From an uncultured Methanosarcinales archaeon (GTDB lineage Archaea > Nanobdellota > Nanobdellia > Woesearchaeales > DSVV01): a DNA stretch of 64,000 nucleotides. A model generated the notes under the pieces. It was not told the origin of the DNA and did not search any database. It saw only the letters and a program-made list of their open reading frames with translations. Within the stretch, counting starts at the first letter, position 1. The number at the start of each line of letters is the position of its first letter. Below are positions 1 through 64,000 of this stretch, piece after piece. The position numbers and the translations under genes were made by a program. The stretch is from the NCBI GenBank assembly GCA_964385055.1, contig CAYLMH010000005.1, forward strand, positions 2,801 through 66,800, given 5' to 3'.

Positions 1-1
1 C

Positions 2-100
2 AAAGTAAATGTTGACGTCAATTATTATACCGCAACATCCTCCAGCGCGTTTGGTCACACGGTCAGTGGAGAATTATTCTCAAACGTTGAGACGGGTTAG
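2..100 (+). CDS. 3' end of an ORF truncated by the window edge (hypothetical)
   Basis: Own translation of frame 2 gives KVNVDVNYYTATSSSAFGHTVSGELFSNVETG, then TAG at 98-100. No family recognised. Confidence 0.3.
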   Translation, partial: KVNVDVNYYTATSSSAFGHTVSGELFSNVETG

Positions 101-152
101 TTTTCTATTTTACTTTTTTATTTTCTTTTTCATTAATAGTCTCGTCATTTCT

Positions 153-210
153 AATCGCCTCACTCTTTTATTCGCCTGATGAGCTTTTGAATCCCTAATC
201 TTTTTTATTT
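153..210 (+). repeat. Hairpin-less variant of the intergenic module (AATCGCC ... TTTTGAATCCCTAATCTTTTTT)
   Basis: Near-identical in its core to 31055-31107 (AATCGCC..CT..TTTTGAATCCCTAA.CTTTTTT). Confidence 0.45.
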
Positions 211-436
211 TTAATAAAGGATAAATTGTGTAGGTGGACTTTACTGAGCGAATATTTGAAGCAAAAAATGCTTAAATGGAAACAGGACGCGAACAAAACA
301 AACAAGAAAACCTTCCTCAGTAGCAACTTTTATATACTGGTTCCACCTATGATATAATGGGGTGTAGATGCGGTATTTTGTGCTACTCTGTATACGACTA
401 TAGTTCTATACAGCGAATTGCCAACACCGCGGGACA

Positions 437-847
437 ATGGTTATCTTATTTGACATCTTTAATTTGCCAGAAGATATCTATGAAGTTATTTTCGCGACAC
501 CGCAGCAAAAAATAGTAGGTAAACTTCTTATCAAAATGATGAAAGAAAAAGGCGGAGAGATTACAAAAACAGAAATGTCTCTGTTTGCGATGCAGTTGCA
601 CGACGGCACGTTTGTCGCAGAGCTAGATGAACCAGAATATAAAAATAAGAAAGTAAAATTAAGCTACAATAAACGCCAATTCTATGATAGAATCCTCACT
701 CCCATGAAAGGCATGGGGCTTATCGACTACGACCTCTACAAAAAAACGTACAAAATTTCTGACAAGTTTAACAAAGCGTTAATTAAAATTGGACTTATGT
801 GGGTCAGAGAATATAGAGAAGTAGAAGCGATGTTGAATAAGAGATAA
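437..847 (+). CDS. Hypothetical protein
   Basis: 136-aa ORF with no competing frame. No motif recognised. Confidence 0.5.
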   Translation: MVILFDIFNLPEDIYEVIFATPQQKIVGKLLIKMMKEKGGEITKTEMSLFAMQLHDGTFVAELDEPEYKNKKVKLSYNKRQFYDRILTPMKGMGLIDYDLYKKTYKISDKFNKALIKIGLMWVREYREVEAMLNKR

Positions 848-887
848 GGTAGTAAAAAGTTAAAGAAATAATTAACGGATAATATGT

Positions 888-1259
888 TTAACGTTTCATC
901 CGTACATCAATATCTTCTGCGATTTTCCGTAATGTCGCGCAGGTTCGTTTCATATCTTCTTCCAATTCATCGATAAGTGCAGAAAGATTATTGACGCGAA
1001 GCATATATCCTTTTTTCTCATAGACCACAAGCCCTGTCTCCATGAGTTTGTTGATGTGATGCACAACAGTTCCACGAGTCAACGTAAGTCGTTCAGCAAG
1101 TTCATCGCTCGTGATGCTTCTGTTTGTTTTTGTTGCTTTCAGCAACTCTATAAAAATGCGAAAGCAGCTTTTGTCTTTGTCGCGAAGATTAAACAAGCCA
1201 AGAGAAGAACCAAACCACTGTAACTCTTCGTTGAGCGAAGGCGTCTCCGGCCGTCGCAT
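888..1259 (-). CDS. Winged-helix (ArsR/MarR-like) transcriptional regulator
   Basis: HTH segment ITSDELAERLTLTRGTVVHHINKLMETGLVVYEKKGY. ATG at 1259 sits about 50 nt downstream of a TATA-like GTTTAAATAAA on the minus strand. The ORF track extends to 1364. Confidence 0.6.
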   Translation of the reverse strand: MRRPETPSLNEELQWFGSSLGLFNLRDKDKSCFRIFIELLKATKTNRSITSDELAERLTLTRGTVVHHINKLMETGLVVYEKKGYMLRVNNLSALIDELEEDMKRTCATLRKIAEDIDVRMKR

Positions 1260-1402
1260 GCGAATAATAGTAATCCTCTGTTGAATTAATGCCATAAAGA
1301 AAAGATGGAGAAACCATTTATTTAAACTTTGTGGAGAGAAAAATAGAATCCAATTTTTTTCCAATGTTTGATCCTATTTTAAAAATTGCGCAGCAAAGAA
1401 AA

Positions 1403-1478
1403 ATACACGCACCCAACGCATGAACGCGTTGGGGACCCAATTGACCACGTCAAAGAAGGACGTGGTCAATTGGGGTCT
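1403..1478 (+). repeat. Intergenic hairpin module, copy 1
   Basis: ATACACGCAC box at 1403-1412. GGGGACCC is followed by a 16-bp stem CCCAATTGACCACGTC/GACGTGGTCAATTGGG and then GGGGTC. Confidence 0.7.
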
Positions 1479-1584
1479 TTATTAGTAAAAATAATATGTG
1501 ACAATCCAGAAATCAAGAAAAGCTAAAAAGATAAAGAAGAGGGAAACAAACAAGAAAAAATAAAGATTATAAGAGAATTGTATT

Positions 1585-1839
1585 TTAACAATCAACCCAT
1601 TTTGTACAGGTTCCATCTTGATCTTTCCAATCGCAACACTGTGCAGAATTTACAGAGGGAGAAATAGAATTTGTAGATGAAGATACTGAGCCCATCTTTG
1701 TAACTTTGATTGCCTGACCAGTCACATCACCCAAACTATTCTCAGCACCTGCATTCAATAACAATACAACTATTGCAACAGCAGCAACAATACCGACAAG
1801 TACGACCAAAGACAGATTTGTTTTTTCCTCTTTACCCAT
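1585..1839 (-). CDS. Small membrane-anchored protein with Cys-rich C-terminus
   Basis: N-terminal hydrophobic helix LSLVVLVGIVAAVAIVVLLL. The C-terminus carries 4 Cys (QCCDW..CTKWVDC). Confidence 0.5.
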   Translation of the reverse strand: MGKEEKTNLSLVVLVGIVAAVAIVVLLLNAGAENSLGDVTGQAIKVTKMGSVSSSTNSISPSVNSAQCCDWKDQDGTCTKWVDC

Positions 1840-1875
1840 ATTAACACCTCTATTATATAACTATAAAATAACCTA

Positions 1876-2292
1876 TTACTGCGCCCAGCTTGGAAGCATT
1901 GGTGTGATGCTTGGTCCAACAAGATCCCAAGCGTACGGAGCAACAATGATCAGTACACCAATAATGAGTGTATGATACCATTTTTCGCCGATACGACCAA
2001 CAATTGCTGCAGCGCTACCAATTTTGACCATTGCAACAATGCCAATAACAATACGAACACCAAGGTCAACCCAAAGAGTTTCTGTAAGCGCGAGATTGAG
2101 CAGCCCGAAAACAAAACTAATGTTCATGCTGACAAAAACGAAGAACATCGTGAAAGGCAGCGCGTGCATTGCATGCATGAACCAACCCATCCCTACTTCA
2201 TCTTCATGAACAAAGAAAATTTCAACAAGACCTATAATAATTCCAACGACCAATGCAGGGACTAAAACAATTCCTTCTAATGCCATGAACAT
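1876..2292 (-). CDS. Integral membrane protein (hypothetical)
   Basis: Four or more hydrophobic segments. Start placed at the internal ATG (MFMALEG). The ORF track extends to 2361. Confidence 0.55.
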   Translation of the reverse strand: MFMALEGIVLVPALVVGIIIGLVEIFFVHEDEVGMGWFMHAMHALPFTMFFVFVSMNISFVFGLLNLALTETLWVDLGVRIVIGIVAMVKIGSAAAIVGRIGEKWYHTLIIGVLIIVAPYAWDLVGPSITPMLPSWAQ

Positions 2293-2421
2293 TTTTGAGA
2301 AAGAGATATATATAAACCTTACGATTAAAAAATAGTCAAGAAATTCTAAACACGACAGCAAGCTTTATATACTGCGATTCCCTGAAAATCAAATGAATTA
2401 TCAAAAAGGGGAAAAGAAGTG

Positions 2422-3600
2422 ATGAAACACCTACAAAAATTCTCACTCACAACAGTACTGGTATTTCTGCTCAACATAACGATAGTTCACGCAGCGCTGA
2501 TGGATCCAGTCACGAGCAAGCTTCGATATATTTTCTTTAATCTCGGAACAACAGCGGCATTTTCCGTCTGGCTAAAATTTGCGTTCTTCGTCATTATTTT
2601 TGCAGTGCTTCATGGCGCTGGAATGAGAATTCCTCAATTAGCAGAAGGACCAATGAAGCGCGCGGTCGCAGTGATTGCGTTTGTTATCGCGTTAACAACA
2701 GCAATCCTTGTTCCGTACAAATTAATGCTCTACATTTTCAGAATGTATCATGCGCTGCTTGTTATTTTGTTTGCAATGCTTCCTGCAGGAATTGGATTTG
2801 TCATTAATCAAAAATTGCTCGCAGGAGACGACAGGCTGCACAGAATTCTCCGAGGCATTATTTACATTCTCATCACGATATTTATTTTCGGATTAATAGG
2901 AAATATTCAAGCAAATTCTTCTCCAGAAACACAACTCTATAGAGATTTGACAGAACCATTAATGTGGGGCGGTATTCTCGCGTTAGTCGCAGGATTTTAT
3001 AATCTGATTATGGCGTTAGGTGGCGATACAGTCGTGAGCGCAATTGGTGAACGATTGGGAAGAACACCACCTGCAGCAACGACACCCGCAGAAGCAACAA
3101 CTCCTCCTGGAGCAACCCCACCTGGAACACATCCTCCTGCAGGCGGAACAACGCACCCTCCCGCAACACCAGCAGAACGGATTGATGCGATGCGTGCATT
3201 TGGAACAAATGCGCAAGCATTGCAGGGGCATGTCACCCAAGCAGAGCAAGCAATCAATAATAATCTCATGCCGCTCATTCAACAAATTGATGCTATTACA
3301 CAACAAATTCAAGCAGGAGCAGGAATGTCTGGAGGAGTTCCTCCAAATCTTATCCAACAACGAGATCAACTTTTCCAACAAGCAAGACCAATTGCGCAGC
3401 AAATAATGCCGATTATCCAGCAAGCGCAACAGGAAGTAGCAACAGGGCAAAGTCTTATCAACACGATCATGGATGATCACGCAGCATATCAAGCAATACC
3501 GCAGCAAGTACGAAACATATTTGAGAATAATCTTGCGGGGTTCATCGACCTACAAAACAGAACATGCAGAGCATACGCAATGGCACATCAATTAATATAA
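2422..3600 (+). CDS. Polytopic membrane protein with Pro/Thr-rich linker and Gln-rich helical C-terminal domain
   Basis: Signal-like N-terminus, several TM segments, PPAATTPAEATTPPGATPPGTHPPAGGTTHPPATP linker and the motif AGAGMSGGVPP. GTG at 2419 is an alternative start. Confidence 0.7.
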   Translation: MKHLQKFSLTTVLVFLLNITIVHAALMDPVTSKLRYIFFNLGTTAAFSVWLKFAFFVIIFAVLHGAGMRIPQLAEGPMKRAVAVIAFVIALTTAILVPYKLMLYIFRMYHALLVILFAMLPAGIGFVINQKLLAGDDRLHRILRGIIYILITIFIFGLIGNIQANSSPETQLYRDLTEPLMWGGILALVAGFYNLIMALGGDTVVSAIGERLGRTPPAATTPAEATTPPGATPPGTHPPAGGTTHPPATPAERIDAMRAFGTNAQALQGHVTQAEQAINNNLMPLIQQIDAITQQIQAGAGMSGGVPPNLIQQRDQLFQQARPIAQQIMPIIQQAQQEVATGQSLINTIMDDHAAYQAIPQQVRNIFENNLAGFIDLQNRTCRAYAMAHQLI

Positions 3601-3618
3601 GATTATGAATAATAAATT

Positions 3619-5364
3619 GTGAAAAAAATGGTAGCAAAAGAAGATCATGGAAAAGATGCAGGAAAGAAGCCTGCTGAAAAAAAAGCAGAGCTTGTTCCAG
3701 TAGAGAAACTTATAGATGCACTTCAAGAAGGACTCGTGACCACAGTTACAGACGTTTCAAAGCACATGGAAGTCTATGGCGATGCAAAACCAAAGATAGA
3801 AGAAGTACTCATAGAGAGTGCAAAAATAGAAGAAGTACTAAGAAAACTTCCACGCAAAAAACCTACCGAACCAACAACAAAAGTAAAACCAAATCCGCAA
3901 GAGATTGAGAAGATAAGAGAAGTCATCAATAAATTTATTCCTTATGTCCAACAAATGCGCACACTGGGAGAGACTTTCCGCGCAGACTTTGGCAACCTGA
4001 AAGCAATGGAAGAAGGGACACAAAAAACTGAAGCAGCGCTTATGCTTGCAAATGGGATGATGAAAGCGTTTGGAGAAGTCAAAGGAGTAAATGCAGGGGT
4101 GCAAACCATTCTTAAAAATGAACAATATGGATTTGTTCCTGATGCAGAACAGAACGTGTTTGAAGAAGCGTTAGTCATTTTCTTTTCTGAGTTTATTTCC
4201 TTTACCTTTATTATAAATTACGCACTACGAAACACCGTGACAAAAGAAGAAGACAAAAAAACAGTGGATACTGCAAGAAAGGCAGTGCTTGATGAACTCA
4301 AAGCAGTTGCGGATGTCTCTGAAAAAAATATTGAAAAATTCAAAACACGAAAGAAAGATCTTGCGCAACAGATCAAAAACGCAAAAGAACTTGAAAAGTT
4401 TATCAAAGAAGAAGAAAAAGCTGAACTCGAAAAACTAAAACTCCTCCAGCAAAAAGCAGAACCTATTATTAAAGAAATAAAAGATGAAATGAAAAAGCTT
4501 CTAGACGAAATAAAGAAGCAAGATAAAGCGTTTGATGCGTTTGGAGATCTAGAAAAGATTACTGTTAAAGAATTAAGAGAACTCAAAGAAATCCCCGCAA
4601 AAATTAATGCTGAAATAGGAAAGATTAAAGCAGCTGTTGAGCAAAAGAGTCACGCAGGTGGTGGAGGAATGTCAGGTGGAGCTCCTCCAACAGGCATTGA
4701 TATAAAAAAATTAGATGCAGTAATAGAAGCAAGCAAAAAAGAAATCAAAACACAGCTTGATGCGTTCAAAACTGGCATCAGTATGGAAAAGACAATGGGA
4801 AGAAGAGAAGTTCTTAGTTTAAACACGGTCGTTAATAGTACGCAAGAAATAATCACCATTGCAAATCAGATAGAAGACACGCTCAAAGATAAACTGCTTG
4901 CGTTCTTGCAAACAGATGAAGGGAAAAAAGCATTCCCTGGAGCAAGAATAAATAACGCAACAACTGCCGCGCTTGGAGATATTAACAACCTTCAGAGAAT
5001 CATAGCAGAAGAACAAGAAGAAAGAAATATGATTGGCACCGTAGGAAGAGTCATGAAAGATCGTGCACTGAAAGAAGAAACACTAAGACGGGAAATAGAG
5101 AGAATGAAGAAGAGTGATGTAATTTTCAAAGATAATACAAATCTTTTAACGAATATGCCACGAATTGCGAATGCGTTGAAAGACGAGATAGACAGAATAG
5201 CGGGCGCAGAACAAGCATTGGTCAATGCACTCGTAACAAGCAAAGAGACCGCAAATAAAATAAAAATGCAAGTCGCTGATGTGCAAAGGACTGTTGGCGA
5301 AGTAGAAGCGCTTCTTCCTGCAAAAGGATTCTTCGCGAATTTGTTTAAGAGATTTAGAAGATAA
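3619..5364 (+). CDS. Long coiled-coil protein (hypothetical)
   Basis: 581 aa, Lys/Glu-rich heptad-like sequence with the motif AGGGGMSGGAPP. ATG at 3628 is an alternative start. Confidence 0.7.
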   Translation: MKKMVAKEDHGKDAGKKPAEKKAELVPVEKLIDALQEGLVTTVTDVSKHMEVYGDAKPKIEEVLIESAKIEEVLRKLPRKKPTEPTTKVKPNPQEIEKIREVINKFIPYVQQMRTLGETFRADFGNLKAMEEGTQKTEAALMLANGMMKAFGEVKGVNAGVQTILKNEQYGFVPDAEQNVFEEALVIFFSEFISFTFIINYALRNTVTKEEDKKTVDTARKAVLDELKAVADVSEKNIEKFKTRKKDLAQQIKNAKELEKFIKEEEKAELEKLKLLQQKAEPIIKEIKDEMKKLLDEIKKQDKAFDAFGDLEKITVKELRELKEIPAKINAEIGKIKAAVEQKSHAGGGGMSGGAPPTGIDIKKLDAVIEASKKEIKTQLDAFKTGISMEKTMGRREVLSLNTVVNSTQEIITIANQIEDTLKDKLLAFLQTDEGKKAFPGARINNATTAALGDINNLQRIIAEEQEERNMIGTVGRVMKDRALKEETLRREIERMKKSDVIFKDNTNLLTNMPRIANALKDEIDRIAGAEQALVNALVTSKETANKIKMQVADVQRTVGEVEALLPAKGFFANLFKRFRR

Positions 5365-5491
5365 ATTCTTAAGACCTATATAAACCCACATTCGAATGTA
5401 TTCGAATTATATTATGATTTTCTCTATATAGTTTGCGTGCCTACTTTCATTCATCCCGAAAGGGAGCGAGTATATTGCGGAGGGATGAAAG

Positions 5492-7048
5492 ATGAGAGGA
5501 AATGATAGAGCAGGATTAAGTGATGTAGTAAAAGAGCGTTTTGCAGAAATGAGAGCAAAACAGCAGGAATTTACAGCAACAGCAGAATTGAGAGAAGTAC
5601 TTCCTCAATTGTACACAGATGAAGCAAGAGCAGCACTAATAGAAACGCTTGCATACCAATACAACATACCTAATGGATACATCCAGCAGGCAGTGAACCA
5701 TTACATTGCGACAGACAATAGCAACGCGAAATGGCTCACCTATTTAGATACAAACAGTGAGTCTGCATTTGTTGCGGTTGAAGAACAACTTGGCTGGAAA
5801 ATAAGAAAAGAAAGTGATGACCAACGCGCAAAAAGAGATGCAATTCAAGCGCGAGTCGCGAAACCAACACGCGATCTTTCTTCAGAAGAATACGATCTTG
5901 CAAGAAAAGAGATTGATATTACTAAACTTGAAACAGATGAAGCACTGTACATCATTGACCTATGGGAACAAACGAATCGAATTGAACAAGCAGCAGAAGC
6001 GGCGAGAAAGATTGGAGTTCCAGTTCTTGGAGTGGAAATCTACGAAAGACGAGGATACTTTGAAGATGCAGCACAAACAGCAGAACAAGCAGGAATGCTA
6101 GAGAGAGCATTGCAAGATTATGAAGCATGCAACAACCATGGACAAGCGGGACAAGTCGCAGAAAAAGTAGCAACGCAAAAGAGAACAGAGCGACAAAAAA
6201 GCAAAGGCATCCAAAGTATGCTTTATGAAGCAGTTGCAGGAGCATACACCCCAGAAGAGCAAAAAATTATAGAACGAGCAATAACAAATTACGAGAAAGC
6301 AGGATGGGTTGAACAAGCAGTCTCATTAGCAGAAAAAATAAACAATTCTGAAAGAGTAATCAGCATTTATGAAAATGCAGGAAAAGCAGAAGCCGCAGCA
6401 GAGTACGCGCTAAAAAAAGGAATGACAAAAAAGTTCTTAGAAATCTGTGAGAAAGAAGGCCACTATGAAATAGCAGAAGGAATTGCAAAAGAAACACAAC
6501 AAAAAGAGCGAGCGCAGCTCTATGAAAAGGTAGACGCAATCATCAAATACGGTCATGACATGGATTTGTATAGAGAAAGAAGACAATTCTTCCTTGATTT
6601 AGAGAGTATGACTGCAGAGGCAGGGAATAATGATGAAGAGGGAGATGGTAAAGAAGAGAGAAAGAATAAAACAAGAGAACAAAAAAGAGGAGAACAAGGA
6701 ATCCTGACTTACTGCAAAAGAAGAATCGCTGAACTCAGAGATTGCATTCTTGTAGAAGGCACATACGAAGCAATCAAAACGTTGTGCGGTGTGGACACCA
6801 CAGGACAACTTATCCAAAAAATGACAATGCCCGCAATTTCTCTGATGGGGTTAGTTGGCTCATGCACCACATATATTGCTCATGATGAACCAAAACCTGA
6901 AGCGCCACAAATAGTATATGAAAGCAGAGAACAAATTCCAACGCCACCAGATATTGCTGTAGAGGAGAAATACCCGCCCCAGAAAGTTCCAGTAACGTAT
7001 CAAACACAGAAAATAGAACAGAAAATAACACGAGGCTGCAGTCATTAA
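5492..7048 (+). CDS. Helical-repeat protein with C-terminal hydrophobic segment (hypothetical)
   Basis: Recurrent Y-E-x-A-G-x-x-E-x-A helical repeats. Hydrophobic MPAISLMGLVGSCTTYI near the C-terminus. GGAGGGATG Shine-Dalgarno-like sequence upstream. Confidence 0.7.
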   Translation: MRGNDRAGLSDVVKERFAEMRAKQQEFTATAELREVLPQLYTDEARAALIETLAYQYNIPNGYIQQAVNHYIATDNSNAKWLTYLDTNSESAFVAVEEQLGWKIRKESDDQRAKRDAIQARVAKPTRDLSSEEYDLARKEIDITKLETDEALYIIDLWEQTNRIEQAAEAARKIGVPVLGVEIYERRGYFEDAAQTAEQAGMLERALQDYEACNNHGQAGQVAEKVATQKRTERQKSKGIQSMLYEAVAGAYTPEEQKIIERAITNYEKAGWVEQAVSLAEKINNSERVISIYENAGKAEAAAEYALKKGMTKKFLEICEKEGHYEIAEGIAKETQQKERAQLYEKVDAIIKYGHDMDLYRERRQFFLDLESMTAEAGNNDEEGDGKEERKNKTREQKRGEQGILTYCKRRIAELRDCILVEGTYEAIKTLCGVDTTGQLIQKMTMPAISLMGLVGSCTTYIAHDEPKPEAPQIVYESREQIPTPPDIAVEEKYPPQKVPVTYQTQKIEQKITRGCSH

Positions 7049-7068
7049 CATTCCTTCCGCAAAGGAAA

Positions 7069-7107
7069 GTGTTGGAAGAGATTTCTTTTCCAACACTTCT
7101 TTTTTTT
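7069..7107 (+). terminator. Hairpin plus T-tract terminator
   Basis: 9-bp stem GTGTTGGAA/TTCCAACAC followed by TTCTTTTTTTT, directly after the stop at 7048. Confidence 0.6.
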
Positions 7108-7118
7108 GAGGTGAAATT

Positions 7119-7481
7119 ATGGAAAAGGATAATAAAGAAACAATATTTCAAATTATTAGCGCAATTGCAACAGTTCTAGCACTCTACACAAAAGATAAGT
7201 ACATAGTAATTATCTCTTTTATAACAATAATGACTTCAGTATTTTTTTGGTATGGGGAGAATATAATTACTCCACTCAGTTTTTTACAGCAAGAAACAAG
7301 AGAGCTTCGTAAAGATTTAAATATGAGGAAAGAGATAGAAGAAGTAAAACAACAAATGAGCATAATCAATATGAGAATAACACAAACGAAGAAAGGCGGC
7401 TTAGACCCTATCTGGTTTATTATAATTATAGGGGCAATTATCATTGTAATGCTTTATCTTCAAGACAAAGGCTTCATCTAA
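7119..7481 (+). CDS. Small membrane protein (hypothetical)
   Basis: Hydrophobic segments at both ends with a charged helical middle. Confidence 0.55.
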   Translation: MEKDNKETIFQIISAIATVLALYTKDKYIVIISFITIMTSVFFWYGENIITPLSFLQQETRELRKDLNMRKEIEEVKQQMSIINMRITQTKKGGLDPIWFIIIIGAIIIVMLYLQDKGFI

Positions 7482-7520
7482 ACAAGAACGTATTTAAATC
7501 CAGTATTTTTTTTATTTTCT

Positions 7521-9365
7521 ATGAGAACAAAAAGCATGATTATCCTGATTTGTATTTTTCTCTTTTTTCTTATTCCTACCTCTGCGCAAAAAATAGGGCA
7601 TATTACTCTACTTGCAGTGTCTGAGGCAACACAAACAGGCTCAACAGCAGATTTGTATCTCCGTGTGCAGGAAGGTGGCGGTGGCGTATACATCGATACA
7701 TTTCCCTTAACAAAACTCGACACGCAACTCAGCACACGATTCGCACAACAGATTGCCTGCGATTTTCTAGATAAAGAATGCACAGACAAAGACTTTTTTT
7801 ACACTATTCGATCTGACGCAACAATAATAGGAGGACCAAGCGCAGGTGCAGCGCTCACAACGCTTACTATCGCAATGCTGGATAATCTTAAAGTCAATGA
7901 ATCTGTCGCGATTACAGGAACAATTAACGTTGGTGGTCTTATTGGTCCAGTAGGCAGTTTAATAGGAAAGATTGACGCAGCACAAGAAGCAGGTATGACA
8001 AAAGTGTTGATTCCAAAAGGAAGTAGGTATGAAGAAAAACCTGAGCATAGTTATAATGAACGACTCGCAAATATGTCTGCGGAATTTTACAGAATAAACA
8101 ATGAGACAAATATAACAGAAGTGGATCTCTTTGCGTATGGAGATACAATAGGAGTTGAAGTAAAAGAAGTAGGAACAGTGCAGGAAGCAGTATACGAAAT
8201 AACAGGAAAATGGTACGCGGCGAATGAAAAAGAGATTATTCCAGACGAATGGTATACAGAAAAAATGAAAGATATTGCAAATGACCTTTGCAGCAGAACA
8301 CAAACCACAATCAAAGAATATGAAGCAGCAAGAGAGAGTCATCCACAAGCAGAAAATGAAGAAAAAAGAAATCAAACAGAAATTTTGTATGAAGAAGTTC
8401 TCAACACCACAATTCGCGCAGAAAACGCGACAGCGTATGGCAAATATTATGTCGGAGCAAGTACTTGTTTTGGAAATAACATTAGAATCAGCTACGCAAC
8501 ATTAACAGAAACAGGAATTGACAAGAACAGAACAAAAGAAGAAGCAGGAAAGATTAATAATTCTATAGACGAAGTAAACAATATTCTAGAGAGTGAAGAA
8601 CTGGAAACAAGCACAGACTTGCAAGCATATCTTGTTGTAAATGAACGATTGGAAGAAGCAAAAGACACACTGCAACAAATCTACATAAATCTTGCGATAG
8701 ATCTTGGAAATGAAAGCGCGTATGACATCGCGTACGCGACAGAACGATTATACAGCGCACAGGCATGGGCAGGATTTTTCGAAAATAATGACAAGAAACT
8801 TGAACTGGATAATGAAGCAGTGCGAGAAACATGTATTCAGAAAATCGCAGAAGCAGAAGAGCGATATCAATATGTAAAACTGCTTAGTACAGAACCTTTG
8901 GATAACATTGTTGGATATCTGGATAGAGCAAATGAAGAATATGAAAAAGGAAATTATGTGTTATGTCTGGATATTGCAAGCAGGGCAAAAGCGAACTTGG
9001 ACATTATTCTCAGTTTATTTGGAGTGCGAGATGAATCAGAATTAACAGAGCTTGTTGAAGAGCGGCTGCGGTTGGTAAGACAGATCATCAATAAACAACA
9101 AGAGAAAGGATACTTTCCAATGCTTGGATATAGTTATTATGAATACGCGTCATTTTTGAAAGAGAGTGATCCATACTCCGCGCTTATTTACGCGCATTAC
9201 GCGTTGGAGTTTAGTCATCTGGATATGTATTTTAAAGAAAAAAAGATGGAGATTCCTTTTCCAGAAACAGAAAATGTGTTGTATTTCCTCTTTGGATTAG
9301 GAACAGGATTTTTGATTGCAAGTATCACAATTTTGAGAAAGGGCAAAAAGAATGAGAGTAAATAA
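7521..9365 (+). CDS. Secreted or membrane-anchored Lon-type (S16) serine protease domain protein without an AAA+ module
   Basis: Signal peptide. Lon proteolytic-domain motifs IIGGPSAGAALT (Ser) and GKIDAAQEAGMTKVLIP (Lys). C-terminal TM segment, no Walker motif. Confidence 0.7.
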   Translation: MRTKSMIILICIFLFFLIPTSAQKIGHITLLAVSEATQTGSTADLYLRVQEGGGGVYIDTFPLTKLDTQLSTRFAQQIACDFLDKECTDKDFFYTIRSDATIIGGPSAGAALTTLTIAMLDNLKVNESVAITGTINVGGLIGPVGSLIGKIDAAQEAGMTKVLIPKGSRYEEKPEHSYNERLANMSAEFYRINNETNITEVDLFAYGDTIGVEVKEVGTVQEAVYEITGKWYAANEKEIIPDEWYTEKMKDIANDLCSRTQTTIKEYEAARESHPQAENEEKRNQTEILYEEVLNTTIRAENATAYGKYYVGASTCFGNNIRISYATLTETGIDKNRTKEEAGKINNSIDEVNNILESEELETSTDLQAYLVVNERLEEAKDTLQQIYINLAIDLGNESAYDIAYATERLYSAQAWAGFFENNDKKLELDNEAVRETCIQKIAEAEERYQYVKLLSTEPLDNIVGYLDRANEEYEKGNYVLCLDIASRAKANLDIILSLFGVRDESELTELVEERLRLVRQIINKQQEKGYFPMLGYSYYEYASFLKESDPYSALIYAHYALEFSHLDMYFKEKKMEIPFPETENVLYFLFGLGTGFLIASITILRKGKKNESK

Positions 9366-9417
9366 AATCAAGAAATATGTCAGAATAATTATATAGTTCT
9401 TTATCTCAAGAAAACGC

Positions 9418-10344
9418 ATGGCAACAGAGCACCCTTACCTACAGAGGCTCGTTGAAGAGACAGCAGAACGAAAACTAACCCTTGTCAGTCAAGGAGGAGG
9501 GATTGGCGGAGGAGCGTATGTTGTTGGTGCGATGAAAGCGTTAAAAGCGCTTGGAGTTCTACAATACATTCAGAGAACAACCACTTCTTCTGCAGGAACA
9601 CCTGCTGTGATTTATCCGCTTATTGGAAAAGACAGATTAGCAGAACACATTTGGGTTGAAGAAGTAACAAGACCAGAAGTTGTAGACTTAAGAAGAGCAG
9701 TAACAAACAGACCAATTCTTGATATTGATTATCTTGTGGATGAAATTCTTGCAAAACATCCTTTTGAACCAAGTACATTCCATCAGCATCCTGTTGAGAT
9801 GCAGATGAGCGCAACAAGAATTGACAGAGAAAGGCAAACATTAGAACATCACATGTTCAGCAATAGGGATCCATACGATCCATTACGCATCATTAAAGCA
9901 ACAATCGCAATACCCATTGTCTATGGTCGCACAGTAATCATAGAAGGTGCAGGAGAATTTATTGATGGAGGAATTTTACGGCAAGTCTCATTCGAAGGAG
10001 ATATTCAGATTATTACAGAACCAAGAGATAAAACAGCAACAACTGGAGGGTATGGAGAAAGGCTCCTCGTAAAAAGATATGCAACAAGTGACCCTATTGA
10101 CGCAAAAATTCATGAAGCAGCGAGAGCAAGACATGGCTTATACATGGCCGAATACTTGAAAATTCTCGAAGAAATGCCTAGATCTCCTCATAAAGTGCTT
10201 ATCCAACCAGAAAAGCATGTTCCTGCAGCGCTCATTGAACGAGATTCAAGAAAAGTGGAAGCAACGATTAAGTTAGGATACGACGACACAATGAAGCGAG
10301 AAAGAGCATTGTACGATCTTCTTGAAGCGAGACTGGCTGCGTAA
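9418..10344 (+). CDS. Patatin-like phospholipase
   Basis: Oxyanion Gly-rich loop SQGGGIGGGAY, nucleophile elbow TSSAG (GxSxG variant) and catalytic Asp motif IDGG. Confidence 0.65.
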   Translation: MATEHPYLQRLVEETAERKLTLVSQGGGIGGGAYVVGAMKALKALGVLQYIQRTTTSSAGTPAVIYPLIGKDRLAEHIWVEEVTRPEVVDLRRAVTNRPILDIDYLVDEILAKHPFEPSTFHQHPVEMQMSATRIDRERQTLEHHMFSNRDPYDPLRIIKATIAIPIVYGRTVIIEGAGEFIDGGILRQVSFEGDIQIITEPRDKTATTGGYGERLLVKRYATSDPIDAKIHEAARARHGLYMAEYLKILEEMPRSPHKVLIQPEKHVPAALIERDSRKVEATIKLGYDDTMKRERALYDLLEARLAA

Positions 10345-10717
10345 AAGATTTGTGTTTAAAGACTAAATAAACTGAAAGAAGTCAATAAGGCTATCGCAAG
10401 AAGCGACAAACCCGTGCAACACCCTTCTTGCGAAGGGCATTGCTCGGGAAAAGAGGTGATTAGAAAGTAGTCTCAATTTCCCCAACTAATTACTAGTAAG
10501 TAGGAGTAAGTTATATTTAAAGGTTTTGGTCAAGTACTACTGAAGAGTGGAGTAGATAATAATCTCAAAAAAACACAAACAAACGCCCAACTAAACCTTA
10601 AAAATCACTGAGCAAAAGTCCTCATCAGAATTATCATTTTATTATTGAGTAATGTAAAATATTGAAGAAAACAAGAAGAAAGATAGAGAGAAAAAATAAG
10701 AAGAATAAAAAAAGCGA

Positions 10718-11452
10718 TTACTTCTTCGCTGCGCCGCCTGCTGCAGGAGCTGCTTTTTCAGGTGGAACAAGCTGATCGATAATAAGCTGTGGAATCTTCG
10801 CTTCGGAAAGCTTGTTTCTCTTCTGTGAGTTTGTTGCAGCTTCGCCAAGCTCTTTGAGCATACCCTTTGCGAGTGATTCGAATTCTGCGCGTCTCTTGGT
10901 AATTTCTTCCTGCATACGTTTTTTCTCAACTTCAAGTTCTTTGAGTTCTTCTGCAGAAATTTCAGTTTTTTCAGTCGCAATTTCTTGCGCGAATGCACCA
11001 TTGTCAATTGCAACAATAATTTCATGTGCTGGTTTTCCTTCAACAAGGACACCCATGGATTGGCATGTTCCAATGATTTCTTTCACTCGTTCTTTTGTTG
11101 TTTTTCCGAGGAGAGAATCTTGTTTCATTTTGGAAACTTTGATTGCCTGTTCGATTTTGATGTCTGCAACTTTTTCTGCTAATGGGTTAGAAGATCCTTT
11201 TTCAAGACCTGCTTCTTGTTTGATAAGCGCAGATGCTGGTGGCGTTCCAACAGAAACAGTAAATTCTTTTGTGTCTGTATCGACAGTTACTTTGACTGGA
11301 ACTTGCATTCCTTTGAAGCTAGAAGTTTTCTTGTTGATTTCAACAATAACTTGACCGATGTTTACGCCAAGTGGACCAAGTGCTGGACCGAGTGGAGGTG
11401 CTGCTGTTGCCTTTCCTCCTGGAACCAATGCATCAACTGTTTGTTTTGCCAT
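10718..11452 (-). CDS. rpl11: Ribosomal protein uL11 with about 85-aa C-terminal extension
   Basis: N-terminal GGKATAAPPLGPALGPLGVNIGQV is canonical uL11. Total length is 244 aa. Confidence 0.9.
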   Translation of the reverse strand: MAKQTVDALVPGGKATAAPPLGPALGPLGVNIGQVIVEINKKTSSFKGMQVPVKVTVDTDTKEFTVSVGTPPASALIKQEAGLEKGSSNPLAEKVADIKIEQAIKVSKMKQDSLLGKTTKERVKEIIGTCQSMGVLVEGKPAHEIIVAIDNGAFAQEIATEKTEISAEELKELEVEKKRMQEEITKRRAEFESLAKGMLKELGEAATNSQKRNKLSEAKIPQLIIDQLVPPEKAAPAAGGAAKK

Positions 11453-11679
11453 AATGATCGCCTATTTGATAATTGTATAATTCTGAATTTTCCAGTGATA
11501 TATAAAGGTTGTTGTTTAAGATAGAAAACGAGAGTAAGAAAGAGGCAGTAAACTTTAAAAGTACACCACTATTTGATAGTAAAATGGTTGAAAATGTTGT
11601 ACGATGATGGGCAAAAGAGCACCAATATGATGAAGATGCTATAAAATGTTATGGTCGTGGAGAACCGCGTCTTGTTGTT

Positions 11680-12549
11680 GTGGGAGAAAGGCACAATATT
11701 CAAGCGCTAAAAGAGCAGCAAATAGATCTCTGCGCTCGCTTGGGTTCAGATACTGTTGCGCACGAAATGCTTGCAAATGATGTGTATTATCCAGAGATAA
11801 GAATTCTTCGAAGAAACAGTGCATATCCAGTCCACCATGCTTCTGAACAATATCTTTCTCAATTTCTGGAAGAGCGTAAGAAGCTAAGAGAAAGAACGTC
11901 CCCTGAAGAATATGAAAAACTAATGGAAATGAGTTATGATGGACATACGCAGTTTCCTGATTGGAGAAGAAAAAATAATGTAGGCGTTCTTTTGAATCCA
12001 TTTGAAGAGCACGAGCTTTCTAGTATTTTTGGGGTGCTTGCGACGCACTCAGGGTACAATCTTTCAAGATTTCCAAAATGCGTCAAAAAAATTGTAGGCT
12101 GCTATATTGATTATGCAGAGAAAAAATACCTTATTGATTTTTATATAAAGCATGGATTAGTGAAACTCACTTTTCGCTCAAATTACTTGGCATATCTTCA
12201 TCCATACCACCACAGAAGAGAAGCACGAGCAGCGCAAGTTATTGCTGACAACGTACGTGGAACAAGAAAGCCATTAGTTGCAGTGCTTGGTGCATATCAC
12301 ATTCGTGAAGATAGAGAAGAAGAGAAAGGTCGGATTTACACGGAATGGCCAGGCGAAGATTCTTGGATTCACAAATCATTCGCTGAGATGAGAATCCCAT
12401 ACATTGTCGTTGATCAACAAAAATCAAAAACGAGTCGAGATGTTGATGAAGAGTGGAACAAGGCACAAAGAAAGAGGTATGAAGAAGACAAAGAACGCAT
12501 CAGAAAAGCAGCAGAACGATTAAAACAAGAAAAAGAACAACCGATATAA
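11680..12549 (+). CDS. Hypothetical protein, possibly TraB/Tiki/ChaN-like
   Basis: VVVGERHN ... PLVAVLGAYHI resembles the GxxH ... GxxH pattern of that superfamily (weak). The first canonical start is GTG at 11680, but the open frame begins at 11608. Confidence 0.4.
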   Translation: MGERHNIQALKEQQIDLCARLGSDTVAHEMLANDVYYPEIRILRRNSAYPVHHASEQYLSQFLEERKKLRERTSPEEYEKLMEMSYDGHTQFPDWRRKNNVGVLLNPFEEHELSSIFGVLATHSGYNLSRFPKCVKKIVGCYIDYAEKKYLIDFYIKHGLVKLTFRSNYLAYLHPYHHRREARAAQVIADNVRGTRKPLVAVLGAYHIREDREEEKGRIYTEWPGEDSWIHKSFAEMRIPYIVVDQQKSKTSRDVDEEWNKAQRKRYEEDKERIRKAAERLKQEKEQPI

Positions 12550-12554
12550 TATTT

Positions 12555-14240
12555 CTACATCTCTTCAGGCGCTTCAACACCAAGCAACCGTAACCCATTC
12601 TGAAGCACAATTTTCACAGAAGCAAGTAAATACAAACGAGCAAGCTTCACATCCTCTTCTGCTTTCAAGACAGGAACATCATGGTAATAACTATTGAATT
12701 CCTGACAAAGATCTAATAAATAACGACAGATATACGACGGTTTGTAGTGAGAAGCTGCATCCATAATAATTGCAGGAAATTTCTCAAGTATGCTCGCAAG
12801 CGCAAGCTCACGCTCTCCAAAATGAGAAAGAGAAATATCTAACGCAAGCCCCCCATGCTTTCGCAAGATGCTCGAAATACGCGCATGCGTATATTGGACA
12901 TATGGTCCTGTTTCACCTTCAAAACTCAGACTTTCTTTAGGATTATAGACCATATCTTTTGCAGCGTCAATTTTCAACATGTGAAATTTCAGCGCAGCAA
13001 TCCCAACTTGCCGGCTTCTGTGCTGTAAAATAACTGGTTCAAGATCAGGGTGACGTTTTTGAATTTCTTCTTGAGCAAGGGTTGTTAATTCAGCGATGAG
13101 TGTATCTGCGTCAACAACAGTTCCTTCACGGCTTTTCATCTTTCCTTCTGGAAGATTAACCATCCCATAACTAAGATGATAGCAGCCGTCTGCTGATTTA
13201 TGTCCGAGCTTTTTCAGGATAGCAAACAATTGCTGAAAATGCAAATTCTGCTCAGAACCAACAACATAGATCGATCTATTCAATTTATAATCTTCAAATT
13301 TTTTCAATGCAAGATAAAGATCCTGCGTGATGTAAATCGTTGTACCATCAGAACGAACAAGGACTTTGTCAGGCAAACCAAATTCCTGAAGTGAAGCAAC
13401 AATCGCTCCGTCTTTGTCAAAGAATATTTCCTTCTTAAGTCCCTCTTGCGCAATTTCTTTACCAAAAAGATAAATCTCACTTTCATAATAATATTTGTCA
13501 AAAGAAACACCGAGCTTCGCGTACGTTTGTTCAAAACCCGCATATACCCAGCTATTCATTTTTTTCCAGAGTGCAACAATTTCTTTATCTCCTTTTTCCC
13601 AGAGACGAAGCATCTCCTGCGCTTCTTGTTCAAGTTCAGGATGTTCAGCAGATTTTTTCGCGAAGAGAACATAGAAATCACCGACAAAGAAATCTGATTT
13701 TTTATCAGGATTTTTGTTGTGTCCCCATTTTTTGTAGGCAAGCATGGATTTGCAGATGTGAATCCCACGATCATTCACAAGACATCCTTTGATCACATCG
13801 TTACCAAGGAAAGAAAGAATACGAGAGATACTGTCTCCAAGAGAGATGTTACGAACATGCCCGAGATGAAGCGGTTTGTTGGTGTTTGGACTGGAAAACT
13901 CCACCATAATCTTTTCACCAGACATTTGCTGTCCATATTTTTCTTTTTGCTGCTGAATTTTGTGGAGAACGCTTGTCGAAAGATTTTTTTTATTGAGGTA
14001 AAAATTCACATACGGGCCGTTAGGCATGACTTTATCGAGAAGAGAAGAATCCATTCCGCTCAGTTTTGCGGCAAGGTCATGCGCGATAAGCTGCGGGCTT
14101 TTCTTATGAATCTTAGACAAGGCAAAACAAGGAAATGCAAAATCACCTAATGCGGAGTTTGGAGGAGTCTCCAGTTTTATATCAATATTTTCAGGAACAT
14201 GCTTTTTGAGAAGCACAATAATTGCGTCGGAATAGTTCAT
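12555..14240 (-). CDS. argS: Arginyl-tRNA synthetase
   Basis: Class I HIGH-type motif SPNTNKPLHLGHVRN, ArgRS-like layout and a C-terminal anticodon-binding region ending in M. TATA TTTTATATA lies about 27 nt upstream of the ATG. Confidence 0.9.
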   Translation of the reverse strand: MNYSDAIIVLLKKHVPENIDIKLETPPNSALGDFAFPCFALSKIHKKSPQLIAHDLAAKLSGMDSSLLDKVMPNGPYVNFYLNKKNLSTSVLHKIQQQKEKYGQQMSGEKIMVEFSSPNTNKPLHLGHVRNISLGDSISRILSFLGNDVIKGCLVNDRGIHICKSMLAYKKWGHNKNPDKKSDFFVGDFYVLFAKKSAEHPELEQEAQEMLRLWEKGDKEIVALWKKMNSWVYAGFEQTYAKLGVSFDKYYYESEIYLFGKEIAQEGLKKEIFFDKDGAIVASLQEFGLPDKVLVRSDGTTIYITQDLYLALKKFEDYKLNRSIYVVGSEQNLHFQQLFAILKKLGHKSADGCYHLSYGMVNLPEGKMKSREGTVVDADTLIAELTTLAQEEIQKRHPDLEPVILQHRSRQVGIAALKFHMLKIDAAKDMVYNPKESLSFEGETGPYVQYTHARISSILRKHGGLALDISLSHFGERELALASILEKFPAIIMDAASHYKPSYICRYLLDLCQEFNSYYHDVPVLKAEEDVKLARLYLLASVKIVLQNGLRLLGVEAPEEM

Positions 14241-14324
14241 CAATATTGTGGAGAGAAGGTGGTATATAAAAGTTTCATCGGAGTAATAAGGATCTGAACA
14301 ATTTTAGAAACGCAAAAAAAATAA

Positions 14325-14611
14325 CACAGACGCACCGCTCGTAGGGCATCCCAATCGCAGCAAGCTGCGGAGTATTGCCCACTCGCAATTCGGTGCGTCT
14401 GTGGAATTGTGAAATTGGGTCACAGCAAGCTGTGGGGTATTATTTCGAGCTATGCTCGTAATACTATGGACCTTTGGTCCAAAGTAAACCCAAATTTCAC
14501 AATAACAACAACGATGGCGGCCTACGGCCAAAACACTGGCTTCGCAACAGTATTTTGTCCTACGGGGCACTCCGAAGGAGCCAAACCACGCCCCGTTGGC
14601 GCCACGTTGTT
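14325..14611. ncRNA. Candidate structured ncRNA, unassigned (three consecutive closed helical domains)
   Basis: GC-rich island in AT-rich DNA. Closing stems are 14325-14337/14391-14403 (13 bp perfect), 14406-14420/14488-14503 and 14504-14518/14598-14611. Inner hairpins are nested. An A-run and a T-run flank it. Confidence 0.45.
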
Positions 14612-14640
14612 ATTTTTTATTATCACTGTTTTATTACCCC

Positions 14641-14705
14641 ATACACGCACGAGCAAAAGCCTTAATGTCAGGGGGACCCATTGCACTTGAGTGCAATGGG
14701 GTTAT
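14641..14705 (+). repeat. Intergenic hairpin module, copy 2
   Basis: ATACACGCAC, 16 nt, TGTCAGGGGGACCC, stem CCCATTGCAC/GTGCAATGGG with loop TTGA, then GGGGTTATTATG. Confidence 0.75.
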
Positions 14706-14785
14706 TATGAAAATTCAATGCATGAAATGTTTCTTTGAAAAACATAAGAATGAAGCAAACTAATGAAAGAATAAACAACTAAAAA

Positions 14786-15496
14786 CTAACCAACATAATT
14801 CATCTGTTTTTCTTTTGCTTCTTCTGTGACGACTTTACTCTTTTCCATAAGTTCCTGCAGCTTTTTCTCAAACCTTTCTGCTGTTTGGACTAGTGGTTTT
14901 GGATCTACTTTTAGCCCTAGATATTTATCAAGCACTTCAATTATTTTTGCCGCTGCTTTGCTATCTGGCAATTTTGAATGCGTATCCGCAAACAACGCGA
15001 CTGTATCTGTTTTTGTTTTGAGGAGCAATGCAGATGTTACGCCGACGATAATTCCTTCCTTTAATGCGTTGACTCCGAGTTTTTTGAAACTCTCGAGCTT
15101 TTTTTGATTAAGTGTATACACATATGCCTGAGATTCTGGCGCTTCAGCAGGGGCACCAACACCTTCAATAGTTATAATCTCTTTTGCGCTGAGCTGCTTT
15201 GCAACTTCATCAATGTACTCTGCGATTGCCCACTCAACACCCATGGTTCCTGTAATCGCGTGAATGATGAGAAGATTATATTCTTGATTGTAATAAAGCC
15301 CGACTGGCGGAACAAGCTCATTATCGTGAACAACAACAGTTGCAGGCATTTCTTCTATCCAGAATGTACCGATAAGCTCGCATTTCAAATGTTGAAGAAG
15401 ATATTCTGTGGTAATTGTTCCGACGAGACCAAATCCCGGGAAGCCTTCGATGATCGTCACATTCTTTGGTTTTTTTGTGAGTTGAATTTGCTGCAT
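14786..15496 (-). CDS. PAC2 (proteasome assembly chaperone) family protein
   Basis: N-terminus IIEGFPGFGLVGTITTEYL is typical of the archaeal PAC2 family. Confidence 0.55.
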   Translation of the reverse strand: MQQIQLTKKPKNVTIIEGFPGFGLVGTITTEYLLQHLKCELIGTFWIEEMPATVVVHDNELVPPVGLYYNQEYNLLIIHAITGTMGVEWAIAEYIDEVAKQLSAKEIITIEGVGAPAEAPESQAYVYTLNQKKLESFKKLGVNALKEGIIVGVTSALLLKTKTDTVALFADTHSKLPDSKAAAKIIEVLDKYLGLKVDPKPLVQTAERFEKKLQELMEKSKVVTEEAKEKQMNYVG

Positions 15497-15547
15497 ACTC
15501 TATTTTTGTGGAAAGGGGTATTTATAGATGTCGGTTTTTTTTTGAAT

Positions 15548-16144
15548 TCATTTGTGGATTCTGTTCCCGCCATACCATGTTAAAAATACATTTCTGAAAT
15601 CACCAGTATATCGTGCTCTTCTTGTTCTATCATCTATCTCCTCTTTGATTTGATGAATATTCACCCACCCTGTTGCTCTCTCGACTACTTCTTCAGGATT
15701 ATATCTAAATGGTCCTTCATATACGGCAGTTAATATTTTTGCAAGTTCATTGTTTCTTCCTCTGTCAGAATTATTTTTAATTGTCGTCCCATTTTGACTC
15801 AAGGTGAAATTTGGAGGACACTCGTCAAGTCCATAAAATATTTCTTCTTTTGCTTCACGATAGCCTGCTTCCCAATAATCTTCTCCATGACGAACATGTC
15901 CTGCAACAGAAGAGTGAAAGCAGAGACCTCCTAATTTTTTTTTTCTGCTTCGCATTGGAAGCAAAAGATCTTGAAGTGTATCATCCCTAAACACTAAAAT
16001 GTGCACAACTCTATGCCTATATCCATACAAATGCGCATTGTCGTATGATGCAATCCCTCGTACCCTATCGTCAAGTGTGACCACATCGAGATATTCAATT
16101 CCCGGTTGGAGGTTTCCTGCTCCGACAAAGCCTTTTGTACCCAT
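15548..16144 (-). CDS. NUDIX hydrolase
   Basis: Nudix box GHVRHGEDYWEAGYREAKEEIFYG (Gx5Ex7REUxEExGU pattern). Confidence 0.7.
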   Translation of the reverse strand: MGTKGFVGAGNLQPGIEYLDVVTLDDRVRGIASYDNAHLYGYRHRVVHILVFRDDTLQDLLLPMRSRKKKLGGLCFHSSVAGHVRHGEDYWEAGYREAKEEIFYGLDECPPNFTLSQNGTTIKNNSDRGRNNELAKILTAVYEGPFRYNPEEVVERATGWVNIHQIKEEIDDRTRRARYTGDFRNVFLTWYGGNRIHK

Positions 16145-16386
16145 AGATTAAGAACCGTTCTTCTCCTTTTTAATACTTCTATATAGACTATAAAGAGATT
16201 TTTGTTCTTCTTCCAAAAGGTCATAATCTTTATAAATAAAACCCTATTTCTCTGTATCGGTAGCTTTCACTATCCTTTAGATGTAAATTATCACATTTTG
16301 AAAATTCATTTGCATACATTAAAAAAGGGGGAATAAACAACAGTGGTGACAATGTCAGTCAATAGAGCGATTGCATGTAACATATC

Positions 16387-17655
16387 ATGGTAGTACTCAC
16401 ATCAGAGCAACTTGAAGAAAGATTTAATACAGAGCGACCCCTTCGTCTTGCAGACCCAATAGATAATTTTGTTCTCTTTGTTGTTGGTGCACATGCTGCT
16501 GGAAAGGATACTATTCTTGGACGAATGCAAGAATTAAGACGAGAAGAGGGTGATGTTCTTCAATATGGTGCATATAGAAAATTAGAATATTGGACCGATC
16601 GTGAACTTCGTGAAGGAGAAGGGATAGTCAGAGAACCTGGTGCAATTCATAAATCCCCTGATGAGTTCCTTGGACACTCCGGAAAATTTCTCGCATGGTA
16701 TCGAAGTAGTAATGGAAGCTTTTACGCGTTTCCTTCTGAGCTTTTTCCTCGAGACAAAGACCCTACAATCGCAATGGTGCACGTTGCGACAGACTTAGGA
16801 TTACAAGTTTGGCAAGAAAATCAAACACTTCCTCATCATATTACTGCATTCATTAATGTTCCTGGAAAAGACGATAGGAAAGCACGGGTACGGTCGCGTT
16901 TGATTGATTCCGAAGGGAATCCTCCTTCTGAAGCAACTCTTGAAGCAAGTCTTGCGGAAATGTCACGTATTAATGCTTTCTTTGTTGGGCATCCTGACCT
17001 TTATGATGTGATGTATAATAACTGTAATCCAAGTGATCGGGGTATAAGAAAAGCAATTTATGGAAATCCACAGGAAAGTGTCCAGAAAGACATTGCTCTT
17101 CGAATTAACGCACTTTGCCATCTTCATCGTGACGCGAGTTTGAGAAGGTCAGGAAATGGTATTTCAATTGCATCGCTTTGTGATCAGTATACTCGAAGAA
17201 TTTCTTCTGATCTCTTTGGTTGTGAGTTGGAAGCACTTAAGACTGATGTTCCTCTAGAGGGTCAAGTTCAGCGTGCTGTTAAAGCCTACGCAGACCAAGC
17301 GCATTTGGATTCTAATAAACTCTATCCCATGCTTGAGCCAGTTACTATTCGCAGTATTGATTTACACCCCCGAGGTTCGGAAAAAGCAGGAGTAGTTGTT
17401 GTTAATCTTACTCCTCAGCATCATATTCCTACTTCTGTTGCTCAATTACTTGTAAGGACTCCGGAGTCTCCTGATTATCATGTTCTTCGCATCCTTGGTC
17501 AACGAATTTACGGAGAAACAAAAACACGACCAGACTATCTTGTTAATAAAAATGGGAATCTTGTAGGGATTTCTTGCTCTCTTAGCGATATGCGACCAAG
17601 AGATCAACAATCAGGACAATATCATCGCTTAGAAATTCGTTTGGGTTATAACTAA
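16387..17655 (+). CDS. Guanylate-kinase-like P-loop domain fused to an uncharacterised 230-aa C-terminal domain
   Basis: Walker A GAHAAGKDT. WTDRELREGEG and FLAWYRSSNGSFYAF resemble GMP-kinase TTRxPRxGE and FLEW..YGT. Confidence 0.5.
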   Translation: MVVLTSEQLEERFNTERPLRLADPIDNFVLFVVGAHAAGKDTILGRMQELRREEGDVLQYGAYRKLEYWTDRELREGEGIVREPGAIHKSPDEFLGHSGKFLAWYRSSNGSFYAFPSELFPRDKDPTIAMVHVATDLGLQVWQENQTLPHHITAFINVPGKDDRKARVRSRLIDSEGNPPSEATLEASLAEMSRINAFFVGHPDLYDVMYNNCNPSDRGIRKAIYGNPQESVQKDIALRINALCHLHRDASLRRSGNGISIASLCDQYTRRISSDLFGCELEALKTDVPLEGQVQRAVKAYADQAHLDSNKLYPMLEPVTIRSIDLHPRGSEKAGVVVVNLTPQHHIPTSVAQLLVRTPESPDYHVLRILGQRIYGETKTRPDYLVNKNGNLVGISCSLSDMRPRDQQSGQYHRLEIRLGYN

Positions 17656-17672
17656 TAAAAAAGTTCTATTCT

Positions 17673-18641
17673 CTATTTTGCGATCTCTTTTTTCTCTTGT
17701 TCCTGAAGCGCATACGTGATTGTTGCCTCAATGTTGTGGACGAGAATTTCTAAAACACTTCTACAATAAACCACAAGCATAAGTTCTTCAGGGGAAATTG
17801 TCTTTTTTACTTGTGCAATTTCTTTTATTAGCGCGTCACGCACTTTATAGATTGTGGTTGCTTTATGATAATCAAATTTGTAAAAAAGATCATAATACAC
17901 GCGAACTGTTCCAAATATTTCACGCAATATACCAATTGTTTTTGGATGAACCTTTTTCATGGTCAAGACTTCTCGCGCAGCATATCTGAGCACGTCTCCT
18001 ATTTTATTGAGGTTCATGAGGATTGCGTACAACAAAATATTCTTGTATTTTTCCGGATACCCTATTCTGTTTAACAATCGCTCACAATATGCGATGAAAA
18101 TAAGGATATTGAAAAATTTTTGATCCATTGTTTCCAAAAGAACTTTATCGTCGTTTTCACATGCTTTCACAAACTCATCGCACGCATCCATAAGAAGAAG
18201 GAATGTTCGTCGTAACATGGATTCTAGCTCTTCAAATGATGGCTTTGAGATGCTTTTATAGACAAAATAATTTTCTTTCTGCTCAATGATTTGCATTCCA
18301 ACCCAGCGGCGGAGTTCTTCATGAAGCAATGTTGCGACTAAGACTTTCTCTCCAGTTCTATAATGCACTGCTGTTTTGTTCTTGAAATTTACTTTTATAA
18401 TATCATATCCTCTTCTGTACGCAGCGCGGAGAACGATGAATATGGATGTTCTATCAAGATCTGTGATGTCTAATGTAATTTCCTGAAGTGTATCTTCACG
18501 CTTCGTTGAAACTTCAAGCATATTGTCCTTTTCAACGACTTCTAGTTCATCGCCTTTTTTGACATTATACTTTTTCGTCCATTGTCTTGGAAGAGAAATT
18601 AATTGTGTCGAATCCGCAATCTGAATTACTTTTCGTCCCAT
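17673..18641 (-). CDS. AbrB/SpoVT-domain plus PhoU-like regulator
   Basis: N-terminus VIQIADSTQLISLPRQWTKKYNVKKGDELEV (AbrB swapped-hairpin type) followed by a helical PhoU-like repeat region. Confidence 0.6.
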   Translation of the reverse strand: MGRKVIQIADSTQLISLPRQWTKKYNVKKGDELEVVEKDNMLEVSTKREDTLQEITLDITDLDRTSIFIVLRAAYRRGYDIIKVNFKNKTAVHYRTGEKVLVATLLHEELRRWVGMQIIEQKENYFVYKSISKPSFEELESMLRRTFLLLMDACDEFVKACENDDKVLLETMDQKFFNILIFIAYCERLLNRIGYPEKYKNILLYAILMNLNKIGDVLRYAAREVLTMKKVHPKTIGILREIFGTVRVYYDLFYKFDYHKATTIYKVRDALIKEIAQVKKTISPEELMLVVYCRSVLEILVHNIEATITYALQEQEKKEIAK

Positions 18642-18736
18642 GAAGTATAGAATTGCTTACAAGTATATATATTTTGCTGTGCTTTTATATAATCCTTATC
18701 TTTTATTAACGGTCTCTTATCTACCTTATAGATTGC

Positions 18737-19747
18737 TTACACAATCCACACTTTATCGTCGATTATTGCGACAAGAACTTCTTTCTTTTCTCCTTTTTGA
18801 TATATTTCAGGATTCTCTACTTTTACGCTTTGGTATGTTTCTGGATGAAGGATTTCAACATCTGGGTATTCTTTTGTAATCTGGACTCTTCTGAACGTTT
18901 CTGGTGTTGCGCAGATTTTCATGCGCGCTTTCTCGTCAATCGTTGTTCGTTTTCCGTTTTTAAGATTTGTTCCTTGCAATTGTTTTCCAATATTGGTGAG
19001 TTTTAGGTATTTCTTTTCATACTCGACAATCGTGTTTACTTTGTACGATGGAAGTCGCACGCTTGCGTTAACCCGGTAAATGTCTTTGCTCGTTTGTCTG
19101 CTCTTGCTGTACAGTTCACCATGTGTTTTTCCTACTGCCCCGAATTTTTCGACGATTTTGTTGGTGATGATGGGAAGATATTGCTGTTTTGTGACGTAGT
19201 AATCAATGCCATTGGTGACTTCTTCCATTTTGGTTACAAACACGCCTTTTTCATTTGCGCGACCTACTTCCTGAAGAATGAATTCATGCGCTTTTTTGAG
19301 GACTTCTTTGTTTTCTCCTCGAAGTTGCAGAATTCCTTCAAAATATTCTGTTCTTGCTCGTGTGCATTTATCGCACATAATATGTTTTACTTTTATTGGA
19401 AATTCATGTTCTTCAAGGAGTTTTTGTTCATCGATCGTCGCTTCTGTCCGAAGCGTGACTGTTCCCATCTGCACTTTTCCATGCTCTGCTTTTAATTCAA
19501 TGTCTACATCAATCGCATCTGGTTGAATAATGAAATTGCAATGCTGCACCACTGCTTCTTTCATCGCTTCTTCTTCAGGTTTTGGATGCTTCCACTCTCT
19601 TTGATATTTGTAGGAACCGCAACTTTCGCAAATAAGCAGCGTATGCTCTTGATACGACTTCAATGTGGTGTGTTTTTTGCTGAAGCACTCATTACACAAG
19701 ACCGCGTTTTTCTGCTCTACTGCTTTTCCACATTGGATGCATTTCAT
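18737..19747 (-). CDS. NMD3 family (ribosomal large-subunit export/maturation) protein
   Basis: N-terminal Cys clusters CIQCGK..CNEC and CESCGSYKYQREW. Confidence 0.7.
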   Translation of the reverse strand: MKCIQCGKAVEQKNAVLCNECFSKKHTTLKSYQEHTLLICESCGSYKYQREWKHPKPEEEAMKEAVVQHCNFIIQPDAIDVDIELKAEHGKVQMGTVTLRTEATIDEQKLLEEHEFPIKVKHIMCDKCTRARTEYFEGILQLRGENKEVLKKAHEFILQEVGRANEKGVFVTKMEEVTNGIDYYVTKQQYLPIITNKIVEKFGAVGKTHGELYSKSRQTSKDIYRVNASVRLPSYKVNTIVEYEKKYLKLTNIGKQLQGTNLKNGKRTTIDEKARMKICATPETFRRVQITKEYPDVEILHPETYQSVKVENPEIYQKGEKKEVLVAIIDDKVWIV

Positions 19748-19881
19748 ATTGGTGAGTGTGCTTTGTTCCTATATAAACTTATGTTGCCTAAACTCCTTTC
19801 TCCCTGTTGCTTTTCTGTCACTACCAAATAATAGTAAATCTAGGGGAACCTTTAAATATAACCTCGAATTTAACGTTTATT

Positions 19882-20760
19882 ATGGGGTCATTAAGAAAAT
19901 TTCCTGGTTTAGAAGTACTTATGGAGGCTCTTCAAAAAGACACTGGTCTCCTTGACATGGCAATAACAGGTATTCCTGAATCACAACAAGAAATTCTGTA
20001 CACTACTCTTTTAGGGATGTCTCCAGAAGAGAGGCATAGGCTCTTGAGAATTTGCATCACGCATGGTTCTGAAGATCGTTCTTTTCTTCTTCAAACAATA
20101 GGAAATGGACTTATTGACAAACTCACTGCCGTTTATAATCGAACAAAATTTAACACTGATCTGAATGCAGCAATTGAAGTTGTTGATCGTACTTATCAGC
20201 TTCCTGCTCTCTTACAAAAAGAAAGACGATTAGAAGCGGTTTTAGGTCTTCCTCCTCGAGCATCTGCATCTCATAGTGATGTTACTCTACTCCTTCTTGA
20301 TATTGACAAATTTAAACGTGTTAATGATGTTTATGGACATCCAACAGGCGATCGTGCTCTTCAGCTCGTTGCAACAATTGCTGTTCAAAGTCTTCGCTTA
20401 GATGATCATCAACGCTTTTATCGATATGGTGGCGAAGAGTTTGCGGTTATATTACCTTATACTTCTCTTGAGCAGGGAATTATTGTTGCAGAACGTATTC
20501 GTCAGAATGTTGAGGAGAGACTCGCAGATTCACTTCCTAAAAAAGGGAGATCTCCTATTCGAGGAATTACTGTTTCTGTAGGTCTTGCAAACTATCGCGC
20601 AACAACAGCCATGGCGACTGAACTTATTAATCAGGCGGACTTTGCATTATATGCCGCAAAATATGCGGGAAGAAATTGTGTGAGAGTATACGACCAATCT
20701 CTGCTTGGAACGAAAGTGCAATCTGCCTATCTCAGAAAGTTGCAAAAAGAAGAGCAATAA
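19882..20760 (+). CDS. GGDEF-domain diguanylate cyclase
   Basis: DKLTAVYNRTKF, LLLLDIDKFKRVNDVYGHPTGD and RYGGEEFAVILP. Start chosen at ATG 19882; the ORF track begins at TTG 19807. Confidence 0.8.
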   Translation: MGSLRKFPGLEVLMEALQKDTGLLDMAITGIPESQQEILYTTLLGMSPEERHRLLRICITHGSEDRSFLLQTIGNGLIDKLTAVYNRTKFNTDLNAAIEVVDRTYQLPALLQKERRLEAVLGLPPRASASHSDVTLLLLDIDKFKRVNDVYGHPTGDRALQLVATIAVQSLRLDDHQRFYRYGGEEFAVILPYTSLEQGIIVAERIRQNVEERLADSLPKKGRSPIRGITVSVGLANYRATTAMATELINQADFALYAAKYAGRNCVRVYDQSLLGTKVQSAYLRKLQKEEQ

Positions 20761-20800
20761 AACCCAAACATTTTTAACGTTCCTTCTTTCATCTTTTTTT

Positions 20801-21427
20801 ATGCAATTTAAGGAAATACTCAAAAAAACATGGTGGTTTATCTGGGAAAGCGATAGCTGGTGGAGTTGGCCAGTAAACCTACTTCTCGCGTTTATTCTCA
20901 TTAAATTTATTGTGTATCCTGGTTTAGGGTTTATTTTTGGCACCGCGTTTCCTGTTGTCGCTGTTGTTTCTGGAAGTATGGAGCATGATGGAAGTTTTTC
21001 AGATTGGTGGCTGAGTAGCGCGTATTGTTCAGCATCTTGCTCTCAAGAGGATTGGTACGCAGGATATGGCATTACTGAGGAGCAATTTAAGGAATTCTCT
21101 TTCAAAAATGGTTTTAACAAAGGAGACATTATGGTTCTGAAAGGGGTGGAACCTAAAAATATTAAAATTGGAGATGTTTTAGTATTTCAAAGCGCGTATG
21201 GAAATGAGCCCATTATTCATCGTGTTGTCGCAATTTTTGGTGATGAAACGACTGGTTTTGTGTACCAAACAAAAGGGGATCACAATGGTGATTCTGGCAA
21301 TATTGATAAAGAAATTCAACAAGATGCAGTGTATGGAAAAGCAATATTCCGGATTCCATTCCTGGGCTGGATTAAGATTGCGTTTGTGTGGCTTTTCAGC
21401 CCGTTCATTGATCTTGTTTTTGGTTAA
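20801..21427 (+). CDS. Signal peptidase I (archaeal Sec11/S26B type)
   Basis: TM anchor, catalytic Ser box VVSGSME, IIHRV box and KGDHNGDSG. Confidence 0.75.
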   Translation: MQFKEILKKTWWFIWESDSWWSWPVNLLLAFILIKFIVYPGLGFIFGTAFPVVAVVSGSMEHDGSFSDWWLSSAYCSASCSQEDWYAGYGITEEQFKEFSFKNGFNKGDIMVLKGVEPKNIKIGDVLVFQSAYGNEPIIHRVVAIFGDETTGFVYQTKGDHNGDSGNIDKEIQQDAVYGKAIFRIPFLGWIKIAFVWLFSPFIDLVFG

Positions 21428-21457
21428 TATGTTTTATAATTATTGAGGTGGTTTACG

Positions 21458-21772
21458 ATGATGTTTTGTCCAAAATGTGGAGGATTACTTCTTCCAAAAG
21501 TAGATGGCAACAAAAAAACAATGCACTGCAAATGCGGTTATAGTACAAAGCAGGTTGACAGCGCAGTTATTTCTGAAAGAATGCAGGAAAAACAGGCAAT
21601 TAGTGTTGTAGAGAAGGAAATTGAACCACACCCGCTCACGATTGCAGAATGCCCTAAATGCAAGCATCGCAAGGCATATTTCTGGACAGTGCAGACAAGA
21701 GCTTCTGACGAACCAGAAACAAAGTTCATGAAATGCGAGAAATGCGAGCATGTCTGGCGGGATTATAGTTAG
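21458..21772 (+). CDS. tfs: Transcription factor S (TFS / RpoM-like)
   Basis: Two zinc ribbons (CPKCGG..CKCGY; CPKCKH..CEKCEH) and an acidic-loop motif QTRASDEPET. GAGGTG lies 8 nt upstream of the ATG. Confidence 0.85.
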   Translation: MMFCPKCGGLLLPKVDGNKKTMHCKCGYSTKQVDSAVISERMQEKQAISVVEKEIEPHPLTIAECPKCKHRKAYFWTVQTRASDEPETKFMKCEKCEHVWRDYS

Positions 21773-21777
21773 AACTT

Positions 21778-21800
21778 TGTTTTTTTTGTTTGCTTTTTGT
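21778..21800 (+). terminator. Oligo-T terminator
   Basis: GTTTTTTTTGTTTGCTTTTTGTT starts 6 nt after the tfs stop. Confidence 0.45.
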
Positions 21801-21881
21801 TGCAATTAAAAAAATATATAAAGCAGGTGCTACTCTATATATTTTCGAAAATAGTATAAAGATCCGTTTGGAGGTGTCTGT

Positions 21882-22076
21882 ATGGCAGGCGAAGATGACG
21901 ACAGCTTTTTAGAAGAAGATGCAGGAGATAAAGATCAACAGAACTTTGATGAGGATGTTGATAACGATGAGATCACTCCTGGAGAAGAAGGATTCTTACA
22001 AGGTTATGATTCTGCTGAAGGCGAAAGCGAAGAAAAAACAGAGAAGCCTAAAGAAGAAGAGGAAGAAGGAAAGTAA
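21882..22076 (+). CDS. Small highly acidic protein (hypothetical)
   Basis: 64 aa, Asp/Glu-rich, with GGAGGTG upstream of the ATG. Confidence 0.5.
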   Translation: MAGEDDDSFLEEDAGDKDQQNFDEDVDNDEITPGEEGFLQGYDSAEGESEEKTEKPKEEEEEGK

Positions 22077-22159
22077 GGTTTTCTTTTTTATTTTTTTATT
22101 TCTGATTATTTGATCTTTTGTATTTCTTATCATGTTAATTGTTCTAATTTTTAGTAAAC

Positions 22160-22216
22160 ACACCATTGCTGCTGCAATGGGTCCCCCTGACATTTTGCCT
22201 TTGCAGATGCGTGTTT
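22160..22216 (-). repeat. Intergenic hairpin module, copy 3a (reverse orientation)
   Basis: The reverse complement reads AAACACGCAT, 13 nt, AATGTCAGGGGGACCC, then stem CCATTGC/GCAATGG. Confidence 0.7.
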
Positions 22217-22277
22217 TGTGTTGCCTGGCGTTTGCTACTTATTTAACTGCTTCTTAATCGCCAAGATAACTTTATTG

Positions 22278-22318
22278 CCAGGGGGACCCACGCAACGCGA
22301 AGCATTGCGTGGGGTTTT
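22278..22318 (+). repeat. Intergenic hairpin module, copy 3b (no ACACGCAC box)
   Basis: TTGCCAGGGGGACCC, stem CCCACGCAA/TTGCGTGGG, then GGGGTTTT. Confidence 0.7.
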
Positions 22319-22391
22319 ATGGAAAAAGTATAGTTAAAGTGAACAAAAAGAGTAAAGAACAAAGCAAGAGAGGAAATAACAAAAAACATAA

Positions 22392-24287
22392 CTAATGAAT
22401 TCTCCTCTTATCAATTAATTCACTTACATAAAGAATTGCTGCGAGGAACACCACATAAAAGAGCAAAATAAATACATCATTGCCTGCAGAAAAGAATGAA
22501 TTTCCAAAGATCACCAACTGACGAAGAACTCCTTCACTGAGCACAAACGGATTATAGACTGCAATAGAACCAATGGTTTCTGACAAGCTTTCGATAGGAA
22601 TAAGGAACGAAGAAAAGAGCAGGAAAATACTGGAAAGTGAGATAGAAGCAAGCGTGGATGTTTCTTCAGAAACAAAAAGATACCCTATTGACATACCAAG
22701 GAGAATAAAGATAGAACCAATAATAAGGATTGCGAATAAGATAGAAAGAAAATTTGAAAAGATGGAAACACCAAACGCGAGATCTGCAATAATAAGGAGA
22801 ATCATCGCCTGGAAAAAGACAACAATAATGTTGGTGAGATAAATGCTCACTAAAAATGTAAAGTCTGGAATTGGCGTGATATAATTCCTAAAGTACGCGC
22901 GGGATTGTTTTTCAGTCATAACTATTGTAGAAGAAAGAAGAATGCTCATGAACATGATCACAAGAACAATAAGCGCAGGCATGGTATAATCAAGATACGA
23001 CTTTTTCTCAAGAATAGGTTTGATACGAGTGAGAACAGGGTTCACAATATCCTCTGCGTCGCCGACAGCCGCTGAAGACATGCTATCGCTGATTTCGCTG
23101 ATACTTTGCTGCACAGCGTCAATCGTCGCGATATTTTCATCAAGCAGCGCGATCATTGCGTCAATGTCAGCGGCGATCGCGTCCTTTTGATCGCTGATTT
23201 CGTCAATTTTCGCGGAACTGCTTTCAAGCTGGCTTTGTAGTGAGTCAAGATTTGTCTGTGCTGCCGCAAGAACAGATTCCTGCTGTGATTGCGCGGTTTC
23301 AAGCTGGCTGCGAACATCGTCAAGTTGCTCTTGGAGTTCATCAAAATCTGAACTAATACTTTCTGCTTCTGACGCAGCAGATTCAAGCGCGTCCTGCACA
23401 GAAGTGAGATCTGTGCAAGGATCAAAAGAAAGTCCTTCCACAGAACTAAAATCAAACGCGCACGCAAGAGAAGCGTACTCATCAACAGTGTCCTGAAAAT
23501 CAGTAATCTGATCAACTTGACTGCTCAACTCTTCTTCAAATGAAGAAATATAGGATTCAAGATCGTCAAGAAGCGCTTCGCCTGTCGCGGTCGTTTCTTC
23601 TGCAATGGTTCCAAACTCATCGATCTGACTACTGCTCTCGGAAATATAGGATTCAACATCACTAATCCCAAACTCGCTGCTGCTCACTTCAATACCACTG
23701 AGTTCAGCAGAAAGGGTTTCAAGACTTTGTTTCATCTGTTCTGCGTTAGCAGAAAGATCACTAATCAACGATGCTTTTTCAGAAATCTGCGCAGCGGTCG
23801 CGTTCATCTGTTCGATAAGCAGTTTCGTGTATTCAACACTCAGATCAGTAGAAATATCTTCGACTTCTCCAGTAATAACATTAAGAATCGTAAAGACTAA
23901 ATTAACTTTACTGTAATCTACATGGAAAATAATTTCACGAGCTATGGATTCTTCAGACAAACTTCCAGGAAAACTAATGCAAAGGTGCACACCACCACTT
24001 TTCACAAGATCAATACATTCTTCTTCTGTTGAAGTAGTAGTGACTGCAAAATCATTGTCCTCAAGACTCTTAAGAATTTGATCGAGTACCTCATTCTCTT
24101 CTGCTGCGTAAACACCGACACGAATGCCGTGAAGGCTCGAAGTATTAAACGCTGCGCCAATGAGAAAGATAATAAAAAAAGGACCAAGAAGAATAACAAG
24201 CGCAGAAGAGCGGGATCTAATAAGAACACGGAAATTCTTCTTAATCATCTCAAGAACAATCTTGAGATACGCAACTGGATTCATCAT
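22392..24287 (-). CDS. ABC-2 type transporter permease with a very long coiled-coil ectodomain (YhgE/Pip-like layout)
   Basis: N-terminal TM segment, then about 350 aa of Ser/Glu/Asp/Gln-rich helical region, then 5 C-terminal TM segments. Confidence 0.65.
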   Translation of the reverse strand: MMNPVAYLKIVLEMIKKNFRVLIRSRSSALVILLGPFFIIFLIGAAFNTSSLHGIRVGVYAAEENEVLDQILKSLEDNDFAVTTTSTEEECIDLVKSGGVHLCISFPGSLSEESIAREIIFHVDYSKVNLVFTILNVITGEVEDISTDLSVEYTKLLIEQMNATAAQISEKASLISDLSANAEQMKQSLETLSAELSGIEVSSSEFGISDVESYISESSSQIDEFGTIAEETTATGEALLDDLESYISSFEEELSSQVDQITDFQDTVDEYASLACAFDFSSVEGLSFDPCTDLTSVQDALESAASEAESISSDFDELQEQLDDVRSQLETAQSQQESVLAAAQTNLDSLQSQLESSSAKIDEISDQKDAIAADIDAMIALLDENIATIDAVQQSISEISDSMSSAAVGDAEDIVNPVLTRIKPILEKKSYLDYTMPALIVLVIMFMSILLSSTIVMTEKQSRAYFRNYITPIPDFTFLVSIYLTNIIVVFFQAMILLIIADLAFGVSIFSNFLSILFAILIIGSIFILLGMSIGYLFVSEETSTLASISLSSIFLLFSSFLIPIESLSETIGSIAVYNPFVLSEGVLRQLVIFGNSFFSAGNDVFILLFYVVFLAAILYVSELIDKRRIH

Positions 24288-24312
24288 TTTTATTCCTTCC
24301 TTGTATGAGTTC

Positions 24313-25551
24313 TTATGTCATTTTAATCATAACCGCATTCACGACATCTTCAGGCCAACCTTGTTGAAGTAACGTTTGCCGTGCCTGCTCTTTTGTATAA
24401 CCGCGAGCAAGTATTTTTTTGATGTAATCAACAAGCTGATCTTCGCTTGAGCCGCGGATTTTTTGTTTTTCTGTTAATGCTTCAAACACTTCGTTAAGAC
24501 TTGGCTTGTCCACGTGAACGTCAAGCAAGCGCTCACGCATCGCTTCCAAGATCAACAAAATTTTGTGCAAGACAAATTCTGCCTGAGATGTATAGACAAT
24601 AAGTTTATGATCGTGCACAGTAATGTAATTCACAGGCAATCGCTCGCGTCGAATTTCTGCGGCAATCTGCGGATATTTTCCTGGGAATGTTTCAAGATGA
24701 ATTTCTTCATCCTTGCTATACAAATCTTTGAGCTGATCAGGAGGACCAACTTTCAATAACTCTCCATGATTAATAATACCAATTCTCGTGCAGAAGTGGC
24801 CGATTTCCCCAAGCAAGTGACTCGAAACAATAATCGTTGTTCCAGTCGCGTTAATTTTGGTGATCAACTCCCACATATGTTTTCGAAGACCTGGGTCAAG
24901 TCCTGCAGTAGGTTCGTCTAAAATAAGAATCTTGGGAGAATGCATCAGCGAGCATGCAAGATCTAAGCGCCGTCGCATCCCCCCCGAGAGATTCTTTGCT
25001 TGAGCATTACGAAAATCAGTCAGTTCGACAAGGCCAAGAAGATTTTCAGCGCGTTCCTTGATTTCTTTTTGAGAAACACCATAAAGCTGACCAAAATAAT
25101 GGAGATTTTCATAGAGCGTCAATTTTTCGTAGAAACAATTATCCTGACTTCCGAAACCAAAGATTGTTCGAATAAGGTGCGGATTTTTGGAAATATCTTT
25201 GTCCTGATAAAGGATCATTCCAGAATTTATTTTGTAAAAACCGATGAGACAGCGAAGCAATGTTGTTTTTCCTGCGCCGCTTGCGCCAATGAGCCCAAAA
25301 ATTTCTCCAGGAAAGATAGATAAAGTAATGTCTCGAAGAATCAATTGTTTTTCTATTTTTTTGTAGACATTCTGAAAACTAATGAGTGGCGCATGCGCAG
25401 GAGCTATATCATGCGGAGAAGGGTTTGCAGTATTTTGAGGAGGAGCAACCTGATTTTGCAAAGGGAGAGCAGAAGCTCTCGCTGAGGAATTTCTAGGAAT
25501 CAACCTATGTAAAAGTCCTCCACCTTCAGGCGGAGAAGTGTTTGCTTGCAT
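24313..25551 (-). CDS. ABC transporter ATP-binding protein with N- and C-terminal extensions
   Basis: Walker A GASGAGKTT, signature LSGGMRRR and Walker B ILILDEP. Pro-rich 60-aa N-terminus. Confidence 0.85.
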   Translation of the reverse strand: MQANTSPPEGGGLLHRLIPRNSSARASALPLQNQVAPPQNTANPSPHDIAPAHAPLISFQNVYKKIEKQLILRDITLSIFPGEIFGLIGASGAGKTTLLRCLIGFYKINSGMILYQDKDISKNPHLIRTIFGFGSQDNCFYEKLTLYENLHYFGQLYGVSQKEIKERAENLLGLVELTDFRNAQAKNLSGGMRRRLDLACSLMHSPKILILDEPTAGLDPGLRKHMWELITKINATGTTIIVSSHLLGEIGHFCTRIGIINHGELLKVGPPDQLKDLYSKDEEIHLETFPGKYPQIAAEIRRERLPVNYITVHDHKLIVYTSQAEFVLHKILLILEAMRERLLDVHVDKPSLNEVFEALTEKQKIRGSSEDQLVDYIKKILARGYTKEQARQTLLQQGWPEDVVNAVMIKMT

Positions 25552-25616
25552 GCTACAGATTTTTGACTATTTTGTGCATATAAAGCTTCGTAGTAACTGG
25601 AGAATAGTAATCTCTT

Positions 25617-26030
25617 TTACGCAGTGCGTCTGTTATACTGCCAAAGAGGTTTTGAAGGATCATTCTTTCTCCAGAGATAGACTTCATCAGGAGAAGTATA
25701 AACACGAAGAGGATATTCTTCAAAAGGAAGCGGAGATCTCCGTGTATAATTTGGATCATAAACCAAGCCATCGCTCAGAAGAACATCATGATAAGAGATA
25801 TACGCATTCGATTCATGAATAAAAGGAAACCCACCTGCATTTGCAACAAGAATAACTGCTTCATATCCTAACTGCAAGAAATCAGCAGACATTCGCTTCG
25901 CTCTGTCACGACAACCATTAAAGTGTGTTCCACCAGTACGGCGAAGTGCAGAAACTTCATCACAATATCTCAGATAAACATCAAGAGGAGTGCGTGTAGA
26001 AATAAGGGAAGTTGGATGTGGAATAACCAT
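25617..26030 (-). CDS. Hypothetical protein (possible Cys-His-Asp papain/transglutaminase-like fold, weak)
   Basis: The order GC ... YHDVLL ... VYDP is suggestive only. Confidence 0.4.
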   Translation of the reverse strand: MVIPHPTSLISTRTPLDVYLRYCDEVSALRRTGGTHFNGCRDRAKRMSADFLQLGYEAVILVANAGGFPFIHESNAYISYHDVLLSDGLVYDPNYTRRSPLPFEEYPLRVYTSPDEVYLWRKNDPSKPLWQYNRRTA

Positions 26031-26154
26031 GAAACGCTAAAGTTGAAAATGCTATTTAAACACTCTTGACAAAAAAATTCCTAAGAGGGGAAAATATTCA
26101 CAAAAGAATAATGTAGTCAAAGATGTAGTAAAAGGAAAAGAGAGAAAAAGAGAA

Positions 26155-27444
26155 TTAAAGCACAATCTCTAAATCATGTTTTGTGCAGGTTTGTATATCA
26201 TTCTGAAGAGCAAGAAGTGTTTCAGGGATCGCAAGGACTGCAATTTCTGCGACACATTTTTCTTTTTGCTGCGCATAAGCGTCTGCTTTCTCCTTATACG
26301 TTTTAAACATATAGGCAGCCTCATCATGTTGCTGTTTCGCGAAATCTGAAGCGCATCTTTTCTCAATTTCTTTCTGTTGCTGAACAAGAACATGATGTTC
26401 AGTGAGATACAAGCGAAGATAGTCTTCAGTAAAAAGAGCAAGTTCATTGGCTGTTTTCTCTTTTTTGTCATCTTTTATTTCAAGCGCGTCGGCAAGAAGC
26501 TGTTCACGAACAAGAGCCAAGACAGAAATAAGAGAGAAAGAAGTATCCTGCTCCAACGCTGCAAGAGGACTTTCAAGATAAGGCAAAAGAAGCTGTTCTT
26601 TTTCAGGCTGTAGTTTCATAAATTTACGAAGCGCTTTATCAAGCACAGAAAAGTGAGAACGAAGAATCTGAAGATGGGCATCTGTTTTTTTAGAAGCAAT
26701 TTCCTTTTCAAGAAGCGAATGAAGATAGTGTTGATAAGAAGAACTTTCCTCTACCTTCTTCCGTTTCTCTTCAGCCTGCGTCTCCAGTTCTTTAAAGTGC
26801 GCGTAATCTTCTTCTGCCTGTTTTTGTTCAGCGAGAAGCTTTTCCTTTTGGTTGATCTTTTGCTTCACAAGGTCGATTTGTTTTTTGATGTCCGTTATTG
26901 CTTCAATGCTTTGTTTGCTGAGGAGTTGCTGGAGTTGTTTGATTACTTCATCAAGATCCTTAATGTTCTTTGCAACAGCGTACGCTTCATTGGCAAAAAA
27001 GTGCTGGAGAACTGCGTATGGTTTCAATGTCGCTGCGTGATACCCTTCAATATCTTTAAAATAGAGGGAAGCAAGAAGTTTCATGTCAACGTAGTCAAGT
27101 TTTTCTTTTGTCGTAATCGCTGAGAGTTGCGCATGAAATTGACGTGAGCGCAGGATGTAAGAACTTTTGTTGCCTTTCATGATACCAAGTTCTCGAGCGC
27201 CAACATTTTTGTTGCGAAGCTCTGCATGTTCCAGGTTCGTGAGATTTGCGTCAAGAGCAAAGAGACAGTCATCTATTTTTTCAAGAAGAGGCTGCGCTGT
27301 TTCAGTCACGCTTTTCGCGTTCTGCAAAAGCCGCTGTTCAAGCCATGCATCGAGTTCAGAGAAAGGAACAGTATGTCTGGGAAGAATGACTTCAACTTCT
27401 TCCTGCGCAAAGAATTGTTTGATTTTTTGAATAAGCTGTCGCAT
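26155..27444 (-). CDS. Coiled-coil protein (hypothetical)
   Basis: 429 aa, Lys/Glu/Gln/Leu-rich helical sequence. Confidence 0.6.
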   Translation of the reverse strand: MRQLIQKIKQFFAQEEVEVILPRHTVPFSELDAWLEQRLLQNAKSVTETAQPLLEKIDDCLFALDANLTNLEHAELRNKNVGARELGIMKGNKSSYILRSRQFHAQLSAITTKEKLDYVDMKLLASLYFKDIEGYHAATLKPYAVLQHFFANEAYAVAKNIKDLDEVIKQLQQLLSKQSIEAITDIKKQIDLVKQKINQKEKLLAEQKQAEEDYAHFKELETQAEEKRKKVEESSSYQHYLHSLLEKEIASKKTDAHLQILRSHFSVLDKALRKFMKLQPEKEQLLLPYLESPLAALEQDTSFSLISVLALVREQLLADALEIKDDKKEKTANELALFTEDYLRLYLTEHHVLVQQQKEIEKRCASDFAKQQHDEAAYMFKTYKEKADAYAQQKEKCVAEIAVLAIPETLLALQNDIQTCTKHDLEIVL

Positions 27445-27538
27445 GAAGAGGTGAGAATGCGGCAGTTTTTATATGTTATGAGAAAAAAGAGTAAAATACC
27501 CTATAAATTTTATAAACAAAGAAGCATTATTCCCTAAC

Positions 27539-27823
27539 ATGAAATATGATCTTGAGCTTGAGAAAGCAATCGAAAAAATAAAGGAAACAAACGCAAAACT
27601 TGTTTGTATCCAGCTTCCTGATGGAATTAAACCAAAAGCGCAGGAAATCTGCGATACGCTGCAGAAAGAAACAGGCGCGACAATTCTTATTTGGCAGGGA
27701 AGCTGTTATGGCGCTTGTGATTGGCCGCTGGGAATTGATAAATTAGGTGTCGATCTTCTTATTGCGTGGGGACATTCTGTCTGGAAACACGATACGTTTG
27801 AAGGGATTGCAGTGGATGAGTAG
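27539..27823 (+). CDS. dph2: Diphthamide synthase Dph2, N-terminal fragment (domain 1 only)
   Basis: LVCIQLPDGIKPKAQEI ... GSCYGACD ... LIAWGHS matches the archaeal Dph2 N-terminus, including the first Fe-S Cys. It stops after 94 aa. Confidence 0.7.
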   Translation: MKYDLELEKAIEKIKETNAKLVCIQLPDGIKPKAQEICDTLQKETGATILIWQGSCYGACDWPLGIDKLGVDLLIAWGHSVWKHDTFEGIAVDE

Positions 27824-27837
27824 ATAGGTAGTTTATT

Positions 27838-28533
27838 ATGAGTCTCGAGGATATTCTCTGGAAAACAAAAGCAGTTATTACCACAGCAAAAGAAGATTTG
27901 TGGGATAGACCTGATGAATGGATAAGAAAGCAATATCTAAAGGTCGTAACAGAAGAAAGAGAAGTTTTTCATTATGCGAACATGTTTTTAGAGGGAGGCA
28001 TATATTTAGCAATGATTATTTCTGCACCTTACTATGCGGAGGCACTGAAATATGACCATTCTGCTTTAGTACATTCACACGTATTTGCAGTAAGTTCTAG
28101 CCCTCTTCTGATATTCGAACTCGTTGCAAATCGAATATGTAAACATAATGAACACAGGAGAAACTTCGCTACTCTTGATGAAAAAGAATCAAAATCAAAT
28201 GTTTATATCCCCAAATGGATTCAAAAGACAGAACAAGCAATACGATTTCCATATATAATTGCAACTCTTTTGTATTTTGGAGAACATATGGCTACAGAGA
28301 TCATTACTATTCCAGGAGTAGGCTATTCACTCGCAGGAATAAGTATGGCAGGAGGTATTGTATCCTCGATGTATCTCAAAGACAGAGATCCAAAACAATT
28401 CCAGAAAAGACCATTCTGGGAAAGGGGTTATGATTATGTAAAAGAAAGAGTAGAAGAAATGTTACCACAACCAACGCCTATCCCAATTCCTGTAAGAAGA
28501 TATGCTTCTCTTGAACCAGCTACTTCTTTGTAA
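27838..28533 (+). CDS. Membrane protein (hypothetical)
   Basis: Several hydrophobic segments. Confidence 0.55.
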   Translation: MSLEDILWKTKAVITTAKEDLWDRPDEWIRKQYLKVVTEEREVFHYANMFLEGGIYLAMIISAPYYAEALKYDHSALVHSHVFAVSSSPLLIFELVANRICKHNEHRRNFATLDEKESKSNVYIPKWIQKTEQAIRFPYIIATLLYFGEHMATEIITIPGVGYSLAGISMAGGIVSSMYLKDRDPKQFQKRPFWERGYDYVKERVEEMLPQPTPIPIPVRRYASLEPATSL

Positions 28534-28577
28534 TTTAGAGGGAAAAATTTAAATAGATTCTGACCTATTCTCTTTTT

Positions 28578-28811
28578 ATGACAAACGAAAGAATAGTAAT
28601 TAATCCAGATGTTTTATCTGGCAAACCAATCATCAAGGGAACGAGAATTTCTGTAGAATTCATTCTCGAGTTACTTTCTTCAGGAATGAGTATTGAGGAA
28701 ATTCTAAAAGAATATCCACATCTTACCAAGAAAGATATTCTTGCTGCATTAGAATATGCAACACAACGATTGAAGCATGAAGAAGTCTATTCTATTGAAG
28801 CAGTTGCATAA
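28578..28811 (+). CDS. DUF433-family antitoxin-like protein
   Basis: GKPIIKGTRISVEFILELLSSGMSIEEILKEYPHLTKKDILAALEYA is the typical DUF433 signature. Confidence 0.75.
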   Translation: MTNERIVINPDVLSGKPIIKGTRISVEFILELLSSGMSIEEILKEYPHLTKKDILAALEYATQRLKHEEVYSIEAVA

Positions 28812-28813
28812 TC

Positions 28814-29173
28814 ATGAAATTTCTCACGGATGAAAATATTGCACTCTCAGTATTGAAAGCACTTCGCAAGCAAGGACATAACATTAAAGATGTAAAAGAA
28901 GAGAAACTACAGGGTGCTGCTGACAAGGAACTTCTAAGAATTGCACTTGCTGAAGAATGCATTATCCTAACGCATGATAAAGACTTTGCAAATCTCATTA
29001 CACAGAAGAAAGTAAATGTACCGGGGGTTATTTTGCTTCGTTTTAGAAATCAGAATTCAAAATTTATCATACCTACTCTGCTGAGTGTGCTTCAATCAAA
29101 TCTTCACGAAAAATTCTCTGGAAATCTTGTTATCATCTCTGAAAACAATGTTGTCATCGAAAAACTAAAATAA
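28814..29173 (+). CDS. DUF5615 / Mut7-C PIN-like nuclease (toxin-like partner of DUF433)
   Basis: MKFLTDENI ... ILTHDKDFANL. The gene starts 2 nt after the DUF433 stop. Confidence 0.7.
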   Translation: MKFLTDENIALSVLKALRKQGHNIKDVKEEKLQGAADKELLRIALAEECIILTHDKDFANLITQKKVNVPGVILLRFRNQNSKFIIPTLLSVLQSNLHEKFSGNLVIISENNVVIEKLK

Positions 29174-29216
29174 CACGAACCAAAACTATTTATACTCCTA
29201 TTCTTCAAATAAAACC

Positions 29217-29753
29217 ATGCCAACAGAAACAGAAGTTAAAATCAAGATTGACAATCTTGAAGTCATGAAAGCAAAAATTCTGGAAATGCGTGCAGAGTCA
29301 TTCAAAAAGAGAGTGCTTCAGGTCGACTATGCGTACGATAACAAAAACAAACTGAAGAAGAGCGGAGAATGCCTGAGAATAAGAGATAATGAAATTCTGA
29401 CGTACAAAGGTCCAAAACAAAAAGGATCAAAGATGAAGATTAGAGAAGAAATAGAAGTGATGGTGGATAATGGCAAATATCTTGCGGAAATTCTCGGAAA
29501 GTTAGAGTATTTTCCAACGCAAAGAAAAGAAAAATATAGAGAAGCGTATATTTTTCACCTCACCCAAATTTGCTTAGATGAGACGCCAATGGGGCCATTC
29601 CTCGAGATTGAAGGATCAAAAGAAGGAGTACTCGATATCGCAAAAAGACTCGGATTTAAAGAAAAAGATTTTATCAATCAATCTTATGGAGCGCTTTGGG
29701 AAGAATACGCAAAGAAAAATAAAATCAAAGGAGACATGGTATTTCCTAAGTGA
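29217..29753 (+). CDS. CYTH-domain protein (class IV adenylate cyclase / triphosphatase family)
   Basis: N-terminal ExExK motif TETEVKIKI, about 178 aa. Confidence 0.7.
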   Translation: MPTETEVKIKIDNLEVMKAKILEMRAESFKKRVLQVDYAYDNKNKLKKSGECLRIRDNEILTYKGPKQKGSKMKIREEIEVMVDNGKYLAEILGKLEYFPTQRKEKYREAYIFHLTQICLDETPMGPFLEIEGSKEGVLDIAKRLGFKEKDFINQSYGALWEEYAKKNKIKGDMVFPK

Positions 29754-29780
29754 ATAAAATAAAAACAATAAAGAAAGAAA

Positions 29781-31022
29781 ATGACAACAACAAACAAAGA
29801 TGCTAAAGCAGAGTTCATGATTGAAGCGCCTGTTCTACAAAAATTAAAACCGAAAATTCATGAACTTATAGAACTGCTTAAAAAAACATTGGAAGCAAAG
29901 CAACCAATTCTCATCAGACATCACGCAGACGCAGATGGGTACACCGCAGGAATTGCGTTAGAACGCGCGCTTCTTCCATTAATCGCTGCGCAACATCGAC
30001 GAGAGCGAGATGTTTCATATTATTACCAACGACTTCCCTCACTCACCCCATACTATGCGTATGAAGACGCGACAAAAGATATCCAGACATTTCTGAGAAA
30101 CGCAGAACAGTTTGAAATGAAAGCGCCACTCATCCTGCTTCTCGACTTTGGATCTGGAGGAGAAAGCCTTGCAGCGATCCAGAAAGTAAAAATCTATGGA
30201 GCAACAGTTGCGGTGGTCGATCACCATCCTGCTGATGAGCACATCACGCAGGCAACAGAAGTGCACATCAATCCGCATCTTGTCGGATCAACGTATGATT
30301 TCAGTGCAGGAATGCTCTGCGCAGAGATTGGACACCTTATTTACGAAGAAACAAAAAATACCCCATCCCAACACTTTTATTTTATTGCAGCAGTGTCAGG
30401 AACAGCAGACAAAGTCACGAGTGAAGAATACAAAAAGTACATGGCAATGGCTAGCCATCATGGTTTTGCGAAGGAGTTTGTCCACAAAGTTGCGAGTGCG
30501 TTGGATTATGAAGCGCATATTCTTGGCCCAACATCAGGAAGAGAAATTGTGCAGGATATTTTGGGAAGAGATGAAAAGAAACAGCACAAACTATTAGCGC
30601 TTGCGGAAAAGCAGTTGGACAAATTGTTTACCGCGCAACTAAGCGCTTGTCTTACATTCGCAGAAGTTGTCGAGAAGAAGCATTTCCTCTTTGTGAAAGT
30701 GCCTATTGAACAATTAAGCACGAGCAGAAACGCGTATCCCCCGCGAGGAAAATCAATAGGGTTAGTGAGTCAGCATTTTGCAGACCAAAACAAAAAAGCG
30801 CTCATCGTTGGAATTGGATCATCATCATTCAATTTCCGTTGTAATAAAGAGATAAAAGATTTTGATGTGAACGAATTTATCGCAATTTGTAAAAAAAAGT
30901 TTCCCTACGCGCAAGTTTCTGGTGGAGGCCATAAACAGGCAGGTTCTATTATTTTCGTCGCAGCAGCGTATAAAGAGATGTATGATACATTGGAAGAGTA
31001 TGTCAATGCGTTGGAAAAGTAA
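29781..31022 (+). CDS. DHH/DHHA1 phosphoesterase (RecJ/NrnA-like)
   Basis: Motifs HHADADGYTAG, VVDHHP and GGGHKQAG. Confidence 0.75.
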   Translation: MTTTNKDAKAEFMIEAPVLQKLKPKIHELIELLKKTLEAKQPILIRHHADADGYTAGIALERALLPLIAAQHRRERDVSYYYQRLPSLTPYYAYEDATKDIQTFLRNAEQFEMKAPLILLLDFGSGGESLAAIQKVKIYGATVAVVDHHPADEHITQATEVHINPHLVGSTYDFSAGMLCAEIGHLIYEETKNTPSQHFYFIAAVSGTADKVTSEEYKKYMAMASHHGFAKEFVHKVASALDYEAHILGPTSGREIVQDILGRDEKKQHKLLALAEKQLDKLFTAQLSACLTFAEVVEKKHFLFVKVPIEQLSTSRNAYPPRGKSIGLVSQHFADQNKKALIVGIGSSSFNFRCNKEIKDFDVNEFIAICKKKFPYAQVSGGGHKQAGSIIFVAAAYKEMYDTLEEYVNALEK

Positions 31023-31054
31023 AAACAGACACAAACCAATTCTCAAAGCGCCAA

Positions 31055-31107
31055 ACACACAAAAGAATCGCCCTCCTGTCTTTTTGAATCCCTAAACTTT
31101 TTTTAAT
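31055..31107 (+). repeat. Hairpin-less variant of the intergenic module
   Basis: ACACACAAAAGAATCGCC ... TTTTTGAATCCCTAAACTTTTTTT. The 5' part aligns with copy 5 (CCACACACAATCGC..TTGAAT). Confidence 0.5.
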
Positions 31108-31141
31108 TTAGAGTGAGAATAGAAATTCATAAAATAAGAGA

Positions 31142-31660
31142 TCATACTAATCCAAAGAACCATGTAATTCCATAAACAAGCACCGTCATAAAAATAAATC
31201 CTGAAAATTCTTGTGCGATGAATATACAGTTTCTCCAAAAACTCATCTTTCCAAAAGAAGAAGCAAACGAAAGGATGAACAAAGTTATTGTGAGAAGAAA
31301 AAATGAAAGCGTAAGAAAAAATGCATCCTTATCCGCACTCGCCAGAAAGAGCGTCAGTGGAGAAATATACACAAATCCACGAGAAATATCGTCTTTCTGT
31401 TCCTTTGTTCTCCAAAAAAGAAAAACATAAACCAAGAAAAGGACACAGAAAGGAAGTATTTTTTTGAAATTAGAGAAATAAAGAAAAAAGAGGACAGGAA
31501 CTAAAAGAGTGATAAATGGAAAAAGAGCAATCAAAAAATCAATTTTTTTTTTATAGAGAGGGATCTCTTCTTGTGCAAGGACAGACAAGAAAGAACCACT
31601 AAGCACTCCAAGCAGCAGCGAACTTATTTGCAACAAGAAATTCTGTAAAATGAGATTCAT
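31142..31660 (-). CDS. Integral membrane protein (hypothetical)
   Basis: Five or six hydrophobic segments. Confidence 0.55.
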   Translation of the reverse strand: MNLILQNFLLQISSLLLGVLSGSFLSVLAQEEIPLYKKKIDFLIALFPFITLLVPVLFFLYFSNFKKILPFCVLFLVYVFLFWRTKEQKDDISRGFVYISPLTLFLASADKDAFFLTLSFFLLTITLFILSFASSFGKMSFWRNCIFIAQEFSGFIFMTVLVYGITWFFGLV

Positions 31661-31710
31661 GGAATACGTACCTCGCTACAAATGAAAGAAAAGAAAAAAC
31701 AAAGAAAAAA

Positions 31711-32121
31711 CTAAAATGTTTCTTTCTTCATCAATGCGCTTTCAACGCTGAATTCTCCATTGCCGTAGACAAGGACAACGAGGAATGCACCAAAAAAGAG
31801 TAACGCAAGCTCTCCGCCATTTGCAAGGGGACTCATTCCATTCGGAAAGTGTACCATAAAATATGCAACGAGCATTTCAACAACACCAACAAGTGCTGCA
31901 AGTCGCGTGAAGAGACCAAGAATCAATGCAACGCCAATCGCGAGTTCAAGAACACCTGCAACACCCATCATGCTTGCAAGATCTATTGCTGTACCGCCAG
32001 GGATCCCAAACTTCATGAGACCGTGCATGAGGAACAATACCCCAAACACCAGTCGAAATAATAAATACAAAACACCTTTTCCTTTATCTGTATACGTTTC
32101 TAATAAACTCATCAAAACCAC
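31711..32121 (-). CDS. DoxX-family membrane protein
   Basis: LLFRLVFGVLFLMHGLMKF and four TM segments are typical of DoxX. Confidence 0.65.
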   Translation of the reverse strand: MVLMSLLETYTDKGKGVLYLLFRLVFGVLFLMHGLMKFGIPGGTAIDLASMMGVAGVLELAIGVALILGLFTRLAALVGVVEMLVAYFMVHFPNGMSPLANGGELALLFFGAFLVVLVYGNGEFSVESALMKKETF

Positions 32122-32189
32122 CCCGGTTTCTTATTTTCTTTTTTAATCTCTCAAAATCTAAGATAATGAAAGGAACACATAATGAAACA

Positions 32190-32693
32190 CTAATAATACC
32201 GCTGCATATTCAAATACGCTTTAAGCATATTGTACAAGTGCATGGTATCTTCTGCGACGAGAGAGTAAAACTTGTCTGTATTAATTTTGTAAATGTATTG
32301 ATCAAAAACAGCGCGCATAAAGAAGATAATAGGCTTTCCTTCCCACTTTCCTTCCCAATCTGTTTCAAGGTAGCCGTTAAAAGTAATCGCGACTTTTCCC
32401 TGCTGCATATTAACGCGGTGGTTGTCCTTCATAACCACAACATCCTTAATATTGGTAAAAAGAAAGACAATTTTCATAACTTCCTTTGCGTAATCGTTAA
32501 TTTTTTTCCATGGCTCAATTTCAATTTCTATTTGACGACCTTCTTTAAGGACCTGCTCAAAATTCTTTTTTTCAAATTTGTCGAATCCTTTTTCTCGAAA
32601 CCATTTATCCATTACTCTGTAGAACTCATTGACATCAACTAATCCTTGATAGTTTAATCGCAAGGTATCGACAACAATTCTTCGTTCAACCAT
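32190..32693 (-). CDS. Hypothetical protein, paralog of 32757-33338
   Basis: Shares L.Y.G..D.NE.Y..... W....G (LNYQGLVDVNEFYRVMDKWFREKGF) and overall size with its neighbour. Confidence 0.6.
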   Translation of the reverse strand: MVERRIVVDTLRLNYQGLVDVNEFYRVMDKWFREKGFDKFEKKNFEQVLKEGRQIEIEIEPWKKINDYAKEVMKIVFLFTNIKDVVVMKDNHRVNMQQGKVAITFNGYLETDWEGKWEGKPIIFFMRAVFDQYIYKINTDKFYSLVAEDTMHLYNMLKAYLNMQRYY

Positions 32694-32756
32694 TTTAGGT
32701 AGTTTTAAGAGGTTTCTTTATATAAAGCTTTTGGAGAGCCTGCTTTGAAAAAGAAT

Positions 32757-33338
32757 TTACCAGACATCGTAATGTTCGTTTCCTTTCGTCATAAAGTTCA
32801 ACGTTTCTTTGATAATGTTCATGAGTTCATAAGACTTAAAACGAAGCTTATCTTCCCAAAGCGAGTCAATTTTTTTCTTCCACATGTGCGTCGTGAGGAA
32901 AGACATCATGGTTTTGTGAAGTTTGTTCCTTCCCATACGTTCTGCAAAATCAAACTCTAAACCAGGAGTAATTCGAATAAGAATAAGCCCTCTTTGCAGC
33001 TTTTTTGTTTGACCGTCTTTGACGACCTCAATATCCATCACATCTTGAAACTGAAAGTGAATATTTATCCAATACATAACAAATTCAGTCACCTTTCTGT
33101 GCGCGTTCCAGTCAAAAGAACGTTCTTTGCCGCCTGTTTGCAGCATAATACTTTTGTATTTGGATTCGTGCACTTGATATCCTCTCGAAATAAGCCAGTC
33201 ATGAACAATCTTGTACAGTTCGTTAATATCAAAGACTCCTTTATAGCGAAGAACCTGAGAAAGCGTGTCATCTTTTGCGCCACCGATCTGCCCTTTATCA
33301 AAGCCAGGAGATCGGAGAAATCCTTCCATGCCTGCCAT
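32757..33338 (-). CDS. Hypothetical protein, paralog of 32190-32693
   Basis: LRYKGVFDINELYKIVHDWLISRGY. ATG at 33338 lies about 27 nt downstream of CCTTTATATCC on the minus strand. The ORF track extends to 33416. Confidence 0.6.
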   Translation of the reverse strand: MAGMEGFLRSPGFDKGQIGGAKDDTLSQVLRYKGVFDINELYKIVHDWLISRGYQVHESKYKSIMLQTGGKERSFDWNAHRKVTEFVMYWINIHFQFQDVMDIEVVKDGQTKKLQRGLILIRITPGLEFDFAERMGRNKLHKTMMSFLTTHMWKKKIDSLWEDKLRFKSYELMNIIKETLNFMTKGNEHYDVW

Positions 33339-33418
33339 AAACGAATTTCTGGATGATGATGGATATAAAGGTTTCTGAAACAATAGTAACACAAACAGAA
33401 AATTATGAAACTGCAAAA

Positions 33419-33650
33419 AACAACAACAATGGCACAGACGGTCTTGTCGCTTTGCTCCAAGCCCTACTCCGCGAACGAGAACACCTCACTTCGTAAGGCA
33501 ACCTCGTTCGCTCCGTCTGGCCATGTTGTTTTTTGCTTCTTCAAACCCGCCGCTGGCGCACGACGCGACGGGGGACGCCCCACCGGGGTGTCGCGTAGGA
33601 CGTGGAACGAAGTGACACGGCCGTCGTGCCGCCTGCTGCGGCGGGTGGTT
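33419..33650. ncRNA. Candidate structured ncRNA, unassigned (two closed helical domains)
   Basis: GC-rich island between two divergent promoters. Domain 1 is 33419-33534: a long terminal stem with an inner perfect 9-bp GCGAACGAG/CTCGTTCGC. Domain 2 is 33545-33646: ACCCGCCGC/GCGGCGGGT and GGCGCACGACG/CGTCGTGCCGCC enclosing two hairpins. Confidence 0.5.
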
Positions 33651-33684
33651 CAAAAGTATTAACGAATAAGGACACTATTTTACA

Positions 33685-33697
33685 ATAAATATAAAAG
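33685..33697 (+). promoter_or_regulatory. TATA box of hisS (near-leaderless)
   Basis: ATAAATATAAAAG is centred about 29 nt upstream of ATG 33720. Confidence 0.5.
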
Positions 33698-33719
33698 CAA
33701 GCGACGCATAACAATATTC

Positions 33720-35036
33720 ATGACCAAACTCACCCTCCTCAACGCAAAAGGAACACGAGACTTTCCCCCTGAAGAACAAATTCTCAGAAGTAAAATTCAA
33801 AACATCCTAGTAGAGACATTCGAACTTTATGGATTCTCCCCATTGGAAACACCAGTTCTTGAACGATTTGACATTCTTTCCAGCAAATATGCAGGAGGAG
33901 CAGAAATTCTTAAAGAAACCTTCAAACTCACGGATCAAGGGAAAAGAGAACTCGCGCTACGATATGATCTTACTGTTCCATTATGCAGATTTATTGGCAT
34001 GACTCCTTCAATCAAATTTCCGTTCAAACGCTATCAAATCGGAACAGTCTACAGAGATGGCCCTGTTGCGTCAGATCGTTTAAGAGTCTTCACCCAATGC
34101 GACGTGGATATTGTTGGCGCGAAAAGCATGGCAGCAGACGCAGAGTGCATCAAGCTCGCGGAATTTGTATTCAAAAAACTCAAAATCAAAGCAACCCTTG
34201 AACTGAATAATAGAAAATTCCTTGACGGATTATTAGAAGATCTTGATGTTCCTGAAGCAAAGTGGGTAGACTGCATTCTTGTCATTGATAAAATGAAAAA
34301 GATTGAGCAGAAACAAATGGAAGAAGAACTCAAACAAGTTGGTCTTGAAAAAGAGCAGATCAGCAGACTTCTCAAAATTCTAAAAGAAACAAAAGGAACA
34401 AATGAAGAAAAGATAAAAGCGCTCAAGAAACAACTCAAGGGCAAGCAAAGCAATGAAGGGCTTGCGGAGATAGAACAAGTTCTTGCAGCAATTCCTGACG
34501 CAGACAAAAGAAATATTTTATTCATGCCAACATTAGCGCGAGGTCTTGCATACTACACAGGAACGGTCTATGAAGCAGTGCCAATGGACAGCGACATTCA
34601 TTCTTCAATCGCCTCTGGTGGCAGATATGACAAAATGATCGGACAATTTTTAGGAACAAAACTCGAATATCCTGCAGTAGGCATGAGCTTTGGGTTGGAC
34701 CGATTATATATCATCCTTGAAGCACGAGAAAAAGATAAAATAAAAACAATTACAGAAGTGCTCGTTATTCCTATTAACGCGAAGAAAGAAGCAGAAGAGC
34801 TTGCACGAAAACTTCGGGAAGCTGGCATAAAGACAGAAACAGATATCATGGAACGCGGTCCTTCAAAAAATTTGCAGTATGCGGATTCTTTAAAAATTCC
34901 TTTTGTCCTGTTTGTAGGAGAAGAGGAAGTGAAGGCAAAAAAGTTCAAACTCAAAGAGATGAGTAGTGGAAAAGAGTATAGCGAAACTGTTGATGGGATT
35001 GTTGAGAAGATTAAAGAGCGCAGAAAAGAAGAGTAA
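33720..35036 (+). CDS. hisS: Histidyl-tRNA synthetase
   Basis: GTRDFPPEE, class II motif 2 (RYDLTVPLCRF..FKRYQIGTVYRDGP) and motif 3 (GMSFGLDRL). Confidence 0.9.
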   Translation: MTKLTLLNAKGTRDFPPEEQILRSKIQNILVETFELYGFSPLETPVLERFDILSSKYAGGAEILKETFKLTDQGKRELALRYDLTVPLCRFIGMTPSIKFPFKRYQIGTVYRDGPVASDRLRVFTQCDVDIVGAKSMAADAECIKLAEFVFKKLKIKATLELNNRKFLDGLLEDLDVPEAKWVDCILVIDKMKKIEQKQMEEELKQVGLEKEQISRLLKILKETKGTNEEKIKALKKQLKGKQSNEGLAEIEQVLAAIPDADKRNILFMPTLARGLAYYTGTVYEAVPMDSDIHSSIASGGRYDKMIGQFLGTKLEYPAVGMSFGLDRLYIILEAREKDKIKTITEVLVIPINAKKEAEELARKLREAGIKTETDIMERGPSKNLQYADSLKIPFVLFVGEEEVKAKKFKLKEMSSGKEYSETVDGIVEKIKERRKEE

Positions 35037-35182
35037 ATAGGTTTTATAAGACTAAAGAGCAGTGACTCTCTTTTCCAGAACAGAGTTCCACAAAGCTCAT
35101 AAATCTATAAGTTCTTAATTTTTATAAGGATAAAGTATAAATCATTCCTTGACTATATATCTAAAAGGGGGTAGTAAAGAAT

Positions 35183-35626
35183 ATGTCCACACAAATCAAA
35201 GATCTGATTAAGCCAATACCAATGGTGCCATACTCTATGAATATAGCTGGCATAGCAGTAACAATGGACTTGAATAAGACTCATTGTGTTCTTGTTGAGC
35301 ATGTCGATGGATCAATGGGAATTATCGCAGAAAAGGATATTATTCGAAAAGTAGTTGCGCGATGCAGAGATCCTTCGAAGATTAAAGCATATGAAATTAT
35401 GACGCAGCCTTTAGTAACAGCAGATGGAGAAACAGACATCAAGGATGCGATTGAGATTATGCGAAAATGCAATGTCCGAAATCTGATTGTCACGAGTGGA
35501 GAGAAAATTCTTGGAGTGGTCAAGCGAACCACTATTCTCAACAGCATTAAGTTTGAAGAAGAAGAGAATTGGACAGCAGAAGTGCCAATGCCGCAAGCTA
35601 CTCCAACAAGAGAGTTAGGACTATAA
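35183..35626 (+). CDS. CBS-domain pair protein
   Basis: Two CBS-like units (GIIAEKDIIRKV; ILGVVKRTTILNSI). Confidence 0.6.
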   Translation: MSTQIKDLIKPIPMVPYSMNIAGIAVTMDLNKTHCVLVEHVDGSMGIIAEKDIIRKVVARCRDPSKIKAYEIMTQPLVTADGETDIKDAIEIMRKCNVRNLIVTSGEKILGVVKRTTILNSIKFEEEENWTAEVPMPQATPTRELGL

Positions 35627-35677
35627 ACATCATCCTCAGAACAAAAGTATAAATACTTCAACAAATAGAATTCTCTC

Positions 35678-37390
35678 ATGCGCAAAAACACAGAAGTCGC
35701 AAAAATCCTGTACCATATCGCAGATCTTCTTGAAATACAGGATGTGCAATGGAAACCAGCAGCATATAGAAAAGCTGCACAAAGTGTCGAAAGCGCTTCT
35801 GAAGATGTTAGTGTTCTTGTCAAAGAAAAACGATTGCATGAACTTCCTGGTGTTGGAGAACATATTGGAACAAAGATACAAGAGCTTGTGGAAACAGGAA
35901 AACTGCAGTATCTCGAAAAACTGAAAAAAGAAACACCCATTGATGTAGAAAGTCTTTCAAGAATCGAGGGGCTTGGTCCAAAGACATTGAAACGGCTCTG
36001 GAAGCAACTGAAAATCAAGAATATCGAAGATCTCAAGAAAGCAGCAGAGACAGGAAAGCTCTCAGAAGTGGAAGGAATAGGAGAAAAGAAGCAGCAACAA
36101 ATTCTCGAAAGACTACAACGCCTCAAAACACAAGGTCCTGAACGAATGCTGCTAGGCATTGCTGCGCCGATTGCAGAAGAGATCACAAAAATACTGCGAG
36201 CAGTACAAGGAGTGCAGCAGGTGGAGATAGCAGGGTCATACAGACGAGGAAAAGAAACTGTGGGGGATATTGACATTCTTGTTGCCGCAACAGAAGCAAA
36301 GCGAGTGATGGATGTCTTTGTTTCCATGAACGGTGTTGCAGAAATACTTGCGCAAGGAGCAACAAAAAGCAGTGTGCGAATGGAGAATGGATTACAAATA
36401 GATATTCGTGTTGTCCAAAAAGAGCAATACGGTTCTGCGCTCCAATATTTCACAGGAAGCAAAGAGCATTCTGTTGCGTTACGAACAATCGCAGTAAGAA
36501 AAGGATTGACGCTCAGTGAGTATGGATTGTTCACCATAAAAGAAAAGAAACTTGTCGCAAGTAAAACTGAAGAAGAAGTCTACAAAAAATTAGGACTGCA
36601 ATATATTCCTCCAGAGATGCGAGAGAATCGTGGTGAGATTGAACTCGCGCAAAAGAAAAAAATTCCAACGCTTGTTGAACTGAAAGATATCAATGGAGAT
36701 TTCCAGACACAGACAACATGGAGTGATGGAAGTCATACAATCGAAGAGATGGCAAAAAGAGGGGAACAGCTGGGATGGAAGTTCATCACTATTACAGATC
36801 ACGTGGGGGGGATTGGAATTACAAATCCACTTGACGAAAAGCGCTTGCAAAAGCAGGCTCTGATGATTGACAAACTGAGCAAAAAGATGAATATTCATAT
36901 TTTCAAAGGAGCAGAAATTGATATCATGAAAACAGGCGCACTTGCGCTTTCAAAAAAAGCGTGCAAGGAGTTAGATGTCGTGCTCGCATCTATTCATTCC
37001 TCATTTAGAATGCCACAAAAAGAGATGACAAAAAGAATTTGCGCTGCGATAGAAGAATATCCTGTGCACATTTTAGGTCATCCAACAGGTCGTTTAATCA
37101 ACCGCAGAGATCCGTTGGATTTTGACACAGAAAAAGTATTTCAGACTGCGAAAGAGAGGGGTGTGTTTTTGGAGATCAATGGACAACCCGCGCGAATGGA
37201 TTTAAACGATGTGCATGTGCAGAAAGCAAGAGAGCTTGGCTGTTCGTTTGTCATCAGTTCTGACGCGCATGCAGTAGATCAGTTGGAGTATGTGAAGTAT
37301 GGTGTATTGACTGCGCGAAGAGGATGGTTGCAGAAGAAGGATGTGTTGAATACAAGGACTGTGACGCAGATTGAGAAAGTGTTGAGATAA
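35678..37390 (+). CDS. polX: Family X DNA polymerase with C-terminal PHP domain
   Basis: HhH repeats, the Pol-beta nucleotidyltransferase motif GSYRRGKETVGDIDILV, and PHP His motifs (TDHVGG, SIHSSF, ILGHPTGR, SSDAH). Confidence 0.85.
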   Translation: MRKNTEVAKILYHIADLLEIQDVQWKPAAYRKAAQSVESASEDVSVLVKEKRLHELPGVGEHIGTKIQELVETGKLQYLEKLKKETPIDVESLSRIEGLGPKTLKRLWKQLKIKNIEDLKKAAETGKLSEVEGIGEKKQQQILERLQRLKTQGPERMLLGIAAPIAEEITKILRAVQGVQQVEIAGSYRRGKETVGDIDILVAATEAKRVMDVFVSMNGVAEILAQGATKSSVRMENGLQIDIRVVQKEQYGSALQYFTGSKEHSVALRTIAVRKGLTLSEYGLFTIKEKKLVASKTEEEVYKKLGLQYIPPEMRENRGEIELAQKKKIPTLVELKDINGDFQTQTTWSDGSHTIEEMAKRGEQLGWKFITITDHVGGIGITNPLDEKRLQKQALMIDKLSKKMNIHIFKGAEIDIMKTGALALSKKACKELDVVLASIHSSFRMPQKEMTKRICAAIEEYPVHILGHPTGRLINRRDPLDFDTEKVFQTAKERGVFLEINGQPARMDLNDVHVQKARELGCSFVISSDAHAVDQLEYVKYGVLTARRGWLQKKDVLNTRTVTQIEKVLR

Positions 37391-38296
37391 TCACTTCGTC
37401 AAACAAACAACCACATCATCAATCAAGAATGTATGTTCTGCCTGACTGACCATGCCTTTGGAAACTTCAACAAGAGGTGCGTGTCCTTGCACATTGCCAT
37501 TCATCTTCAGCTGCCCAAGCGCCAACGAAACCTTATTCACGCCATGTTTTTCATCCAACCATCGTCGTGCAAAAGGAACGTGCTGGAATTTCTCAATATC
37601 TTGCATCATTTGTCGTGCGATTGGACTGCGCACAGGCCGATGAGAAACTTCTTCAAAAATTACTGTCTCACCAGCATCTTTAATTCGTCCTTCTCCAGAA
37701 GATGCGAAGGGTTCAATCGCGATGATCATGCCTTTTTCCAAAACAACTTTTTCTTTAGTGTCATAGTTAGGAATAGATGGCCCGGTGTGAATTTGATACA
37801 ACGCAATCCCATGTCCTGACAAATTGCGGATAGGCTGAAATCCATGCGACGTAATGGTTTCTTCAACAACGCGACCGATTTCTGCGACAGGCAAACCAAT
37901 TTTCAGAATTTTCATAGCATTTGCAAGCGCTTGCTGCGACGCTTCGACTAATTTTGTTCGCTTGCCAGACAAGTCAATGGTATACGCAGTATCGCCGATT
38001 GCGCCTTCATAGCACACACCAATGTCTACTTTGATAATTTGATCAGAAAGAACAATGGAATCGTTCAGAATAGGAGTATAATGTGCAGCTATTTCGTTCA
38101 AAGAAAGATTCACTGGAAACGCAGGGAATGCTCCTTTTTCTCGAATTTTATCTTCAATCGCGTTCGCAATATCAAGCAATTTTGCACCTGGTTTAATCAA
38201 GGATTTTGACCATTCGCGAACCTCAGAAGCGATTTTTCCTGCTTTGATCCATTTTTCTTTATCTTCTGGATTCATGATGTTTGGATATTGTTTCAT
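37391..38296 (-). CDS. map: Methionine aminopeptidase, type 2 (archaeal)
   Basis: Pita-bread metal ligands in context (DIGVCYEGAIGDTAYT, LSGHG, AIEPF) and a 301-aa archaeal-size protein. Confidence 0.85.
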   Translation of the reverse strand: MKQYPNIMNPEDKEKWIKAGKIASEVREWSKSLIKPGAKLLDIANAIEDKIREKGAFPAFPVNLSLNEIAAHYTPILNDSIVLSDQIIKVDIGVCYEGAIGDTAYTIDLSGKRTKLVEASQQALANAMKILKIGLPVAEIGRVVEETITSHGFQPIRNLSGHGIALYQIHTGPSIPNYDTKEKVVLEKGMIIAIEPFASSGEGRIKDAGETVIFEEVSHRPVRSPIARQMMQDIEKFQHVPFARRWLDEKHGVNKVSLALGQLKMNGNVQGHAPLVEVSKGMVSQAEHTFLIDDVVVCLTK

Positions 38297-38357
38297 GAAA
38301 GGAAAAAAGAAGGATTTGTTTATATGGTTTGCTGTTCGAAAAGCACAAACTATTTAT

Positions 38358-38456
38358 AGCTGACGCACGAAATAATCGTAATCTTTTGTGGTGATTTCGT
38401 GTGTCAGCTAATAAGCGAACGAACATATGAAGTTACGAAAAGTTGGTTCGTTCGCT
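38358..38456 (+). promoter_or_regulatory. Two consecutive long inverted repeats upstream of bcp
   Basis: IR1 is AGCTGACGCACGAAAT (38358-38373) with ATTTCGTGTGTCAGCT (38394-38409). IR2 is AGCGAACGAAC (38414-38424) with GTTCGTTCGCT (38446-38456). IR1 overlaps the TATA-like CTATTTATAGC. Confidence 0.55.
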
Positions 38457-38483
38457 ATAACAAAGAACAGAGAAAAGAAGCAC

Positions 38484-38954
38484 ATGAATTATCCAACAAT
38501 AAATACAAAAGCGCCAGACTTCAAATTACCAGACCAAAACAACAAATCAACATCGTTGAAAGATTTCAAAGGCAAATGGGTTGTTCTCTATTTCTATCCA
38601 AAAGACGACACTCCTGGCTGTACAGTAGAGGCGATTGATTTTACAAAAGCAAACAACCAGTTTAAAGAATTAAACGCAGTTGTTGTCGGAGTAAGTCCTG
38701 ATGATCATAAAAGCCACTGCAAATTTATTGAAAAACACAAATTGGATATTACCCTCCTCAGCGACACAGAAAAGAAAACACTCGAAGCGTATGGCGTTTG
38801 GCAGGAAAAATCCATGTACGGCAGAAAGTATATGGGTGTTGCACGAACAACATTCTTAATTAATCCAGAAGGGAAGATTGCCTTTGTGTGGGAGAAGGTC
38901 AGTGTTACAGGACATACTGATGATGTGAAGAAAAAGATTATGGAGTTGCAGTAG
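38484..38954 (+). CDS. bcp: Peroxiredoxin (Bcp / PrxQ type)
   Basis: APDFKLPDQ ... WVVLYFYPKDDTPGCT is the peroxidatic Cys motif. Start chosen at MNYPT; the ORF track begins at 38427. Confidence 0.85.
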   Translation: MNYPTINTKAPDFKLPDQNNKSTSLKDFKGKWVVLYFYPKDDTPGCTVEAIDFTKANNQFKELNAVVVGVSPDDHKSHCKFIEKHKLDITLLSDTEKKTLEAYGVWQEKSMYGRKYMGVARTTFLINPEGKIAFVWEKVSVTGHTDDVKKKIMELQ

Positions 38955-38956
38955 AT

Positions 38957-39340
38957 TCACAATGCAGAGAGTTTTTTAATAATCTCTTTTATCTTTTTCT
39001 CATTGAGAAGAATGTAATTTTTCGGGATCATGAATCCTTCATAGGAAATTCTATTTCTATACTCTCTCATTTGTTGGAGAAATAATCGAGTTTGCTCATC
39101 AAAAGCATGTTGTTTGGAAATAAAGTCTATCAATTCCTGATGTGCTCCTTCCCCTTTTACTTTAACACCTTGTTTTGCAGCAATTCCCTCAAGAAGTTTA
39201 TGAATAACATCATAATAATCAACAAGCGTGTTACTGGGATACTTTAATGGATCAAGTTCTTGCAATCTTTGCATAGTAATTTCAGCCATCTTCTTAAGCG
39301 CTTCTGCTTTCTGTATATCTGGCTGACCTTTTATAATCAT
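38957..39340 (-). CDS. HEPN-domain protein (partner of the adjacent nucleotidyltransferase)
   Basis: Helical 127-aa protein with a 4-nt overlap with the upstream NTase gene. The motif region REYRNRISYEG has Tyr where many HEPNs have His. Confidence 0.6.
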   Translation of the reverse strand: MIIKGQPDIQKAEALKKMAEITMQRLQELDPLKYPSNTLVDYYDVIHKLLEGIAAKQGVKVKGEGAHQELIDFISKQHAFDEQTRLFLQQMREYRNRISYEGFMIPKNYILLNEKKIKEIIKKLSAL

Positions 39341-39876
39341 TTATATCCCTCTAAAAATCCATGAAGAACAATACCATTGGTAATATTATTTTTTAACTCT
39401 TTTGGATAAGACGAAAAATTTTCATTAAAGTGAAGTTCTATTTTTCTTTTGAGTTTCTTCTCAAAGAGTGTAAGATGAAGATCCTCCTGTTTACATTCAA
39501 CAAAGAGATCAATGTCACTTGTTTCTATGTCCTCTCCTCTTCGATAGCTTCCAAAAAGAACAATGGTTTTTGGTGCAAGAGTATCAGCAAGAAAATCAAT
39601 AAGAGAAGATTCTAGAAGAGCAGAGAAGTTGTAAAGCATCTTTTGTTGCTGAAATTTCTTTGCATTTCTTTCTGCAGTGTAGAGGGGAAATTTCCTTTTT
39701 CCTTTTTTTTCAATAGATTCAGTAATAAAGCCATCTTTTACCAAAGCCTTCAAGTTTTGCTTGACAGAAGTATGGGCAATTCCTATTGCAGTACTGATCT
39801 CCATAAGATTATGCCCTTTGGTGGGATAGTCAAGAAAAAAGGAAAGCGTTTGTTCCATACTACTTTTTTGTAACAT
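39337..39876 (-). CDS. Minimal nucleotidyltransferase (MNT) with N-terminal winged-helix domain
   Basis: GSYRRGEDIETSDIDLFV (GS..DxD NTase motif). N-terminal HTH-like segment. Confidence 0.7.
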   Translation of the reverse strand: MLQKSSMEQTLSFFLDYPTKGHNLMEISTAIGIAHTSVKQNLKALVKDGFITESIEKKGKRKFPLYTAERNAKKFQQQKMLYNFSALLESSLIDFLADTLAPKTIVLFGSYRRGEDIETSDIDLFVECKQEDLHLTLFEKKLKRKIELHFNENFSSYPKELKNNITNGIVLHGFLEGYK

Positions 39877-39915
39877 ATATTACATTAATGTAATAAGTAA
39901 TATAAAAATGTTGTG

Positions 39916-42123
39916 TTAATTCTTTTGCCGAACTAAAGGTCGTACTTGCAATTCCTTTGTTTCATAATTCAAAGTAAGTCGGAAAGCATCTCCATTTGGA
40001 GTAAAGAGAGACAGAGAAAAGTCAAAATGTTGTTCAGGAAGTTCAGACCTACGAGCGTCACATTGTTCTGCAACAAAAGGAAGCTTATAGGCATCATATC
40101 CCGGAGCGAGAGTTTTATGTTCTCCATCCCATGCGCCTCTTCCTTCATGAATCAGAATTGTTTCATTTCCAAATCTGCTTGGAAAGATATGAATTCCTGT
40201 GTCGTAGCCTAAAGAATAGTTTTTTCTTGTAAATTGATTAGAGTAAAGCAGTTTATGTCCTATTCTATAATACAAATGATCCCAAGGAGCAAACAGTCGT
40301 TCTTTGTGTACTTCTGGTTTATAAGAATCCTGTAAGCCCCAGAGATCAACGCCTGCAGCGATTTGTGCTTCTTTGATTTTGTGATCAAATTCTTTTGCTT
40401 TCTTTTCATCTTGTCGATGAAAAATGTTTGGGTAAATTTTATCAACAACATAGCCTCCGACTAAACCAAACCATGCAGTAGGAAGGGATTCAACACCATA
40501 CTCATACAATGTATACGCAGTTGCTAAAGCGCCAATTATAGAGAATGGATGCTTTGTTGCAGCATCCCAAAGATGTGTTCCCAAAGGAATCGACTTGACC
40601 ATTAATTCAAGATTTGAAGGAACTGCAAGAGTTCTCTTTTGTTCATGCAATTTTTTAATTTCTGCGCTCTCTCCAAGAAGAGTTTCTAATTCTGTTCGTG
40701 CGGTTTCTAGCTGTCCTCTTGCGTGAGTATGTTTGTATCGATTATATGAGAGATTAATACCACCCAAAATACTAGCCGCTGTACCCAATCTAAAATATTC
40801 CCATGCTGCGTCAATTCCTGCGAGTAAAGCAGGATCAGCGCCAATAACAGAACCAAGATAATCTTTCAAAAGATCAGGAAAAGGAGTAAAACTTAGAGCA
40901 ATATGAACTGCTCCAGTAGCAAGTAAGAAATAATTAAATTTAATATTATCTAAACGTTCTTCAATATCTTTTTCATATTTTTCCATTGCGAGAGTAAGAT
41001 CAGCAACACGAAGACCTTCAGCACTATACAAGGGAATTCCTGCTTGTCGACTGCGTGCTTTTACTAAATCTCCTTTATACATCGGAAGAATTCTTTTTGC
41101 TTCTTCTGCTCGTTCAGCTTTCGCAACGTAAGAAGCAAAGCGTCCATGAGGAAAAATAATAGAAGGAATATATCCCATACGAGCAAGCGCATGATCCAAA
41201 ACCCCAAAATCCGCAAGCTCCATTTCAAGAGAAGTAATTTTCTGTTTTGTTTGTCGAACTTGAAAACCATCTTCTGTGGAAACAACCAAACCATTGCCAG
41301 CAAGATCATCCAAAACAGCACGAGCAGTTTGATGTCTTTTCACAACATCATGTTCACACATTTTCTTGACAACAGAAACTAATTGAGAACTATAATCCCC
41401 TTCAAATTCTTCAAAATACAAATTTCGCGGAGTATTCAAACCAACCATTCCAGAAGGATGTTCTCCCTTCATCAAGTAATACATCGTAAGTCCAAGGGAA
41501 TGAATATCAGAAGCAGGAGTTGGATTTCCTTGATATTGTTCTGGAGCAACGTAAAGAAGTGTTCCCATCGCAACAGTGCCTGAAAGTGTTCGTAAGGTTG
41601 CGTCTCGCGCAGCACCAAAATCAGCAATAACAACATTGCCAGAATGATCAATCATAATATTGCTTGGTTTAATGTCCCGATGCAAGACATCGCGTGCATG
41701 AACCTTTCCAAGAATAGTTGCAGATTGTAAAAGAATTTCACGAACAGCTTCTTCTGGAAGAGGACGCGTAGATCGTAATTTTTCAAGAGTCGCACCATCA
41801 ACGTAATCAGAAACAACTGCGTAATTTCTAAGCTCAAGATTTGAAACACCATGCGCAAGAAGATGAGTAACACCCGCAACATCGTCCAACTTTTGCCAAG
41901 AAATAAATCGTTCTCGCTCCGCAGAAGTCGGCCTTCGATGTAATACTTTCACCGCAACAACATCTTCTCCTCGCTGTGCTTTATACAACGTTCCTTGTCC
42001 ACCATCGCCACGTTCTTCAACAAGAGTATAAACGAGAGGTGAACCATTAATAGTAAGTGTTGTAGAAATTGCATCGCCTGGAACAACAACATCAGAAACA
42101 AGTTCTTCAAGAAGTTTGCTCAT
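39916..42123 (-). CDS. Ser/Thr protein kinase fused to a membrane-spanning and C-terminal domain of unknown function
   Basis: GDGGQGTLYKA..VAVK, HRDIKPSNIM, ADFGAAR and YVAPE. Hydrophobic segments follow and then a 200-aa C-terminal domain. Confidence 0.8.
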   Translation of the reverse strand: MSKLLEELVSDVVVPGDAISTTLTINGSPLVYTLVEERGDGGQGTLYKAQRGEDVVAVKVLHRRPTSAERERFISWQKLDDVAGVTHLLAHGVSNLELRNYAVVSDYVDGATLEKLRSTRPLPEEAVREILLQSATILGKVHARDVLHRDIKPSNIMIDHSGNVVIADFGAARDATLRTLSGTVAMGTLLYVAPEQYQGNPTPASDIHSLGLTMYYLMKGEHPSGMVGLNTPRNLYFEEFEGDYSSQLVSVVKKMCEHDVVKRHQTARAVLDDLAGNGLVVSTEDGFQVRQTKQKITSLEMELADFGVLDHALARMGYIPSIIFPHGRFASYVAKAERAEEAKRILPMYKGDLVKARSRQAGIPLYSAEGLRVADLTLAMEKYEKDIEERLDNIKFNYFLLATGAVHIALSFTPFPDLLKDYLGSVIGADPALLAGIDAAWEYFRLGTAASILGGINLSYNRYKHTHARGQLETARTELETLLGESAEIKKLHEQKRTLAVPSNLELMVKSIPLGTHLWDAATKHPFSIIGALATAYTLYEYGVESLPTAWFGLVGGYVVDKIYPNIFHRQDEKKAKEFDHKIKEAQIAAGVDLWGLQDSYKPEVHKERLFAPWDHLYYRIGHKLLYSNQFTRKNYSLGYDTGIHIFPSRFGNETILIHEGRGAWDGEHKTLAPGYDAYKLPFVAEQCDARRSELPEQHFDFSLSLFTPNGDAFRLTLNYETKELQVRPLVRQKN

Positions 42124-42672
42124 CTAATACACCACTGCAACCAAAATGCCTTGGACATCAGAAAAGCGAACTTTTTCTTTGTCAGGGATTGGGTTATTGT
42201 CACCTTTCACCACATAATAAATTCCTAATTCATCTTTCTCAATCGCAATAACGCGATGAATCACGACCCCATTTCCAGATCTATAGCTGATCACATCACC
42301 AACATGAATATCATCTTCAGAGTCTGGTTTAATTTCAATGCCATTTGCGCCAGCATCAAGCAATGGATCCATGGAATTGGTGTCTGTAAAACTGCTCCAA
42401 ACAGGATCATCAACGTCAAGCACAACATGATCATCGTACACTTTAATCTGTTCCTCAGTAATGTGATCATTCGGAGACATAATTTCAGCAGAAGAAAAAG
42501 TCAGAAAATTATTGACTTTTTCAAGAACACCATCATCCCCAGGTACGACAACATTTTCTTCCGAAGAAGCAGAAAAATCAAGATATAAGGAGTGTCCAAT
42601 CCAGCCAAGAGCGACAGCTGAAACAACAACCAAATAGATCAATACATGCCCCTTAAATAAACCCCAAGCCAT
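42124..42672 (-). CDS. S26 signal-peptidase-I-like protein
   Basis: N-terminal TM, NSMDPLL (Ser box), VIHRVI and VKGDNNPIPD. The stop abuts the kinase start codon. Confidence 0.6.
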   Translation of the reverse strand: MAWGLFKGHVLIYLVVVSAVALGWIGHSLYLDFSASSEENVVVPGDDGVLEKVNNFLTFSSAEIMSPNDHITEEQIKVYDDHVVLDVDDPVWSSFTDTNSMDPLLDAGANGIEIKPDSEDDIHVGDVISYRSGNGVVIHRVIAIEKDELGIYYVVKGDNNPIPDKEKVRFSDVQGILVAVVY

Positions 42673-42734
42673 AGGGCAAAGAAACCAAACATGCTTTTTA
42701 AAGGTTGTGAGTTTTAATGACTGGAGAGTGAAAA

Positions 42735-43133
42735 TTATCTCACTGCAAAGAGTTTCTCTTTGATGAGTTGTAGATCTGCTTGAATCATGCCTAAATTTGC
42801 ATCTAATTTAGCATCTAAAGTATCTACTTTCCGCTCCAAGTTTCCAATTCGTTGCTTCATTGGATTGAAATATATTTTCCATGATGCGAGTGCAGCCATA
42901 AATAATCCAACAATCCATTCATATTCTGCAGGAACTCCAAAATCTGCAAAAAGTGGATCCCTTGTAATGATGCCCACAAATAAGAAAGATATTCCTAGAA
43001 AAAATAAAAAAGGAAAGATTTGCTCCAAAGGAAATTTTGGAAGTATATATCTTCTAAAAAGATAAAGGATTACACAAATCAACACAATAATCCAAAATAC
43101 AGTCATAAATATCATACTACTCACCTCAAACAC
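42735..43133 (-). CDS. Membrane protein with C-terminal coiled coil (hypothetical)
   Basis: Three hydrophobic segments, then RIGNLERKVDTLDAKLDANLGMIQADLQLIKEKL. Confidence 0.55.
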   Translation of the reverse strand: MFEVSSMIFMTVFWIIVLICVILYLFRRYILPKFPLEQIFPFLFFLGISFLFVGIITRDPLFADFGVPAEYEWIVGLFMAALASWKIYFNPMKQRIGNLERKVDTLDAKLDANLGMIQADLQLIKEKLFAVR

Positions 43134-43174
43134 TTTTTCTATTTAAACTTTCTGTCGTCATGATTCCAACACAA

Positions 43175-43570
43175 CTACTCATCATAGTTCACATCATACC
43201 CAAAAGCAAAACCTCCGTTCTTCTGCATTTGCTGCATGGTATAAATTCGTGTTTCCATATACTCGTGAACATCTTCTGCGTATTGGTCAATCGCAAGGTC
43301 ATACACTCCATTAGGCGCATGTTTCAACGCAACGCGAGCGCCATCATACAATTCATTCATGTAGCGATCAGGATGCTGATCAATTTGTTGATGCACATAT
43401 GCAGCAATCGTAGAAAATTCACCCGCAGTGGTCATTGCTTCTAATTGAGAAACAGTTTCAACGTGCGTATCTTCTTGTGGCTTTCCAAACGCAGTAGTGT
43501 AGCCAACAGTCGTGCAGCTTCCTACAATAAATGCCAGAGGCAAAAGTACTTTTCCCATTTTTTGTTCCAT
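43175..43570 (-). CDS. Secreted/lipoprotein-like hypothetical protein
   Basis: Signal-like LLPLAFIVGSCTT. AAAGGTGAG lies upstream of the ATG. Confidence 0.55.
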   Translation of the reverse strand: MEQKMGKVLLPLAFIVGSCTTVGYTTAFGKPQEDTHVETVSQLEAMTTAGEFSTIAAYVHQQIDQHPDRYMNELYDGARVALKHAPNGVYDLAIDQYAEDVHEYMETRIYTMQQMQKNGGFAFGYDVNYDE

Positions 43571-43700
43571 AAATTCTCACCTTTTTGTTTTAAAAAAAAT
43601 GAGGGAGGACTGTCCACCACAGACATCGCAATGCGTGCACTGCTTGCCTCCCTTGCAAATATACTAGAACGAACTTATTAAAGGAACTTCCGACGAGTTT

Positions 43701-43797
43701 TCCGAAAATCTTACGGATCATCCGAAGGATTTTCGGATAAAGCGAATAGGTTTCGGTATTTCTATTTTTTCGCATGTTTTTTTCGGACATACCGAAA
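43701..43797. promoter_or_regulatory. Array of TCCGAA/TTCGGA-type inverted repeats (candidate operator cluster)
   Basis: TCCGAAAATCTTACGGA (43701-43717), ATCCGAAGGATTTTCGGAT (43720-43738), TTTCGGTAT (43751-43759) and TTTCGGACATACCGAAA (43781-43797). Confidence 0.45.
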
Positions 43798-43941
43798 GAA
43801 TTTGTTCGATTTCTTGCAGAAAGTTTAGTACTCATCAGTATGTTTACTGAGAATAATTATAAGAAAGACATAGGGATTCACAAGGACAGCAAGGCGATTC
43901 AAACAACAATGAAGCAAACAGTTGCTCAGTAGCAAAAGAGA

Positions 43942-44002
43942 ATACACGCACTAGAAAACCTTTTACTGTCAGGGGGACCCATTGCGTGAGCAATGGGGTT
44001 TT
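43942..44002 (+). repeat. Intergenic hairpin module, copy 4
   Basis: ATACACGCAC, 15 nt, CTGTCAGGGGGACCC, stem CCCATTGC/GCAATGGG with loop GTGA, then GGGGTTTTG. Confidence 0.75.
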
Positions 44003-44070
44003 GTTATATTTTTAATAGAACATAATGAAAAATCAGGAACAAAAAGAATATAAAAAAATCAAAAAATCAA

Positions 44071-44421
44071 TTACAACATCTTCAATTCAGCAGTGATCAC
44101 ATCAATATCCTGTTCATCAGCAGGACCTAATGCGCAGCAGGTTTCTGTTCCAGGAGCAACAACAGTGTGTCCAGCGTCAGTAATGAGCGCAGTGACAATG
44201 TCCGCGTCTTTTGCGAGCTGCATATATTTTTTCATCTCTTTCAAGTCTTTGACTTTGAGAACTATTTTTTTCATCCCTTCTGCGCGCCAGGACTTCACCA
44301 TCTCTTTATCTGAACGCAACACTGCTTCAACACACGCGTGACCAACTTGCGCGGCAAGTTTTCCTTTCGGAAGTTTCAAATCATCGCGAACAAGGATGAC
44401 TTGTTTGTATTCTTTAGGCAT
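44071..44421 (-). CDS. pth2: Peptidyl-tRNA hydrolase, archaeal type
   Basis: KQVILVRDDLKLPKGKLAAQVGHA ... DAGHT ... TCCALGP is the canonical Pth2 pattern. Confidence 0.9.
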   Translation of the reverse strand: MPKEYKQVILVRDDLKLPKGKLAAQVGHACVEAVLRSDKEMVKSWRAEGMKKIVLKVKDLKEMKKYMQLAKDADIVTALITDAGHTVVAPGTETCCALGPADEQDIDVITAELKML

Positions 44422-44524
44422 GTCCGTATCTGAACAAAAGAGCTATTTAAAGCTTTGTACACCTTAAAGAGATTTAAACAATTAGGTCATCAGGTTTAAA
44501 TAGTTCGCTTCATGAACAACATAT

Positions 44525-45148
44525 ATGGTCTACGTTGTGCAGCCGACAACAAGGATACTTTTTTCTATGGTTCTTGAAGACACAGCAGTGCAGGATTTTC
44601 TTGAAACAATGAAGAGACATCACGCAGATACTGCGCTTCACTCGAAAAGAGTAGGGGTATATACTCTGGATATATATGTCACAAAACACATGGCAACGGA
44701 AAGCGGTATAATCGTCATAACACAAGACAATCTCAGCGAAGCATTACGCTGGGGTGCTGCGGGAGTATATCATGATGCAGGAAAATTATTAACTCCTGTT
44801 GAAATATTAGCAAAGCCAGGAAAGCTCGATGAGAAAGAAAGAGCAAGAATGAATAGGCATCCTCTCCTTGGACTTCAGATTTTAGATGAGTATACAAGAG
44901 ATGAAGCAGCGTATCATGCTGCAGTAGGACACCATGAATATAAAACAGGAGCATCATATCCACGACACAAAAGAAGAGGGGAAGATGAACTTGTCGAAGC
45001 AGTTGCGCTTGCGGATTTCTACGATGCGCTGGCAAGTAAACGAGGATACAAACCGGCATTTTCAAAAGATGAAATAGAACGAATAATGCACGAAGAATTT
45101 AATGGAAACCCACAACATCTTGATGAACTTTTAAGAAGATCTGCATAA
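44525..45148 (+). CDS. HD-GYP-type phosphohydrolase
   Basis: HSKRVG, YHDAGKLLTP, RMNRHP and GHHEYKTGASYPR (an HHExxxGxxYP variant). Confidence 0.7.
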   Translation: MVYVVQPTTRILFSMVLEDTAVQDFLETMKRHHADTALHSKRVGVYTLDIYVTKHMATESGIIVITQDNLSEALRWGAAGVYHDAGKLLTPVEILAKPGKLDEKERARMNRHPLLGLQILDEYTRDEAAYHAAVGHHEYKTGASYPRHKRRGEDELVEAVALADFYDALASKRGYKPAFSKDEIERIMHEEFNGNPQHLDELLRRSA

Positions 45149-45359
45149 CACGGAAACGCCACTTACATTATGCTCGTCTATCCCATGCCTTTAGGCATGG
45201 GTTTTACGGCTTGCAAACTAATGGTGGCGTTTCCGTGGGATGTAAAATCGGCGCTTACGGAATCTCTGCGCTACATCCTCGCACTAAATGCGCAAAACTC
45301 GTTTTGCGTATATTACAAATCGCAGATTTGAAATAGTGCAAGGTTTTGCGCCGATTTTT
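45149..45359. ncRNA. Structured GC-rich element in a convergent gap (ncRNA or compound bidirectional terminator)
   Basis: 14-bp stem CACGGAAACGCCAC/GTGGCGTTTCCGTG (45149-45162/45224-45237) encloses CCCATGCC/GGCATGGG. AAAATCGGCGC (45244-45254) pairs with GCGCCGATTTT (45348-45358) around further hairpins. Confidence 0.4.
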
Positions 45360-45364
45360 CATAG

Positions 45365-46603
45365 TTATTGGAGTTCTTTATTCTTCACCACAACTTTTCC
45401 ATCAACAAGAACAGTAGAAACATTTCCGCCAGGAGTAGAATAAACTAAATGAGAAAGTACGTTTTCTTTTGAGAGAGGCCAATGATTCTCAGCAACATCA
45501 AGGCAAATAATATCCGCCTTCTTTCCAATCTCAAGAGAACCAATTTCATGACGCATACCAATCGCAGCAGCGCCATCAATCGTTGCCATATCAAGTAATT
45601 TCTGCACAGGAGCTGCTTTCGGATCCCAGCGATGGTGTTTATGCAAAAGACCGCAGATCATCATTTCTTTGAACATGTCCATGGAATTGTTTGACGCAAC
45701 AGAATCTGTTCCTAAGCCAACAACAACCCCTTCCTCAAACATTTCCATGAGCGGAGTAACGCCACCTGAAGAAAGTTTCATATTCGAAACAGGACAGTGT
45801 GCAACAGCAGATTTATGCTGTGCAATAATGCGAACTTCTCCTTTTGTCAACCAGATGCTGTGGACAAGAAGTGTTTTTTCATTCAAGAACCCAAGAGATG
45901 CAAGATATTCCGCAGGAAGTTTTTTGTGTTTGTCAAAACAATCAAAACGTTCTTTTCGTGTCTCTGCGAGATGAATAGGAGTCAAAAGATTTTTCCGATG
46001 ACAATAATATTTGATGTCCTTCAAGGTCTGTTCGTCACAAGTATAAATGGAATGTGCGCCTAAACCAAGAGTAATAAGCGGATGAGAAAACCCATCGATC
46101 AGTTTTTTCGCAGCAGTAAGTTGTTCTTTCGCGTTTCCTAAAAATCCATAAATCACAGGGCAGAGAATTGCGCGAATAGGATGTTTCTTCACGCCAGCAA
46201 GCACCGGCGCAACAGGAGTATACATTTCAACGAATGTTGTTGTTCCTGAAAGCAACATCTCTTTGCAAGCTTGTTCTGCATTTTGTTGAATCTGCTTTGG
46301 AGTAAATTTCTTTTCAGCAGTAACTACTTTATCAAGCCATGCGGGAAGTTCTTCATCATCGCAAATGCCACGCAAAGAATGCATTCCTATGTGCGTGTGC
46401 GTGTTAATCAACCCAGGCATAACAATCTTGTCAGAACAATCGATTGTTTTTTCTTTTACGTTTGTTTTACCTTTTCCTTTCAAATGCTTGCCAATTTTCG
46501 TTATCTTGTTCTTTTCTATAAGAATATCAACTGATTCAAGAACATCTCTGTTTTCGTTTTGGGTAACGACAAATCTACAATTTGTTAATAAAAGTGTTGC
46601 CAT
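45365..46603 (-). CDS. mtaD: Amidohydrolase, MtaD/DadD-like nucleoside deaminase
   Basis: Metal ligands PGLINTHTHIGMH, HLAET, VHSIW and GTDS. Confidence 0.7.
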   Translation of the reverse strand: MATLLLTNCRFVVTQNENRDVLESVDILIEKNKITKIGKHLKGKGKTNVKEKTIDCSDKIVMPGLINTHTHIGMHSLRGICDDEELPAWLDKVVTAEKKFTPKQIQQNAEQACKEMLLSGTTTFVEMYTPVAPVLAGVKKHPIRAILCPVIYGFLGNAKEQLTAAKKLIDGFSHPLITLGLGAHSIYTCDEQTLKDIKYYCHRKNLLTPIHLAETRKERFDCFDKHKKLPAEYLASLGFLNEKTLLVHSIWLTKGEVRIIAQHKSAVAHCPVSNMKLSSGGVTPLMEMFEEGVVVGLGTDSVASNNSMDMFKEMMICGLLHKHHRWDPKAAPVQKLLDMATIDGAAAIGMRHEIGSLEIGKKADIICLDVAENHWPLSKENVLSHLVYSTPGGNVSTVLVDGKVVVKNKELQ

Positions 46604-46637
46604 ACAGGTATAAAAGAAGAGGAGGTTTTAAACATTT

Positions 46638-47195
46638 CTAATCAGAAAGAGAATTTCGTTGTGCAACAGTAGATCTCAGCTCTGCTAGTAATCTTTCTTC
46701 TGCGGCTTTATGTTCTTGGCGTCTTTGTTGCAACAATCTCATTTTTTCTCTTAGAGGAACATATTTAGGATCATCCTCTTCCCTTGCTATAAAGCTCTTC
46801 ACCCCTGCAGGAGAATCATTGTATTCTGGTTTTTGTATACCTGTCAGATATTTTTCAATAAGTTCAATATCTGAGTCAGATAATAACACAGGATGATTAT
46901 AACCACTATAATATCGAGAAGAGCGATCCTCACAAGTGATATCAATGGCTATTTTATTTCCCCTATCATATAAAATAAATTGATTTGGAAAAGGGGGCCC
47001 ATAATCCATTGCAGTCATGTAACCTGTTGCTGTAGAACGCACAATAGCATAAAAGCCATCATCTTTTAATTGAGGAGGAACAGAATATTCTCCAGGAATC
47101 AGTTTTGGGATTTCTGCTTCACTCTCTAACCTTCTATCTTTTGAACTTCCAGTTGTTAAAGCAAAAAATGAAATAACAAGATCATACAATCCCAT
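46638..47195 (-). CDS. Hypothetical protein
   Basis: 185-aa ORF with no motif recognised. Confidence 0.5.
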   Translation of the reverse strand: MGLYDLVISFFALTTGSSKDRRLESEAEIPKLIPGEYSVPPQLKDDGFYAIVRSTATGYMTAMDYGPPFPNQFILYDRGNKIAIDITCEDRSSRYYSGYNHPVLLSDSDIELIEKYLTGIQKPEYNDSPAGVKSFIAREEDDPKYVPLREKMRLLQQRRQEHKAAEERLLAELRSTVAQRNSLSD

Positions 47196-47340
47196 AAAAA
47201 GAGATTATTTGAAAAGTTTATATTTTTTACTAAAACCAATACAAAAAGCATTCAAGAGTAATGTCGTGATTAATGAAGAAAATAATGATTTGTCTTAAGA
47301 AAACAGAAAAAAATTACAAAAATAATTGAAAAGAATATAA

Positions 47341-47532
47341 TTATTCTTTCTTCACATTAACTGCTTTTGATCCTCTATCTCCTTGTTCGACGTCAAAGGT
47401 AACAGAATCATTTTCGCGTAAAGTGACGCCTTCTGCGAGTGCTGATTTGTGGACAAAAACTTGTGTTCCGTCTTCAGCAATGATAAATCCAAAGCCTTTT
47501 GCTTCATTAAAAAATTTTATTGTTCCTTTCAT
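47341..47532 (-). CDS. csp: Cold-shock domain protein
   Basis: GTIKFFNEAKGFGFI (RNP1) and VFVHKSAL (RNP2-like). 63 aa. Confidence 0.9.
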   Translation of the reverse strand: MKGTIKFFNEAKGFGFIIAEDGTQVFVHKSALAEGVTLRENDSVTFDVEQGDRGSKAVNVKKE

Positions 47533-47671
47533 GTTGTTTATCTCCGTATGTTGTTTACTTGATTTTCAAAGACCAATCAACAAACTTGTTGAATAACTAA
47601 TCAACCAGTAGTTAAAAAGCCCTTAATATGGTATAGATAACAGTGTTCATTTTTAAATGCTCCTGTCAATT

Positions 47672-48220
47672 TCACTGCAACTCTCGTTTCAGCGTCTTAT
47701 GCGCGCGGTTGATCGCTTTGAATTTCTCTGTATCGCCACCATCCATGTCAGGATGATTTTTCTTGGCAAGTTCCTTATATTTTGCGTTAATAATGTCCAT
47801 GTTCGTCTCAGTAGGATCAACGCCTAAAGTAATGCGTGCTTGTTTCCGTTCTTCTTCAACATCATCTTCTTCTGAAAAAGAGCTGAAAAATTCTTCAAGT
47901 GTTTTATGACCAGAAAGATACGCATTAACTTCAAGTTCAATAACTTTGAAAACAATAGAAAGATTCTCTACATATTTGTTCGCAATTTTGTAGCTGTAGT
48001 ATAAACGACGACCATCCATGTACCACGTCGCAGACGCGGGCGCGTTCTTGAAAGCGCTGACATCTTGTGGAATATCAATATCATCTTCTGTAAGGCCAAG
48101 TTTTTTAAGTGTCAAAATAATATTGTTTTTGTATTGCACTGCTCGCCTGTCATACGAATCACGAATAGTGGGAGTATTGATATCATATCCCTTAATTCTA
48201 ATTATTGCCATTGTTTTCAA
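47672..48220 (-). CDS. J-domain protein (C-terminal DnaJ domain, novel N-terminal domain)
   Basis: INAKYKELAKKNHPDMDGGDTEKFKAINRAHKTL contains the HPD tripeptide. Confidence 0.7.
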   Translation of the reverse strand: MKTMAIIRIKGYDINTPTIRDSYDRRAVQYKNNIILTLKKLGLTEDDIDIPQDVSAFKNAPASATWYMDGRRLYYSYKIANKYVENLSIVFKVIELEVNAYLSGHKTLEEFFSSFSEEDDVEEERKQARITLGVDPTETNMDIINAKYKELAKKNHPDMDGGDTEKFKAINRAHKTLKRELQ

Positions 48221-48885
48221 ACCATCTCAAAGACATCTTCCAAGTTTACCATTGGTTTGTCTACTTTATTTTTATCATCAATCCCAATGCGAGGGCATGC
48301 GCTATTCACCCAACACTGCACAAACGGAAAATTATTCATTTGTACAAAATCAACAGTGTTGGATAAGAGTAAATATACTTTCTTTCCTTTTGCTTCGCAT
48401 TTTTCTTTAAACAATAAACAGCGTTTCATAAACTGCTGTCCTGGTTTTGTCGAAATCAAAACGCCAATATTGTCTGCTTCAAGAAATTTCATGATCGAAA
48501 CTTTGTGCTGCCGAACAGCAAGATCAATATCCTTTCGATCAAAAAGCACCATCTGCTTGGTGTAAGGATTGTAACAAAAAATAGGTTTTTCATTCTTTAT
48601 TGCGATTGCCTGCGGATGAAAAACACCATCGCCAATATAGAGAAATGCTGGCGCAGGATAATCAAGATATTCACAGCCAAGAATTTGTCCAGCACGCTGT
48701 GTATGTTTGCCTTTCAAAAGATGGACTGTAATGCCTGCATCCTTTAATTGCTGCAAAACGCCCTCGATAGAATCAATAAATTGAATCGTTGTAAAGAGTC
48801 CAAGTTCTCTTGGAAGCTGTTTAATTTGTTCAGAAGAAAGTGCTATCTCCATTGCAACGTGTGCTTCGAGGAATAATGTCTTCAT
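48217..48885 (-). CDS. dph2: Diphthamide synthase Dph2, C-terminal fragment (domains 2-3)
   Basis: GQILGCEY, FLYIGDGVFHP, CYNPYT and NSACPRIGIDD carry the second and third Fe-S Cys. It lacks domain 1. Start chosen at ATG 48885; the ORF track starts at TTG 48951. Confidence 0.75.
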   Translation of the reverse strand: MKTLFLEAHVAMEIALSSEQIKQLPRELGLFTTIQFIDSIEGVLQQLKDAGITVHLLKGKHTQRAGQILGCEYLDYPAPAFLYIGDGVFHPQAIAIKNEKPIFCYNPYTKQMVLFDRKDIDLAVRQHKVSIMKFLEADNIGVLISTKPGQQFMKRCLLFKEKCEAKGKKVYLLLSNTVDFVQMNNFPFVQCWVNSACPRIGIDDKNKVDKPMVNLEDVFEMV

Positions 48886-48966
48886 AAAGGGGTAAAAACA
48901 GAGGTTGTCTTTTAAAGGTTTGCATGAGAGAAAGAGAGAAAGCTCATCCAAAAGGAATATAAGAAA

Positions 48967-49971
48967 TCATTCCCACAATTTTTCGTTTTCATTAAGATAG
49001 GTATACGCAGAAAAGACAGCAAGAACCCCTTCCGCGACACCAGTGATTGCCTGCTTAAAGCGAGTGTCACAAACATCACCTGCTGCGTAAAAGCCAGGAA
49101 CATTGGTTTGCGCGTCTCTGTCAATAGGAACTTCTCCTTTAGCGTTTAAAGTAACGCCAATTTTCTTTGCAAGGTCTGAAAGCGCGATGTGTCCTATTTC
49201 AATAAATAACGCATCAAGTTTAAATTCTTTTTTTCCATGATAGGCTTTGTCAAAGACAACACCAGTAATATATTTCTCTCCTTTGACTTCAACAACATTA
49301 GTCGTGCTGATAATTTCAATTTTCCCTTCTTTAATTTTCTTCTCAATACGAGTCATGTTGACGGGTTCTGGTCTGATTTTTTCTCCACGGTAAATAATAT
49401 ATACTTTTTTACCCCATTGGGTTAAGAGCAATGCTTCTTTCGCAGCAGAATCAGATCCGCCAACAACACCGATAATCTTTTCTTTGTAAAATGCACCATC
49501 GCAAAGCGCGCAGGTATGCACTCCTTTGCCAAAATAATTGTCTTCTCCAGGAACACCGAGTTTTCGTGGTTTTGTTCCTGTCGCAAGCAATACTGTTTTT
49601 GCTTTGAAAGAAGATCCATTTTTTGTGGTCACGGTGAAAATATGCTTCTTTTTGTCCTGCGCAAGATCATTGACCAGTCCATCTTCAACATCAATGTCAT
49701 ATTCTCGTGCGTGTTGTTCAATGTTATCTGCCAACTGCGGACCTGTCAATTTTTTGAAACCCGGATAATTTTCAACGTCATCTGTCAGCATAATGGTTCC
49801 GCCAGGAGTATCGCCAACAATTAATGTTTTGAGTTGCATTCTGCCTGCATACATCGCAGCGCCCCAGCCAGTCACTCCTGTTCCAATGATAAGAATATCG
49901 TAGAGTTGTTTTGGATTGCCTTTGCCGACCATGGAGACATTAAACAGGGTTTCGTTTATATATTTTGCCAC
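48967..49971 (-). CDS. trxB: Thioredoxin-disulfide reductase
   Basis: FAD motif IIGTGVTGWGAAMYAGR, redox-active CALCDG, NADPH motif VVGGSDSAAKEA and GFYAAGD. Confidence 0.9.
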   Translation of the reverse strand: MAKYINETLFNVSMVGKGNPKQLYDILIIGTGVTGWGAAMYAGRMQLKTLIVGDTPGGTIMLTDDVENYPGFKKLTGPQLADNIEQHAREYDIDVEDGLVNDLAQDKKKHIFTVTTKNGSSFKAKTVLLATGTKPRKLGVPGEDNYFGKGVHTCALCDGAFYKEKIIGVVGGSDSAAKEALLLTQWGKKVYIIYRGEKIRPEPVNMTRIEKKIKEGKIEIISTTNVVEVKGEKYITGVVFDKAYHGKKEFKLDALFIEIGHIALSDLAKKIGVTLNAKGEVPIDRDAQTNVPGFYAAGDVCDTRFKQAITGVAEGVLAVFSAYTYLNENEKLWE

Positions 49972-50018
49972 TTTGTTTCTGAGAAATCTTTAAAAATAGT
50001 TCTCGATTCTTCTGTAAG

Positions 50019-50849
50019 ATGTTAGAAGAGTATCTCCATTTCAATCCAATATTTTTTGAGAAAGAAGTAAGAGGAAGAGCAGCAAGACAGTATAACGGAT
50101 TTCTTACATATCAAGAAGAAGAAATTAGTCTTTTATTTGGCCTAAATCCGCTTTCTTCTGATCCTGATCAAAAGCGAGAGATAGAGCTAAGATTTTTTCA
50201 TGTTTACGATCACTTTCAGAGATGGTGTGAAAGAGATACGCATTTGCTTGTTGCAGAGAGAAAAGGAATACACTCTCTGAGCAGAGCAAATTCTTTACAT
50301 GAGGCGTATCTTGCTGAAATCATAGCAGCAGAATCTCTCGATAGAGATAGTCTGCAAAAATACGCTTCATCAAGAACTATCGCACATCTTCATAGACTTG
50401 CACAACCATTGGGACAAATGTATGGAAGAAAATATGACCCTAAGTTAGATAGCAGAGACGAAGAAATGAGAGTATCGCATGAAAGACTGCAAAACAGTAT
50501 TTGTGAAGCATTTTCCAGAGATTTTCTAGTATATCTTGCAAAGAAACCTACAAAAGAAGCAACTGAAGTGTGGCATCAGGTAAGAGAGACTGTGGGATAT
50601 GAAGGAGAAGGAGTATTCTTTTTTTGGACAGTTGCTCCATATGTTCACCATTGCCAAAAGCAAGCAGGCATATCTCAAGAAGAAAGTATTGATAGAATCT
50701 ATTCTTGGATAAAAAGAAGCAATGCAGACACTTTTTTTAATGCACAACATCTTGTTCGCGGAGAATATGCAATTCTTGCTCCTGATCAAAGAATGCCTTC
50801 ACACTTTCAAGCACATCTTGTTGCACGGTATTTCTTAAGTTGTTCCTAA
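50019..50849 (+). CDS. Hypothetical protein
   Basis: 276-aa ORF with no motif recognised. Confidence 0.5.
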   Translation: MLEEYLHFNPIFFEKEVRGRAARQYNGFLTYQEEEISLLFGLNPLSSDPDQKREIELRFFHVYDHFQRWCERDTHLLVAERKGIHSLSRANSLHEAYLAEIIAAESLDRDSLQKYASSRTIAHLHRLAQPLGQMYGRKYDPKLDSRDEEMRVSHERLQNSICEAFSRDFLVYLAKKPTKEATEVWHQVRETVGYEGEGVFFFWTVAPYVHHCQKQAGISQEESIDRIYSWIKRSNADTFFNAQHLVRGEYAILAPDQRMPSHFQAHLVARYFLSCS

Positions 50850-50977
50850 ACGTATTTGCTTACACGCACCAGCAACGCTTCTCTGTAGTCTAGCATCGCA
50901 AAAAGTATCTTTATATTTTTATTAAAAGAAATCAAGAAAAGACATTTAAACTTCCCGAAAATTATACTTATTATATT

Positions 50978-51062
50978 GCCGGCGTGGCACAATCTGGCTA
51001 CTGCGGTGGTCTCGAAAACCACTTCTCGAAAGGGAGTCTCGGTTCAAATCCGAGCGCCGGCG
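50978..51062 (+). tRNA. tRNA-Ser (anticodon CGA), type II with long variable arm
   Basis: Hand-folded. Acceptor GCCGGCG/CGCCGGC, anticodon stem GTGGT/ACCAC with loop CTCGAAA, variable arm TCTC-GAAA-GGGA, T arm CTCGG-TTCAAAT-CCGAG, discriminator G, followed by TTTTTT. No encoded CCA. Confidence 0.85.
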
Positions 51063-51133
51063 TTTTTTCTTATCAGATTTGAACATGCACAAAAATTCTG
51101 CGAATTTTTGGCACCTCTTCGTAAACTCAGAGG

Positions 51134-51159
51134 AATCCGAGCGCTGGCGTCTTTCTTAT
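51134..51159 (+). repeat. Direct duplicate of the tRNA-Ser 3' end plus trailer
   Basis: AATCCGAGCGCTGGCGTCTTTCTTAT compared with AATCCGAGCGCCGGCGTTTTTTCTTAT at 51047-51073. Confidence 0.6.
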
Positions 51160-51194
51160 TATAATTTTATAAACCGACTATTATTTGTTCCATT

Positions 51195-51848
51195 ATGCTT
51201 GAACAAATCGCTAAAATAAAACAAAAACCATTTGAAATTCAATTTCATTATGATGACATTAATGATATTAGCACGTTATTACAAAGTGCAGGATTCATTT
51301 CTCGTTCAAGACCACAAGTAAGATTCTCTCAACCCGTAACAATATCTAATATTAGAACACCTTCTGAACTTGAAGAAATAGCAAAAAATATAGATTCTTG
51401 TTTATACAATCCTTACAAAAAAGATCAATTAGAAGCATATGCACGTTTTTTAGATGATCCTGGAGCACTCTATTTTTCGTTTAATAGTCATCCGTATGTA
51501 GGATATTTTCGATTTTATGCAGGAAAAAGAATAAAATCCGAAGAAACTGTTCTTTTTGAGGATGTATTACGAACACGAAATGTAACGCAAGAAAAGAAAA
51601 CAATAATTTACCATCCTGAATGTAAAGCAATTGTCTTAAAAATAGTAGAAGCAATAGATATGTTAGATGAAAGTTATTTATATGTTCCTTTAAGGGATGT
51701 GGACTCATATGATGGTAAGCAACTTCGTATAAGAAAAATCGGATCTTCGTTTTTCAAAAAAGGCTTTGGAGATTGGTTTTATGATGGAAGACCAACTGAA
51801 GAAGGATGGCCACGATTTGAAAATGCACGAGAATTATTAGAGATGTAA
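51195..51848 (+). CDS. Hypothetical protein
   Basis: 217-aa ORF with no motif recognised. Confidence 0.5.
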   Translation: MLEQIAKIKQKPFEIQFHYDDINDISTLLQSAGFISRSRPQVRFSQPVTISNIRTPSELEEIAKNIDSCLYNPYKKDQLEAYARFLDDPGALYFSFNSHPYVGYFRFYAGKRIKSEETVLFEDVLRTRNVTQEKKTIIYHPECKAIVLKIVEAIDMLDESYLYVPLRDVDSYDGKQLRIRKIGSSFFKKGFGDWFYDGRPTEEGWPRFENARELLEM

Positions 51849-53225
51849 CGATTCCAACCATTCTTTCTTACTTTTCATTCCATTCTTCTTCGCCAATTTC
51901 TCCAAGGCCTTGTCAAAATTACTGCCATACTGTGCAGCGATTTTCTTTCGAGAAGCAAGAGAAGAAGGAACACCCATTCGCTGAGCAACTTCCCGCAATA
52001 TTACTTTATTCTGCTCTTCATTGAGTTTATATTTCGCAGGAACAGCAAGAGAATATCGAATCAGATCATAATCCAAAAAAGGCAAACGTAATTCAACAGT
52101 ATGCGCCATAGTCACCAAATCATCACGGTACAAATCTCTATCCCAAAGCAACGATAATCCGCGCAAACATTCTTCATTGACATTTCCTTTATTTTTCAAG
52201 ACATCAAGATGTCGCTGATAGCCAGCAAACAACTCCTCAGAACCAAGTCCACTCAAGAGAACTTTATGCCCATCAGCTGCAGCCATTTGACTACAGACAT
52301 AAAACGGCAATGCAACACCAACTTTCACGACATCTGTCGTCTCAATAATGCGAACAACGTCACGCACTGCTCTTTCAGTTTCATCAAGGGTTAATATCTT
52401 TGTCTTCAAAGCAAAACCAAGTTTTTCTGCAACCTCTTGCGCCTGTAATAAATCTGGAGCGTCTCGAGTATTTCCATCTGCAAACGCAGCAGTATAACAA
52501 GTAAAGTTCTTCCCTAATTTTTTAGAAATGAACGCAAGAAGTGTGGAATCAATACCGCCAGAAAACAAAATACCAAAATGATCAATTCCTTCAAGGCGCT
52601 TTGCAACTGCGAAGAAGAGTTTTTCTTCTAGTTCTTTCACTATTTTTTCTTTGGAATCTTTTGTTTCTTTGGGAAGCGTAAAAAATACGCGCTGTTCTTT
52701 TTTGAGTTGATGCGTCGTAACATCATACAGCAAAATTTCTGTCGGCAAAAGGAAGTGAGATTTTCCATACTGCGCCAATGCTTTTCCCTCAGAAGCAAAC
52801 GCAAATGTACGATCCTCAGATACATAACATAATGATTTTTCGCCGATGATATCGCGAGCAAGATACACAATATTACCTTTTTGGTAAAAGAAAGCGTACA
52901 CCCCATCAAGTTCATGAAGAGCAGCAAGTCCTTTTTTCTCAAGAAGTAAAAACAACAATTCCGCGTCATTCCGAGCGTGCAATTTGTATTTTGCATTCAG
53001 TTCCTGCCAGTTATAGATTTCACAATTCGTCATAAATGTTGATTGACCAGAAATGAATGGCTGTTTGACATGACCAACAATCGCATGGAGACAGTGAAAG
53101 AGAGCTTTATCCTTCTCTTCTATTTTTCCAACTGCGTCTTTTCCTCTGTGGACAATCTGATCAAAGGAGCGCTCTGCCTGTTTTGGATCAATGGTATTTC
53201 CGAAAACGCCGAATATGCCGCACAT
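51837..53225 (-). CDS. asnB: Asparagine synthase (glutamine-hydrolysing) family protein
   Basis: N-terminal nucleophile MCGIFGVFG and PP-loop FSGGIDST. Confidence 0.8.
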   Translation of the reverse strand: MCGIFGVFGNTIDPKQAERSFDQIVHRGKDAVGKIEEKDKALFHCLHAIVGHVKQPFISGQSTFMTNCEIYNWQELNAKYKLHARNDAELLFLLLEKKGLAALHELDGVYAFFYQKGNIVYLARDIIGEKSLCYVSEDRTFAFASEGKALAQYGKSHFLLPTEILLYDVTTHQLKKEQRVFFTLPKETKDSKEKIVKELEEKLFFAVAKRLEGIDHFGILFSGGIDSTLLAFISKKLGKNFTCYTAAFADGNTRDAPDLLQAQEVAEKLGFALKTKILTLDETERAVRDVVRIIETTDVVKVGVALPFYVCSQMAAADGHKVLLSGLGSEELFAGYQRHLDVLKNKGNVNEECLRGLSLLWDRDLYRDDLVTMAHTVELRLPFLDYDLIRYSLAVPAKYKLNEEQNKVILREVAQRMGVPSSLASRKKIAAQYGSNFDKALEKLAKKNGMKSKKEWLESLHL

Positions 53226-53258
53226 GAAGGAGAAAAAGGGAGATGAGTTTTTTAATCT

Positions 53259-54749
53259 TTACTTCAACTTTCGTACAATTCCCTTTGTTGCGTCAACTTC
53301 AACAAGATCGCCGTCATGAAGGACTTTGGTTGCTATCTTGGTTCCAATAATACAAGGAATGCTTAATTCCCTACTTACTACTGCTGCATGTGATGTAATC
53401 CCACCTTCATCTGTCACAATTGCAACTGCCTTTTTCATTGCAAGAACCATTTCAGGTCTTGTCATAGTTGCAACAAGAACATCACCTTGAGAAACATTAA
53501 TGACATCGTGAATCTTTTGAACGATTTTAACAGGACCAGTAACTTTCCCCTGACAAGCAATCATCCCTTTAAATTCCGTCACTTCTTTTTGTTCTTCCTC
53601 AAAAACAGCACGATGAATTTTTTGAGCAAGAGCACCGCTAAACACTTCATAACCATCAAGTGTATGAATAACAAGAACATCCTCCCTTCTTTCTTCAAAA
53701 ACAGAAGTGTCTATTTTCTTACGATGTAAAAGATCCTTCAACTCATGGATATATGTATATTCCATCTGTTTTCTATCCAAATGCAACCTTTTTCCAAATT
53801 CTTGAAGAAATTTATTCTGATAATGCGTTGCAAGGAGAACATATTTTTTGCGCTCATCCTGCATATAAGCAAAAAGTTCTGTAATTTTAATAAGATAAAG
53901 TGATTCAAGAGAAAGATCTAATTTCTTAATTAATGCTTCTTTCTTCTCTTTAATAGCAACAAGCTCTTTATCTAACCGCTGAATTTCCGCTTTTGGATCT
54001 TTATTTAAGATATCACGAAGCTGCGCTTTAAAATACGCACGATCAAGACAAGTGTCCTTCGCATAATTATTTTGCATCCAGTGATATTTTTGCGCATGCT
54101 TTTCCAAAAGAGAATCTACTGCATCAATACTCATGTTGTTCTGTTTCATGAAAAGAAGAATATGAAGCAGATCTCTATATTCTTGAGTAATAAACGACTC
54201 ATCAACAGGACTAACAAGCGCAAGGTAGTATTCATCAAGAGGCTTTTCAAAGCCCTTCTCTTTTATGATCTTAGAAAAATGAGGGAAAAGAAAGTCTTGT
54301 GCATGCATAGAAAACGCATCTTGATAGCCAATAGCAATACCATACTCTGCGAGGTATGCAGCATACCATTCTTGATAGAGAGAAAGAAGCGCATCATTGT
54401 CCAGTTTTGAAAGATCAGTGGTATCAACTCGATGAGCAATTTTATTTAAAAGAACAAGCCGATCATGCCACTCTTTTTTGAGCGTATCAAGAAGAGCAGG
54501 ATTATCATGCACTTTCTTAATAAAGGATTTTCGCAAACGAATCATATCTTCGCTGCACCAATACCAATGCCCAAGATCACGAGAAAAATAAAAAACAGTA
54601 ATGGAATGTGATTCTCCAAAATACGTGTGCATGGGTTTGAGCGCCTGCTCACCAACTGCAAAAAAGAAATGGAGAATGCCATGAAACCCTTTATGTGTCC
54701 ATGTCTTGTGATCCAATGAATATTTGTTAACTATAGCACTAAAGTTCAT
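53259..54749 (-). CDS. PEP-utilising-enzyme mobile (phosphohistidine swivel) domain protein with uncharacterised N-terminal region
   Basis: The C-terminus VTDEGGITSHAAVVSRELSIPCIIG is the swivel-domain His motif. No PPDK_N-like or TIM-barrel part was recognised. Confidence 0.65.
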   Translation of the reverse strand: MNFSAIVNKYSLDHKTWTHKGFHGILHFFFAVGEQALKPMHTYFGESHSITVFYFSRDLGHWYWCSEDMIRLRKSFIKKVHDNPALLDTLKKEWHDRLVLLNKIAHRVDTTDLSKLDNDALLSLYQEWYAAYLAEYGIAIGYQDAFSMHAQDFLFPHFSKIIKEKGFEKPLDEYYLALVSPVDESFITQEYRDLLHILLFMKQNNMSIDAVDSLLEKHAQKYHWMQNNYAKDTCLDRAYFKAQLRDILNKDPKAEIQRLDKELVAIKEKKEALIKKLDLSLESLYLIKITELFAYMQDERKKYVLLATHYQNKFLQEFGKRLHLDRKQMEYTYIHELKDLLHRKKIDTSVFEERREDVLVIHTLDGYEVFSGALAQKIHRAVFEEEQKEVTEFKGMIACQGKVTGPVKIVQKIHDVINVSQGDVLVATMTRPEMVLAMKKAVAIVTDEGGITSHAAVVSRELSIPCIIGTKIATKVLHDGDLVEVDATKGIVRKLK

Positions 54750-54829
54750 AAGAGATAAAGAAAGAAAAAGGATTCTTAAAGGTTTCTAAAGCCAAACGTT
54801 TATATAACAACAATACCATAAACAACAGC

Positions 54830-55495
54830 ATGTGGCTTGGTCATTTTAGAGTCTGGCATAAAAACTGTATTTATCTTTCCAATGCGACAAAATACAATGT
54901 AGTTATATCCATGTATCCACTGAATTCGTATGTAGAGGGAAAATGGCGCTTTCACACGAATGTGAACATTCTCACAGGAAAAAAAGAAGACATTGAGAAG
55001 TTTATCAAGGCAGTAAAGAAAGATCAACGAACAATGGAATTCAAAGGAAAAGGAAACGTCTATCTTTCTCATATGCGATTTCGGGCAGATGATCACCATA
55101 CCACCAATTATTACACGCCAAAGATCTTTCTCCTAAAGCCAATAGTGCATAAGAATGGCAAAGAAGATTGGTATTTTGGCGCGTGGGACAAGGAAATTAT
55201 CAATGAAATGTTTAAAGTCTTCAAAAAACATTTCCACATTGAAGTGCTTTCTATAAAAGAAGAAGATTTCACAGAGATCTTTATGCCGCATGTCATGCCA
55301 AAAATGACAGAAAAACAAAAAGACGCGCTTCGTATGGCGATCAAAGAAGGATATTATCAATTTCCACGAAAAGTCTATTTGGAAGATCTCGCAAAAGGAA
55401 TGAAGATCTCAAGAGTGACATTTGAAGAACATCTCCGAAAAGCAGAATCAAAACTTCTCCCCGGTATTTTCGGAGAAGGATTTAATGAGCACTAA
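54830..55495 (+). CDS. Bat-type HTH_10 transcriptional regulator
   Basis: C-terminus LTEKQKDALRMAIKEGYYQFPRKVYLEDLAKGMKISRVTFEEHLRKAESKLL. Confidence 0.7.
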   Translation: MWLGHFRVWHKNCIYLSNATKYNVVISMYPLNSYVEGKWRFHTNVNILTGKKEDIEKFIKAVKKDQRTMEFKGKGNVYLSHMRFRADDHHTTNYYTPKIFLLKPIVHKNGKEDWYFGAWDKEIINEMFKVFKKHFHIEVLSIKEEDFTEIFMPHVMPKMTEKQKDALRMAIKEGYYQFPRKVYLEDLAKGMKISRVTFEEHLRKAESKLLPGIFGEGFNEH

Positions 55496-55594
55496 AATCT
55501 TCTAAAAAGCAACAAAAAGACCTACATATGTAGGCTAAAAGAACATATAGTCATAACTCCTACCAAGAGACTACATGAGAGGCATCACTACAAC

Positions 55595-56032
55595 ATGGAA
55601 CAACAAATAAAGAAAATAGAGATTATAAGCGAAAAGAAGATTCAGATTATTGATCTCACTGGAGAAATAAATAAAATCATTCAAGAGAGTAAAATGAAGC
55701 AGGGAATAGTCTGTGTTTTCACAAAGCATACAACAACAGCGCTCTGTGTCAATGAAAAGGAAAAGCGGCTTCTGGAAGACGTACAAAAAAAACTAGAAGA
55801 GATTGCACCAACAAAAGCAAAGTATTTGCATGATGATATTCATTTAAGGGAATGTCCAGTAGATGAGCCTCTAAACGGACATGCGCATCTGAAAGCGCTC
55901 ATACTCAACGCATCAGAGAGTATTCCTTTTGAAGAAGGAAAGCTTTCTTTAGGCAAATGGCAGTCTGTCCTTTTCTTTGATCTTGATGGACCAAGAAAAC
56001 GAGAGCTTAGCATCCATATTATGGGTGAATAA
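55595..56032 (+). CDS. YjbQ/UPF0047 family protein
   Basis: Family-typical GIVCVFTKHTTTALCVNE and NGHAHLKA. Confidence 0.7.
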   Translation: MEQQIKKIEIISEKKIQIIDLTGEINKIIQESKMKQGIVCVFTKHTTTALCVNEKEKRLLEDVQKKLEEIAPTKAKYLHDDIHLRECPVDEPLNGHAHLKALILNASESIPFEEGKLSLGKWQSVLFFDLDGPRKRELSIHIMGE

Positions 56033-56387
56033 AATAAAAGCAAAAAAATTATCGACTCTTGAATTCAAACCGAGATATACCTACAGCAAAGATGTGCCTT
56101 TTACAGAAAAAGATCTACGCTGCTCTGGCGCGCTATTTCAAGTCGTCAAATTTCAGCCACAAACCTCTATAAAACCGCACGTCCACAAAAAAACAGTAGA
56201 AGTGTTCTATGTGAAAAGCGGAACAGGAATAATTAAAATGAACAACAAAGAATTTCGATGTAAGCCAGATGATTTCTTTCTCTGTGAACCTGGCGATGTT
56301 CATGAGTTTATCAATGACACGAACGAAGAGTTTGTTATTTTAATTTTCAAGACAAACGAGAAAGATGAAGATATCTATTGGACATAA
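55986..56387 (+). CDS. Cupin-domain protein
   Basis: Cupin motifs PHVHKKTVEVFYVKSG and GDVHEF. The start is uncertain (TTG 55977, ATG 55986 or GTG 56025) and the gene overlaps the yjbQ end. Confidence 0.6.
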   Translation: MDQENESLASILWVNKIKAKKLSTLEFKPRYTYSKDVPFTEKDLRCSGALFQVVKFQPQTSIKPHVHKKTVEVFYVKSGTGIIKMNNKEFRCKPDDFFLCEPGDVHEFINDTNEEFVILIFKTNEKDEDIYWT

Positions 56388-56410
56388 GAAATTATTAAAA
56401 AAAAAAGAAA

Positions 56411-58744
56411 TTAAAACTTCTCATCTCTTAAAAAGTCCTCATCAATATCATCGTACACTGCCTTCTCTTTTTCTTTTTCGAGAGCAGACGGTTCTTTGAC
56501 AGGATTCTTCGCAGGGAATGATTTTTCATCAAGACCTGCTGTTGAAGGCGGACTCCATGTACTGAATCTATTAATTTTCTTGCCAGTCATAGGGTCAATC
56601 TTCGCTTCCATCACCGGTTTCTTTAGAGTAGGTTTTGGCTGCGCGAGTGCCTGCGGAGACTTACCGAAAGTAGAGAATTTATTTTCTCCATAACGAGCAG
56701 CGCCAACAGTCGTAGATGTTGTTTGACGAGCAGCAGTGTCAAACATGATAGTGGGCGTTCCCGGTTTCGCAGTAACACGAGCAGGTGCTGGTTTAGCAAC
56801 AACTTCTTCAGTCTTACTAACAGCAGCACTCACTCCTTGAGATGCAAGTAATTGTGCAACCTGATCTTCAGAAATATCGCCATCATTGCTTTCTTCAGCG
56901 CCTTCATGTTTCATAGTAGACAAAAAGCCGCCTTCTTCTTCTGCTTTTTGTTTGATCTTTTTTTTGTAATTTTCATATGCCTGTTGAATCACTGTTCTGT
57001 GCTGGTAACCATACAATCCAAGCAAACCACCAAAGATGAACAAGATAAGCAATAAGAACCACGGTGTAACGCTTCGATCATAACTGCTTAATGTTGTTGC
57101 GCCAGTAACTGTAGACAAGCCCTGATCTACTTTTGTGCCAAATGGTCTGTTATCGTCGCTAAAAGGAACATCTGAATAAACAGCTGCCCCAGTCATGCTT
57201 TCAAGACCTGAAACATAATCCGCAAGTTCTGCGTCTTCAAGAGAAGAAAGATCTGTTTCTCCATCATCAACAAGGATAGTATATTGTCCTTCAGGAACAT
57301 CATAGGACAAATCAAACGTTTGTTCTTTTCCTGGTTCAAGCGCGACATCTTTCGCAAGAACATAATAATATTTTTTGCCATCTTCTTCTTTCACGAGGAT
57401 GAGATCAACACGATCATCATAAGGAACGTTTCCATCATTGACAATCGTTATCTTTTCTCCATCAAGAGAAGAACTCACGCCAGAGACAGACGCGACAGTG
57501 ACGCGATCAGTGTCTTCAAGATTTTTTGCTGTATAAGTTGAAGTGATCACATATGTTCCAGGCGTGCTGTATTTTCCAAATTCTAACTCAATCTGCTGAC
57601 CAGTATTGACAACACCATTATACAATGTTGCGCCAGATGGATCTGTTATCTTCACAGAGACAGAAGCGGACATGGATTTGTCTGATTGATCAAAGAGATC
57701 CACTTCAAAAGAGAGTGTCTCTCCAGGATTATAACTTGTTTTACTCATATCGTTGACAATTTTTGTAGGAATTTGTTTGACAGTAAGAATGAAATCATCG
57801 CTTCCTGTGTTCCCATAGGAATCACTCACACTCACGCCAAGCGTATAATCTCCAGATTTCATATTCTTTGGAACAAAGAATCTGTATTCAAAATTTTGCC
57901 CTGACGGTTTTGTCGTATAACGAAGAGTGTCAAATGTAATGACCACATCAAGAGTGGACGTATCAACACTACTGTCAATGTCTCCACTGATAACGACTTC
58001 TTCTCCTGGTTCATATTGATATTTAGAAGAAGACGCGCGAATAGTGAGAAGTGTATTAATGGTAAAATAATCAACATTTTCAAAATACTGGCTGTTGCCA
58101 ACACCGTCAATAACTTTAACATCAATGTAGTAGGTTCCATATTCTAAGTTGGAAAGTTGTTTAGAGTAGGAAAGTGCGCCATTCGTCACCGTCGCAGTAT
58201 CAAGCTGCGTAGGATAAGATCCTTGCTTTTTGAGATAAATGGTTGCAGTGCCACTAACATCAGATCCATCAAGTTTAAACACAATACCTGAAAGAGTCAT
58301 CGTATCGCCAAGTTGATACGTATCAGCGCCCACTTCAAATGATCCGAGAAGATCATTCAGGACAGTGAAGGAATCGGAGTTCGCGGATTCGCCGTTGAAT
58401 GTTGCTTCAACGTCGCAAACTCCTTCAATATCGCTTGGAAGCAGGAAACTTGAAATGCCAAGAGAAGTAAACGTGACTTTCTGTCCTTTGTTTATTTTCA
58501 AGTTCACCGAGTTCACTTTGGAATATCCAGGACATTGAAGTTCAAGAGAGAACATTGCGTCAGCAGTAGTTGCTGCGACAACATATCCATCAACAGTAAC
58601 AGTATCACCGAGGTTGTACATATCTTTGAAATTGTTCAGAATAGTGATCTTCGCAGACGCAAACGGCATGAGAAGCAGCACGAGCAATATGCTTATGCTG
58701 ATTGTAGCTAGAATACTTCGAAACCCACTTTTTTTTCCAACCAT
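56411..58744 (-). CDS. Large surface protein (signal peptide, beta-rich ectodomain, C-terminal TM anchor and cytoplasmic tail)
   Basis: Signal ILLVLLLMPFASA. Thr/Ser/Val/Asp-rich, Ig-like-looking segments. TM WFLLLILFIFGGLLGLYGY. Confidence 0.7.
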   Translation of the reverse strand: MVGKKSGFRSILATISISILLVLLLMPFASAKITILNNFKDMYNLGDTVTVDGYVVAATTADAMFSLELQCPGYSKVNSVNLKINKGQKVTFTSLGISSFLLPSDIEGVCDVEATFNGESANSDSFTVLNDLLGSFEVGADTYQLGDTMTLSGIVFKLDGSDVSGTATIYLKKQGSYPTQLDTATVTNGALSYSKQLSNLEYGTYYIDVKVIDGVGNSQYFENVDYFTINTLLTIRASSSKYQYEPGEEVVISGDIDSSVDTSTLDVVITFDTLRYTTKPSGQNFEYRFFVPKNMKSGDYTLGVSVSDSYGNTGSDDFILTVKQIPTKIVNDMSKTSYNPGETLSFEVDLFDQSDKSMSASVSVKITDPSGATLYNGVVNTGQQIELEFGKYSTPGTYVITSTYTAKNLEDTDRVTVASVSGVSSSLDGEKITIVNDGNVPYDDRVDLILVKEEDGKKYYYVLAKDVALEPGKEQTFDLSYDVPEGQYTILVDDGETDLSSLEDAELADYVSGLESMTGAAVYSDVPFSDDNRPFGTKVDQGLSTVTGATTLSSYDRSVTPWFLLLILFIFGGLLGLYGYQHRTVIQQAYENYKKKIKQKAEEEGGFLSTMKHEGAEESNDGDISEDQVAQLLASQGVSAAVSKTEEVVAKPAPARVTAKPGTPTIMFDTAARQTTSTTVGAARYGENKFSTFGKSPQALAQPKPTLKKPVMEAKIDPMTGKKINRFSTWSPPSTAGLDEKSFPAKNPVKEPSALEKEKEKAVYDDIDEDFLRDEKF

Positions 58745-59152
58745 ACGCAACAACCCTCTTTTTTTATAATAAAAATAATGAATAATCGCAACACACTTGT
58801 CTTTTTCCGTAATTTATGGGTATATATACTTTGTGTTTTATGTCACTAAAATATAGAGGGAAAAGTGAAACTTGATGGTTGTGAAAAAAAAAGAAGTCGC
58901 ATTTATTTTTTCAAAATCAAGCACTAAGAAAGAAAAAGCAAGTAATATTTCCTAAACCTCAAGTAGTAACAAAATTCTTGCACAACCTTTAAAAAAGAGC
59001 CGTGCTTCCACAGAACAAGAGAAAACAATCGCTCAACAGCCGACAAAACACGCACCCGCAAAGATCTACTACACAATTTAACCTTTTATTAATTAGTGTA
59101 AAATAATATCAGAAAATAACAAAAAACAAGCGAACGAAACGAGGTAACAACA

Positions 59153-60772
59153 ATGACACAACAGCAAGTACAACCAATCTATATTCTTCCAGAAGGATCA
59201 CAACGAACAACAGGAAAAACCGCGCAGCAGAATAATATTATGGCAGGCAAACTTGTTGCAGAAACCATCCGCACGACATTAGGTCCAAAAGGAATGGACA
59301 AAATGTTAGTAGATTCATTAGGCGACATCATCGTCACCAACGACGGCGTTACGATTCTGAGAGAAATGCAAATCGAACATCCCGCAGCAAAAATGATTGT
59401 TGAAATCGCGAAAACACAGGAAACTGAAGTCGGCGATGGAACAACAACTGCAGTGATTATTGCAGGAGAACTTCTCAAAAAAGCAGAGAGCCTTTTAGAA
59501 AAAGAAATCCATCCAACTATGATTACAAAAGGGTACAGACTTGCGGCGCAGAAAGCGCAGGAAGTGCTCCACAATATCGCAAAAACAGTGCAACCAAATG
59601 ACAAAGAAGAATTAACAAAGATCGCGACAACTGCAATGACAGGAAAAGGTGCGGAATCGTCTAAAGATCATCTTGCAGCGTTAACAGTCGAAGCAATTGG
59701 CGCAATCGCAGAACAGCAGCCAAACAAAATGGTTATTGACTTGAACAATGTCAAGATCCAAAAACGCACAGGCGCAGCGATTGAAGATTCTCAACTCATC
59801 AAAGGCATTGTCCTTGACAAAGAACGCGTGCATAATAGCATGCCGAAAATCGTCAAAAGCGCAAAGATAGTACTCATTGATTGTGCGATTGAAATCAAGA
59901 GCACAGAAACAGACGCGAAGATCCAAATTAATGATCCCATGCAAATGCAGGCATTCCTCGACCAAGAAGAACGAATGCTCAAGAAAATGGTAGACAAGAT
60001 TGCAGAAATTGGAGCAAATGTTGTTGTTTGTCAGAAAGGCATTGACGATCTTGCGCAGCATTTCCTTGCGAAGAAAGGAATTTTCGCAGTCCGGAGAGTA
60101 AAGAAATCTGATATGGACGCGCTCAGCAGAGCAACAGGCGCAAAAACTGTTTCCAATATCGAAGACTTAAACGCAACTGATTTAGGCACAGCAGATGTTG
60201 AAGAACAAAATGTCGGCAATGAAAACATGACGTTTATTGAAAACTGTAAAAATCCAAAGGCAGTGACATTGTTGATCCGCGGAAGTACAGAGCATGTGAT
60301 TGATGAAGTCAAGCGTGCGGTGGAAGACGCGCTTGGGGTAGTCGCTGCGACAGTTCGTTCTGGCAAAGTCGTTGCTGGAGCAGGAGCTCCTGAAATAGAG
60401 CTTGCAAAAGAATTACGAAAGTTTTCAGAATCATTACGAGGAAGAGAACAGCTTGCGGTGCTTGCGTTTGCAGAAGCAATGGAAGTAATTCCACGAACAC
60501 TCGCGGAAAACGCAGGTCTTGATCCTATTGACGTGATTGCGGAATTAAAAGCAGAGCATGACAAAGGAAGCAAGTGGGCAGGCATTGACGTCTTTTCAGG
60601 AAAAGTCATGAATGCTCTTGAAGCGAATGTCATTGAACCATTGCAAGTGAAAACGCAGGCAATAAGTTCCGCGGCAGAAGTCGCGATTATGATTTTGCGC
60701 ATTGATGATGTGATTGCGGCAGGCAAGAAAGCGCCTGAAGCGCCACATGATCATGGAATGCCGGAGATGTAA
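59153..60772 (+). CDS. ths: Thermosome subunit (group II chaperonin)
   Basis: [20 protein letters not shown] and [14 protein letters not shown] lies upstream of the ATG. Confidence 0.95.
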
Positions 60773-60840
60773 TTTTTTTACTATTTTATTTCTTCTTATT
60801 CTTTTTTTTCATACCACCACGTTTTTCTAGTTTAAAGTCC

Positions 60841-60905
60841 ACACACAATCGCTTAGTTTGCTTGAATGTCAGGGGGACCCAATTTACCAAAGTAAATTGG
60901 GGTTA
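60841..60905 (+). repeat. Intergenic hairpin module, copy 5
   Basis: ACACACAATCGC variant box, AATGTCAGGGGGACCC, stem CCCAATTTAC/GTAAATTGGG with loop CAAA, then GGGGTTATTATG. Confidence 0.75.
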
Positions 60906-60958
60906 TTATGAAAAGAAAATGCAAAATAATAAATGAAAAAGAATAAACAAAAAAGAAA

Positions 60959-61615
60959 TCAAAGTCCTCGCGGATCCTTATGAGGAACATAAATCCCAGT
61001 AAAATCCATATCAATGAGAACACGTGATATCCTTTCTGCCACTTCATTATTGGATCTATGTCTTGCTGATGAATTATAGAGTACACCATCTTCAAGATCA
61101 AGAATAACACTCAGTACTTGAGATCCCCAAGGCATTGGCTCAAGAGCAGCAAGTTCAACAACTTCAAAAGGATCAAGATGGTAAAGAGTTTCAAAAAGAG
61201 GAAGAAGCGTATGTTCTGAAATTCCCTTCCAACCACCAACAATCCGCACCTGATAAGGTCCTGGACTATTAAATTTCTTGAGATCATGAGCAAGTTTTAG
61301 AAGAAAATGTGGTTCCCGATCATTAGGATGTGGTTTAATTCCCTTACGATTATCCAAATGCGCAATGCAACCAACCTTTGTTTTCGGATCATAAACAGTA
61401 AGACCTATGCAAACACTAAGACCTAAGGTTTCAAGATATCGAGTATAGTGAGGATCTCCTCCGCGCGAGAAAGAGTACATGCGCTGTGGAACACTCACAA
61501 CAGCGTCATCACAAGGAAGAGGATCAAGATACATTCGAGGAACCGGCTGATTTGGAGCATAGCGCTTCATGTACTGATCTACCCGTGCTGCAAGTTCTGT
61601 TGTTACTACTTCCAT
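60959..61615 (-). CDS. CheD-like (chemoreceptor glutamine deamidase family) domain protein with N-terminal extension
   Basis: TLGLSVCIGLTVYDPKTKVGCIAHL aligns position-for-position with my recollection of the CheD core (roughly TLGLGSCVAVCMRDP..VG..AH), including the Thr, Cys and His triad positions. A later IVGGW matches the CheD GG motif. Confidence 0.5.
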   Translation of the reverse strand: MEVVTTELAARVDQYMKRYAPNQPVPRMYLDPLPCDDAVVSVPQRMYSFSRGGDPHYTRYLETLGLSVCIGLTVYDPKTKVGCIAHLDNRKGIKPHPNDREPHFLLKLAHDLKKFNSPGPYQVRIVGGWKGISEHTLLPLFETLYHLDPFEVVELAALEPMPWGSQVLSVILDLEDGVLYNSSARHRSNNEVAERISRVLIDMDFTGIYVPHKDPRGL

Positions 61616-61663
61616 AAGGTAAAGAAAAGAAGAAATGTTTATAAAAGTTGCTCAGAAAATGAA

Positions 61664-61918
61664 TTAAACCCTAATCTTCACGACCCCGTTCTTAATCTCT
61701 GCTTGGCAGCATAATCGAAAGGGTCCTGTTGCGCCCATTGCTTCTTCGCGTTCGTTTGGCACGGAAAGATTTTCAATTCCTTCGAGAATTTCTGTTTGAC
61801 AGGTTCCGCACATCCCATGACGGCAACCAAACATCACACCCAGTTCATCAGCAGCAAGCTGAATAGGAGAACCATCTGGAACTTCGATTTCTTTTGTTTC
61901 TGATTTCAGTATTGCCAT
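61664..61918 (-). CDS. [2Fe-2S] ferredoxin-like protein
   Basis: CRHGMCGTC (Cx4Cx2C) plus a distal RLCCQ. Confidence 0.7.
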   Translation of the reverse strand: MAILKSETKEIEVPDGSPIQLAADELGVMFGCRHGMCGTCQTEILEGIENLSVPNEREEAMGATGPFRLCCQAEIKNGVVKIRV

Positions 61919-61941
61919 GAAGAGAAGTAAAAGGAATTTGT

Positions 61942-62409
61942 TTATATGTTTTTTCTCCGAACATAATGAAATCCACCGCCAAACTGCAGTAATTTTCCCT
62001 GCAATGGAATATCATCTTCTTTTATTCGTTCAACAAGAATCTTTACCCGTTTCATGAAATAGTCATGTTCAAATGGTTTTGTCAAATACTCATCAGCGCC
62101 AGCGTCAATTGCAGGCTGCAAATCAGCAAGTTGATGCTTTGCAGTTAAGACCATGATAGGAATATGTTTTGTCACAATGCTGCTTTTGAGTTCTTTGCAA
62201 AACGCGTATCCATCAAAATTTGGCATCATAATATCAAGAATAATGAGATCAACAGATTCGTGAAGAACAGTATGTGCTTCGATAGCAGATTCTGCTTTGA
62301 TGACATCATAATCATCTTCAAGTAATGTTTCGAGGAATTCGCGAAGAGGATATTGGTCATCAATAATAAGGACTTTTTTCTTTGGTGCTGTAGCTGCTTC
62401 GGTTATCAT
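61942..62409 (-). CDS. Single-domain response regulator receiver (CheY-like)
   Basis: IIDD, phospho-acceptor context LIILDIMMP, VLTA and TKPF. Confidence 0.8.
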   Translation of the reverse strand: MITEAATAPKKKVLIIDDQYPLREFLETLLEDDYDVIKAESAIEAHTVLHESVDLIILDIMMPNFDGYAFCKELKSSIVTKHIPIMVLTAKHQLADLQPAIDAGADEYLTKPFEHDYFMKRVKILVERIKEDDIPLQGKLLQFGGGFHYVRRKNI

Positions 62410-62518
62410 AACAGATGGAGAACAGAGTAAGTATATATGATTTTAGGGAAAAAAGAGCACAACTGTCACCCCTTTATAGAAACAAACTTTATAAAACAAC
62501 AGCCGTTTCTTCAATAGT

Positions 62519-63619
62519 ATGAGCATCGCATTAACAACACTTGTCCTCAGTTCATCACTTGCTTTTGCGCAGGATGAAGACTGGAGAATTGAAAAAGATG
62601 AGAGAGGACAATATATTTGTTCTTCTGATCAATTTGAATATGGATATGCACGCAAAGCAATAGGAGAGACAAGAATCCAATTGTCAAGATATGGTTCAGA
62701 AGATGATATCTGCTTCTTAATTCCAAAAGAACTTATATCGACAACGTCCACAGAAAGTAAAATTATGATTGAAGTAGGATATAAAGCTGAAGAGCGCTCT
62801 GGATATTATCGTGATGGGTATTATGTCCCAATTCCTAAAACAACACCTAGAACACATTTAAGTTCATGGTCTGTTGATGTATATACACAAAATGGTTCTG
62901 TCTCTCTAAAATCATCTTCGTGGGAAATCAGAGAAGAAACGAAAGACTGGGAGAGAAGGTTAGGAAAAGACAAAGAGAATGAAGCAGAAGTAGTAGAAAT
63001 TCCACCACATCTTGAATATCAACTCTGCATTGCGCGAGCAGTAGAGCGAGCAGAAGTCACGTATCAGCGACCAGATAAACAAGTAGATTATATCACACTT
63101 AAAAAAATTGAGTCAGATAAACTTAACCCAGAAACATGCTTTGTAATTGATAAACTTCTTGTAGGAATGGATGGTATCTTCACAGTACGTGGGCATTATG
63201 CTCCAAGAAATGAGTTCGCAGAACCTGAAAGCATTGTCCCATTCCCTGTCTTCACAAAAAACGGTTTTGTTGCATTGAAACCAATTTCTGAGGATGTAAA
63301 AAATGAACCAAACCATTACTACAGTAAAACGCCTCCTGCAAATGAATGCATAAGAAGAAGTGATGATCATGCGACTGTTCATTTTGAAGATAGAGATGCA
63401 AAACATATGCAAGCATATGCAACTCGGAAAGGCGAAGAAACTCGATTAGAACTCATTGGAAATGCAAGTCCACAAGATGCATCATTTTATGTTCCAGGGT
63501 ATATTGCAAGAGGATATGGATTTATTGTGTACGCACAGGATGCAGAAGGAAATAGATCAAGGGAATTTGCATTAACTAAAGATACAGTAACTAGAAAAAT
63601 GATTCCTACTTGTGAATAA
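62519..63619 (+). CDS. Secreted hypothetical protein
   Basis: Signal-like MSIALTTLVLSSSLAFA, 366 aa. Confidence 0.55.
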   Translation: MSIALTTLVLSSSLAFAQDEDWRIEKDERGQYICSSDQFEYGYARKAIGETRIQLSRYGSEDDICFLIPKELISTTSTESKIMIEVGYKAEERSGYYRDGYYVPIPKTTPRTHLSSWSVDVYTQNGSVSLKSSSWEIREETKDWERRLGKDKENEAEVVEIPPHLEYQLCIARAVERAEVTYQRPDKQVDYITLKKIESDKLNPETCFVIDKLLVGMDGIFTVRGHYAPRNEFAEPESIVPFPVFTKNGFVALKPISEDVKNEPNHYYSKTPPANECIRRSDDHATVHFEDRDAKHMQAYATRKGEETRLELIGNASPQDASFYVPGYIARGYGFIVYAQDAEGNRSREFALTKDTVTRKMIPTCE

Positions 63620-63637
63620 AATTCTCTTTAAGAATAA

Positions 63638-63853
63638 TCAAAGTAAATAAGTAACATTCCCTTCTTGTACGCGAGGTTTAAAAGAATAGTTTTGCGGTCC
63701 AAAAAACATTGCTTCATAAGTCGCAGCAGCTTCATGGAGTGGTCGAACAAGAATGCCATAAGTAGAAGGAGTAGTTCCTTGAGGAGGCATATAATGATTC
63801 AAAAAAGCTCTACGAGCAACTCTGAAATCTGCAATGCGTTCAACGAGACTCAT
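63638..63853 (-). CDS. Hypothetical small protein
   Basis: 71-aa ORF. Its ATG lies 2 nt after the stop of the upstream partial ORF. Confidence 0.4.
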   Translation of the reverse strand: MSLVERIADFRVARRAFLNHYMPPQGTTPSTYGILVRPLHEAAATYEAMFFGPQNYSFKPRVQEGNVTYLL

Positions 63854-63855
63854 GA

Positions 63856-64000
63856 TTATAACCTGAAATCAGCTACATCAACAGAATGTTTTCTTGGATG
63901 AAATGTTGCTGTATACATACTCATACCAACAAGAGCAGTTTCACGAGCAACTCGAATTGCATATGATCTTCCTGCATCAGAACGATGCCCTAAAGGATGA
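63856..64000 (-). CDS. 3' end of an ORF truncated by the window edge (hypothetical)
   Basis: Own translation of the minus strand gives ...HPLGHRSDAGRSYAIRVARETALVGMSMYTATFHPRKHSVDVADFRL, with stop TAA at 63856-63858. Confidence 0.35.
   Translation of the reverse strand, partial: HPLGHRSDAGRSYAIRVARETALVGMSMYTATFHPRKHSVDVADFRL

Follow-up and report, generated by a model that had tools for sequence, protein, structure and literature searches.

A GC-rich, well-folding island upstream of argS in a woesearchaeal genome is probably a lineage-specific mosaic of REP/MITE-like structured repeats

The window analysed here, a stretch of 64,000 nt, belongs to an archaeal genome (G000) whose assembly has a size of 1.49 Mb and is 86.7% complete. 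It contains a gap of 541 nt between two genes read from the minus strand, argS (12555-14243) and a gene of the PAC2 family (14786-15496). The closest relatives of the ArgRS are encoded by Woesearchaeota MAGs (73-75% amino-acid identity), while its best matches outside DPANN were Bacteroidota proteins (43-46% identity) and not proteins of other archaea, which hints at a bacterial-type enzyme that may be shared by transfer. For comparison, we used a sister species (G001), the two nearest public Woesearchaeota MAGs (L009 and L010), and further genomes of the order. Upstream of argS, a TATA-box-like sequence was read (Table 1), which is host sequence outside the repeats described below and likely serves as the argS promoter. 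Homology to the argS locus of the sister species extends through this box and ends at about 14284, ahead of the first repeat unit.

The original prediction had placed a GC-rich island of three consecutive closed domains in this gap, and re-analysis confirmed its structural description. Local GC content of the island is 0.45-0.52 compared to about 0.30-0.45 in the flanks, and three closed domains were found in the minimum free energy (MFE) folds of both strands. The first domain is closed by a perfectly paired stem of 13 bp (CACAGACGCACCG at 14325-14337 and CGGTGCGTCTGTG at 14391-14403). The closing stem of the second domain (ATTGTGAAATTGGGT at 14406-14420 and ACCCAAATTTCACAAT at 14488-14503) is present as well, consisting of 15 bp and one bulged A, so that it is imperfect. 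A repeat search recovered the two near-identical inner hairpins (CGCAGCAAGCTGCG at 14356-14369 and CACAGCAAGCTGTG at 14421-14434), and a check of the sequence located the A8 and T6 runs on the two sides of the island. The helix GGACAAAATACTG/CAGTGTTTTGGCC of the minus strand indeed harbors one G-U pair corresponding to C-A on the plus strand, and additionally one A.G mismatch. Folding of the plus strand resulted in an MFE of -126.6 kcal/mol (z = -8.5) and folding of the minus strand in -136.1 kcal/mol (z = -7.2), with none of 100 dinucleotide shuffles being equally stable in either case.

Known RNA or protein genes were not detected in the island. Both ORFs predicted in this region (14304-14570 on the minus strand and 14409-14690 on the plus strand) had been suspected to be spurious; neither revealed a Pfam match, and a protein-coding island was therefore discarded. 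Likewise, RNase P and SRP signatures had not been recognized before, and an Rfam scan of the whole 64-kb window gave zero matches at gathering score. At a permissive threshold (E <= 10), the section 14150-14850 gave five matches at chance level (E 1.2-7.2), none of them spanning the island and two clipping its edges (CrcZ at 14286-14342 and RUF1 at 14602-14778). With no Rfam family lying over the island at either threshold, identities as RNase P, SRP, or a ribozyme were rejected, as was that of a tRNA or tmRNA, since ARAGORN found just a tRNA-Ser at 50977.

Table 1. Repeat units and short sequence features in the gap between argS and the PAC2-family gene (window coordinates)
Feature	Position	Strand	Remarks
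TATA-box-like sequence of argS, TTTTATATA	14264-14272	minus	read from the sequence; the TTG start of argS (14243) follows after about 20-30 nt
A8 run	14314-14321	U8 on the minus strand, right after the domain-1 hairpin	abuts the left end of family A
Family A unit, 186 nt	14320-14505	not assigned	domain 1 (14325-14403) and domain 2 (14406-14503)
Family B (B1) unit, about 117 nt	14501-14617	minus (weak call)	Y-shaped three-way junction; TIR AATAACAACAACG / CGTTGTTATT
T6 run	14613-14618	not assigned	outer part of the right TIR (GTTGTTATTTTTTGC in full copies)
Family C unit, short form	14641-14714	not assigned	outside the originally reported interval, same mosaic; 24 nt beyond family B

When the island was searched against its own assembly, its first two domains were found to belong to a repeat family, named family A, with three copies in G000. 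In this genome, 14318-14442 is repeated at two further loci and 14443-14500 seemed to be unique; the two short copies lack about 48 nt of additional domain-2 hairpins. The sister species harbors at least ten copies, and there the whole of 14320-14505/14511 recurs, with full-length copies being 76-96% identical. Since the whole stretch recurs in G001 and an alignment of 11 copies fixes the unit, domains 1 and 2 represent a single repeat unit, whose termini read ATAA/C...CACA/ATAA (slashes marking the boundaries derived from this alignment). In each domain, the inner hairpin is followed by a GG(A/G)GTATT tag. The 11-copy alignment revealed no terminal inverted repeat spanning the unit; each domain forms its own palindrome, and the ends read ATAAC... 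and ...CACAATAA. Some copies of G001 contain further hairpins nested within domain 1 or domain 2. Diverged copies in three other genomes (G002, G053, and G023) form this two-domain fold from stems of quite different sequence, and they retain the ATAA ends, a GAATT-like linker, and the GGGGTATT tag after each inner hairpin. Matches to a model of domain 1 (R2) were patchy, occurring in 13 of 61 genomes and being strong solely within the genus of G000 and in a single genome from another family. In regard to neighboring genes, family A copies are mostly co-directional, but both orientations occur, and the copy in the window has the minority orientation. The A8 run at the left end is flank or target sequence and no feature of the family, because other copies lack such a run in the left flank.

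At several family A copies (L002 on contig C11 of G000, and L132 and L133 of G001), the reading frame located upstream terminates within the element, 4-6 nt past its left boundary, and takes its stop codon from the TAA of the ATAAC end. Elsewhere in the window, at 45142-45242, we found a hairpin element resembling domain 1 (ATAACACGGAAACGCCAC...GTGGCGTTTCCGTGGGATG), which differs in its core and gave a weak R2 match (E = 3e-4); a similar element lies at G000:C37:3068-3168.

The third domain represents a second family, family B. By sequence search, 14501-14619 recurs at about 10 loci, and G000 carries 13 family B copies with the core TGGCGGCCTACGG. Their general TIR is (GC)AAAAA(T/C)AACAACAAC / GTTGTTRTTTTT(GC), the outer GCAAAAA of the left arm being absent from the window copy where family A abuts. 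The T6 run was assigned to the right TIR based on an alignment of B copies with their flanks and on a search with the TIR pattern. A second subtype is closed by CCCGCCGCAGC / GCGGCGGG, and B-type TIRs also enclose different cores, termed B2 and B3; extra hairpins nested inside family B copies were identified, too. Using a covariance model (R1), we detected family B in 23 of the 61 genomes of the order with 0-42 copies each. Within the genus, R1 gave 17 matches in G000 and 13, 0, 1, and 0 in its four relatives, the 13 belonging to G001.

Head-to-head pairs of family B are common in the relatives. Such a B-type pair is also located in the window next to hisS (33416-33648), where both units (33416-33535 and 33541-33648) were matched by R1; one is B2-like with AACAACAAC ends and the other is B1 with CCCGCCGC ends. 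A direct repeat, CCTACGG / CCTACG, borders the first inner hairpin in the B1 unit of the island and in further copies of B1; it might be the trace of an earlier nested insertion, by which a small hairpin entered a less complex palindrome. For the GGGG of the second arm of B1, there are two potential partners, a 5' CCCC and a 3' CCCCC, and covariation was seen with each of them. A further repeat family, 'D' (AGAGACGCTCGACAAATGCTCGCGTCTCAACGCACAAGGTCTCACAGGAACGTTCGACCTTGTGCG), with two hairpins lies directly beside many B-type elements (G000:C1:~14050-14126, C19:~14950-15020, C25, C54, and C20:~2080-2150 as well as L123 and L137 of G001).

Family C, of which G000 carries 61 copies, is built of a ACACGCAC..GCAAA box, a variable spacer, ATGTCAGGGGGACCC, a perfect covarying hairpin (14677-14700 in the window), and the tag GGGGTTATTAT. 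Many copies are extended by about 100 nt upstream (AAATAAATAATAAAAGATTAGGGATTC..AAGGACTGTAAGGCGATTCAAG..GCGAATAGTTGCT), and some have a second, inverted hairpin instead. Between divergent genes, C copies are scarce (5 of about 57), and their right end is typically located 40-80 nt from the 3' end of a gene. The tag GGGGT(T)ATTA is intergenic in 79% of cases in a genome of which about 10% is intergenic. We also considered that family C might represent a conserved 5' UTR carrying a Shine-Dalgarno sequence (GGGGT) and a start codon, but this was rejected, as downstream ORFs are absent or tiny and unrelated.

The original prediction had tied a single RNA gene of 287 nt to argS, and this part of it did not survive the comparison: the domains belong to two multi-copy families, with repeat boundaries coinciding with domain boundaries, and the region upstream of argS in G001, L009, and L010 has no homolog of the island but different, unstructured sequence. 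In G001, the position equivalent to 14284 is followed by 85 unrelated nucleotides, then by a long copy of family C and by a gene for a small acidic protein, which is likewise the neighbor of argS in L009 and L010. The PAC2 gene of G001 is followed by a C unit, so that a C copy is kept downstream of PAC2, and then by a gene for an ABC-type permease. Families A and B were not found downstream of PAC2 in G001-G004, nor at the argS locus of G001. An orthologous single-copy housekeeping ncRNA was therefore excluded, since the syntenic argS/PAC2 loci of the relatives lack the island; the three-domain island is a young, species-specific assembly.

The gene orders of the two sister species are connected by a rearrangement. 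While G001 shows the orders argS-C-acidic protein and ABC permease-C-PAC2, G000 shows argS-A-B-C-PAC2 and acidic protein-C-C-ABC permease. Sequence of G001 aligns to window positions 25611-22174 in reverse and to 14643-15540 in forward direction, and the overlap falls within the C unit; G000 thus carries an inversion of about 7.5 kb with breakpoints in inverted C copies. It spans 14680-22190 of the window (contig C5 of G000) in comparison with contigs C16 and C34 of G001.

Families A and B, too, differ between the sister species in the sites that they occupy. Alignments at 4 of the 12 family B copies of G001 run straight through the element into G000, and these sites are orthologously filled; the remaining eight face short or different intergenic DNA in G000. 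Several A copies of G001 lie opposite near-empty sites, and at contig C38 the flanks in G000 abut. Besides A+B+C in the island, we identified mosaic arrangements of A+C at C34, of a B-like unit and C at C13, and of head-to-head B pairs.

Target-site duplications were searched for as direct repeats flanking 12 B copies and 11 A copies, and none were found. Comparisons of filled and empty sites between G001 and G000 revealed presence and absence of elements with no clean duplication, the junctions being too diverged for a precise scar. In the 86.7% complete assembly of G000, no autonomous element with B-type ends was detected: the TIR pairs measure only 110-135 nt and none encloses an ORF. A Y1/RAYT transposase (PF01797) is absent from G000. 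Of the 61 genomes, 23 carry family B and 38 do not; PF01797 occurs in 10 and 11 of them, respectively, and does not track B copy number, and none of the repeat motifs flank the Y1 genes at 13 inspected loci. Based on these three results, a mobilizer of the Y1/RAYT or IS200 type was rejected. One IS200-type Y1 transposase gene is located beside NMD3 in the sister species (G001:C16:22398-22745, L152), and the matching position of G000 (window ~19750-19810) has none.

Covariation, which had been proposed as a check on the island, is real, but it was found among dispersed repeat copies and not among orthologs of one gene. An alignment of 12 B copies of G000 (A1) displayed compensatory changes in 18 of 37 pairs. 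In 39 B copies from 20 genomes, both sides had changed in 34 of 37 pairs, 93.6% of cells were paired versus 39-50% in slid controls, and the covariation score was 0.535 versus 0.07-0.13 for slid partners with 0/500 shuffles reaching the observed values; as this alignment was fitted to the covariance model R1, these pairing and covariation figures are somewhat inflated. The 1391 cells contained 12 G.U pairs (0.9%), 28 A.C combinations (2.0%), which correspond to G.U on the opposite strand, and 61 other mismatches. For a family of RNA genes, this is a low share of wobble pairs; it fits DNA palindromes, ssDNA, or mutational correction of palindromes. In regard to the strand, the counts are equal within G000 (6:6), and the asymmetry across genomes (28 A.C versus 12 G.U) weakly favors the minus strand of the window, the strand suspected originally. 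In 22 of 31 callable cases (22:9), a gene transcribed away from family B begins beyond its left side (as oriented in the window), often 40-100 nt off, and the minus sense thus usually runs in the same direction as neighboring genes. Together with the missing hallmarks of a textbook MITE or REP, the orientation of the copies would also suit a cis-acting RNA role, e.g., as terminator or insulator, or targeted integration.

Families A, B, and C are multi-copy, intergenic, modular, nested, polymorphic between sister species, patchy in distribution, and substrates of rearrangement. Since the copies are scattered through the genome and come and go between close relatives, they are better described as repeat or mobile DNA than as a housekeeping RNA. 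Overall, we consider it probable that the island is a lineage-specific mosaic of REP/MITE-like structured repeats and, as such, of a broadly known kind and not a new housekeeping RNA. It consists of one A unit (domains 1 and 2), one abutting B unit (domain 3), and a C unit 24 nt further on, which came together recently. In their behavior, the elements resemble non-autonomous repeats that move or expand, as known from REP/BIME elements or structured MITEs, and their folds may be kept as the element is recognized or copied as a folded single strand, of DNA or possibly RNA, by some enzyme. At the argS locus, the repeats would sit passively between the 3' end of PAC2 and the argS promoter and at most act, with hairpin and U-run, as a barrier to read-through on the minus strand. 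Some observations do not sit easily with this mosaic of repeats. Families A and B revealed no target-site duplication, family A has no TIR spanning the unit, and in G000 neither an autonomous partner with the same ends nor a Y1/RAYT-type transposase was found. Furthermore, covariation of internal helices in 20 genomes and conserved unpaired GGGGTATT tags seem to exceed what decaying junk would need, and like the orientation bias of family B (22:9) they would also fit a cis-acting RNA role.

These latter points also support the main rival explanation, by which the repeats are domesticated cis-acting RNA modules, i.e., bidirectional terminators or insulators or stabilizers of 3' ends under selection at the RNA level, with the island as a tandem of two modules that protects the promoter of argS against transcription running on from PAC2. 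In favor of such modules, all helices covary strongly, short motifs in unpaired positions are conserved, the 22:9 bias and the 28:12 excess of A.C over G.U point to the same strand, the ends of family B carry T5-6 runs on both strands, and in the window a U8 run on the minus strand comes directly after domain 1, some 40 nt ahead of the TATA box of argS. We nevertheless regard RNA modules as rather unlikely, as related genomes carry between 0 and 42 copies, 8 of 12 sites are unshared between the sister species, wobble pairs are nearly absent, and family A occurs in both orientations relative to genes with a T-run that is no feature of the family. The almost purely Watson-Crick complementarity would suit palindromes acting as dsDNA sites (cruciform or protein-binding) in recombination or chromosome organization, whose compensatory changes stem from quasi-palindrome correction by template switching. 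Inversion breakpoints inside C copies and palindromy extending into the flanks of family B are in line with such sites; yet simple protein-binding dyads would not be expected to form branched three-way junctions, in which the unpaired junction strands (CCTACGG / CCTACG) are conserved, or to carry expansions at helix tips, and ordinary homologous recombination between repeats is enough for the inversion. We consider dsDNA sites a highly improbable explanation.

Almost certainly wrong is the reading as one three-domain ncRNA gene of about 287 nt linked to argS. It would account for three closed domains of very low folding energy, for the missing Rfam assignment, and for a helix plus U-tract at either end, but domain 3 occurs alone at no fewer than 12 other loci, domains 1 and 2 occur without domain 3 at all other loci, the arrangement is absent upstream of argS in G001 and the nearest MAGs, and the unit boundaries are repeat boundaries. 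Going beyond the mosaic of repeats, a more speculative proposal, which we put forward as possible but not as the likelier case, is that A, B, and C form one superfamily of self-propagating tag-plus-hairpin elements of Woesearchaeales. This archaeal counterpart of REPIN-RAYT would be copied as folded single strands, leaving no target duplication, by an enzyme that is neither Y1/RAYT nor a recognizable DDE transposase; gene orientation and a position 40-100 nt upstream of start codons would then reflect targeted integration or a domesticated insulator role.

For annotation, the result removes a false candidate for a missing housekeeping RNA from a DPANN genome and shows that islands of high GC content and stable folding in such AT-rich genomes usually represent stacks of repeat modules. 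It also shows that these tiny archaeal genomes host several families of elaborately folded repeats, which turn over between sister species, are patchy across the order, maintain multi-helix folds through compensatory changes, and mediate inversions. Copies of A, B, and C lend themselves to the typing of strains and to the detection of rearrangement hot spots among MAGs of Woesearchaeota. As no identifiable transposase, duplication scar, or RAYT accompanies the three families, finding their copier would fill a gap in our picture of archaeal mobile DNA.

Several known systems resemble these repeats. BOX elements of Streptococcus pneumoniae are bacterial and consist of boxA-boxB-boxC modules following a fixed A-Bn-C grammar. 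The repeats described here are similarly modular, being composed of a few kinds of structured boxes whose number and order vary, and they are likewise intergenic and predicted to fold stably, but their sequence is unrelated, and A, B, and C occur singly, too. Structured MITEs are represented by the Correia elements of Neisseria, bcr1 of B. cereus, and ERIC. Features in common with these are the small non-coding units, the TIRs of family B, insertion polymorphism between relatives, intergenic location, and the capacity to fold as RNA. In contrast to structured MITEs, a duplication was not detectable, a search of G000 for a parent insertion sequence whose ends match found none, a TIR spanning the unit is missing from family A, and internal helices covary across families of the order.

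REP, BIME, and REPIN elements of Proteobacteria are mobilized by RAYT (Y1 HUH) transposases (PMC2817692, PMC3116915, PMC3733652). They share with the island that they are extragenic and multi-copy, consist of a hairpin and a short conserved tag, and form mosaics and inverted pairs; they also lack target-site duplications, show compensatory stem changes, lie mainly after gene ends, and serve as substrates of rearrangement. Compared to REP sequences, the units of the island are bigger (117-186 nt versus 20-40 nt) and branched, and they are tagged by GGGGT(T)ATT, located 3' of the hairpin, and by ATAAC at unit ends in place of GTAG or CGTC. Unlike REPIN-RAYT, the host G000 is an archaeon without a RAYT/Y1 gene, and there is no correlation with Y1 in its relatives. 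The REP/RAYT papers found, which are not a survey, deal with bacteria, and in PMC3733652 the word 'archaea' appears only within the reference list.

IS200/IS605-derived PATEs and hairpins processed by HUH enzymes (PMC6006769) differ in that G000 has no TnpA and its repeats do not end in an asymmetric LE/RE pair as IS200/IS605 does. They are alike in having hairpin ends and no duplication, possibly a fixed short sequence at both junctions (ATAA beside family A), and possibly single-strand intermediates. Since REPIN-RAYT fails on the tag and the RAYT gene, the classical MITE on duplication, and family A on the TIR, we classify A, B, and C as a variant of known repeats and not as a new RNA class. 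According to a recent census, archaea in which MITEs reach the highest density include a woesearchaeal genome (PMC11602168).

What the first reader, a model, noticed from the sequence alone, without database searches (positions are those of the whole stretch)
14641..14705. Dispersed intergenic hairpin module with invariant flanks and a covarying stem (at least 6 copies in 64 kb)
Copies lie at 1403-1478 (+), 14641-14705 (+), 22160-22216 (-), 22278-22318 (+), 43942-44002 (+) and 60841-60905 (+). The architecture is (A)TACACGCAC box, about 15-19 nt, (A/C)TGTCAGGGGGACCC, hairpin, GGGGTT(A/T)T. The exact 10-mer ATACACGCAC occurs at 1403, 14641 and 43942. TGTCAGGGGGACCC occurs at 14666, 43967, 60867 and as reverse complement at 22179. 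The helix always opens CCCA and closes TGGG. Its interior differs between copies with fully compensatory changes: ATTGCAC/GTGCAAT, ATTGC/GCAAT, AATTTAC/GTAAATT, ACGCAA/TTGCGT and AATTGACCACGTC/GACGTGGTCAATT. Every copy sits 54-107 nt beyond the stop codon of a gene that converges on it: the genes ending at 1585, 14786, 22076, 22392, 44071 and 60959. A plain terminator needs neither the conserved single-stranded flanks nor the upstream box. A covarying stem with fixed flanks fits better with a protein-recognised hairpin (REP/RAYT-like), a small-RNA family, or a dedicated 3'-end processing signal. I know of no described archaeal element of this form.
Basis: seen in the sequence. Interest (0 to 1): 0.75.

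Follow-up and report, generated by a model that had tools for sequence, protein, structure and literature searches.

The report
Archaeal REP-like mosaic hairpin repeats
A small DPANN (Woesearchaeota) archaeon carries about one copy every 5-10 kb of a modular intergenic repeat, made of an invariant tag, a perfect hairpin of variable sequence and a set of upstream boxes; the copies point the same way along the chromosome rather than following their neighbouring genes, which resembles bacterial REP/BIME elements, a kind I found no report of in archaea.

Summary
The window holds exactly six copies of A-N-TGTCAGGGGGA + perfect hairpin (CCCA...TGGG) + GTNTTAT. A related metagenomic genome (Ga0247727, about 80% nucleotide identity) holds at least 65 more.

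The stem covaries strongly: 22 arm variants, 95.7% of cells paired, and compensatory changes even between orthologous copies. The tag, the stem base and the upstream boxes are invariant, while loops and spacers have diverged almost completely.

The element is bigger than reported. It is a nested mosaic of up to about 150 nt, with boxes about 21-22 nt apart. Some copies form head-to-head doublets.

The "always converging on a gene end" rule is a small-sample effect. In 65 copies, 17 are sense and 17 antisense in co-directional gaps, and 9 lie between divergent genes. Only 5 of 69 tails carry T5 or more, so it is not a plain terminator.

Orientation instead follows a contig-scale AT skew that is independent of gene strand (12/12 contigs). 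Stems are almost purely Watson-Crick. Synteny breaks sit at copies.

There is no match in Rfam, none in viral contigs, and no multi-copy occurrence of the strict motif in GTDB representative genomes.

Best reading (about 0.4): a REP/BIME-like DNA hairpin repeat. A small-RNA family (about 0.3) is not excluded.

The parts
1376..1482 (+). Copy c1 (medium form). It comprises an A/T-rich stretch plus a Y-like box ATTGCGCAGCAAAG, X box ATACACGCAC (1403-1412), a spacer with its own 8-bp hairpin (1412-1433), the tag GGGGA (the TGTCA part is replaced), a 16-bp hairpin (1436-1474) and the tail GTCTTTAT.
   Evidence: 33.8 bits. The orthologous copy in L030 keeps the Y and X boxes but has a completely different hairpin.
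14641..14708 (+). Copy c2 (short form; the finding's coordinates). It comprises X box 14641-14650, a 15-nt spacer, tag TGTCAGGGGGA 14666-14676, a 10-bp hairpin CCCATTGCAC-ttga-GTGCAATGGG 14677-14700 and the tail GTTATTAT.
   Evidence: 64.7 bits. Orthologous to the L007 copy at 6646-6691.
22154..22217 (-). Copy c3, one half of a head-to-head doublet. It comprises the X-box variant AACACGCATC (its complement lies at 22207-22216), tag TGTCAGGGGGA, and an 8-bp hairpin whose outermost pair is broken.
   Evidence: 44.4 bits.
22218..22272 (.). Shared inner region of the c3/c4 doublet. AATCGCC at 22256-22262 is the B box of c4 on the + strand and the G box GGCGATT of c3 on the - strand.
   Evidence: The same architecture is seen in the L007, L017 and L021 doublets.
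22256..22321 (+). Copy c4 (class B). It comprises AATCGCC, a 13-nt stretch, tag TGCCAGGGGGA (22276-22286), a 12-bp hairpin with a conserved C.A mismatch (22287-22313) and the tail GTTTTATG.
   Evidence: 46.9 bits.
43853..44005 (+). Copy c5 (full-length form). It comprises an A/T-rich left end, L1 box GGGATTCACAAGGAC (43873-), G2 box GGCGATT (43893-43899), Y box TTGCTCAG (43922-43929), X box (43942-43951), tag (43967-43977), an 8-bp hairpin (43978-43997) and the tail.
   Evidence: 58.3 bits. All boxes are conserved in the orthologous L039 copy, while the stretches between them have diverged.
60841..60909 (+). Copy c6 (class B-like). It comprises ACACACAATCGCTTAG, tag 60867-60877, a 10-bp hairpin 60878-60901 and the tail GTTATTAT.
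   Evidence: 59.1 bits. The ortholog in L070 shows an A-T to C-G compensatory change and a stem one pair longer.
50860..50900 (+). Partial copy: an X box plus spacer (TTACACGCACCAGCAACGC...), with no tag and no hairpin.
59020..59062 (+). Partial copy: Y box AATCGCTCAACAGC plus X box AACACGCACCCGCAAAG, with no tag and no hairpin. It lies about 95 nt upstream of the thermosome start codon.
45182..45201 (.). A hairpin CCCATGCC-ttta-GGCATGGG with the family's CCCA/TGGG stem base but no tag. It is doubtful as a member.
   Evidence: 11 bits, E = 0.3.

Best explanation
This is a lineage-specific family of REP/BIME-like mosaic intergenic repeats in a Woesearchaeota (DPANN) genome.

The unit. The unit is a 12-nt tag (A-N-TGTCAGGGGGA), then a perfect palindrome of 7-16 bp whose base is fixed (CCCA...TGGG) and whose interior is free, then the tail GTNTTAT.

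The upstream boxes. The unit sits at the 3' end of a nested series of sequence boxes spaced about 21-22 nt apart: L1 GGGGATTC, G2 GGCGATTC, Y TTGCTCAG and X ACACGCACC. These boxes are not folded into any structure. Two units can also face each other as an inverted doublet.

Inferred mechanism. The element acts at the DNA level. The palindrome extrudes as a single-strand hairpin, for example on one template strand at the replication fork. A structure- and sequence-specific protein reads it together with its tag. By analogy this would be a HUH/Y1 nuclease of the RAYT/TnpA type, but no such protein has been identified here.
- This would fix the element's orientation relative to replication rather than to genes.
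- Intra-hairpin templated correction would keep the stems strictly Watson-Crick while their sequence drifts.
- The upstream boxes would be accessory protein-binding motifs, like the non-palindromic motifs of BIMEs.

Consequences for the host. Copies behave as recombination hot spots, with inversions and gene-content breaks at their positions. Any transcript that crosses a copy also gains a stable hairpin.

Shown versus inferred. Shown: the anatomy, copy number, covariation, conservation pattern, gene context, orientation polarity and restriction to one lineage. Inferred: recognition as single-stranded DNA, the coupling to replication, the nature of the protein, and mobility.
For: 1. High copy number in one narrow lineage. 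There are 6 copies in the 64-kb window and 65 in 430 kb of Ga0247727 loci. In 185,579 GTDB representative genomes the strict motif gave only 5 single, chance-like hits, all in unrelated bacteria and none in an archaeon. Viral contigs gave only unrelated hits. In 120 kb from five sister lineages there is one orthologous copy.

2. Orientation follows the chromosome, not the genes. In contigs with at least 4 copies, 51 of 61 copies share the majority orientation (p = 3e-5). In 12 of 12 contigs with at least 2 copies the majority orientation matches the sign of the AT skew after correction for gene strand. Per locus the odds ratio is 14.7 and Fisher p = 9e-6. Contig 186 has genes 24+/46- but elements 6+/2-.

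3. Gene context is close to random. The counts are convergent 22, co-directional sense 17, co-directional antisense 17 and divergent 9.

4. Stems are 671 Watson-Crick, 3 G.U and 6 mismatched pairs, across 22 arm types. Most two-sided changes are transversion flips that have no wobble intermediate.

5. The roughly 100 nt upstream has conserved boxes but no consensus RNA structure. L1 to G2 is exactly 21 nt in 21 of 24 copies.

6. Mosaic organisation. There are nested 5' forms, three upstream classes and 4 inverted doublets with cores about 100 nt apart.

7. Synteny with the 80%-identical genome breaks at copies. An inverted block is bounded by c2 and c3/c4. The hairpin is swapped and an extra gene is present at c1. 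A hypervariable gene interval abuts c6.

8. The tail is not a terminator: only 5 of 69 copies have T5 or more.

9. The same conservation pattern, a conserved palindrome inside diverged flanks, is the classic REP observation. This point rests on my own knowledge; the Higgins 1988 review is known to me only as a title in the reference list of PMC3733652, and I did not read it.
Against: - No RAYT/IS200-type Y1 transposase was found in about 690 kb of six-frame translation.
- Copies are old, with loops and spacers saturated, yet no decayed cores exist: covariance-model scores fall either at 48 bits or more, or at 26 or less. Orthologous copies also keep every box. This indicates selection on each copy, which a purely selfish element does not predict.
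- No clean filled-versus-empty site pair and no target-site duplication was found.
- The two halves of a doublet have different stems, unlike true terminal inverted repeats.
- Full-length copies carry a BRE/TATA-like left end (19 of 23 at 4 bits or more).
- One copy tolerates a 100-nt structured insert in its loop.
- Which strand is the leading strand could not be established, and the link between the skew and replication is inferred.
Confidence: 0.4

Rival explanations
1. A family of small non-coding RNA genes, or a cis-acting RNA module. Full-length copies would be transcribed from the A/T-rich left end into an RNA of about 110-125 nt. That RNA would carry several single-stranded GG(G/C)GAUUC-type boxes and end in a protein-bound 3' hairpin. 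Shorter forms would be read as 3'-UTR modules of the upstream gene.
For: - Every box is under per-copy purifying selection at orthologous loci, and compensatory stem changes occur.
- The left end is BRE/TATA-like in 19 of 23 full-length copies, and the predicted start clusters 12-18 nt into the L1 box.
- A U-containing tail follows the hairpin only on the sense strand.
- Many short forms start 30-80 nt after the stop of a co-directional gene.
- One hairpin carries a large structured loop insert.
- A strong co-orientation with replication is also what highly expressed RNA genes show.
Against: - There is no consensus structure or covariation outside the terminal hairpin.
- Short and medium forms have no promoter at a fixed position.
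- The tail rarely has the oligo-T that archaeal termination needs (5 of 69).
- G.U pairs are almost absent (3 of 680).
- The variable spacer is not conserved between orthologs, so it is not a guide.
- There is no Rfam match.
- Orientation ignores the neighbouring genes.
Confidence: 0.3
2. A host-maintained polar DNA site. In this reading an array of protein-binding boxes two helical turns apart plus an extrudable palindrome is used for a replication- or segregation-linked chromosome function. It would be comparable in logic to KOPS, Ter or other architecture-imparting polar sequences, and it would not be mobile.
For: - Orientation shows contig-scale polarity tied to compositional skew.
- Boxes are spaced 21 nt apart.
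- All boxes are under per-copy selection and no decayed cores exist.
- The density of about one copy per 5-10 kb is similar to that of KOPS (the KOPS density is from my own knowledge).
- Stems are strictly Watson-Crick.
Against: - The family is restricted to a very narrow clade, whereas sister lineages at similar distance show none in the regions sampled.
- Copies vary widely in length and box content (65-200 nt).
- Copies sit at rearrangement breakpoints, and c6 is present in some relatives and absent in others.
- No candidate binding protein was identified.
Confidence: 0.15
3. Ordinary, possibly bidirectional, transcription terminators or mRNA-stabilising hairpins at gene ends.
For: - All six window copies face a converging gene end.
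- Convergent gaps are enriched about two-fold (22 of 65 copies against 125 of 604 gaps).
- The stem has a G+C-rich base followed by T-rich sequence.
Against: - 9 copies lie in divergent gaps, and in co-directional gaps sense equals antisense (17:17).
- Only 5 of 69 tails have T5 or more.
- An invariant 12-nt tag and up to four upstream boxes are not needed for termination.
- Orientation follows the skew, not the genes.
Confidence: 0.05

Closest known systems
REP / BIME elements of enterobacteria and REPIN-RAYT systems of Pseudomonas
   Same: - A palindromic unit of about 35-45 nt with a conserved tag on one side.
- About a hundred or more extragenic copies.
- Single units, inverted doublets, and mosaics with other conserved non-palindromic motifs.
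- Restriction to one lineage.
- The palindrome is conserved while the flanks diverge.
- Association with rearrangements.
   Different: - The host is archaeal (DPANN).
- The tag is TGTCAGGGGGA, not GTAG or CGTC.
- The stem interior varies freely (22 arm types), whereas REP has a few fixed types.
- The two halves of a doublet have different stems.
- No RAYT gene was found.
- There is strong orientation polarity along contigs.
- The upstream boxes are arranged as a 21-nt periodic array.
IS200/IS605 family and its miniature derivatives (single-strand 'peel and paste' transposition)
   Same: - Recognition of a subterminal hairpin plus an adjacent short sequence on one DNA strand.
- Insertion orientation biased with respect to replication. 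[quoted passage not shown]
   Different: - There is no transposase gene and no pair of like-oriented left and right hairpins.
- No defined cleavage tetranucleotide was identified.
- Copies are old and stable at orthologous loci.
Modular intergenic repeats of bacteria (pneumococcal BOX, Neisseria Correia/NEMIS, ERIC) and prokaryotic MITEs
   Same: - A modular, nested build from a few boxes.
- About 100 intergenic copies.
- Possible promoter-like ends.
- A MITE census reports a Woesearchaea genome with 105 MITEs per Mb (PMC11602168).
   Different: - There are no matching terminal inverted repeats and no target-site duplications.
- Conservation is confined to boxes and to stem pairing, rather than spread over the whole element.
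- I could not check whether the Woesearchaea MITEs of that census are this family; its supplements are not held.
Polar chromosomal motifs (KOPS, Chi, Ter)
   Same: - Strong co-orientation over more than 100 kb that follows strand asymmetry.
- A density of one per several kb.
   Different: - Those motifs are short oligomers that also occur inside genes, without hairpins or mosaic structure.
- They are bound by known proteins (FtsK, RecBCD, Tus).

Membership tests
REP/BIME (REPIN-RAYT) | Short extragenic palindrome in high copy number | tested here: met
   71 copies, with palindromes of 20-39 nt. All but 3 lie outside called genes, and those 3 are probably gene-call errors.
REP/BIME (REPIN-RAYT) | Conserved GTAG or CGTC tag at one end of the palindrome | tested here: not met
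   A tag is present and invariant, but it is A-N-TGTCAGGGGGA. It is neither GTAG nor CGTC (definition from PMC3733652).
REP/BIME (REPIN-RAYT) | Inverted doublets or clusters, mosaic with other motifs | tested here: met
   4 head-to-head doublets, three upstream classes and nested forms.
REP/BIME (REPIN-RAYT) | A cognate single-copy RAYT (Y1 HUH transposase) gene flanked by REPs | tested here: inconclusive
   No hit in about 690 kb of six-frame translation by motif search and phmmer.
MITE | Matching terminal inverted repeats, target-site duplication, and copies similar along their whole length | tested here: not met
   Doublet ends share only the tag and the stem base, and their stems differ. 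No direct repeat was seen at the flanks (read directly from the sequences). Interiors have diverged except for the boxes.
IS200/IS605-derived miniature element | Left and right subterminal hairpins in the same orientation, with guide and cleavage tetranucleotides | tested here: not met
   The full-length unit has a hairpin at one end only, and doublets are inverted.
Intrinsic or oligo-T transcription terminator | Lies downstream of genes in the sense orientation, with an oligo-T tract (5 or more in archaea, from my own knowledge) | tested here: not met
   Sense equals antisense in co-directional gaps, and 9 copies lie in divergent gaps. T5 or more occurs in 5 of 69 copies.
Any Rfam family (including C/D box, H/ACA, HgcC-type archaeal sRNAs) | Covariance-model match | tested here: not met
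   No match at the gathering score in the whole window. Only chance-level hits at E up to 10 around c2 and c5. No C/D boxes or H/ACA pocket were seen in the sequence.
Integron attC site | Complementary R''/R' core sites (RYYYAAC / GTTRRRY), extrahelical bases, and same-orientation arrays of cassettes | tested here: not met
   The two flanks are not complementary to each other (TGTCAGGGGGA against GTNTTAT). The stems are perfect. Copies are dispersed among housekeeping genes.
Small protein gene on the reverse strand | Conserved reading frame | tested here: not met
   Every copy has NTG-GGT-CCC-CCT-GAC on the reverse strand. The ORFs are 6-70 codons long, and the X box is read in all three frames.

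The most novel reading that the evidence does not exclude
The modules are host-maintained, replication-polar chromosome elements of a DPANN archaeon. In this reading, periodic protein-binding boxes plus an extrudable hairpin are kept intact at about 100 sites by selection on each copy. They would be used to orient or organise a replication-, repair- or segregation-linked process. That would be an archaeal counterpart of KOPS/Ter-type polar sequences, built from hairpins.
Probability: 0.15. Interest if true: 0.85.

Novelty: new variant of a known kind. Interest (0 to 1): 0.6.

Why it matters
REP/BIME and REPIN-RAYT systems have so far been described in bacteria; this is my own knowledge, and my literature searches found no archaeal case. 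A comparable mosaic hairpin repeat in a genome-reduced DPANN archaeon would have several consequences.

- It would show that such elements arise and persist in archaea, and even in streamlined genomes. Here they fill a sizeable share of the scarce intergenic space.
- The orientation polarity gives a sequence-only marker of replication direction in uncultured archaea whose origins are unknown. It also points to a strand-specific, single-stranded-DNA step that can be tested.
- The copies coincide with inversions and with gene-content hot spots between close relatives, so they probably shape genome rearrangement in this lineage.
- If the RNA reading is right instead, this is a new multi-copy archaeal RNA family of about 100 members.

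Tried and rejected
- Rfam, whole window at gathering score and E-value mode around c2 and c5: nothing.
- Scan of GTDB representative genomes with the strict motif: only 5 single, chance-like bacterial hits.
- Viral contigs: 17 hits, all unrelated G+C-rich phage sequences without the hairpin.
- Reverse-strand small ORF (MGPPD...): rejected because the frames are not conserved.
- Forward ORF from the ATG before GGGGATTC: rejected. That triplet is ATA, TTA or TTG in many copies, and the indels are not in multiples of three.
- Structured RNA across the whole unit: RNAalifold finds only the terminal hairpin.
- K-turn, C/D box, H/ACA, attC and origin-recognition-box (ORB) readings: considered from the sequence and dropped, because the defining motifs or geometry are absent.
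- Fixed-position promoter for all copies: not found. Only the full-length left end, and on the reverse strand the 3' flank, look TATA-like. Both are A/T-rich conserved sequence, so this is weak evidence.
- RAYT/TnpA search by regular expression and by phmmer with remembered sequences: no hit.
- First gene-context analysis with longest-ORF calls: judged unreliable because purine-rich genes give long antisense ORFs. It was redone with a codon-usage model and gave the same conclusion.
- tRNA orientation as a way to assign the leading strand: too few tRNA genes.
- Supplement of the MITE census: not held.

Full report

The window has exactly six occurrences of GGGGACCC (0.15 expected). Each is followed by a perfect hairpin that opens CCCA and closes TGGG. 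TGTCAGGGGGACCC occurs four times exactly and once with one mismatch. ATACACGCAC occurs three times.

A covariance model built from 68 copies (alignment A2, model R1) recovers exactly these six in the window, at 33.8-64.7 bits. It finds nothing else on the sense strand above 12 bits.

On the 68-copy alignment the stem is paired in 95.7% of cells, and 6 of 10 pairs change on both sides. The covariation score is 0.311, against 0.062 for shuffles (0 of 500 reach it) and at most 0.06 for slid partners.

2. WHOSE GENOME, AND WHERE ELSE THE FAMILY OCCURS

Flanking genes are archaeal: PAC2, Pth2, thermosome, arginyl-tRNA synthetase and TFS. Exact protein look-ups place the window on a 67.8-kb NCBI MAG contig whose close relatives are labelled Woesearchaeota or Nanoarchaeota.

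Results of the strict motif scan (GTCAGGGGGACCCA-N8-38-TGGGGT; the viral scan used a form one base shorter):
- GTDB representative genomes (185,579): only five single, chance-like hits in unrelated bacteria.
- Public metagenome contigs: 58 loci, about 50 of them on some 15 large contigs of one metagenome, Ga0247727, plus one short contig from Ga0209541.
- Viral contigs: only unrelated sequences.

The Ga0247727 genome is syntenic with the window at about 80% nucleotide identity, so orthologous copies can be compared. The covariance model finds 65 copies in the 430 kb fetched from it. All score 48.8 bits or more, and nothing falls between 26 and 48 bits. Cores are therefore either intact or absent.

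One contig that is fully covered by the fetched loci has 6 copies in 28.9 kb.

In 120 kb from five sister lineages (thermosome 78-96% identical) only one copy was found, the ortholog of c6.

3. ANATOMY

The invariant part is A-N-TGTCAGGGGGA, then the stem, then G-T-N-T-T-(A/T)-T.

Stems are 7-16 bp. There are 22 different 5' arms among 71 copies. The commonest are CCCATTGCAC (31 copies) and CCCATTGC (22 copies). Of 680 stem pairs, 671 are Watson-Crick, 3 are G.U and 6 are mismatches. Five of the six mismatches are one conserved C.A in a single subfamily. Loops are nearly random: 11 different loops occur among the 31 copies that share an identical stem.

The element extends much further upstream than reported. 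Twenty-four copies share a unit of about 150 nt:

AATAAATAAT-AAAGACAT-GGGGATTC-TCAAGGACTGTAA-GGCGATTC-...-(GGCGAATA)TTTGCTCAGCA-...-ACACGCACC-AGCAAAAGC..-TGTCAGGGGGA-hairpin

Shorter copies are nested 5' truncations: Y+X+core, or X+core. I distinguished three upstream classes:
- Class A, the common arrangement, with the Y box upstream of the X box.
- Class C, in which the order of the X and Y boxes is swapped.
- Class B, in which AATCGCC sits about 13 nt before the tag. This AATCGCC is the reverse complement of the G box (GGCGATT) of a partner copy about 100 nt away on the other strand.

There are four such head-to-head doublets, one of which is c3/c4 in the window.

Box spacing is regular. 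L1 to G2 is exactly 21 nt in 21 of 24 copies, and X to TGTCAG is 21-24 nt.

RNAalifold on the full-length copies predicts only the terminal hairpin, and individual folds of the upstream part disagree with one another. The unit is non-coding on both strands.

4. CONSERVATION PATTERN

Between orthologous copies the boxes, the tag and the stem pairing are kept, while the spacers, loops and flanks have diverged.
- c5 against L039: all five boxes are kept, and the stem differs by two pairs.
- c6 against L070: an A-T pair has become C-G, and the stem has gained one pair.
- c1 against L030: the Y and X boxes are kept, but the spacer and hairpin are entirely different, and the window has an extra 84-codon gene next to the hairpin.

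Copies are therefore old, stably inherited and individually constrained. They are not recent duplicates. Templated correction or replacement of the stem is an alternative to per-copy selection for the stem itself.

5. GENE CONTEXT

Genes of this organism are purine-rich, which produces long spurious antisense ORFs. I therefore recalled genes with an iterated codon-usage model.

Of 65 copies with two called neighbours:
- 22 lie in convergent gaps;
- 17 lie in co-directional gaps in the sense orientation;
- 17 lie in co-directional gaps in the antisense orientation;
- 9 lie in divergent gaps.

The background is 125 convergent, 359 co-directional and 120 divergent gaps. There is a two-fold preference for convergent gaps, but no sense bias and no exclusion from promoter-side gaps. 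The six-out-of-six convergence in the window is a sampling effect.

Only 5 of 69 tails contain T5 or more, and 35 have no run longer than TT. A gene terminator or a dedicated mRNA 3'-end signal is therefore not an adequate explanation.

6. ORIENTATION IS POLAR ALONG THE CHROMOSOME

When copies are mapped onto contig coordinates, they are strongly co-oriented within contigs: 11 of 12, 6 of 6, 5 of 5, 4 of 4, 5 of 6 and 6 of 8. In total 51 of 61 copies share the majority orientation (simulation p = 3e-5).

I then split the base skew of coding sequence by gene strand. This reveals an AT-skew component that does not depend on gene orientation and is constant in sign along each contig (-0.06 to -0.14 in most contigs, +0.105 in contig 186, +0.085 in the window). 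In all 12 contigs with at least two copies, the majority element orientation has the sign of this component. Per locus the association has an odds ratio of 14.7 and Fisher p = 9e-6, although copies are not fully independent.

Gene-strand counts do not explain it. Contigs 276 and 186 both have about two-thirds of their genes on the minus strand, yet their elements point in opposite directions.

The sense strand of the element lies on the A-rich strand. I take this skew to be replication-associated; that is an inference. I could not tell which strand is the leading one, because there are too few tRNA genes.

7. REARRANGEMENTS

Relative to Ga0247727, the window block 14643-22118 is inverted with respect to its flanks. 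All junctions fall in copies: c2, c3/c4, the L007 doublet and the L034 copy.

The thermosome-ferredoxin interval next to c6 carries different genes in every relative examined, and c6 itself is present in only two of six.

8. PROMOTERS

Protein genes here have a sharp TTTATAAA box starting 28-31 nt before the ATG, which indicates leaderless mRNAs. A weight matrix built from them gives the following results.
- No shared promoter position exists for the family as a whole.
- The conserved A/T-rich left end of full-length copies scores 4-7.6 bits in 19 of 23 copies. The predicted start lies 12-18 nt into the L1 box.
- The reverse complement of the 3' tail scores 4 bits or more in 42% of copies.

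Because these are conserved A/T-rich family sequences, this is a lead rather than a demonstration. It does keep the small-RNA reading alive.

9. INTERPRETATION

The following features point to action at the DNA level on an extruded single-strand hairpin read together with its tag:
- orientation tied to the chromosome rather than to transcription;
- almost exclusively Watson-Crick stems;
- two-sided stem changes that are mostly transversion flips with no wobble path;
- unstructured but periodically spaced boxes;
- inverted doublets and a mosaic build;
- breakpoints at copies;
- a very narrow phylogenetic range.

This is the logic of REP/BIME and of IS200/IS605-type elements. For the latter, excision and insertion at the lagging-strand template are documented (PMC3333891).

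Templated correction of quasi-palindromes is established knowledge from bacterial mutagenesis work and was not tested here. It would produce perfectly compensated arms without any RNA-level selection. The covariation is therefore not by itself evidence for an RNA.

Against a purely selfish element stand three observations: the per-copy conservation of every box, the absence of decayed cores, and the failure to find a Y1 transposase.

My probabilities are:
- REP/BIME-like DNA hairpin repeat: about 0.4;
- small-RNA or cis-RNA family: about 0.3;
- non-mobile polar host site: about 0.15;
- plain terminator: about 0.05.

10. COMPARISON AND NOVELTY

The family shares with REP/BIME the unit design, copy number, doublets, mosaicism and conservation pattern. 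It fails the GTAG/CGTC tag criterion, and the RAYT criterion is untested in full. I therefore describe it as working like REP/BIME, not as a member of that family.

It is not a MITE in the strict sense, because it has no matching terminal repeats and no target duplication. It matches no Rfam family.

A census of MITEs notes a Woesearchaea genome with 105 MITEs per Mb (PMC11602168). I could not check whether that is this family.

I rate it a new variant of a known kind. It would be the first such element I am aware of in archaea, and its replication-polar orientation is the most interesting and most testable property.

Noticed in passing
window 14326-14615 (+), and L057 9541-9645: There are three consecutive G+C-rich 'closed domains' of 78-115 nt at 14326-14403, 14410-14499 and 14500-14615. 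Each is shut by a perfect 12-15 bp helix, and they lie between the ArgRS start and copy c2. There is no Rfam hit even at E = 10. The third domain has a homolog in the related genome (L057), again followed by an element copy in the same orientation. These are probably unannotated structured RNAs of an unknown class.
   Followed up: partly
window 45141-45358: Two more closed domains of the same architecture lie in a convergent intergenic gap: CACGGAAACGCCAC...GTGGCGTTTCCGTG and AAAATCGGCGC...GCGCCGATTTT. The first encloses a CCCATGCC-ttta-GGCATGGG-TTTT hairpin that shares the family's stem base but lacks the tag.
   Followed up: partly
L025 4150-4250 (-) and L010 7690-7860 (-): One element copy has a 100-nt structured insert in its hairpin loop. 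The insert is homologous (GAGCGTACGACCGAACG...GTCGTAC...CTCGCTTCCAATT...GGCGAAAGAATTG) to a sequence that follows an X box without a hairpin in L010. Only two copies of this sequence were found in the loci held.
   Followed up: partly
window 14643-22118 versus L007/L034 (Ga0247727_10000752): This 7.5-kb block is inverted relative to its flanks between the two genomes, which are about 80% identical. Window 14285-14642 (the closed domains) has no counterpart at the corresponding junction.
   Followed up: partly
window 60773-61663 and L064, L069, L070, L071-L073 downstream of the thermosome gene: The interval between the thermosome and the ferredoxin gene holds a different set of small genes in every close relative. 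These include unknowns and, nearby, toxin-antitoxin pairs. It is a gene-content hot spot.
   Followed up: partly
whole window and Ga0247727 loci: Protein genes have a sharp TTTATAAA box starting 28-31 nt before the ATG, so most mRNAs are probably leaderless. Coding strands are purine-rich (AT and GC skew about +0.1), which creates long spurious antisense ORFs. On top of this there is a strong AT skew that does not depend on gene strand, of up to 0.14 in absolute value and constant in sign along each contig.
   Followed up: yes
window 50860-50976; L019, L043, L056, L062 (X boxes without a core): Several X boxes that lack the tag and hairpin are followed about 30-45 nt later by a conserved GTATCTT(T/C)A(T/A)ATATTTTT motif. 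In the window this arrangement lies upstream of tRNA-Ser (50977-51063). The X box may therefore have a role of its own in upstream regions.
   Followed up: no
all copies, reverse strand of the tag (for example window 14672-14686): The reverse complement of the stem base plus tag always reads NTG-GGT-CCC-CCT-GAC, with NTG being ATG (57 copies), TTG (10) or GTG (1), all of them start codons. A TATA-like tail lies about 20 nt upstream. The downstream frames are not conserved, so I treat this as coincidence.
   Followed up: yes
window 888-1364 (-): A winged-helix (HTH_11/HTH_20/MarR-like) regulator gene starts 12-40 nt from the upstream end of copy c1, divergently oriented. The same arrangement appears at the orthologous L030 locus. 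No general association with copies was tested.
   Followed up: no

Follow-up and report, generated by a model that had tools for sequence, protein, structure and literature searches.

We report on a gene that very probably encodes a native, vertically inherited and soluble class-I GGDEF diguanylate cyclase of a Woesearchaeota archaeon, provided with a TATA promoter of its own and with a likely HD-GYP-type partner on the same contig. It lies in a window of 64,000 nucleotides (G000:C5:2801-66800, the whole stretch of DNA analyzed here), in the interior of a 67.8-kb contig and flanked by archaeal genes. The source genome, G000, comprises 1.49 Mb in 73 contigs and is estimated to be 86.7% complete with 0.77% contamination. 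Features of the locus are collected in Table 1.

Table 1. Features of the cyclase locus and of its putative partner gene, with positions numbered from the first nucleotide of the window
Feature	Positions	Strand	Basis or remarks
NMD3 homologue, divergent; conserved left neighbour	18737..19747	-	PF04981 136.6 bits; synteny
TATA box TTTATATA of divergent NMD3	19770..19777	-	About 26 nt upstream of ATG 19747
Archaeal TATA box TTTAAATA of the cyclase gene	19851..19858	+	Centre about 27 nt upstream of ATG
GGDEF diguanylate cyclase gene (P0001)	19882..20760	+	292 aa; ORF and translation, PF00990, TIGR00254
N-terminal four-helix module, aa 1-78 (~78 aa)	19882..20115	+	AF2 model of aa 1-83, pLDDT 74
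GGDEF domain, aa 79-270	20116..20691	+	DKLT 79-82, D140, N148, D157, R181, GGEEF 183-187, K260, R264
Lineage-specific insertion of ~28 aa, aa ~105-132, between helix alpha1 and strand beta1	20194..20277	+	
RxxD I-site motif R172-L-D-D175	20395..20406	+	7 residues before GG (canonical 5)
Active-site GGEEF, aa 183-187	20428..20442	+	
Archaeal-type signal peptidase I (Sec11 homologue), conserved right neighbour	20801..21427	+	TIGR02228 74.7 bits (cut-off 51.85)
Transcription factor S (TFS)	21443..21772	+	PF01096 66.7 bits, PF02150 (TFIIS and RPB9 zinc ribbons)
Stand-alone HD-GYP-type phosphodiesterase candidate, 207 aa	44525..45148	+	PF13487 42.7 bits (cut-off 27.2)

The cyclase reading frame is intact, and its product matches the GGDEF profile PF00990 with E=1.3e-35 (123 bits, cut-off 23.8) and TIGR00254 with 132.3 bits (cut-off 37.4). 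An initial annotation, made from the sequence alone, had claimed a full GGDEF signature; both profile matches bear this out, and every motif that it quoted is found, namely YNR (85-87), DIDKFKRVND (140-149), HPTGD (153-157) and RYGGEEFAVILP (181-192). All positions for binding of metal, phosphate and guanine are present: D140 and N148 within DIDKFKRVND, D157 within HPTGD, and K260 and R264 within AAKYAGRN. We take their equivalents in PleD numbering to be D327, N335, D344, K442 and R446, respectively. Alignments to 3IGN and DosC retain these five residues together with R181 and GGEEF, so that none of the substrate or metal residues has been lost. In this regard, the solved structures closest to the protein are those of active cyclases (3IGN, DosC, PleD and WspR, E~1e-20).

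The same residues are conserved well beyond the window. Catalytic and substrate positions are invariant in five aligned orthologs with 57-94% identity to the window protein, including the whole of R181-Y-G-G-E-E-F187, in which the Arg precedes the GG(D/E)EF hairpin. Among 79 archaeal GGDEF domains of the same class, a sample taken from the best-scoring matches in which conservation is somewhat inflated, D140 and N148 are found in 79/79, R181 in 78/79, and D157 and K260 in 77/79 each, while the position of R264 is occupied by R or K. The wide DxLT turn that opens the domain, D79-K-L-T82 in our protein, has its Asp in 76 and its Thr in 75 of these 79 sequences; the use of this turn as the start of a GGDEF domain follows Sidorov et al. 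(2026; PMC13725321). Judging from these residues, the window cyclase is probably active in making c-di-GMP.

The AF2 model of the whole protein reaches a moderate confidence, with a pLDDT of 67 overall and of 71-89 in the core, and, like that of the N-terminal module, was built from only 5 sequences. Compared with known structures by Foldseek, it matches GGDEF structures with E~1e-11 and target-normalised TM-scores of 0.82-0.87 (DosC, 3IGN, WspR and a V. cholerae GGEEF domain). Top matches, at an identity of only 27-32%, are bacterial cyclases with a stalk or coiled coil, namely WspR (3BRE, and the GCN4-stalk fusion 3I5C), DgcB of C. crescentus (6TTR) and SiaD of P. aeruginosa (7E6G), together with two GGDEF domains solved in isolation, those of DosC (4ZVF) and of Marinobacter (3IGN); all have the fold of the window cyclase. 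They share with the archaeal protein the catalytic residues, an N-terminal helix running into DxLT and an RxxD site. Unlike them, the window cyclase is devoid of REC, haem or any other known sensor domain, carries an extra insertion before beta1 and has seven instead of five residues between RxxD and GG.

The N-terminal portion is the most distinctive part of the protein. As the GGDEF domain starts with the DxLT turn, at D79-T82 and not near residue 122, the module preceding it measures about 78 aa, which corrects the initial division into an N-terminal domain of 110 aa and a C-terminal domain of 170 aa. The module contains about three 15-aa helix-turn repeats (GIPESQQEILYTTL, GMSPEERHRLLRICI and HGSEDRSFLLQTIG), is strongly conserved among orthologs and, in the AF2 model, ends in a helix that leads into the DxLT turn in the manner of a cyclase stalk. 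It has no Pfam match at E<=10 and no Foldseek match in the PDB at E<=0.001, and a search of 1.84 billion representative proteins returned only the orthologs and weak matches to helical-repeat proteins. The module thus appears, from these searches, to be restricted to this genus. Homology to proteins with 15-aa helical repeats of the 'MSPEER' type was considered and set aside, these matches being read as repeat-like composition. The helical module, with the stalk helix at its end, would pair two chains, such that two GTP-loaded GGDEF domains could face each other and convert 2 GTP into c-di-GMP.

Two further peculiarities lie within the domain itself. The cyclase matches the Pfam profile in two stretches, the best of which starts at profile position 26, because the insertion between alpha1 and beta1 interrupts the domain, which extends over 191 aa compared with the 160 positions of the profile. 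This insertion is indel-prone across orthologs, and AF2 renders it as an extra helix of low confidence. As for the I-site, an RxxD located five residues before GG(D/E)EF is common but not obligatory. In the window protein, RLDD (172-175) lies seven residues before GG, as the initial annotation had noted, and the alignment to 3IGN places a 2-residue insertion between the two motifs; an RxxD at exactly five residues is absent. The spacing is 5 in 49 of the 79 archaeal domains and 7 in seven, of which five belong to the cyclase's own clade and the other two also hold a canonical 5-spaced RxxD, whereas the ortholog of the congener G003 has a spacing of 6. The 7-residue spacing is a hallmark of the ortholog clade. 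The re-registered RxxD may or may not still allow product inhibition. Both the insertion and the shifted I-site count against our preferred reading, as do the SYP motif and the moderate score of the HD-GYP candidate described below.

With respect to the origin of the gene, the genes around it are archaeal (NMD3, Sec11-type peptidase, TFS and Pth2), and the order AbrB-like gene, NMD3, divergently oriented GGDEF gene, Sec11 and TFS recurs in at least six further assemblies: the NCBI MAG L026, the Logan assembly L027, the ENA assemblies L094 and L095, and the congeners G001 and G003. On an ortholog contig, ArgRS belongs to the same 90% cluster as a protein of 'Candidatus Woesearchaeota archaeon'. 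The cyclase gene has a GC content of 0.400 (window, 0.387) and, when equal-sized segments are ranked by their tetranucleotide distance to the window profile, it falls at the 34th percentile. Taken together, the synteny shared by independent assemblies, the typical composition and the archaeal promoter establish that the gene is native to a Woesearchaeota/DPANN genome and is neither chimeric nor a contaminant. The initial annotation is upheld here as well: it had named NMD3, Sec11 and TFS as neighbours, which the matches to PF04981, TIGR02228 and the TFIIS/RPB9 families confirm, and had judged the composition to be like that of the surroundings and the locus not to be a contaminating contig end, in agreement with the GC content, the tetranucleotide profile, the synteny and the TATA box.

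It could still be argued that bacterial DNA ended up in an archaeal MAG through faulty assembly or binning, or was acquired by very recent horizontal transfer, given that the GGDEF family is overwhelmingly bacterial and that the nearest non-ortholog database matches are found in bacterial-looking contexts. Indeed, Galperin et al. (2018; PMC5847659) knew of one archaeal GGDEF protein and suspected the others of being contamination. We regard such an origin as scarcely credible. The gene sits mid-contig between archaeal genes in an arrangement shared by six other independent assemblies, its composition is typical of the window and its archaeal TATA box is conserved; moreover, the single clade of the orthologs lacks a close bacterial sister, identity to bacterial proteins is at best ~40-50% and covers the domain only, and GGDEF genes also occur in closed single-contig genomes of the order. 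A contig scan of genomes with the whole cyclase protein as query returned only two bacterial GGDEF loci.

The promoter adds to the evidence that the native gene is an archaeal transcription unit. Conservation of the TATA box shows in the block CTTTAAATATAACCTC, which is kept in 4/5 aligned loci, among them that of the 40%-identical G003 ortholog; at the G001 locus (L028), AAATATAACCTC is retained and the TTT is split by an upstream insert. The TATA box of the divergent NMD3 gene is likewise kept in close orthologous loci. A spacing of ~27 nt between TATA box and ATG implies a leaderless mRNA, and the TATA box together with this leaderless spacing identifies ATG 19882 as the true start. A longer version starting with TTG at 19807 was rejected, since the conserved TATA box would fall inside the extended frame. 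Hence, the cyclase would be transcribed from its own archaeal promoter as a leaderless message.

A candidate phosphodiesterase is encoded 24 kb away on the same contig, between genes for an amidohydrolase and Pth2. It is the only such gene of the source genome, which contains one GGDEF gene. The candidate displays H39, HD 82-83, H112, HHE 136-138 and DFYDALASKRGYK, and its best PDB matches are PmGH (4MCW, E=1.4e-13), V-cGAP3 (5Z7C, E=1.9e-13) and PA4781 (4R8Z), at E-values from 1e-13 to 1e-7, with all of which it has the motifs HD, H, HHE and D..DAL.S.R.YK in common. It differs from these enzymes in being a stand-alone protein of 207 aa with no REC or GAF domain and in having SYP for GYP, reading G-A-S-Y-P where PmGH has G-T-G-Y-P; the GYP signature in the strict sense is thus absent. 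Its profile score is moderate, and the N-terminal quarter of PF13487 is left unmatched. This putative enzyme is the most likely candidate for a partner that degrades c-di-GMP, and would oppose the cyclase by doing so.

The distribution of both families among the 61 nearest relatives is consistent with such a pairing. PF00990 is found in 48 of these genomes (above cut-off in 46), and HD_5, the HD-GYP profile, is above cut-off in 24. Both families occur together in 21 genomes, GGDEF only in 21, HD_5 only in 3 and neither in 16, corresponding to an odds ratio of 5.3 (Fisher p=0.013, uncorrected for phylogeny). EAL is missing from the source genome and above cut-off in 2/61 relatives. Accordingly, GGDEF proteins in this lineage are typically accompanied by HD-GYP and not by EAL. 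At the level of the locus, both genes occupy the same slots in the congener G001 as in the window, while in G004 both slots are cleanly empty, with NMD3 and Sec11 70 bp apart and amidohydrolase and Pth2 36 bp apart. The positional ortholog of G003 is a diverged cyclase with GGEEI, and the HD-GYP slot of this congener is empty, an observation that counts against the preferred reading.

The search for c-di-GMP receptors envisaged in the initial annotation gave none: PilZ and MshEN are each absent from the source genome and present in 1/61 relatives. The Rfam search of the window gave no match, and neither did a search of 61 genomes for the c-di-GMP-I riboswitch RF01051, in which the control genomes were silent too. 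That the source genome yielded no receptor belonging to a known class also counts against the preferred reading. To our knowledge, c-di-GMP has been measured in no archaeon so far.

The lack of c-di-GMP receptors, together with the fact that the second-best PDB match of the HD-GYP candidate is the cGAMP-specific V-cGAP3, would fit a different product, 3'3'-cGAMP or c-di-AMP as in Hypr-GGDEF enzymes, with the HD-GYP-type partner acting as a cGAMP phosphodiesterase. The specificity residue speaks against this idea. A Ser replacing Asp in the xxGD motif marks the cGAMP-making Hypr-GGDEF enzymes (PMC13725321), whereas the window cyclase has Asp at this position (D157 in HPTGD), invariant in the orthologs, and N148 is canonical. 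We thus consider a product other than c-di-GMP highly improbable.

The occurrence of a GGDEF gene in an archaeon of this group turns out to be a common event. With a threshold of E<=1e-10, GGDEF is found in 139/301 genomes and 112/216 genera of the same order, i.e. in ~46% of the genomes, and in 137/301 high-quality genomes sampled across the phylum, among them members of other orders of the class and closed genomes of one contig. Such genes are also present in closed genomes of the order that consist of a single contig. The architectures comprise REC-GGDEF, PocR-GAF-GGDEF, PAS-PAS-GAF-GGDEF and short GGDEF-only proteins; Sidorov et al. (2026; PMC13725321) described proteins of the same kinds. 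In that study, cyclase activity was reported for several archaeal GGDEF proteins, including some from DPANN MAGs, which increased the signal of c-di-GMP reporters in E. coli and in Salmonella; the activity was inferred from these bacterial reporter assays, and a clear riboswitch signal was obtained for only 3/7 MAG-derived proteins. Its authors called the occurrence of GGDEF in archaea sporadic, and left HD-GYP co-occurrence and receptors open (PMC13725321). Our counts (about 46% of genomes) show a common, and not a sporadic, occurrence of GGDEF in this DPANN lineage. The rarity in archaea implied by the initial annotation falls with these counts and with that report, because related archaea commonly encode GGDEF proteins, and for the same reasons the window cyclase no longer comes as a surprise.

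In this regard, the cyclase is a further example of a documented archaeal GGDEF type, with lineage-specific trimmings. The proteins of Sidorov et al., such as KHO53289.1 and KHO53915.1 of DPANN MAGs and GGDEF_MRE50 of Methanocella arvoryzae, have the same archaeal gene surroundings and share with ours the canonical GG(D/E)EF and the signature residues. They are mostly from DPANN, and many are short with little or no recognisable sensor domain, as is the window cyclase. Unlike them, the latter possesses the genus-restricted four-helix module, the ~28-aa insertion and a 2-residue shift of the I-site, and it is outside the set tested by these authors.

In a maximum-likelihood tree of 173 GGDEF domains (79 archaeal plus 94 top database matches), the orthologs group together in a single clade (SH-aLRT 92, inner node 99), which sits on a long, isolated branch; no sister group is supported, and the backbone is unresolved. 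Archaeal sequences are more clustered than expected by chance, yet they do not form one clade. As a consequence of the missing sister and the unresolved backbone, the tree yields no donor lineage of the kind that the initial annotation had hoped to find. P0034, the nearest match, has a bacterial-looking context, but its placement in the tree lacks support.

The cyclase is under purifying, but relaxed, selection, with a dN/dS of 0.22-0.32 versus 0.03-0.14 for NMD3, Sec11 and TFS. The divergence is mosaic: against L094, the dS of the cyclase is 0.14 and that of the flanking genes 0.5-0.9, whereas in the comparison with L026 no gene has diverged more than the cyclase, which shows 62% amino acid identity compared with 87-95% for its neighbours. 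This pattern points to allele exchange at the cyclase slot. The gene is, furthermore, dispensable, since it evolves severalfold faster than its neighbours and has been lost from, or was never present in, one congener.

These features could also be taken to mean that the protein, although intact, is not catalytic in vivo and serves as a scaffold binding GTP or c-di-GMP, or as a protein-protein module, as many bacterial GGDEF proteins do. The raised dN/dS, the presence or absence of the gene within the genus, the GGEEI of the G003 ortholog and the lack of receptor genes would be in line with this notion, and several archaeal GGDEF proteins were found to cause catalysis-independent phenotypes (PMC13725321). 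Nevertheless, the invariance of catalytic, metal- and guanine-binding residues in the five orthologs, and their near invariance in the 79 archaeal domains, would be unexpected for a mere scaffold, and the catalytic Glu residues are kept even in the GGEE[ILM] variants. A non-catalytic role is, for these reasons, unlikely, and we retain the reading of a native cyclase engaged in c-di-GMP synthesis.

Extending this reading to the lineage, we tentatively propose, with more doubt than confidence, that Woesearchaeales and sister orders (about half of the sampled genomes) possess a minimal and dispensable c-di-GMP circuit made up of one or a few GGDEF proteins, a stand-alone HD-GYP protein and receptors of a non-bacterial kind, and that the cyclase of this genus is controlled via its new four-helix module. 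Receptors unlike those known from bacteria are suggested because PilZ, MshEN and EAL are absent. If such a circuit exists, the accessory-gene behaviour described above (allele exchange, fast evolution and joint absence of cyclase and HD-GYP gene in one congener) would be more in keeping with attachment to a host or a surface than with core physiology.

What the locus offers is a clean candidate enzyme that is small (292 aa) and soluble, is served by a promoter of its own and has one putative partner for degradation. Since the genome has no other GGDEF and no EAL, PilZ or MshEN, it constitutes a simple system in which to ask what reads the signal, and the window cyclase would be useful as a minimal test system. 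The prevalence of ~46%, together with the association with HD-GYP rather than EAL, sharpens the questions left open by the earlier study (PMC13725321), although it leaves the picture qualitatively unchanged. As a minor observation, the PADLOC search for defence systems gave no match for the cyclase, and its match to the Cas10 palm (15.8 bits, below cut-off) reflects a generic palm-domain relationship.

The slot occupied by the cyclase shows a mosaic pattern of divergence when window positions 19748-21430 are compared with the orthologous loci of an ENA assembly (L094) and of an NCBI metagenome-assembled genome (L026). With respect to L094, the cyclase DNA retains 90-100% identity, with a dS of 0.14, whereas the flanking NMD3, Sec11 and TFS genes reach dS values of 0.5-0.9. 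With respect to L026, in contrast, it is the cyclase that diverges most, sharing 62% amino acid identity against 87-95% for its neighbours. These contrasting divergences of gene and flanks suggest that alleles have been exchanged by recombination at this slot.

Both the cyclase and the HD-GYP-type gene, its putative partner, are variably present within the genus. In the congener G004, the cyclase slot is cleanly empty, with 70 bp between NMD3 and Sec11 (contig C22, locus L104), and so is that of the HD-GYP-type gene, where 36 bp lie between the amidohydrolase and Pth2 genes (contig C20, locus L106). A second congener, G003, carries the cyclase and lacks the HD-GYP-type gene.

Among the 61 nearest relatives surveyed, G027, an assembly of 290 contigs with 5% contamination, yields eight GGDEF and five HD_5 matches as well as the sole MshEN match, and its GGDEF-HD-GYP fusions sit on contigs of about 2 kb. 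This pattern looks like bacterial contamination of the bin, and G027 is to be excluded from archaeal counts. Separately, two other relatives, both genomes of the same family (G014, contig C7; G005, contig C81), have giant open frames, roughly 10,000 aa long, in which weak GGDEF-like stretches occur (E-values of 4e-10 to 1e-5).

As regards the N-terminal module of the cyclase, a weak resemblance is found in the helical repeats of about 15 aa, of the form 'L..M(S/T)PEER..L', that make up two long database proteins, P0129 (3610 aa) and P0130 (975 aa). P0130 additionally has marginal matches to the MgtE_N and HEAT profiles.

Three further genes lie in the neighbourhood of the cyclase.

Additional genes near the cyclase
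Feature	Length (aa)	Window position	Strand	Remarks
Orphan protein	422	16387-17655	+	P-loop-like GAHAAGKDT motif close to the N-terminus
AbrB/MazE-type protein	322	17673-18641	-	DNA-binding domain at the N-terminus
Extremely acidic ORF	64	21882-22076	+	Downstream of TFS

The orphan protein has no match in Pfam, NCBIfam, PADLOC or PDB sequences. Since its syntenic copy in L026 is just 73% identical, it is a fast-evolving gene, as is the cyclase. The AbrB/MazE-type protein, at 95% identity in L026, is the most highly conserved in the gene neighbourhood; beyond its N-terminal domain it carries no assignment. The acidic ORF is likewise conserved, being 100% identical over 45 residues in L026, and the gene calls of the ENA contigs include it as well.

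Follow-up and report, generated by a model that had tools for sequence, protein, structure and literature searches.

Diphthamide synthase Dph2 is encoded in the window (the whole stretch of 64,000 nucleotides analysed here) by two separate genes, dph2-N and dph2-C; the best joint explanation of the evidence, with a probability of about 0.9, is an old gene fission that left two independently transcribed genes whose products assemble non-covalently into one enzyme. Dph2, a non-canonical radical-SAM enzyme with a [4Fe-4S] cluster, carries out the first step in diphthamide synthesis, the transfer of the 3-amino-3-carboxypropyl group from SAM to a histidine residue of EF-2. The two open reading frames (ORFs) that an earlier note on this DNA had singled out are both present as it gave them, the motifs it quoted are found in both, and the codons of all three cluster cysteines are verified (Table 1). 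Each piece scores above the curated cut-off for PF01866 (Diphthamide_syn; 33.2 bits), and the two together carry the three conserved cysteines and, in structure models, the three-domain alpha/beta fold of Dph2. In place of the single polypeptide of ~330 aa there are two genes and, in the searches described below, no intact copy.

Table 1. Coordinates of the dph2 pieces, their cluster cysteines, neighbouring features and related loci; positions without a contig label are those of the window.
Feature	Coordinates	Strand	Description
dph2-N	27539..27823	+	94 aa, TAG stop; N-terminal piece of Dph2
Cys60 codon of dph2-N	27716..27718	+	Motif YGACD, first [4Fe-4S] ligand; codon verified
dph2-C	48217..48885	-	222 aa, ATG at 48885, TGA stop; C-terminal piece of Dph2
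Cys71 codon of dph2-C	48673..48675	-	Motif QILGCE, second cluster ligand; codon verified
Cys197 codon of dph2-C	48295..48297	-	Motif SACPRI, third cluster ligand; codon verified
Lysine/glutamate-rich ORF	26155-27444	-	429 aa
Segment missing in G001	27823-29159		~1.3 kb
Membrane ORF	27838-28533		231 aa, multi-pass
DUF433 ORF	28578-28811
DUF5615/PIN-like ORF	28814-29173
J-domain ORF	47672-48220	-	182 aa
Thioredoxin-reductase-like gene	48967-49971
aEF-2, first part	C14:6-1490		Profile positions 4-498
aEF-2, second part	C59:5408-6124		Profile positions 483-718
PF01866 loci of genome G209	C1:995276-996160 and C1:741126-741671		Intact dph2 and split-type C piece, among three matches

The product of dph2-N corresponds to the N-terminal part of Dph2 only, with the first of the cysteines, as the earlier note had described it. 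A Pfam profile search matches it to positions 1-58 of PF01866 (E 4e-10, 40 bits), its alignment covers residues 7-84 of 6q2d and 6bxm, two solved structures of Dph2, and it ends 15 residues past the WGHS motif. Cys60 aligns with the GACD motif of solved Dph2 and is invariant among the 31 N pieces compared. The AF2 model (pLDDT 77.7) contains three helices and three strands followed by a tail that is disordered from residue 80; when this model is compared with the PDB by Foldseek, the top 15 matches are all Dph2 (E 9e-5, rmsd 1.7-2.6 A).

The C-terminal piece accounts for the remainder of the family profile (positions 63-286, E 4e-40, 138.6 bits) and its alignment with 6bxm and 6q2d spans residues 92/93-308/312 of these structures. 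Its start is assigned to the ATG, as previously proposed, because homologues all begin M-K-T-L-F; a 244-aa version that starts from a TTG at 48951, which a mechanical ORF call produces, has no homologue support and is rejected. The other two cluster cysteines are indeed here: Cys71 aligns with the LGC motif and Cys197 with the ACPR motif of solved Dph2, and both are invariant among the 32 C pieces compared. The AF2 model (pLDDT 91.7) shows four strands each in domains 2 and 3, while the first 17 residues of the piece, modelled alone, are unpaired and without regular structure. The top 15 Foldseek matches in the PDB are again all Dph2 (E 8e-17, TM 0.73-0.78), and among named records the closest to the C piece are groundwater MAGs of Candidatus Woesearchaeota, with 68% and 84% identity.

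The two genes are on opposite strands and separated by 21,062 bases, in keeping with the ~20 kb estimated earlier. Their products are complementary and non-overlapping, as had been claimed: aligned at the junction with intact genes from the same class, they abut without gap or overlap, and opposite ...GHAPFTTVDFP-VLYLEARY... in the intact genes stand ...GHSVWKHDTFE(GIAVDE)stop from the N piece and MK-TLFLEAHV... from the C piece. The cluster ligands are divided one plus two between the polypeptides. The statement that domain 1 is encoded at the first locus and domains 2-3 at the second holds for most of domain 1, and for its end probably needs amendment; the AF2 models suggest that the break falls inside domain 1, between its third and fourth strands, and TLFLEA at the start of dph2-C would then be the fourth strand. 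The three Dph2 domains are repeats of one fold, and Zhang and colleagues reportedly described, in 2010, a four-stranded sheet in each of them; the placement of the break combines this four-stranded sheet with the strand counts in the models. With the break at this position and a strand supplied by the C piece, each protein would depend structurally on the other, which would explain their strict co-occurrence.

The same two pieces, with the same split point, are found in 41/41 relatives sampled from the same genus, family and order; the N match runs from profile position 1 to ~58 and the C match from ~62 to ~288. N pieces of relatives end 2-15 residues past WGHS and C pieces begin MKTLF(L/I)EAR; in intact proteins VLYLEA comes after GH, with a 7-residue loop between. 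In genomes from other families (G030, G031, G032, and G040, the last of which is a single closed contig), the pieces are adjacent on the same strand as two ORFs in different frames, with stop and start overlapping at the same break as in the dispersed form. This overlap is ordinary translational coupling and not a fused gene.

A six-frame search of the genome's own assembly (1.49 Mb, 73 contigs, 86.7% complete) matched these two pieces alone and no intact dph2, and the 98%-complete sister genome G001 likewise contains only the two pieces; the proposed split is real. G001, an independent assembly from the same genus, is collinear with the window through dph2-N to its stop, and through dph2-C as far as 37 nt upstream of the start of that gene. 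Comparisons within the genus give dN/dS values of 0.02-0.18 for dph2-N and 0.05-0.13 for dph2-C, and both pieces are under strong purifying selection.

Other components of the pathway are also encoded in the genome: dph5 (TIGR00522, 315 bits) on contig C31, dph6 (PF01902, 214 bits) on contig C63, and aEF-2, with the acceptor histidine motif HEDAIHRG, on contigs C14 and C59. The aEF-2 gene is cut over two contig ends (Table 1), and its two parts are the result of assembly fragmentation, not a split gene.

One alternative is that the two ORFs are decaying remnants of a rearranged dph2, with diphthamide synthesis either lost or carried out by an intact copy elsewhere. The incompleteness of the assembly (86.7%) leaves room for such a copy, some genomes of the order do contain an intact gene, and loss of dph2 occurs in the group, because four genomes of the class are without any dph2. 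Decay is nevertheless highly improbable and this reading is largely refuted: both ORFs are intact with dN/dS of 0.02-0.18, the three cysteines are invariant, the break point is identical in all 41 relatives, dph5, dph6 and a diphthamide-competent EF-2 are kept, and the nearly complete sister genome is without an intact copy. Another alternative is an assembly artefact, in which a chimeric join or inversion in the MAG would have parted the halves of one gene. The genome is a 73-contig draft, which would allow such an error, but the N stop and the C ATG stand at the same places in the independent same-genus assembly G001, and the same ends recur in dozens of other assemblies that include single-contig genomes such as G040; of the alternatives weighed here, an artefact has the lowest probability. 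On all the evidence together, decay and misassembly are very unlikely.

A further alternative accepts the two genes and supposes that their products are joined into one polypeptide, by trans-splicing of the mRNAs or by a split intein. Both mechanisms are known from Nanoarchaeum equitans for other split genes; its tRNA halves are trans-spliced and its DNA polymerase is joined by a split intein. In the dph2 pieces of this group, however, the N tail past GHS consists of only 2-15 non-conserved residues and the C piece is a Met followed directly by the next strand, and therefore there is no space for intein halves. Between the 3' region of dph2-N and the 5' leader of dph2-C the longest complementary stretch is 10 nt; it does not exceed chance, since 5.5% of shuffles reach this length, and it falls inside the next ORF. 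An Rfam search of the window gave zero matches, which counts against RNA trans-splicing, and in the relatives with adjacent pieces the ORFs overlap as ordinary coupled genes. Joining into one chain is less probable still than decay, though not as improbable as an assembly artefact.

Under the favoured reading, separate genes with non-covalent assembly, dph2-N would provide most of domain 1 and the ligand Cys60, and dph2-C would provide domains 2-3 and the ligands Cys71 and Cys197. The first residues of dph2-C (TLFLEA) are predicted from the models to complete the sheet of domain 1 as its fourth beta-strand; because the C piece would thereby supply the missing strand of domain 1, strand complementation may hold the two polypeptides together non-covalently, around a cluster and SAM pocket that they share. 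Since the archaeal enzyme is a homodimer, the assembly would by analogy probably be an (N.C)2 complex, and we infer that the two-piece Dph2 is enzymatically active. Inspection by eye places an A/T-rich TATA-like box ~25-35 nt upstream of the ATG of each gene, which fits separate short-leader transcripts for dph2-N and dph2-C.

A wider survey took in 301 genomes from the phylum, a sample that amounts in effect to one class, and matched PF01866 in 297. An intact gene of ~330 aa without internal stop is present in ~26 of the 301, mostly from other orders; within the order of the window it is found in G045, G104, G146, G209, and G318. In 6 genomes the match runs across a single stop and represents the adjacent split form, and most of those remaining have two separate PF01866 matches, some only one. 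The four genomes without a match (G051, G222, G271, and G280) are members of the class and 95-100% complete, and they may be cases of diphthamide-pathway loss. Such loss is described for Asgard archaea and Korarchaeota.

In a tree of 37 rows (28 split genes with N and C pieces concatenated, 6 intact in-class genes, and 3 PDB sequences), the split genes, all 28 of them, fall into a single clade with SH-aLRT support of 100 and a long stem, and all 6 intact in-class genes form a second clade with support of 99. The adjacent forms cluster together within the split clade, with modest support. This topology fits a single fission within the sampled diversity, and an order of events in which the pieces were adjacent first and dispersed later is plausible. 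Genome G209 has three PF01866 matches, which include an intact 330-aa dph2 as well as a split-type C piece (Table 1), and its intact gene clusters with those from other orders; this grouping suggests that there is a second gene lineage, acquired by transfer or descended from an old paralogue. These points can be combined into a fuller scenario, to which somewhat less than even odds are given and which the accessible papers do not put forward: one ancient fission in the domain-1 loop between strands 3 and 4, with the C piece donating the strand; an ancestral adjacent and a derived dispersed arrangement; and intact genes that belong to a separate lineage and are not reversals. If this tentative scenario is true, the C piece must donate its strand and the pieces would for that reason remain co-dependent after dispersal, and intact genes in the same class or order would be a retained paralogue or the result of transfer.

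A split dph2 in DPANN archaea, Woesearchaeota included, is already published, and the supposition in the earlier note that dph2 was not among the described split genes does not hold. 'Diphthamide synthase sub. DPH2' is listed as split in the nanoarchaeote Nst1 (Nst 222 / Nst 440) by Podar et al., 2013 (PMC3655853, Table 1). The accessible text of Narrowe et al., 2018 (PMC6143161) describes separate NTD and CTD Dph1/2 genes in several DPANN archaea, concatenates both pieces for phylogeny, and warns against treating the gene as a single-copy marker; that of Dombrowski et al., 2019 (PMC6349945) reports the split in Parvarchaeota, Pacearchaeota, Woesearchaeota, and Altiarchaeota. The implied novelty of the split fails because these three papers report it. 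The genes in the window, separate N and C genes in a DPANN genome with a split common to relatives, share the enzyme, the kind of lineage and the NTD/CTD division with the two-gene Dph1/2 in the accessible text of Narrowe et al. (2018) and are a further instance of it, with no essential difference. In Nst1, also a small symbiotic member of the DPANN archaea, dph2 is likewise encoded by two dispersed genes, although the lineage is a different one, the hot-spring Nanoarchaeota.

Intact archaeal Dph2 proteins (3LZC/3LZD from P. horikoshii, 6BXM from Ca. Methanoperedens, and 6Q2D from M. smithii with EF-2) have the same family assignment, fold and three cysteine ligands as the two pieces, which are 27-37% identical to them; the chemistry is presumably the same. 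The intact enzymes are single chains of ~330 aa that form homodimers, whereas the chain considered here would be broken once three strands of domain 1 are complete. The eukaryotic Dph1-Dph2 heterodimer is likewise made of two different polypeptides; these are full-length paralogues that arose by duplication, in contrast to the present pieces, which are one chain cut by fission.

The accessible text of Narrowe et al. (2018) and Dombrowski et al. (2019) does not say exactly where the chain is broken or where in the fold this falls, and contains neither the distinction between adjacent and dispersed states nor selection measures. A search of the accessible literature found nothing on how the break relates to the fold or on reconstituting a two-piece Dph2, and nothing usable on the domain boundaries of PhDph2. 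What the present analysis adds is incremental: it defines the exact junction and its probable position in domain 1, measures selection, distinguishes adjacent from dispersed states, and shows the split genes to be monophyletic. Because PF01866 serves as a single-copy marker, a gene in two pieces distorts estimates of completeness and contamination, a point also made in the accessible text of Narrowe et al., 2018 (PMC6143161). In annotation pipelines the N piece may be labelled as a fragment or as a pseudogene. The incremental points listed above offer a concrete hypothesis for reconstituting a two-piece Dph2 or for using it as a natural split-protein system.

Several neighbours of the two genes were considered as functional partners. 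Downstream of dph2-C, the J-domain ORF has its J domain (HPD motif; PF00226, E 6e-10) at the C-terminal end, preceded by a 125-aa part without family; a possible TTG start of this ORF overlaps the dph2-C stop, with an ATG 9 nt further on, and the genome has one further weak J-domain match, on contig C39. The ORF recalls the eukaryotic J-protein Dph4 but is rejected as an archaeal Dph4 analogue or conserved partner of dph2-C because, among ~30 C-piece loci, the linkage is found only in the genome of the window (G000) and in G001. The thioredoxin-reductase-like gene upstream of dph2-C is similarly rejected as an electron-supply partner; such a gene is close to dph2-C in one other MAG only, at a distance of ~1.85 kb.

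Next to dph2-N, the lysine/glutamate-rich ORF is divergent from it, has no significant Pfam family and probably forms a coiled coil; it adjoins dph2-N in G001 too. The multi-pass membrane ORF on the other side has no Pfam match and is rejected as a conserved partner of dph2-N, being missing at that position even in G001. It lies within a segment of ~1.3 kb, directly 3' of the dph2-N stop, that is missing in this sister genome. The segment also holds the DUF433 and DUF5615/PIN-like pair, which resembles a toxin-antitoxin module, and it is probably a small accessory insertion.
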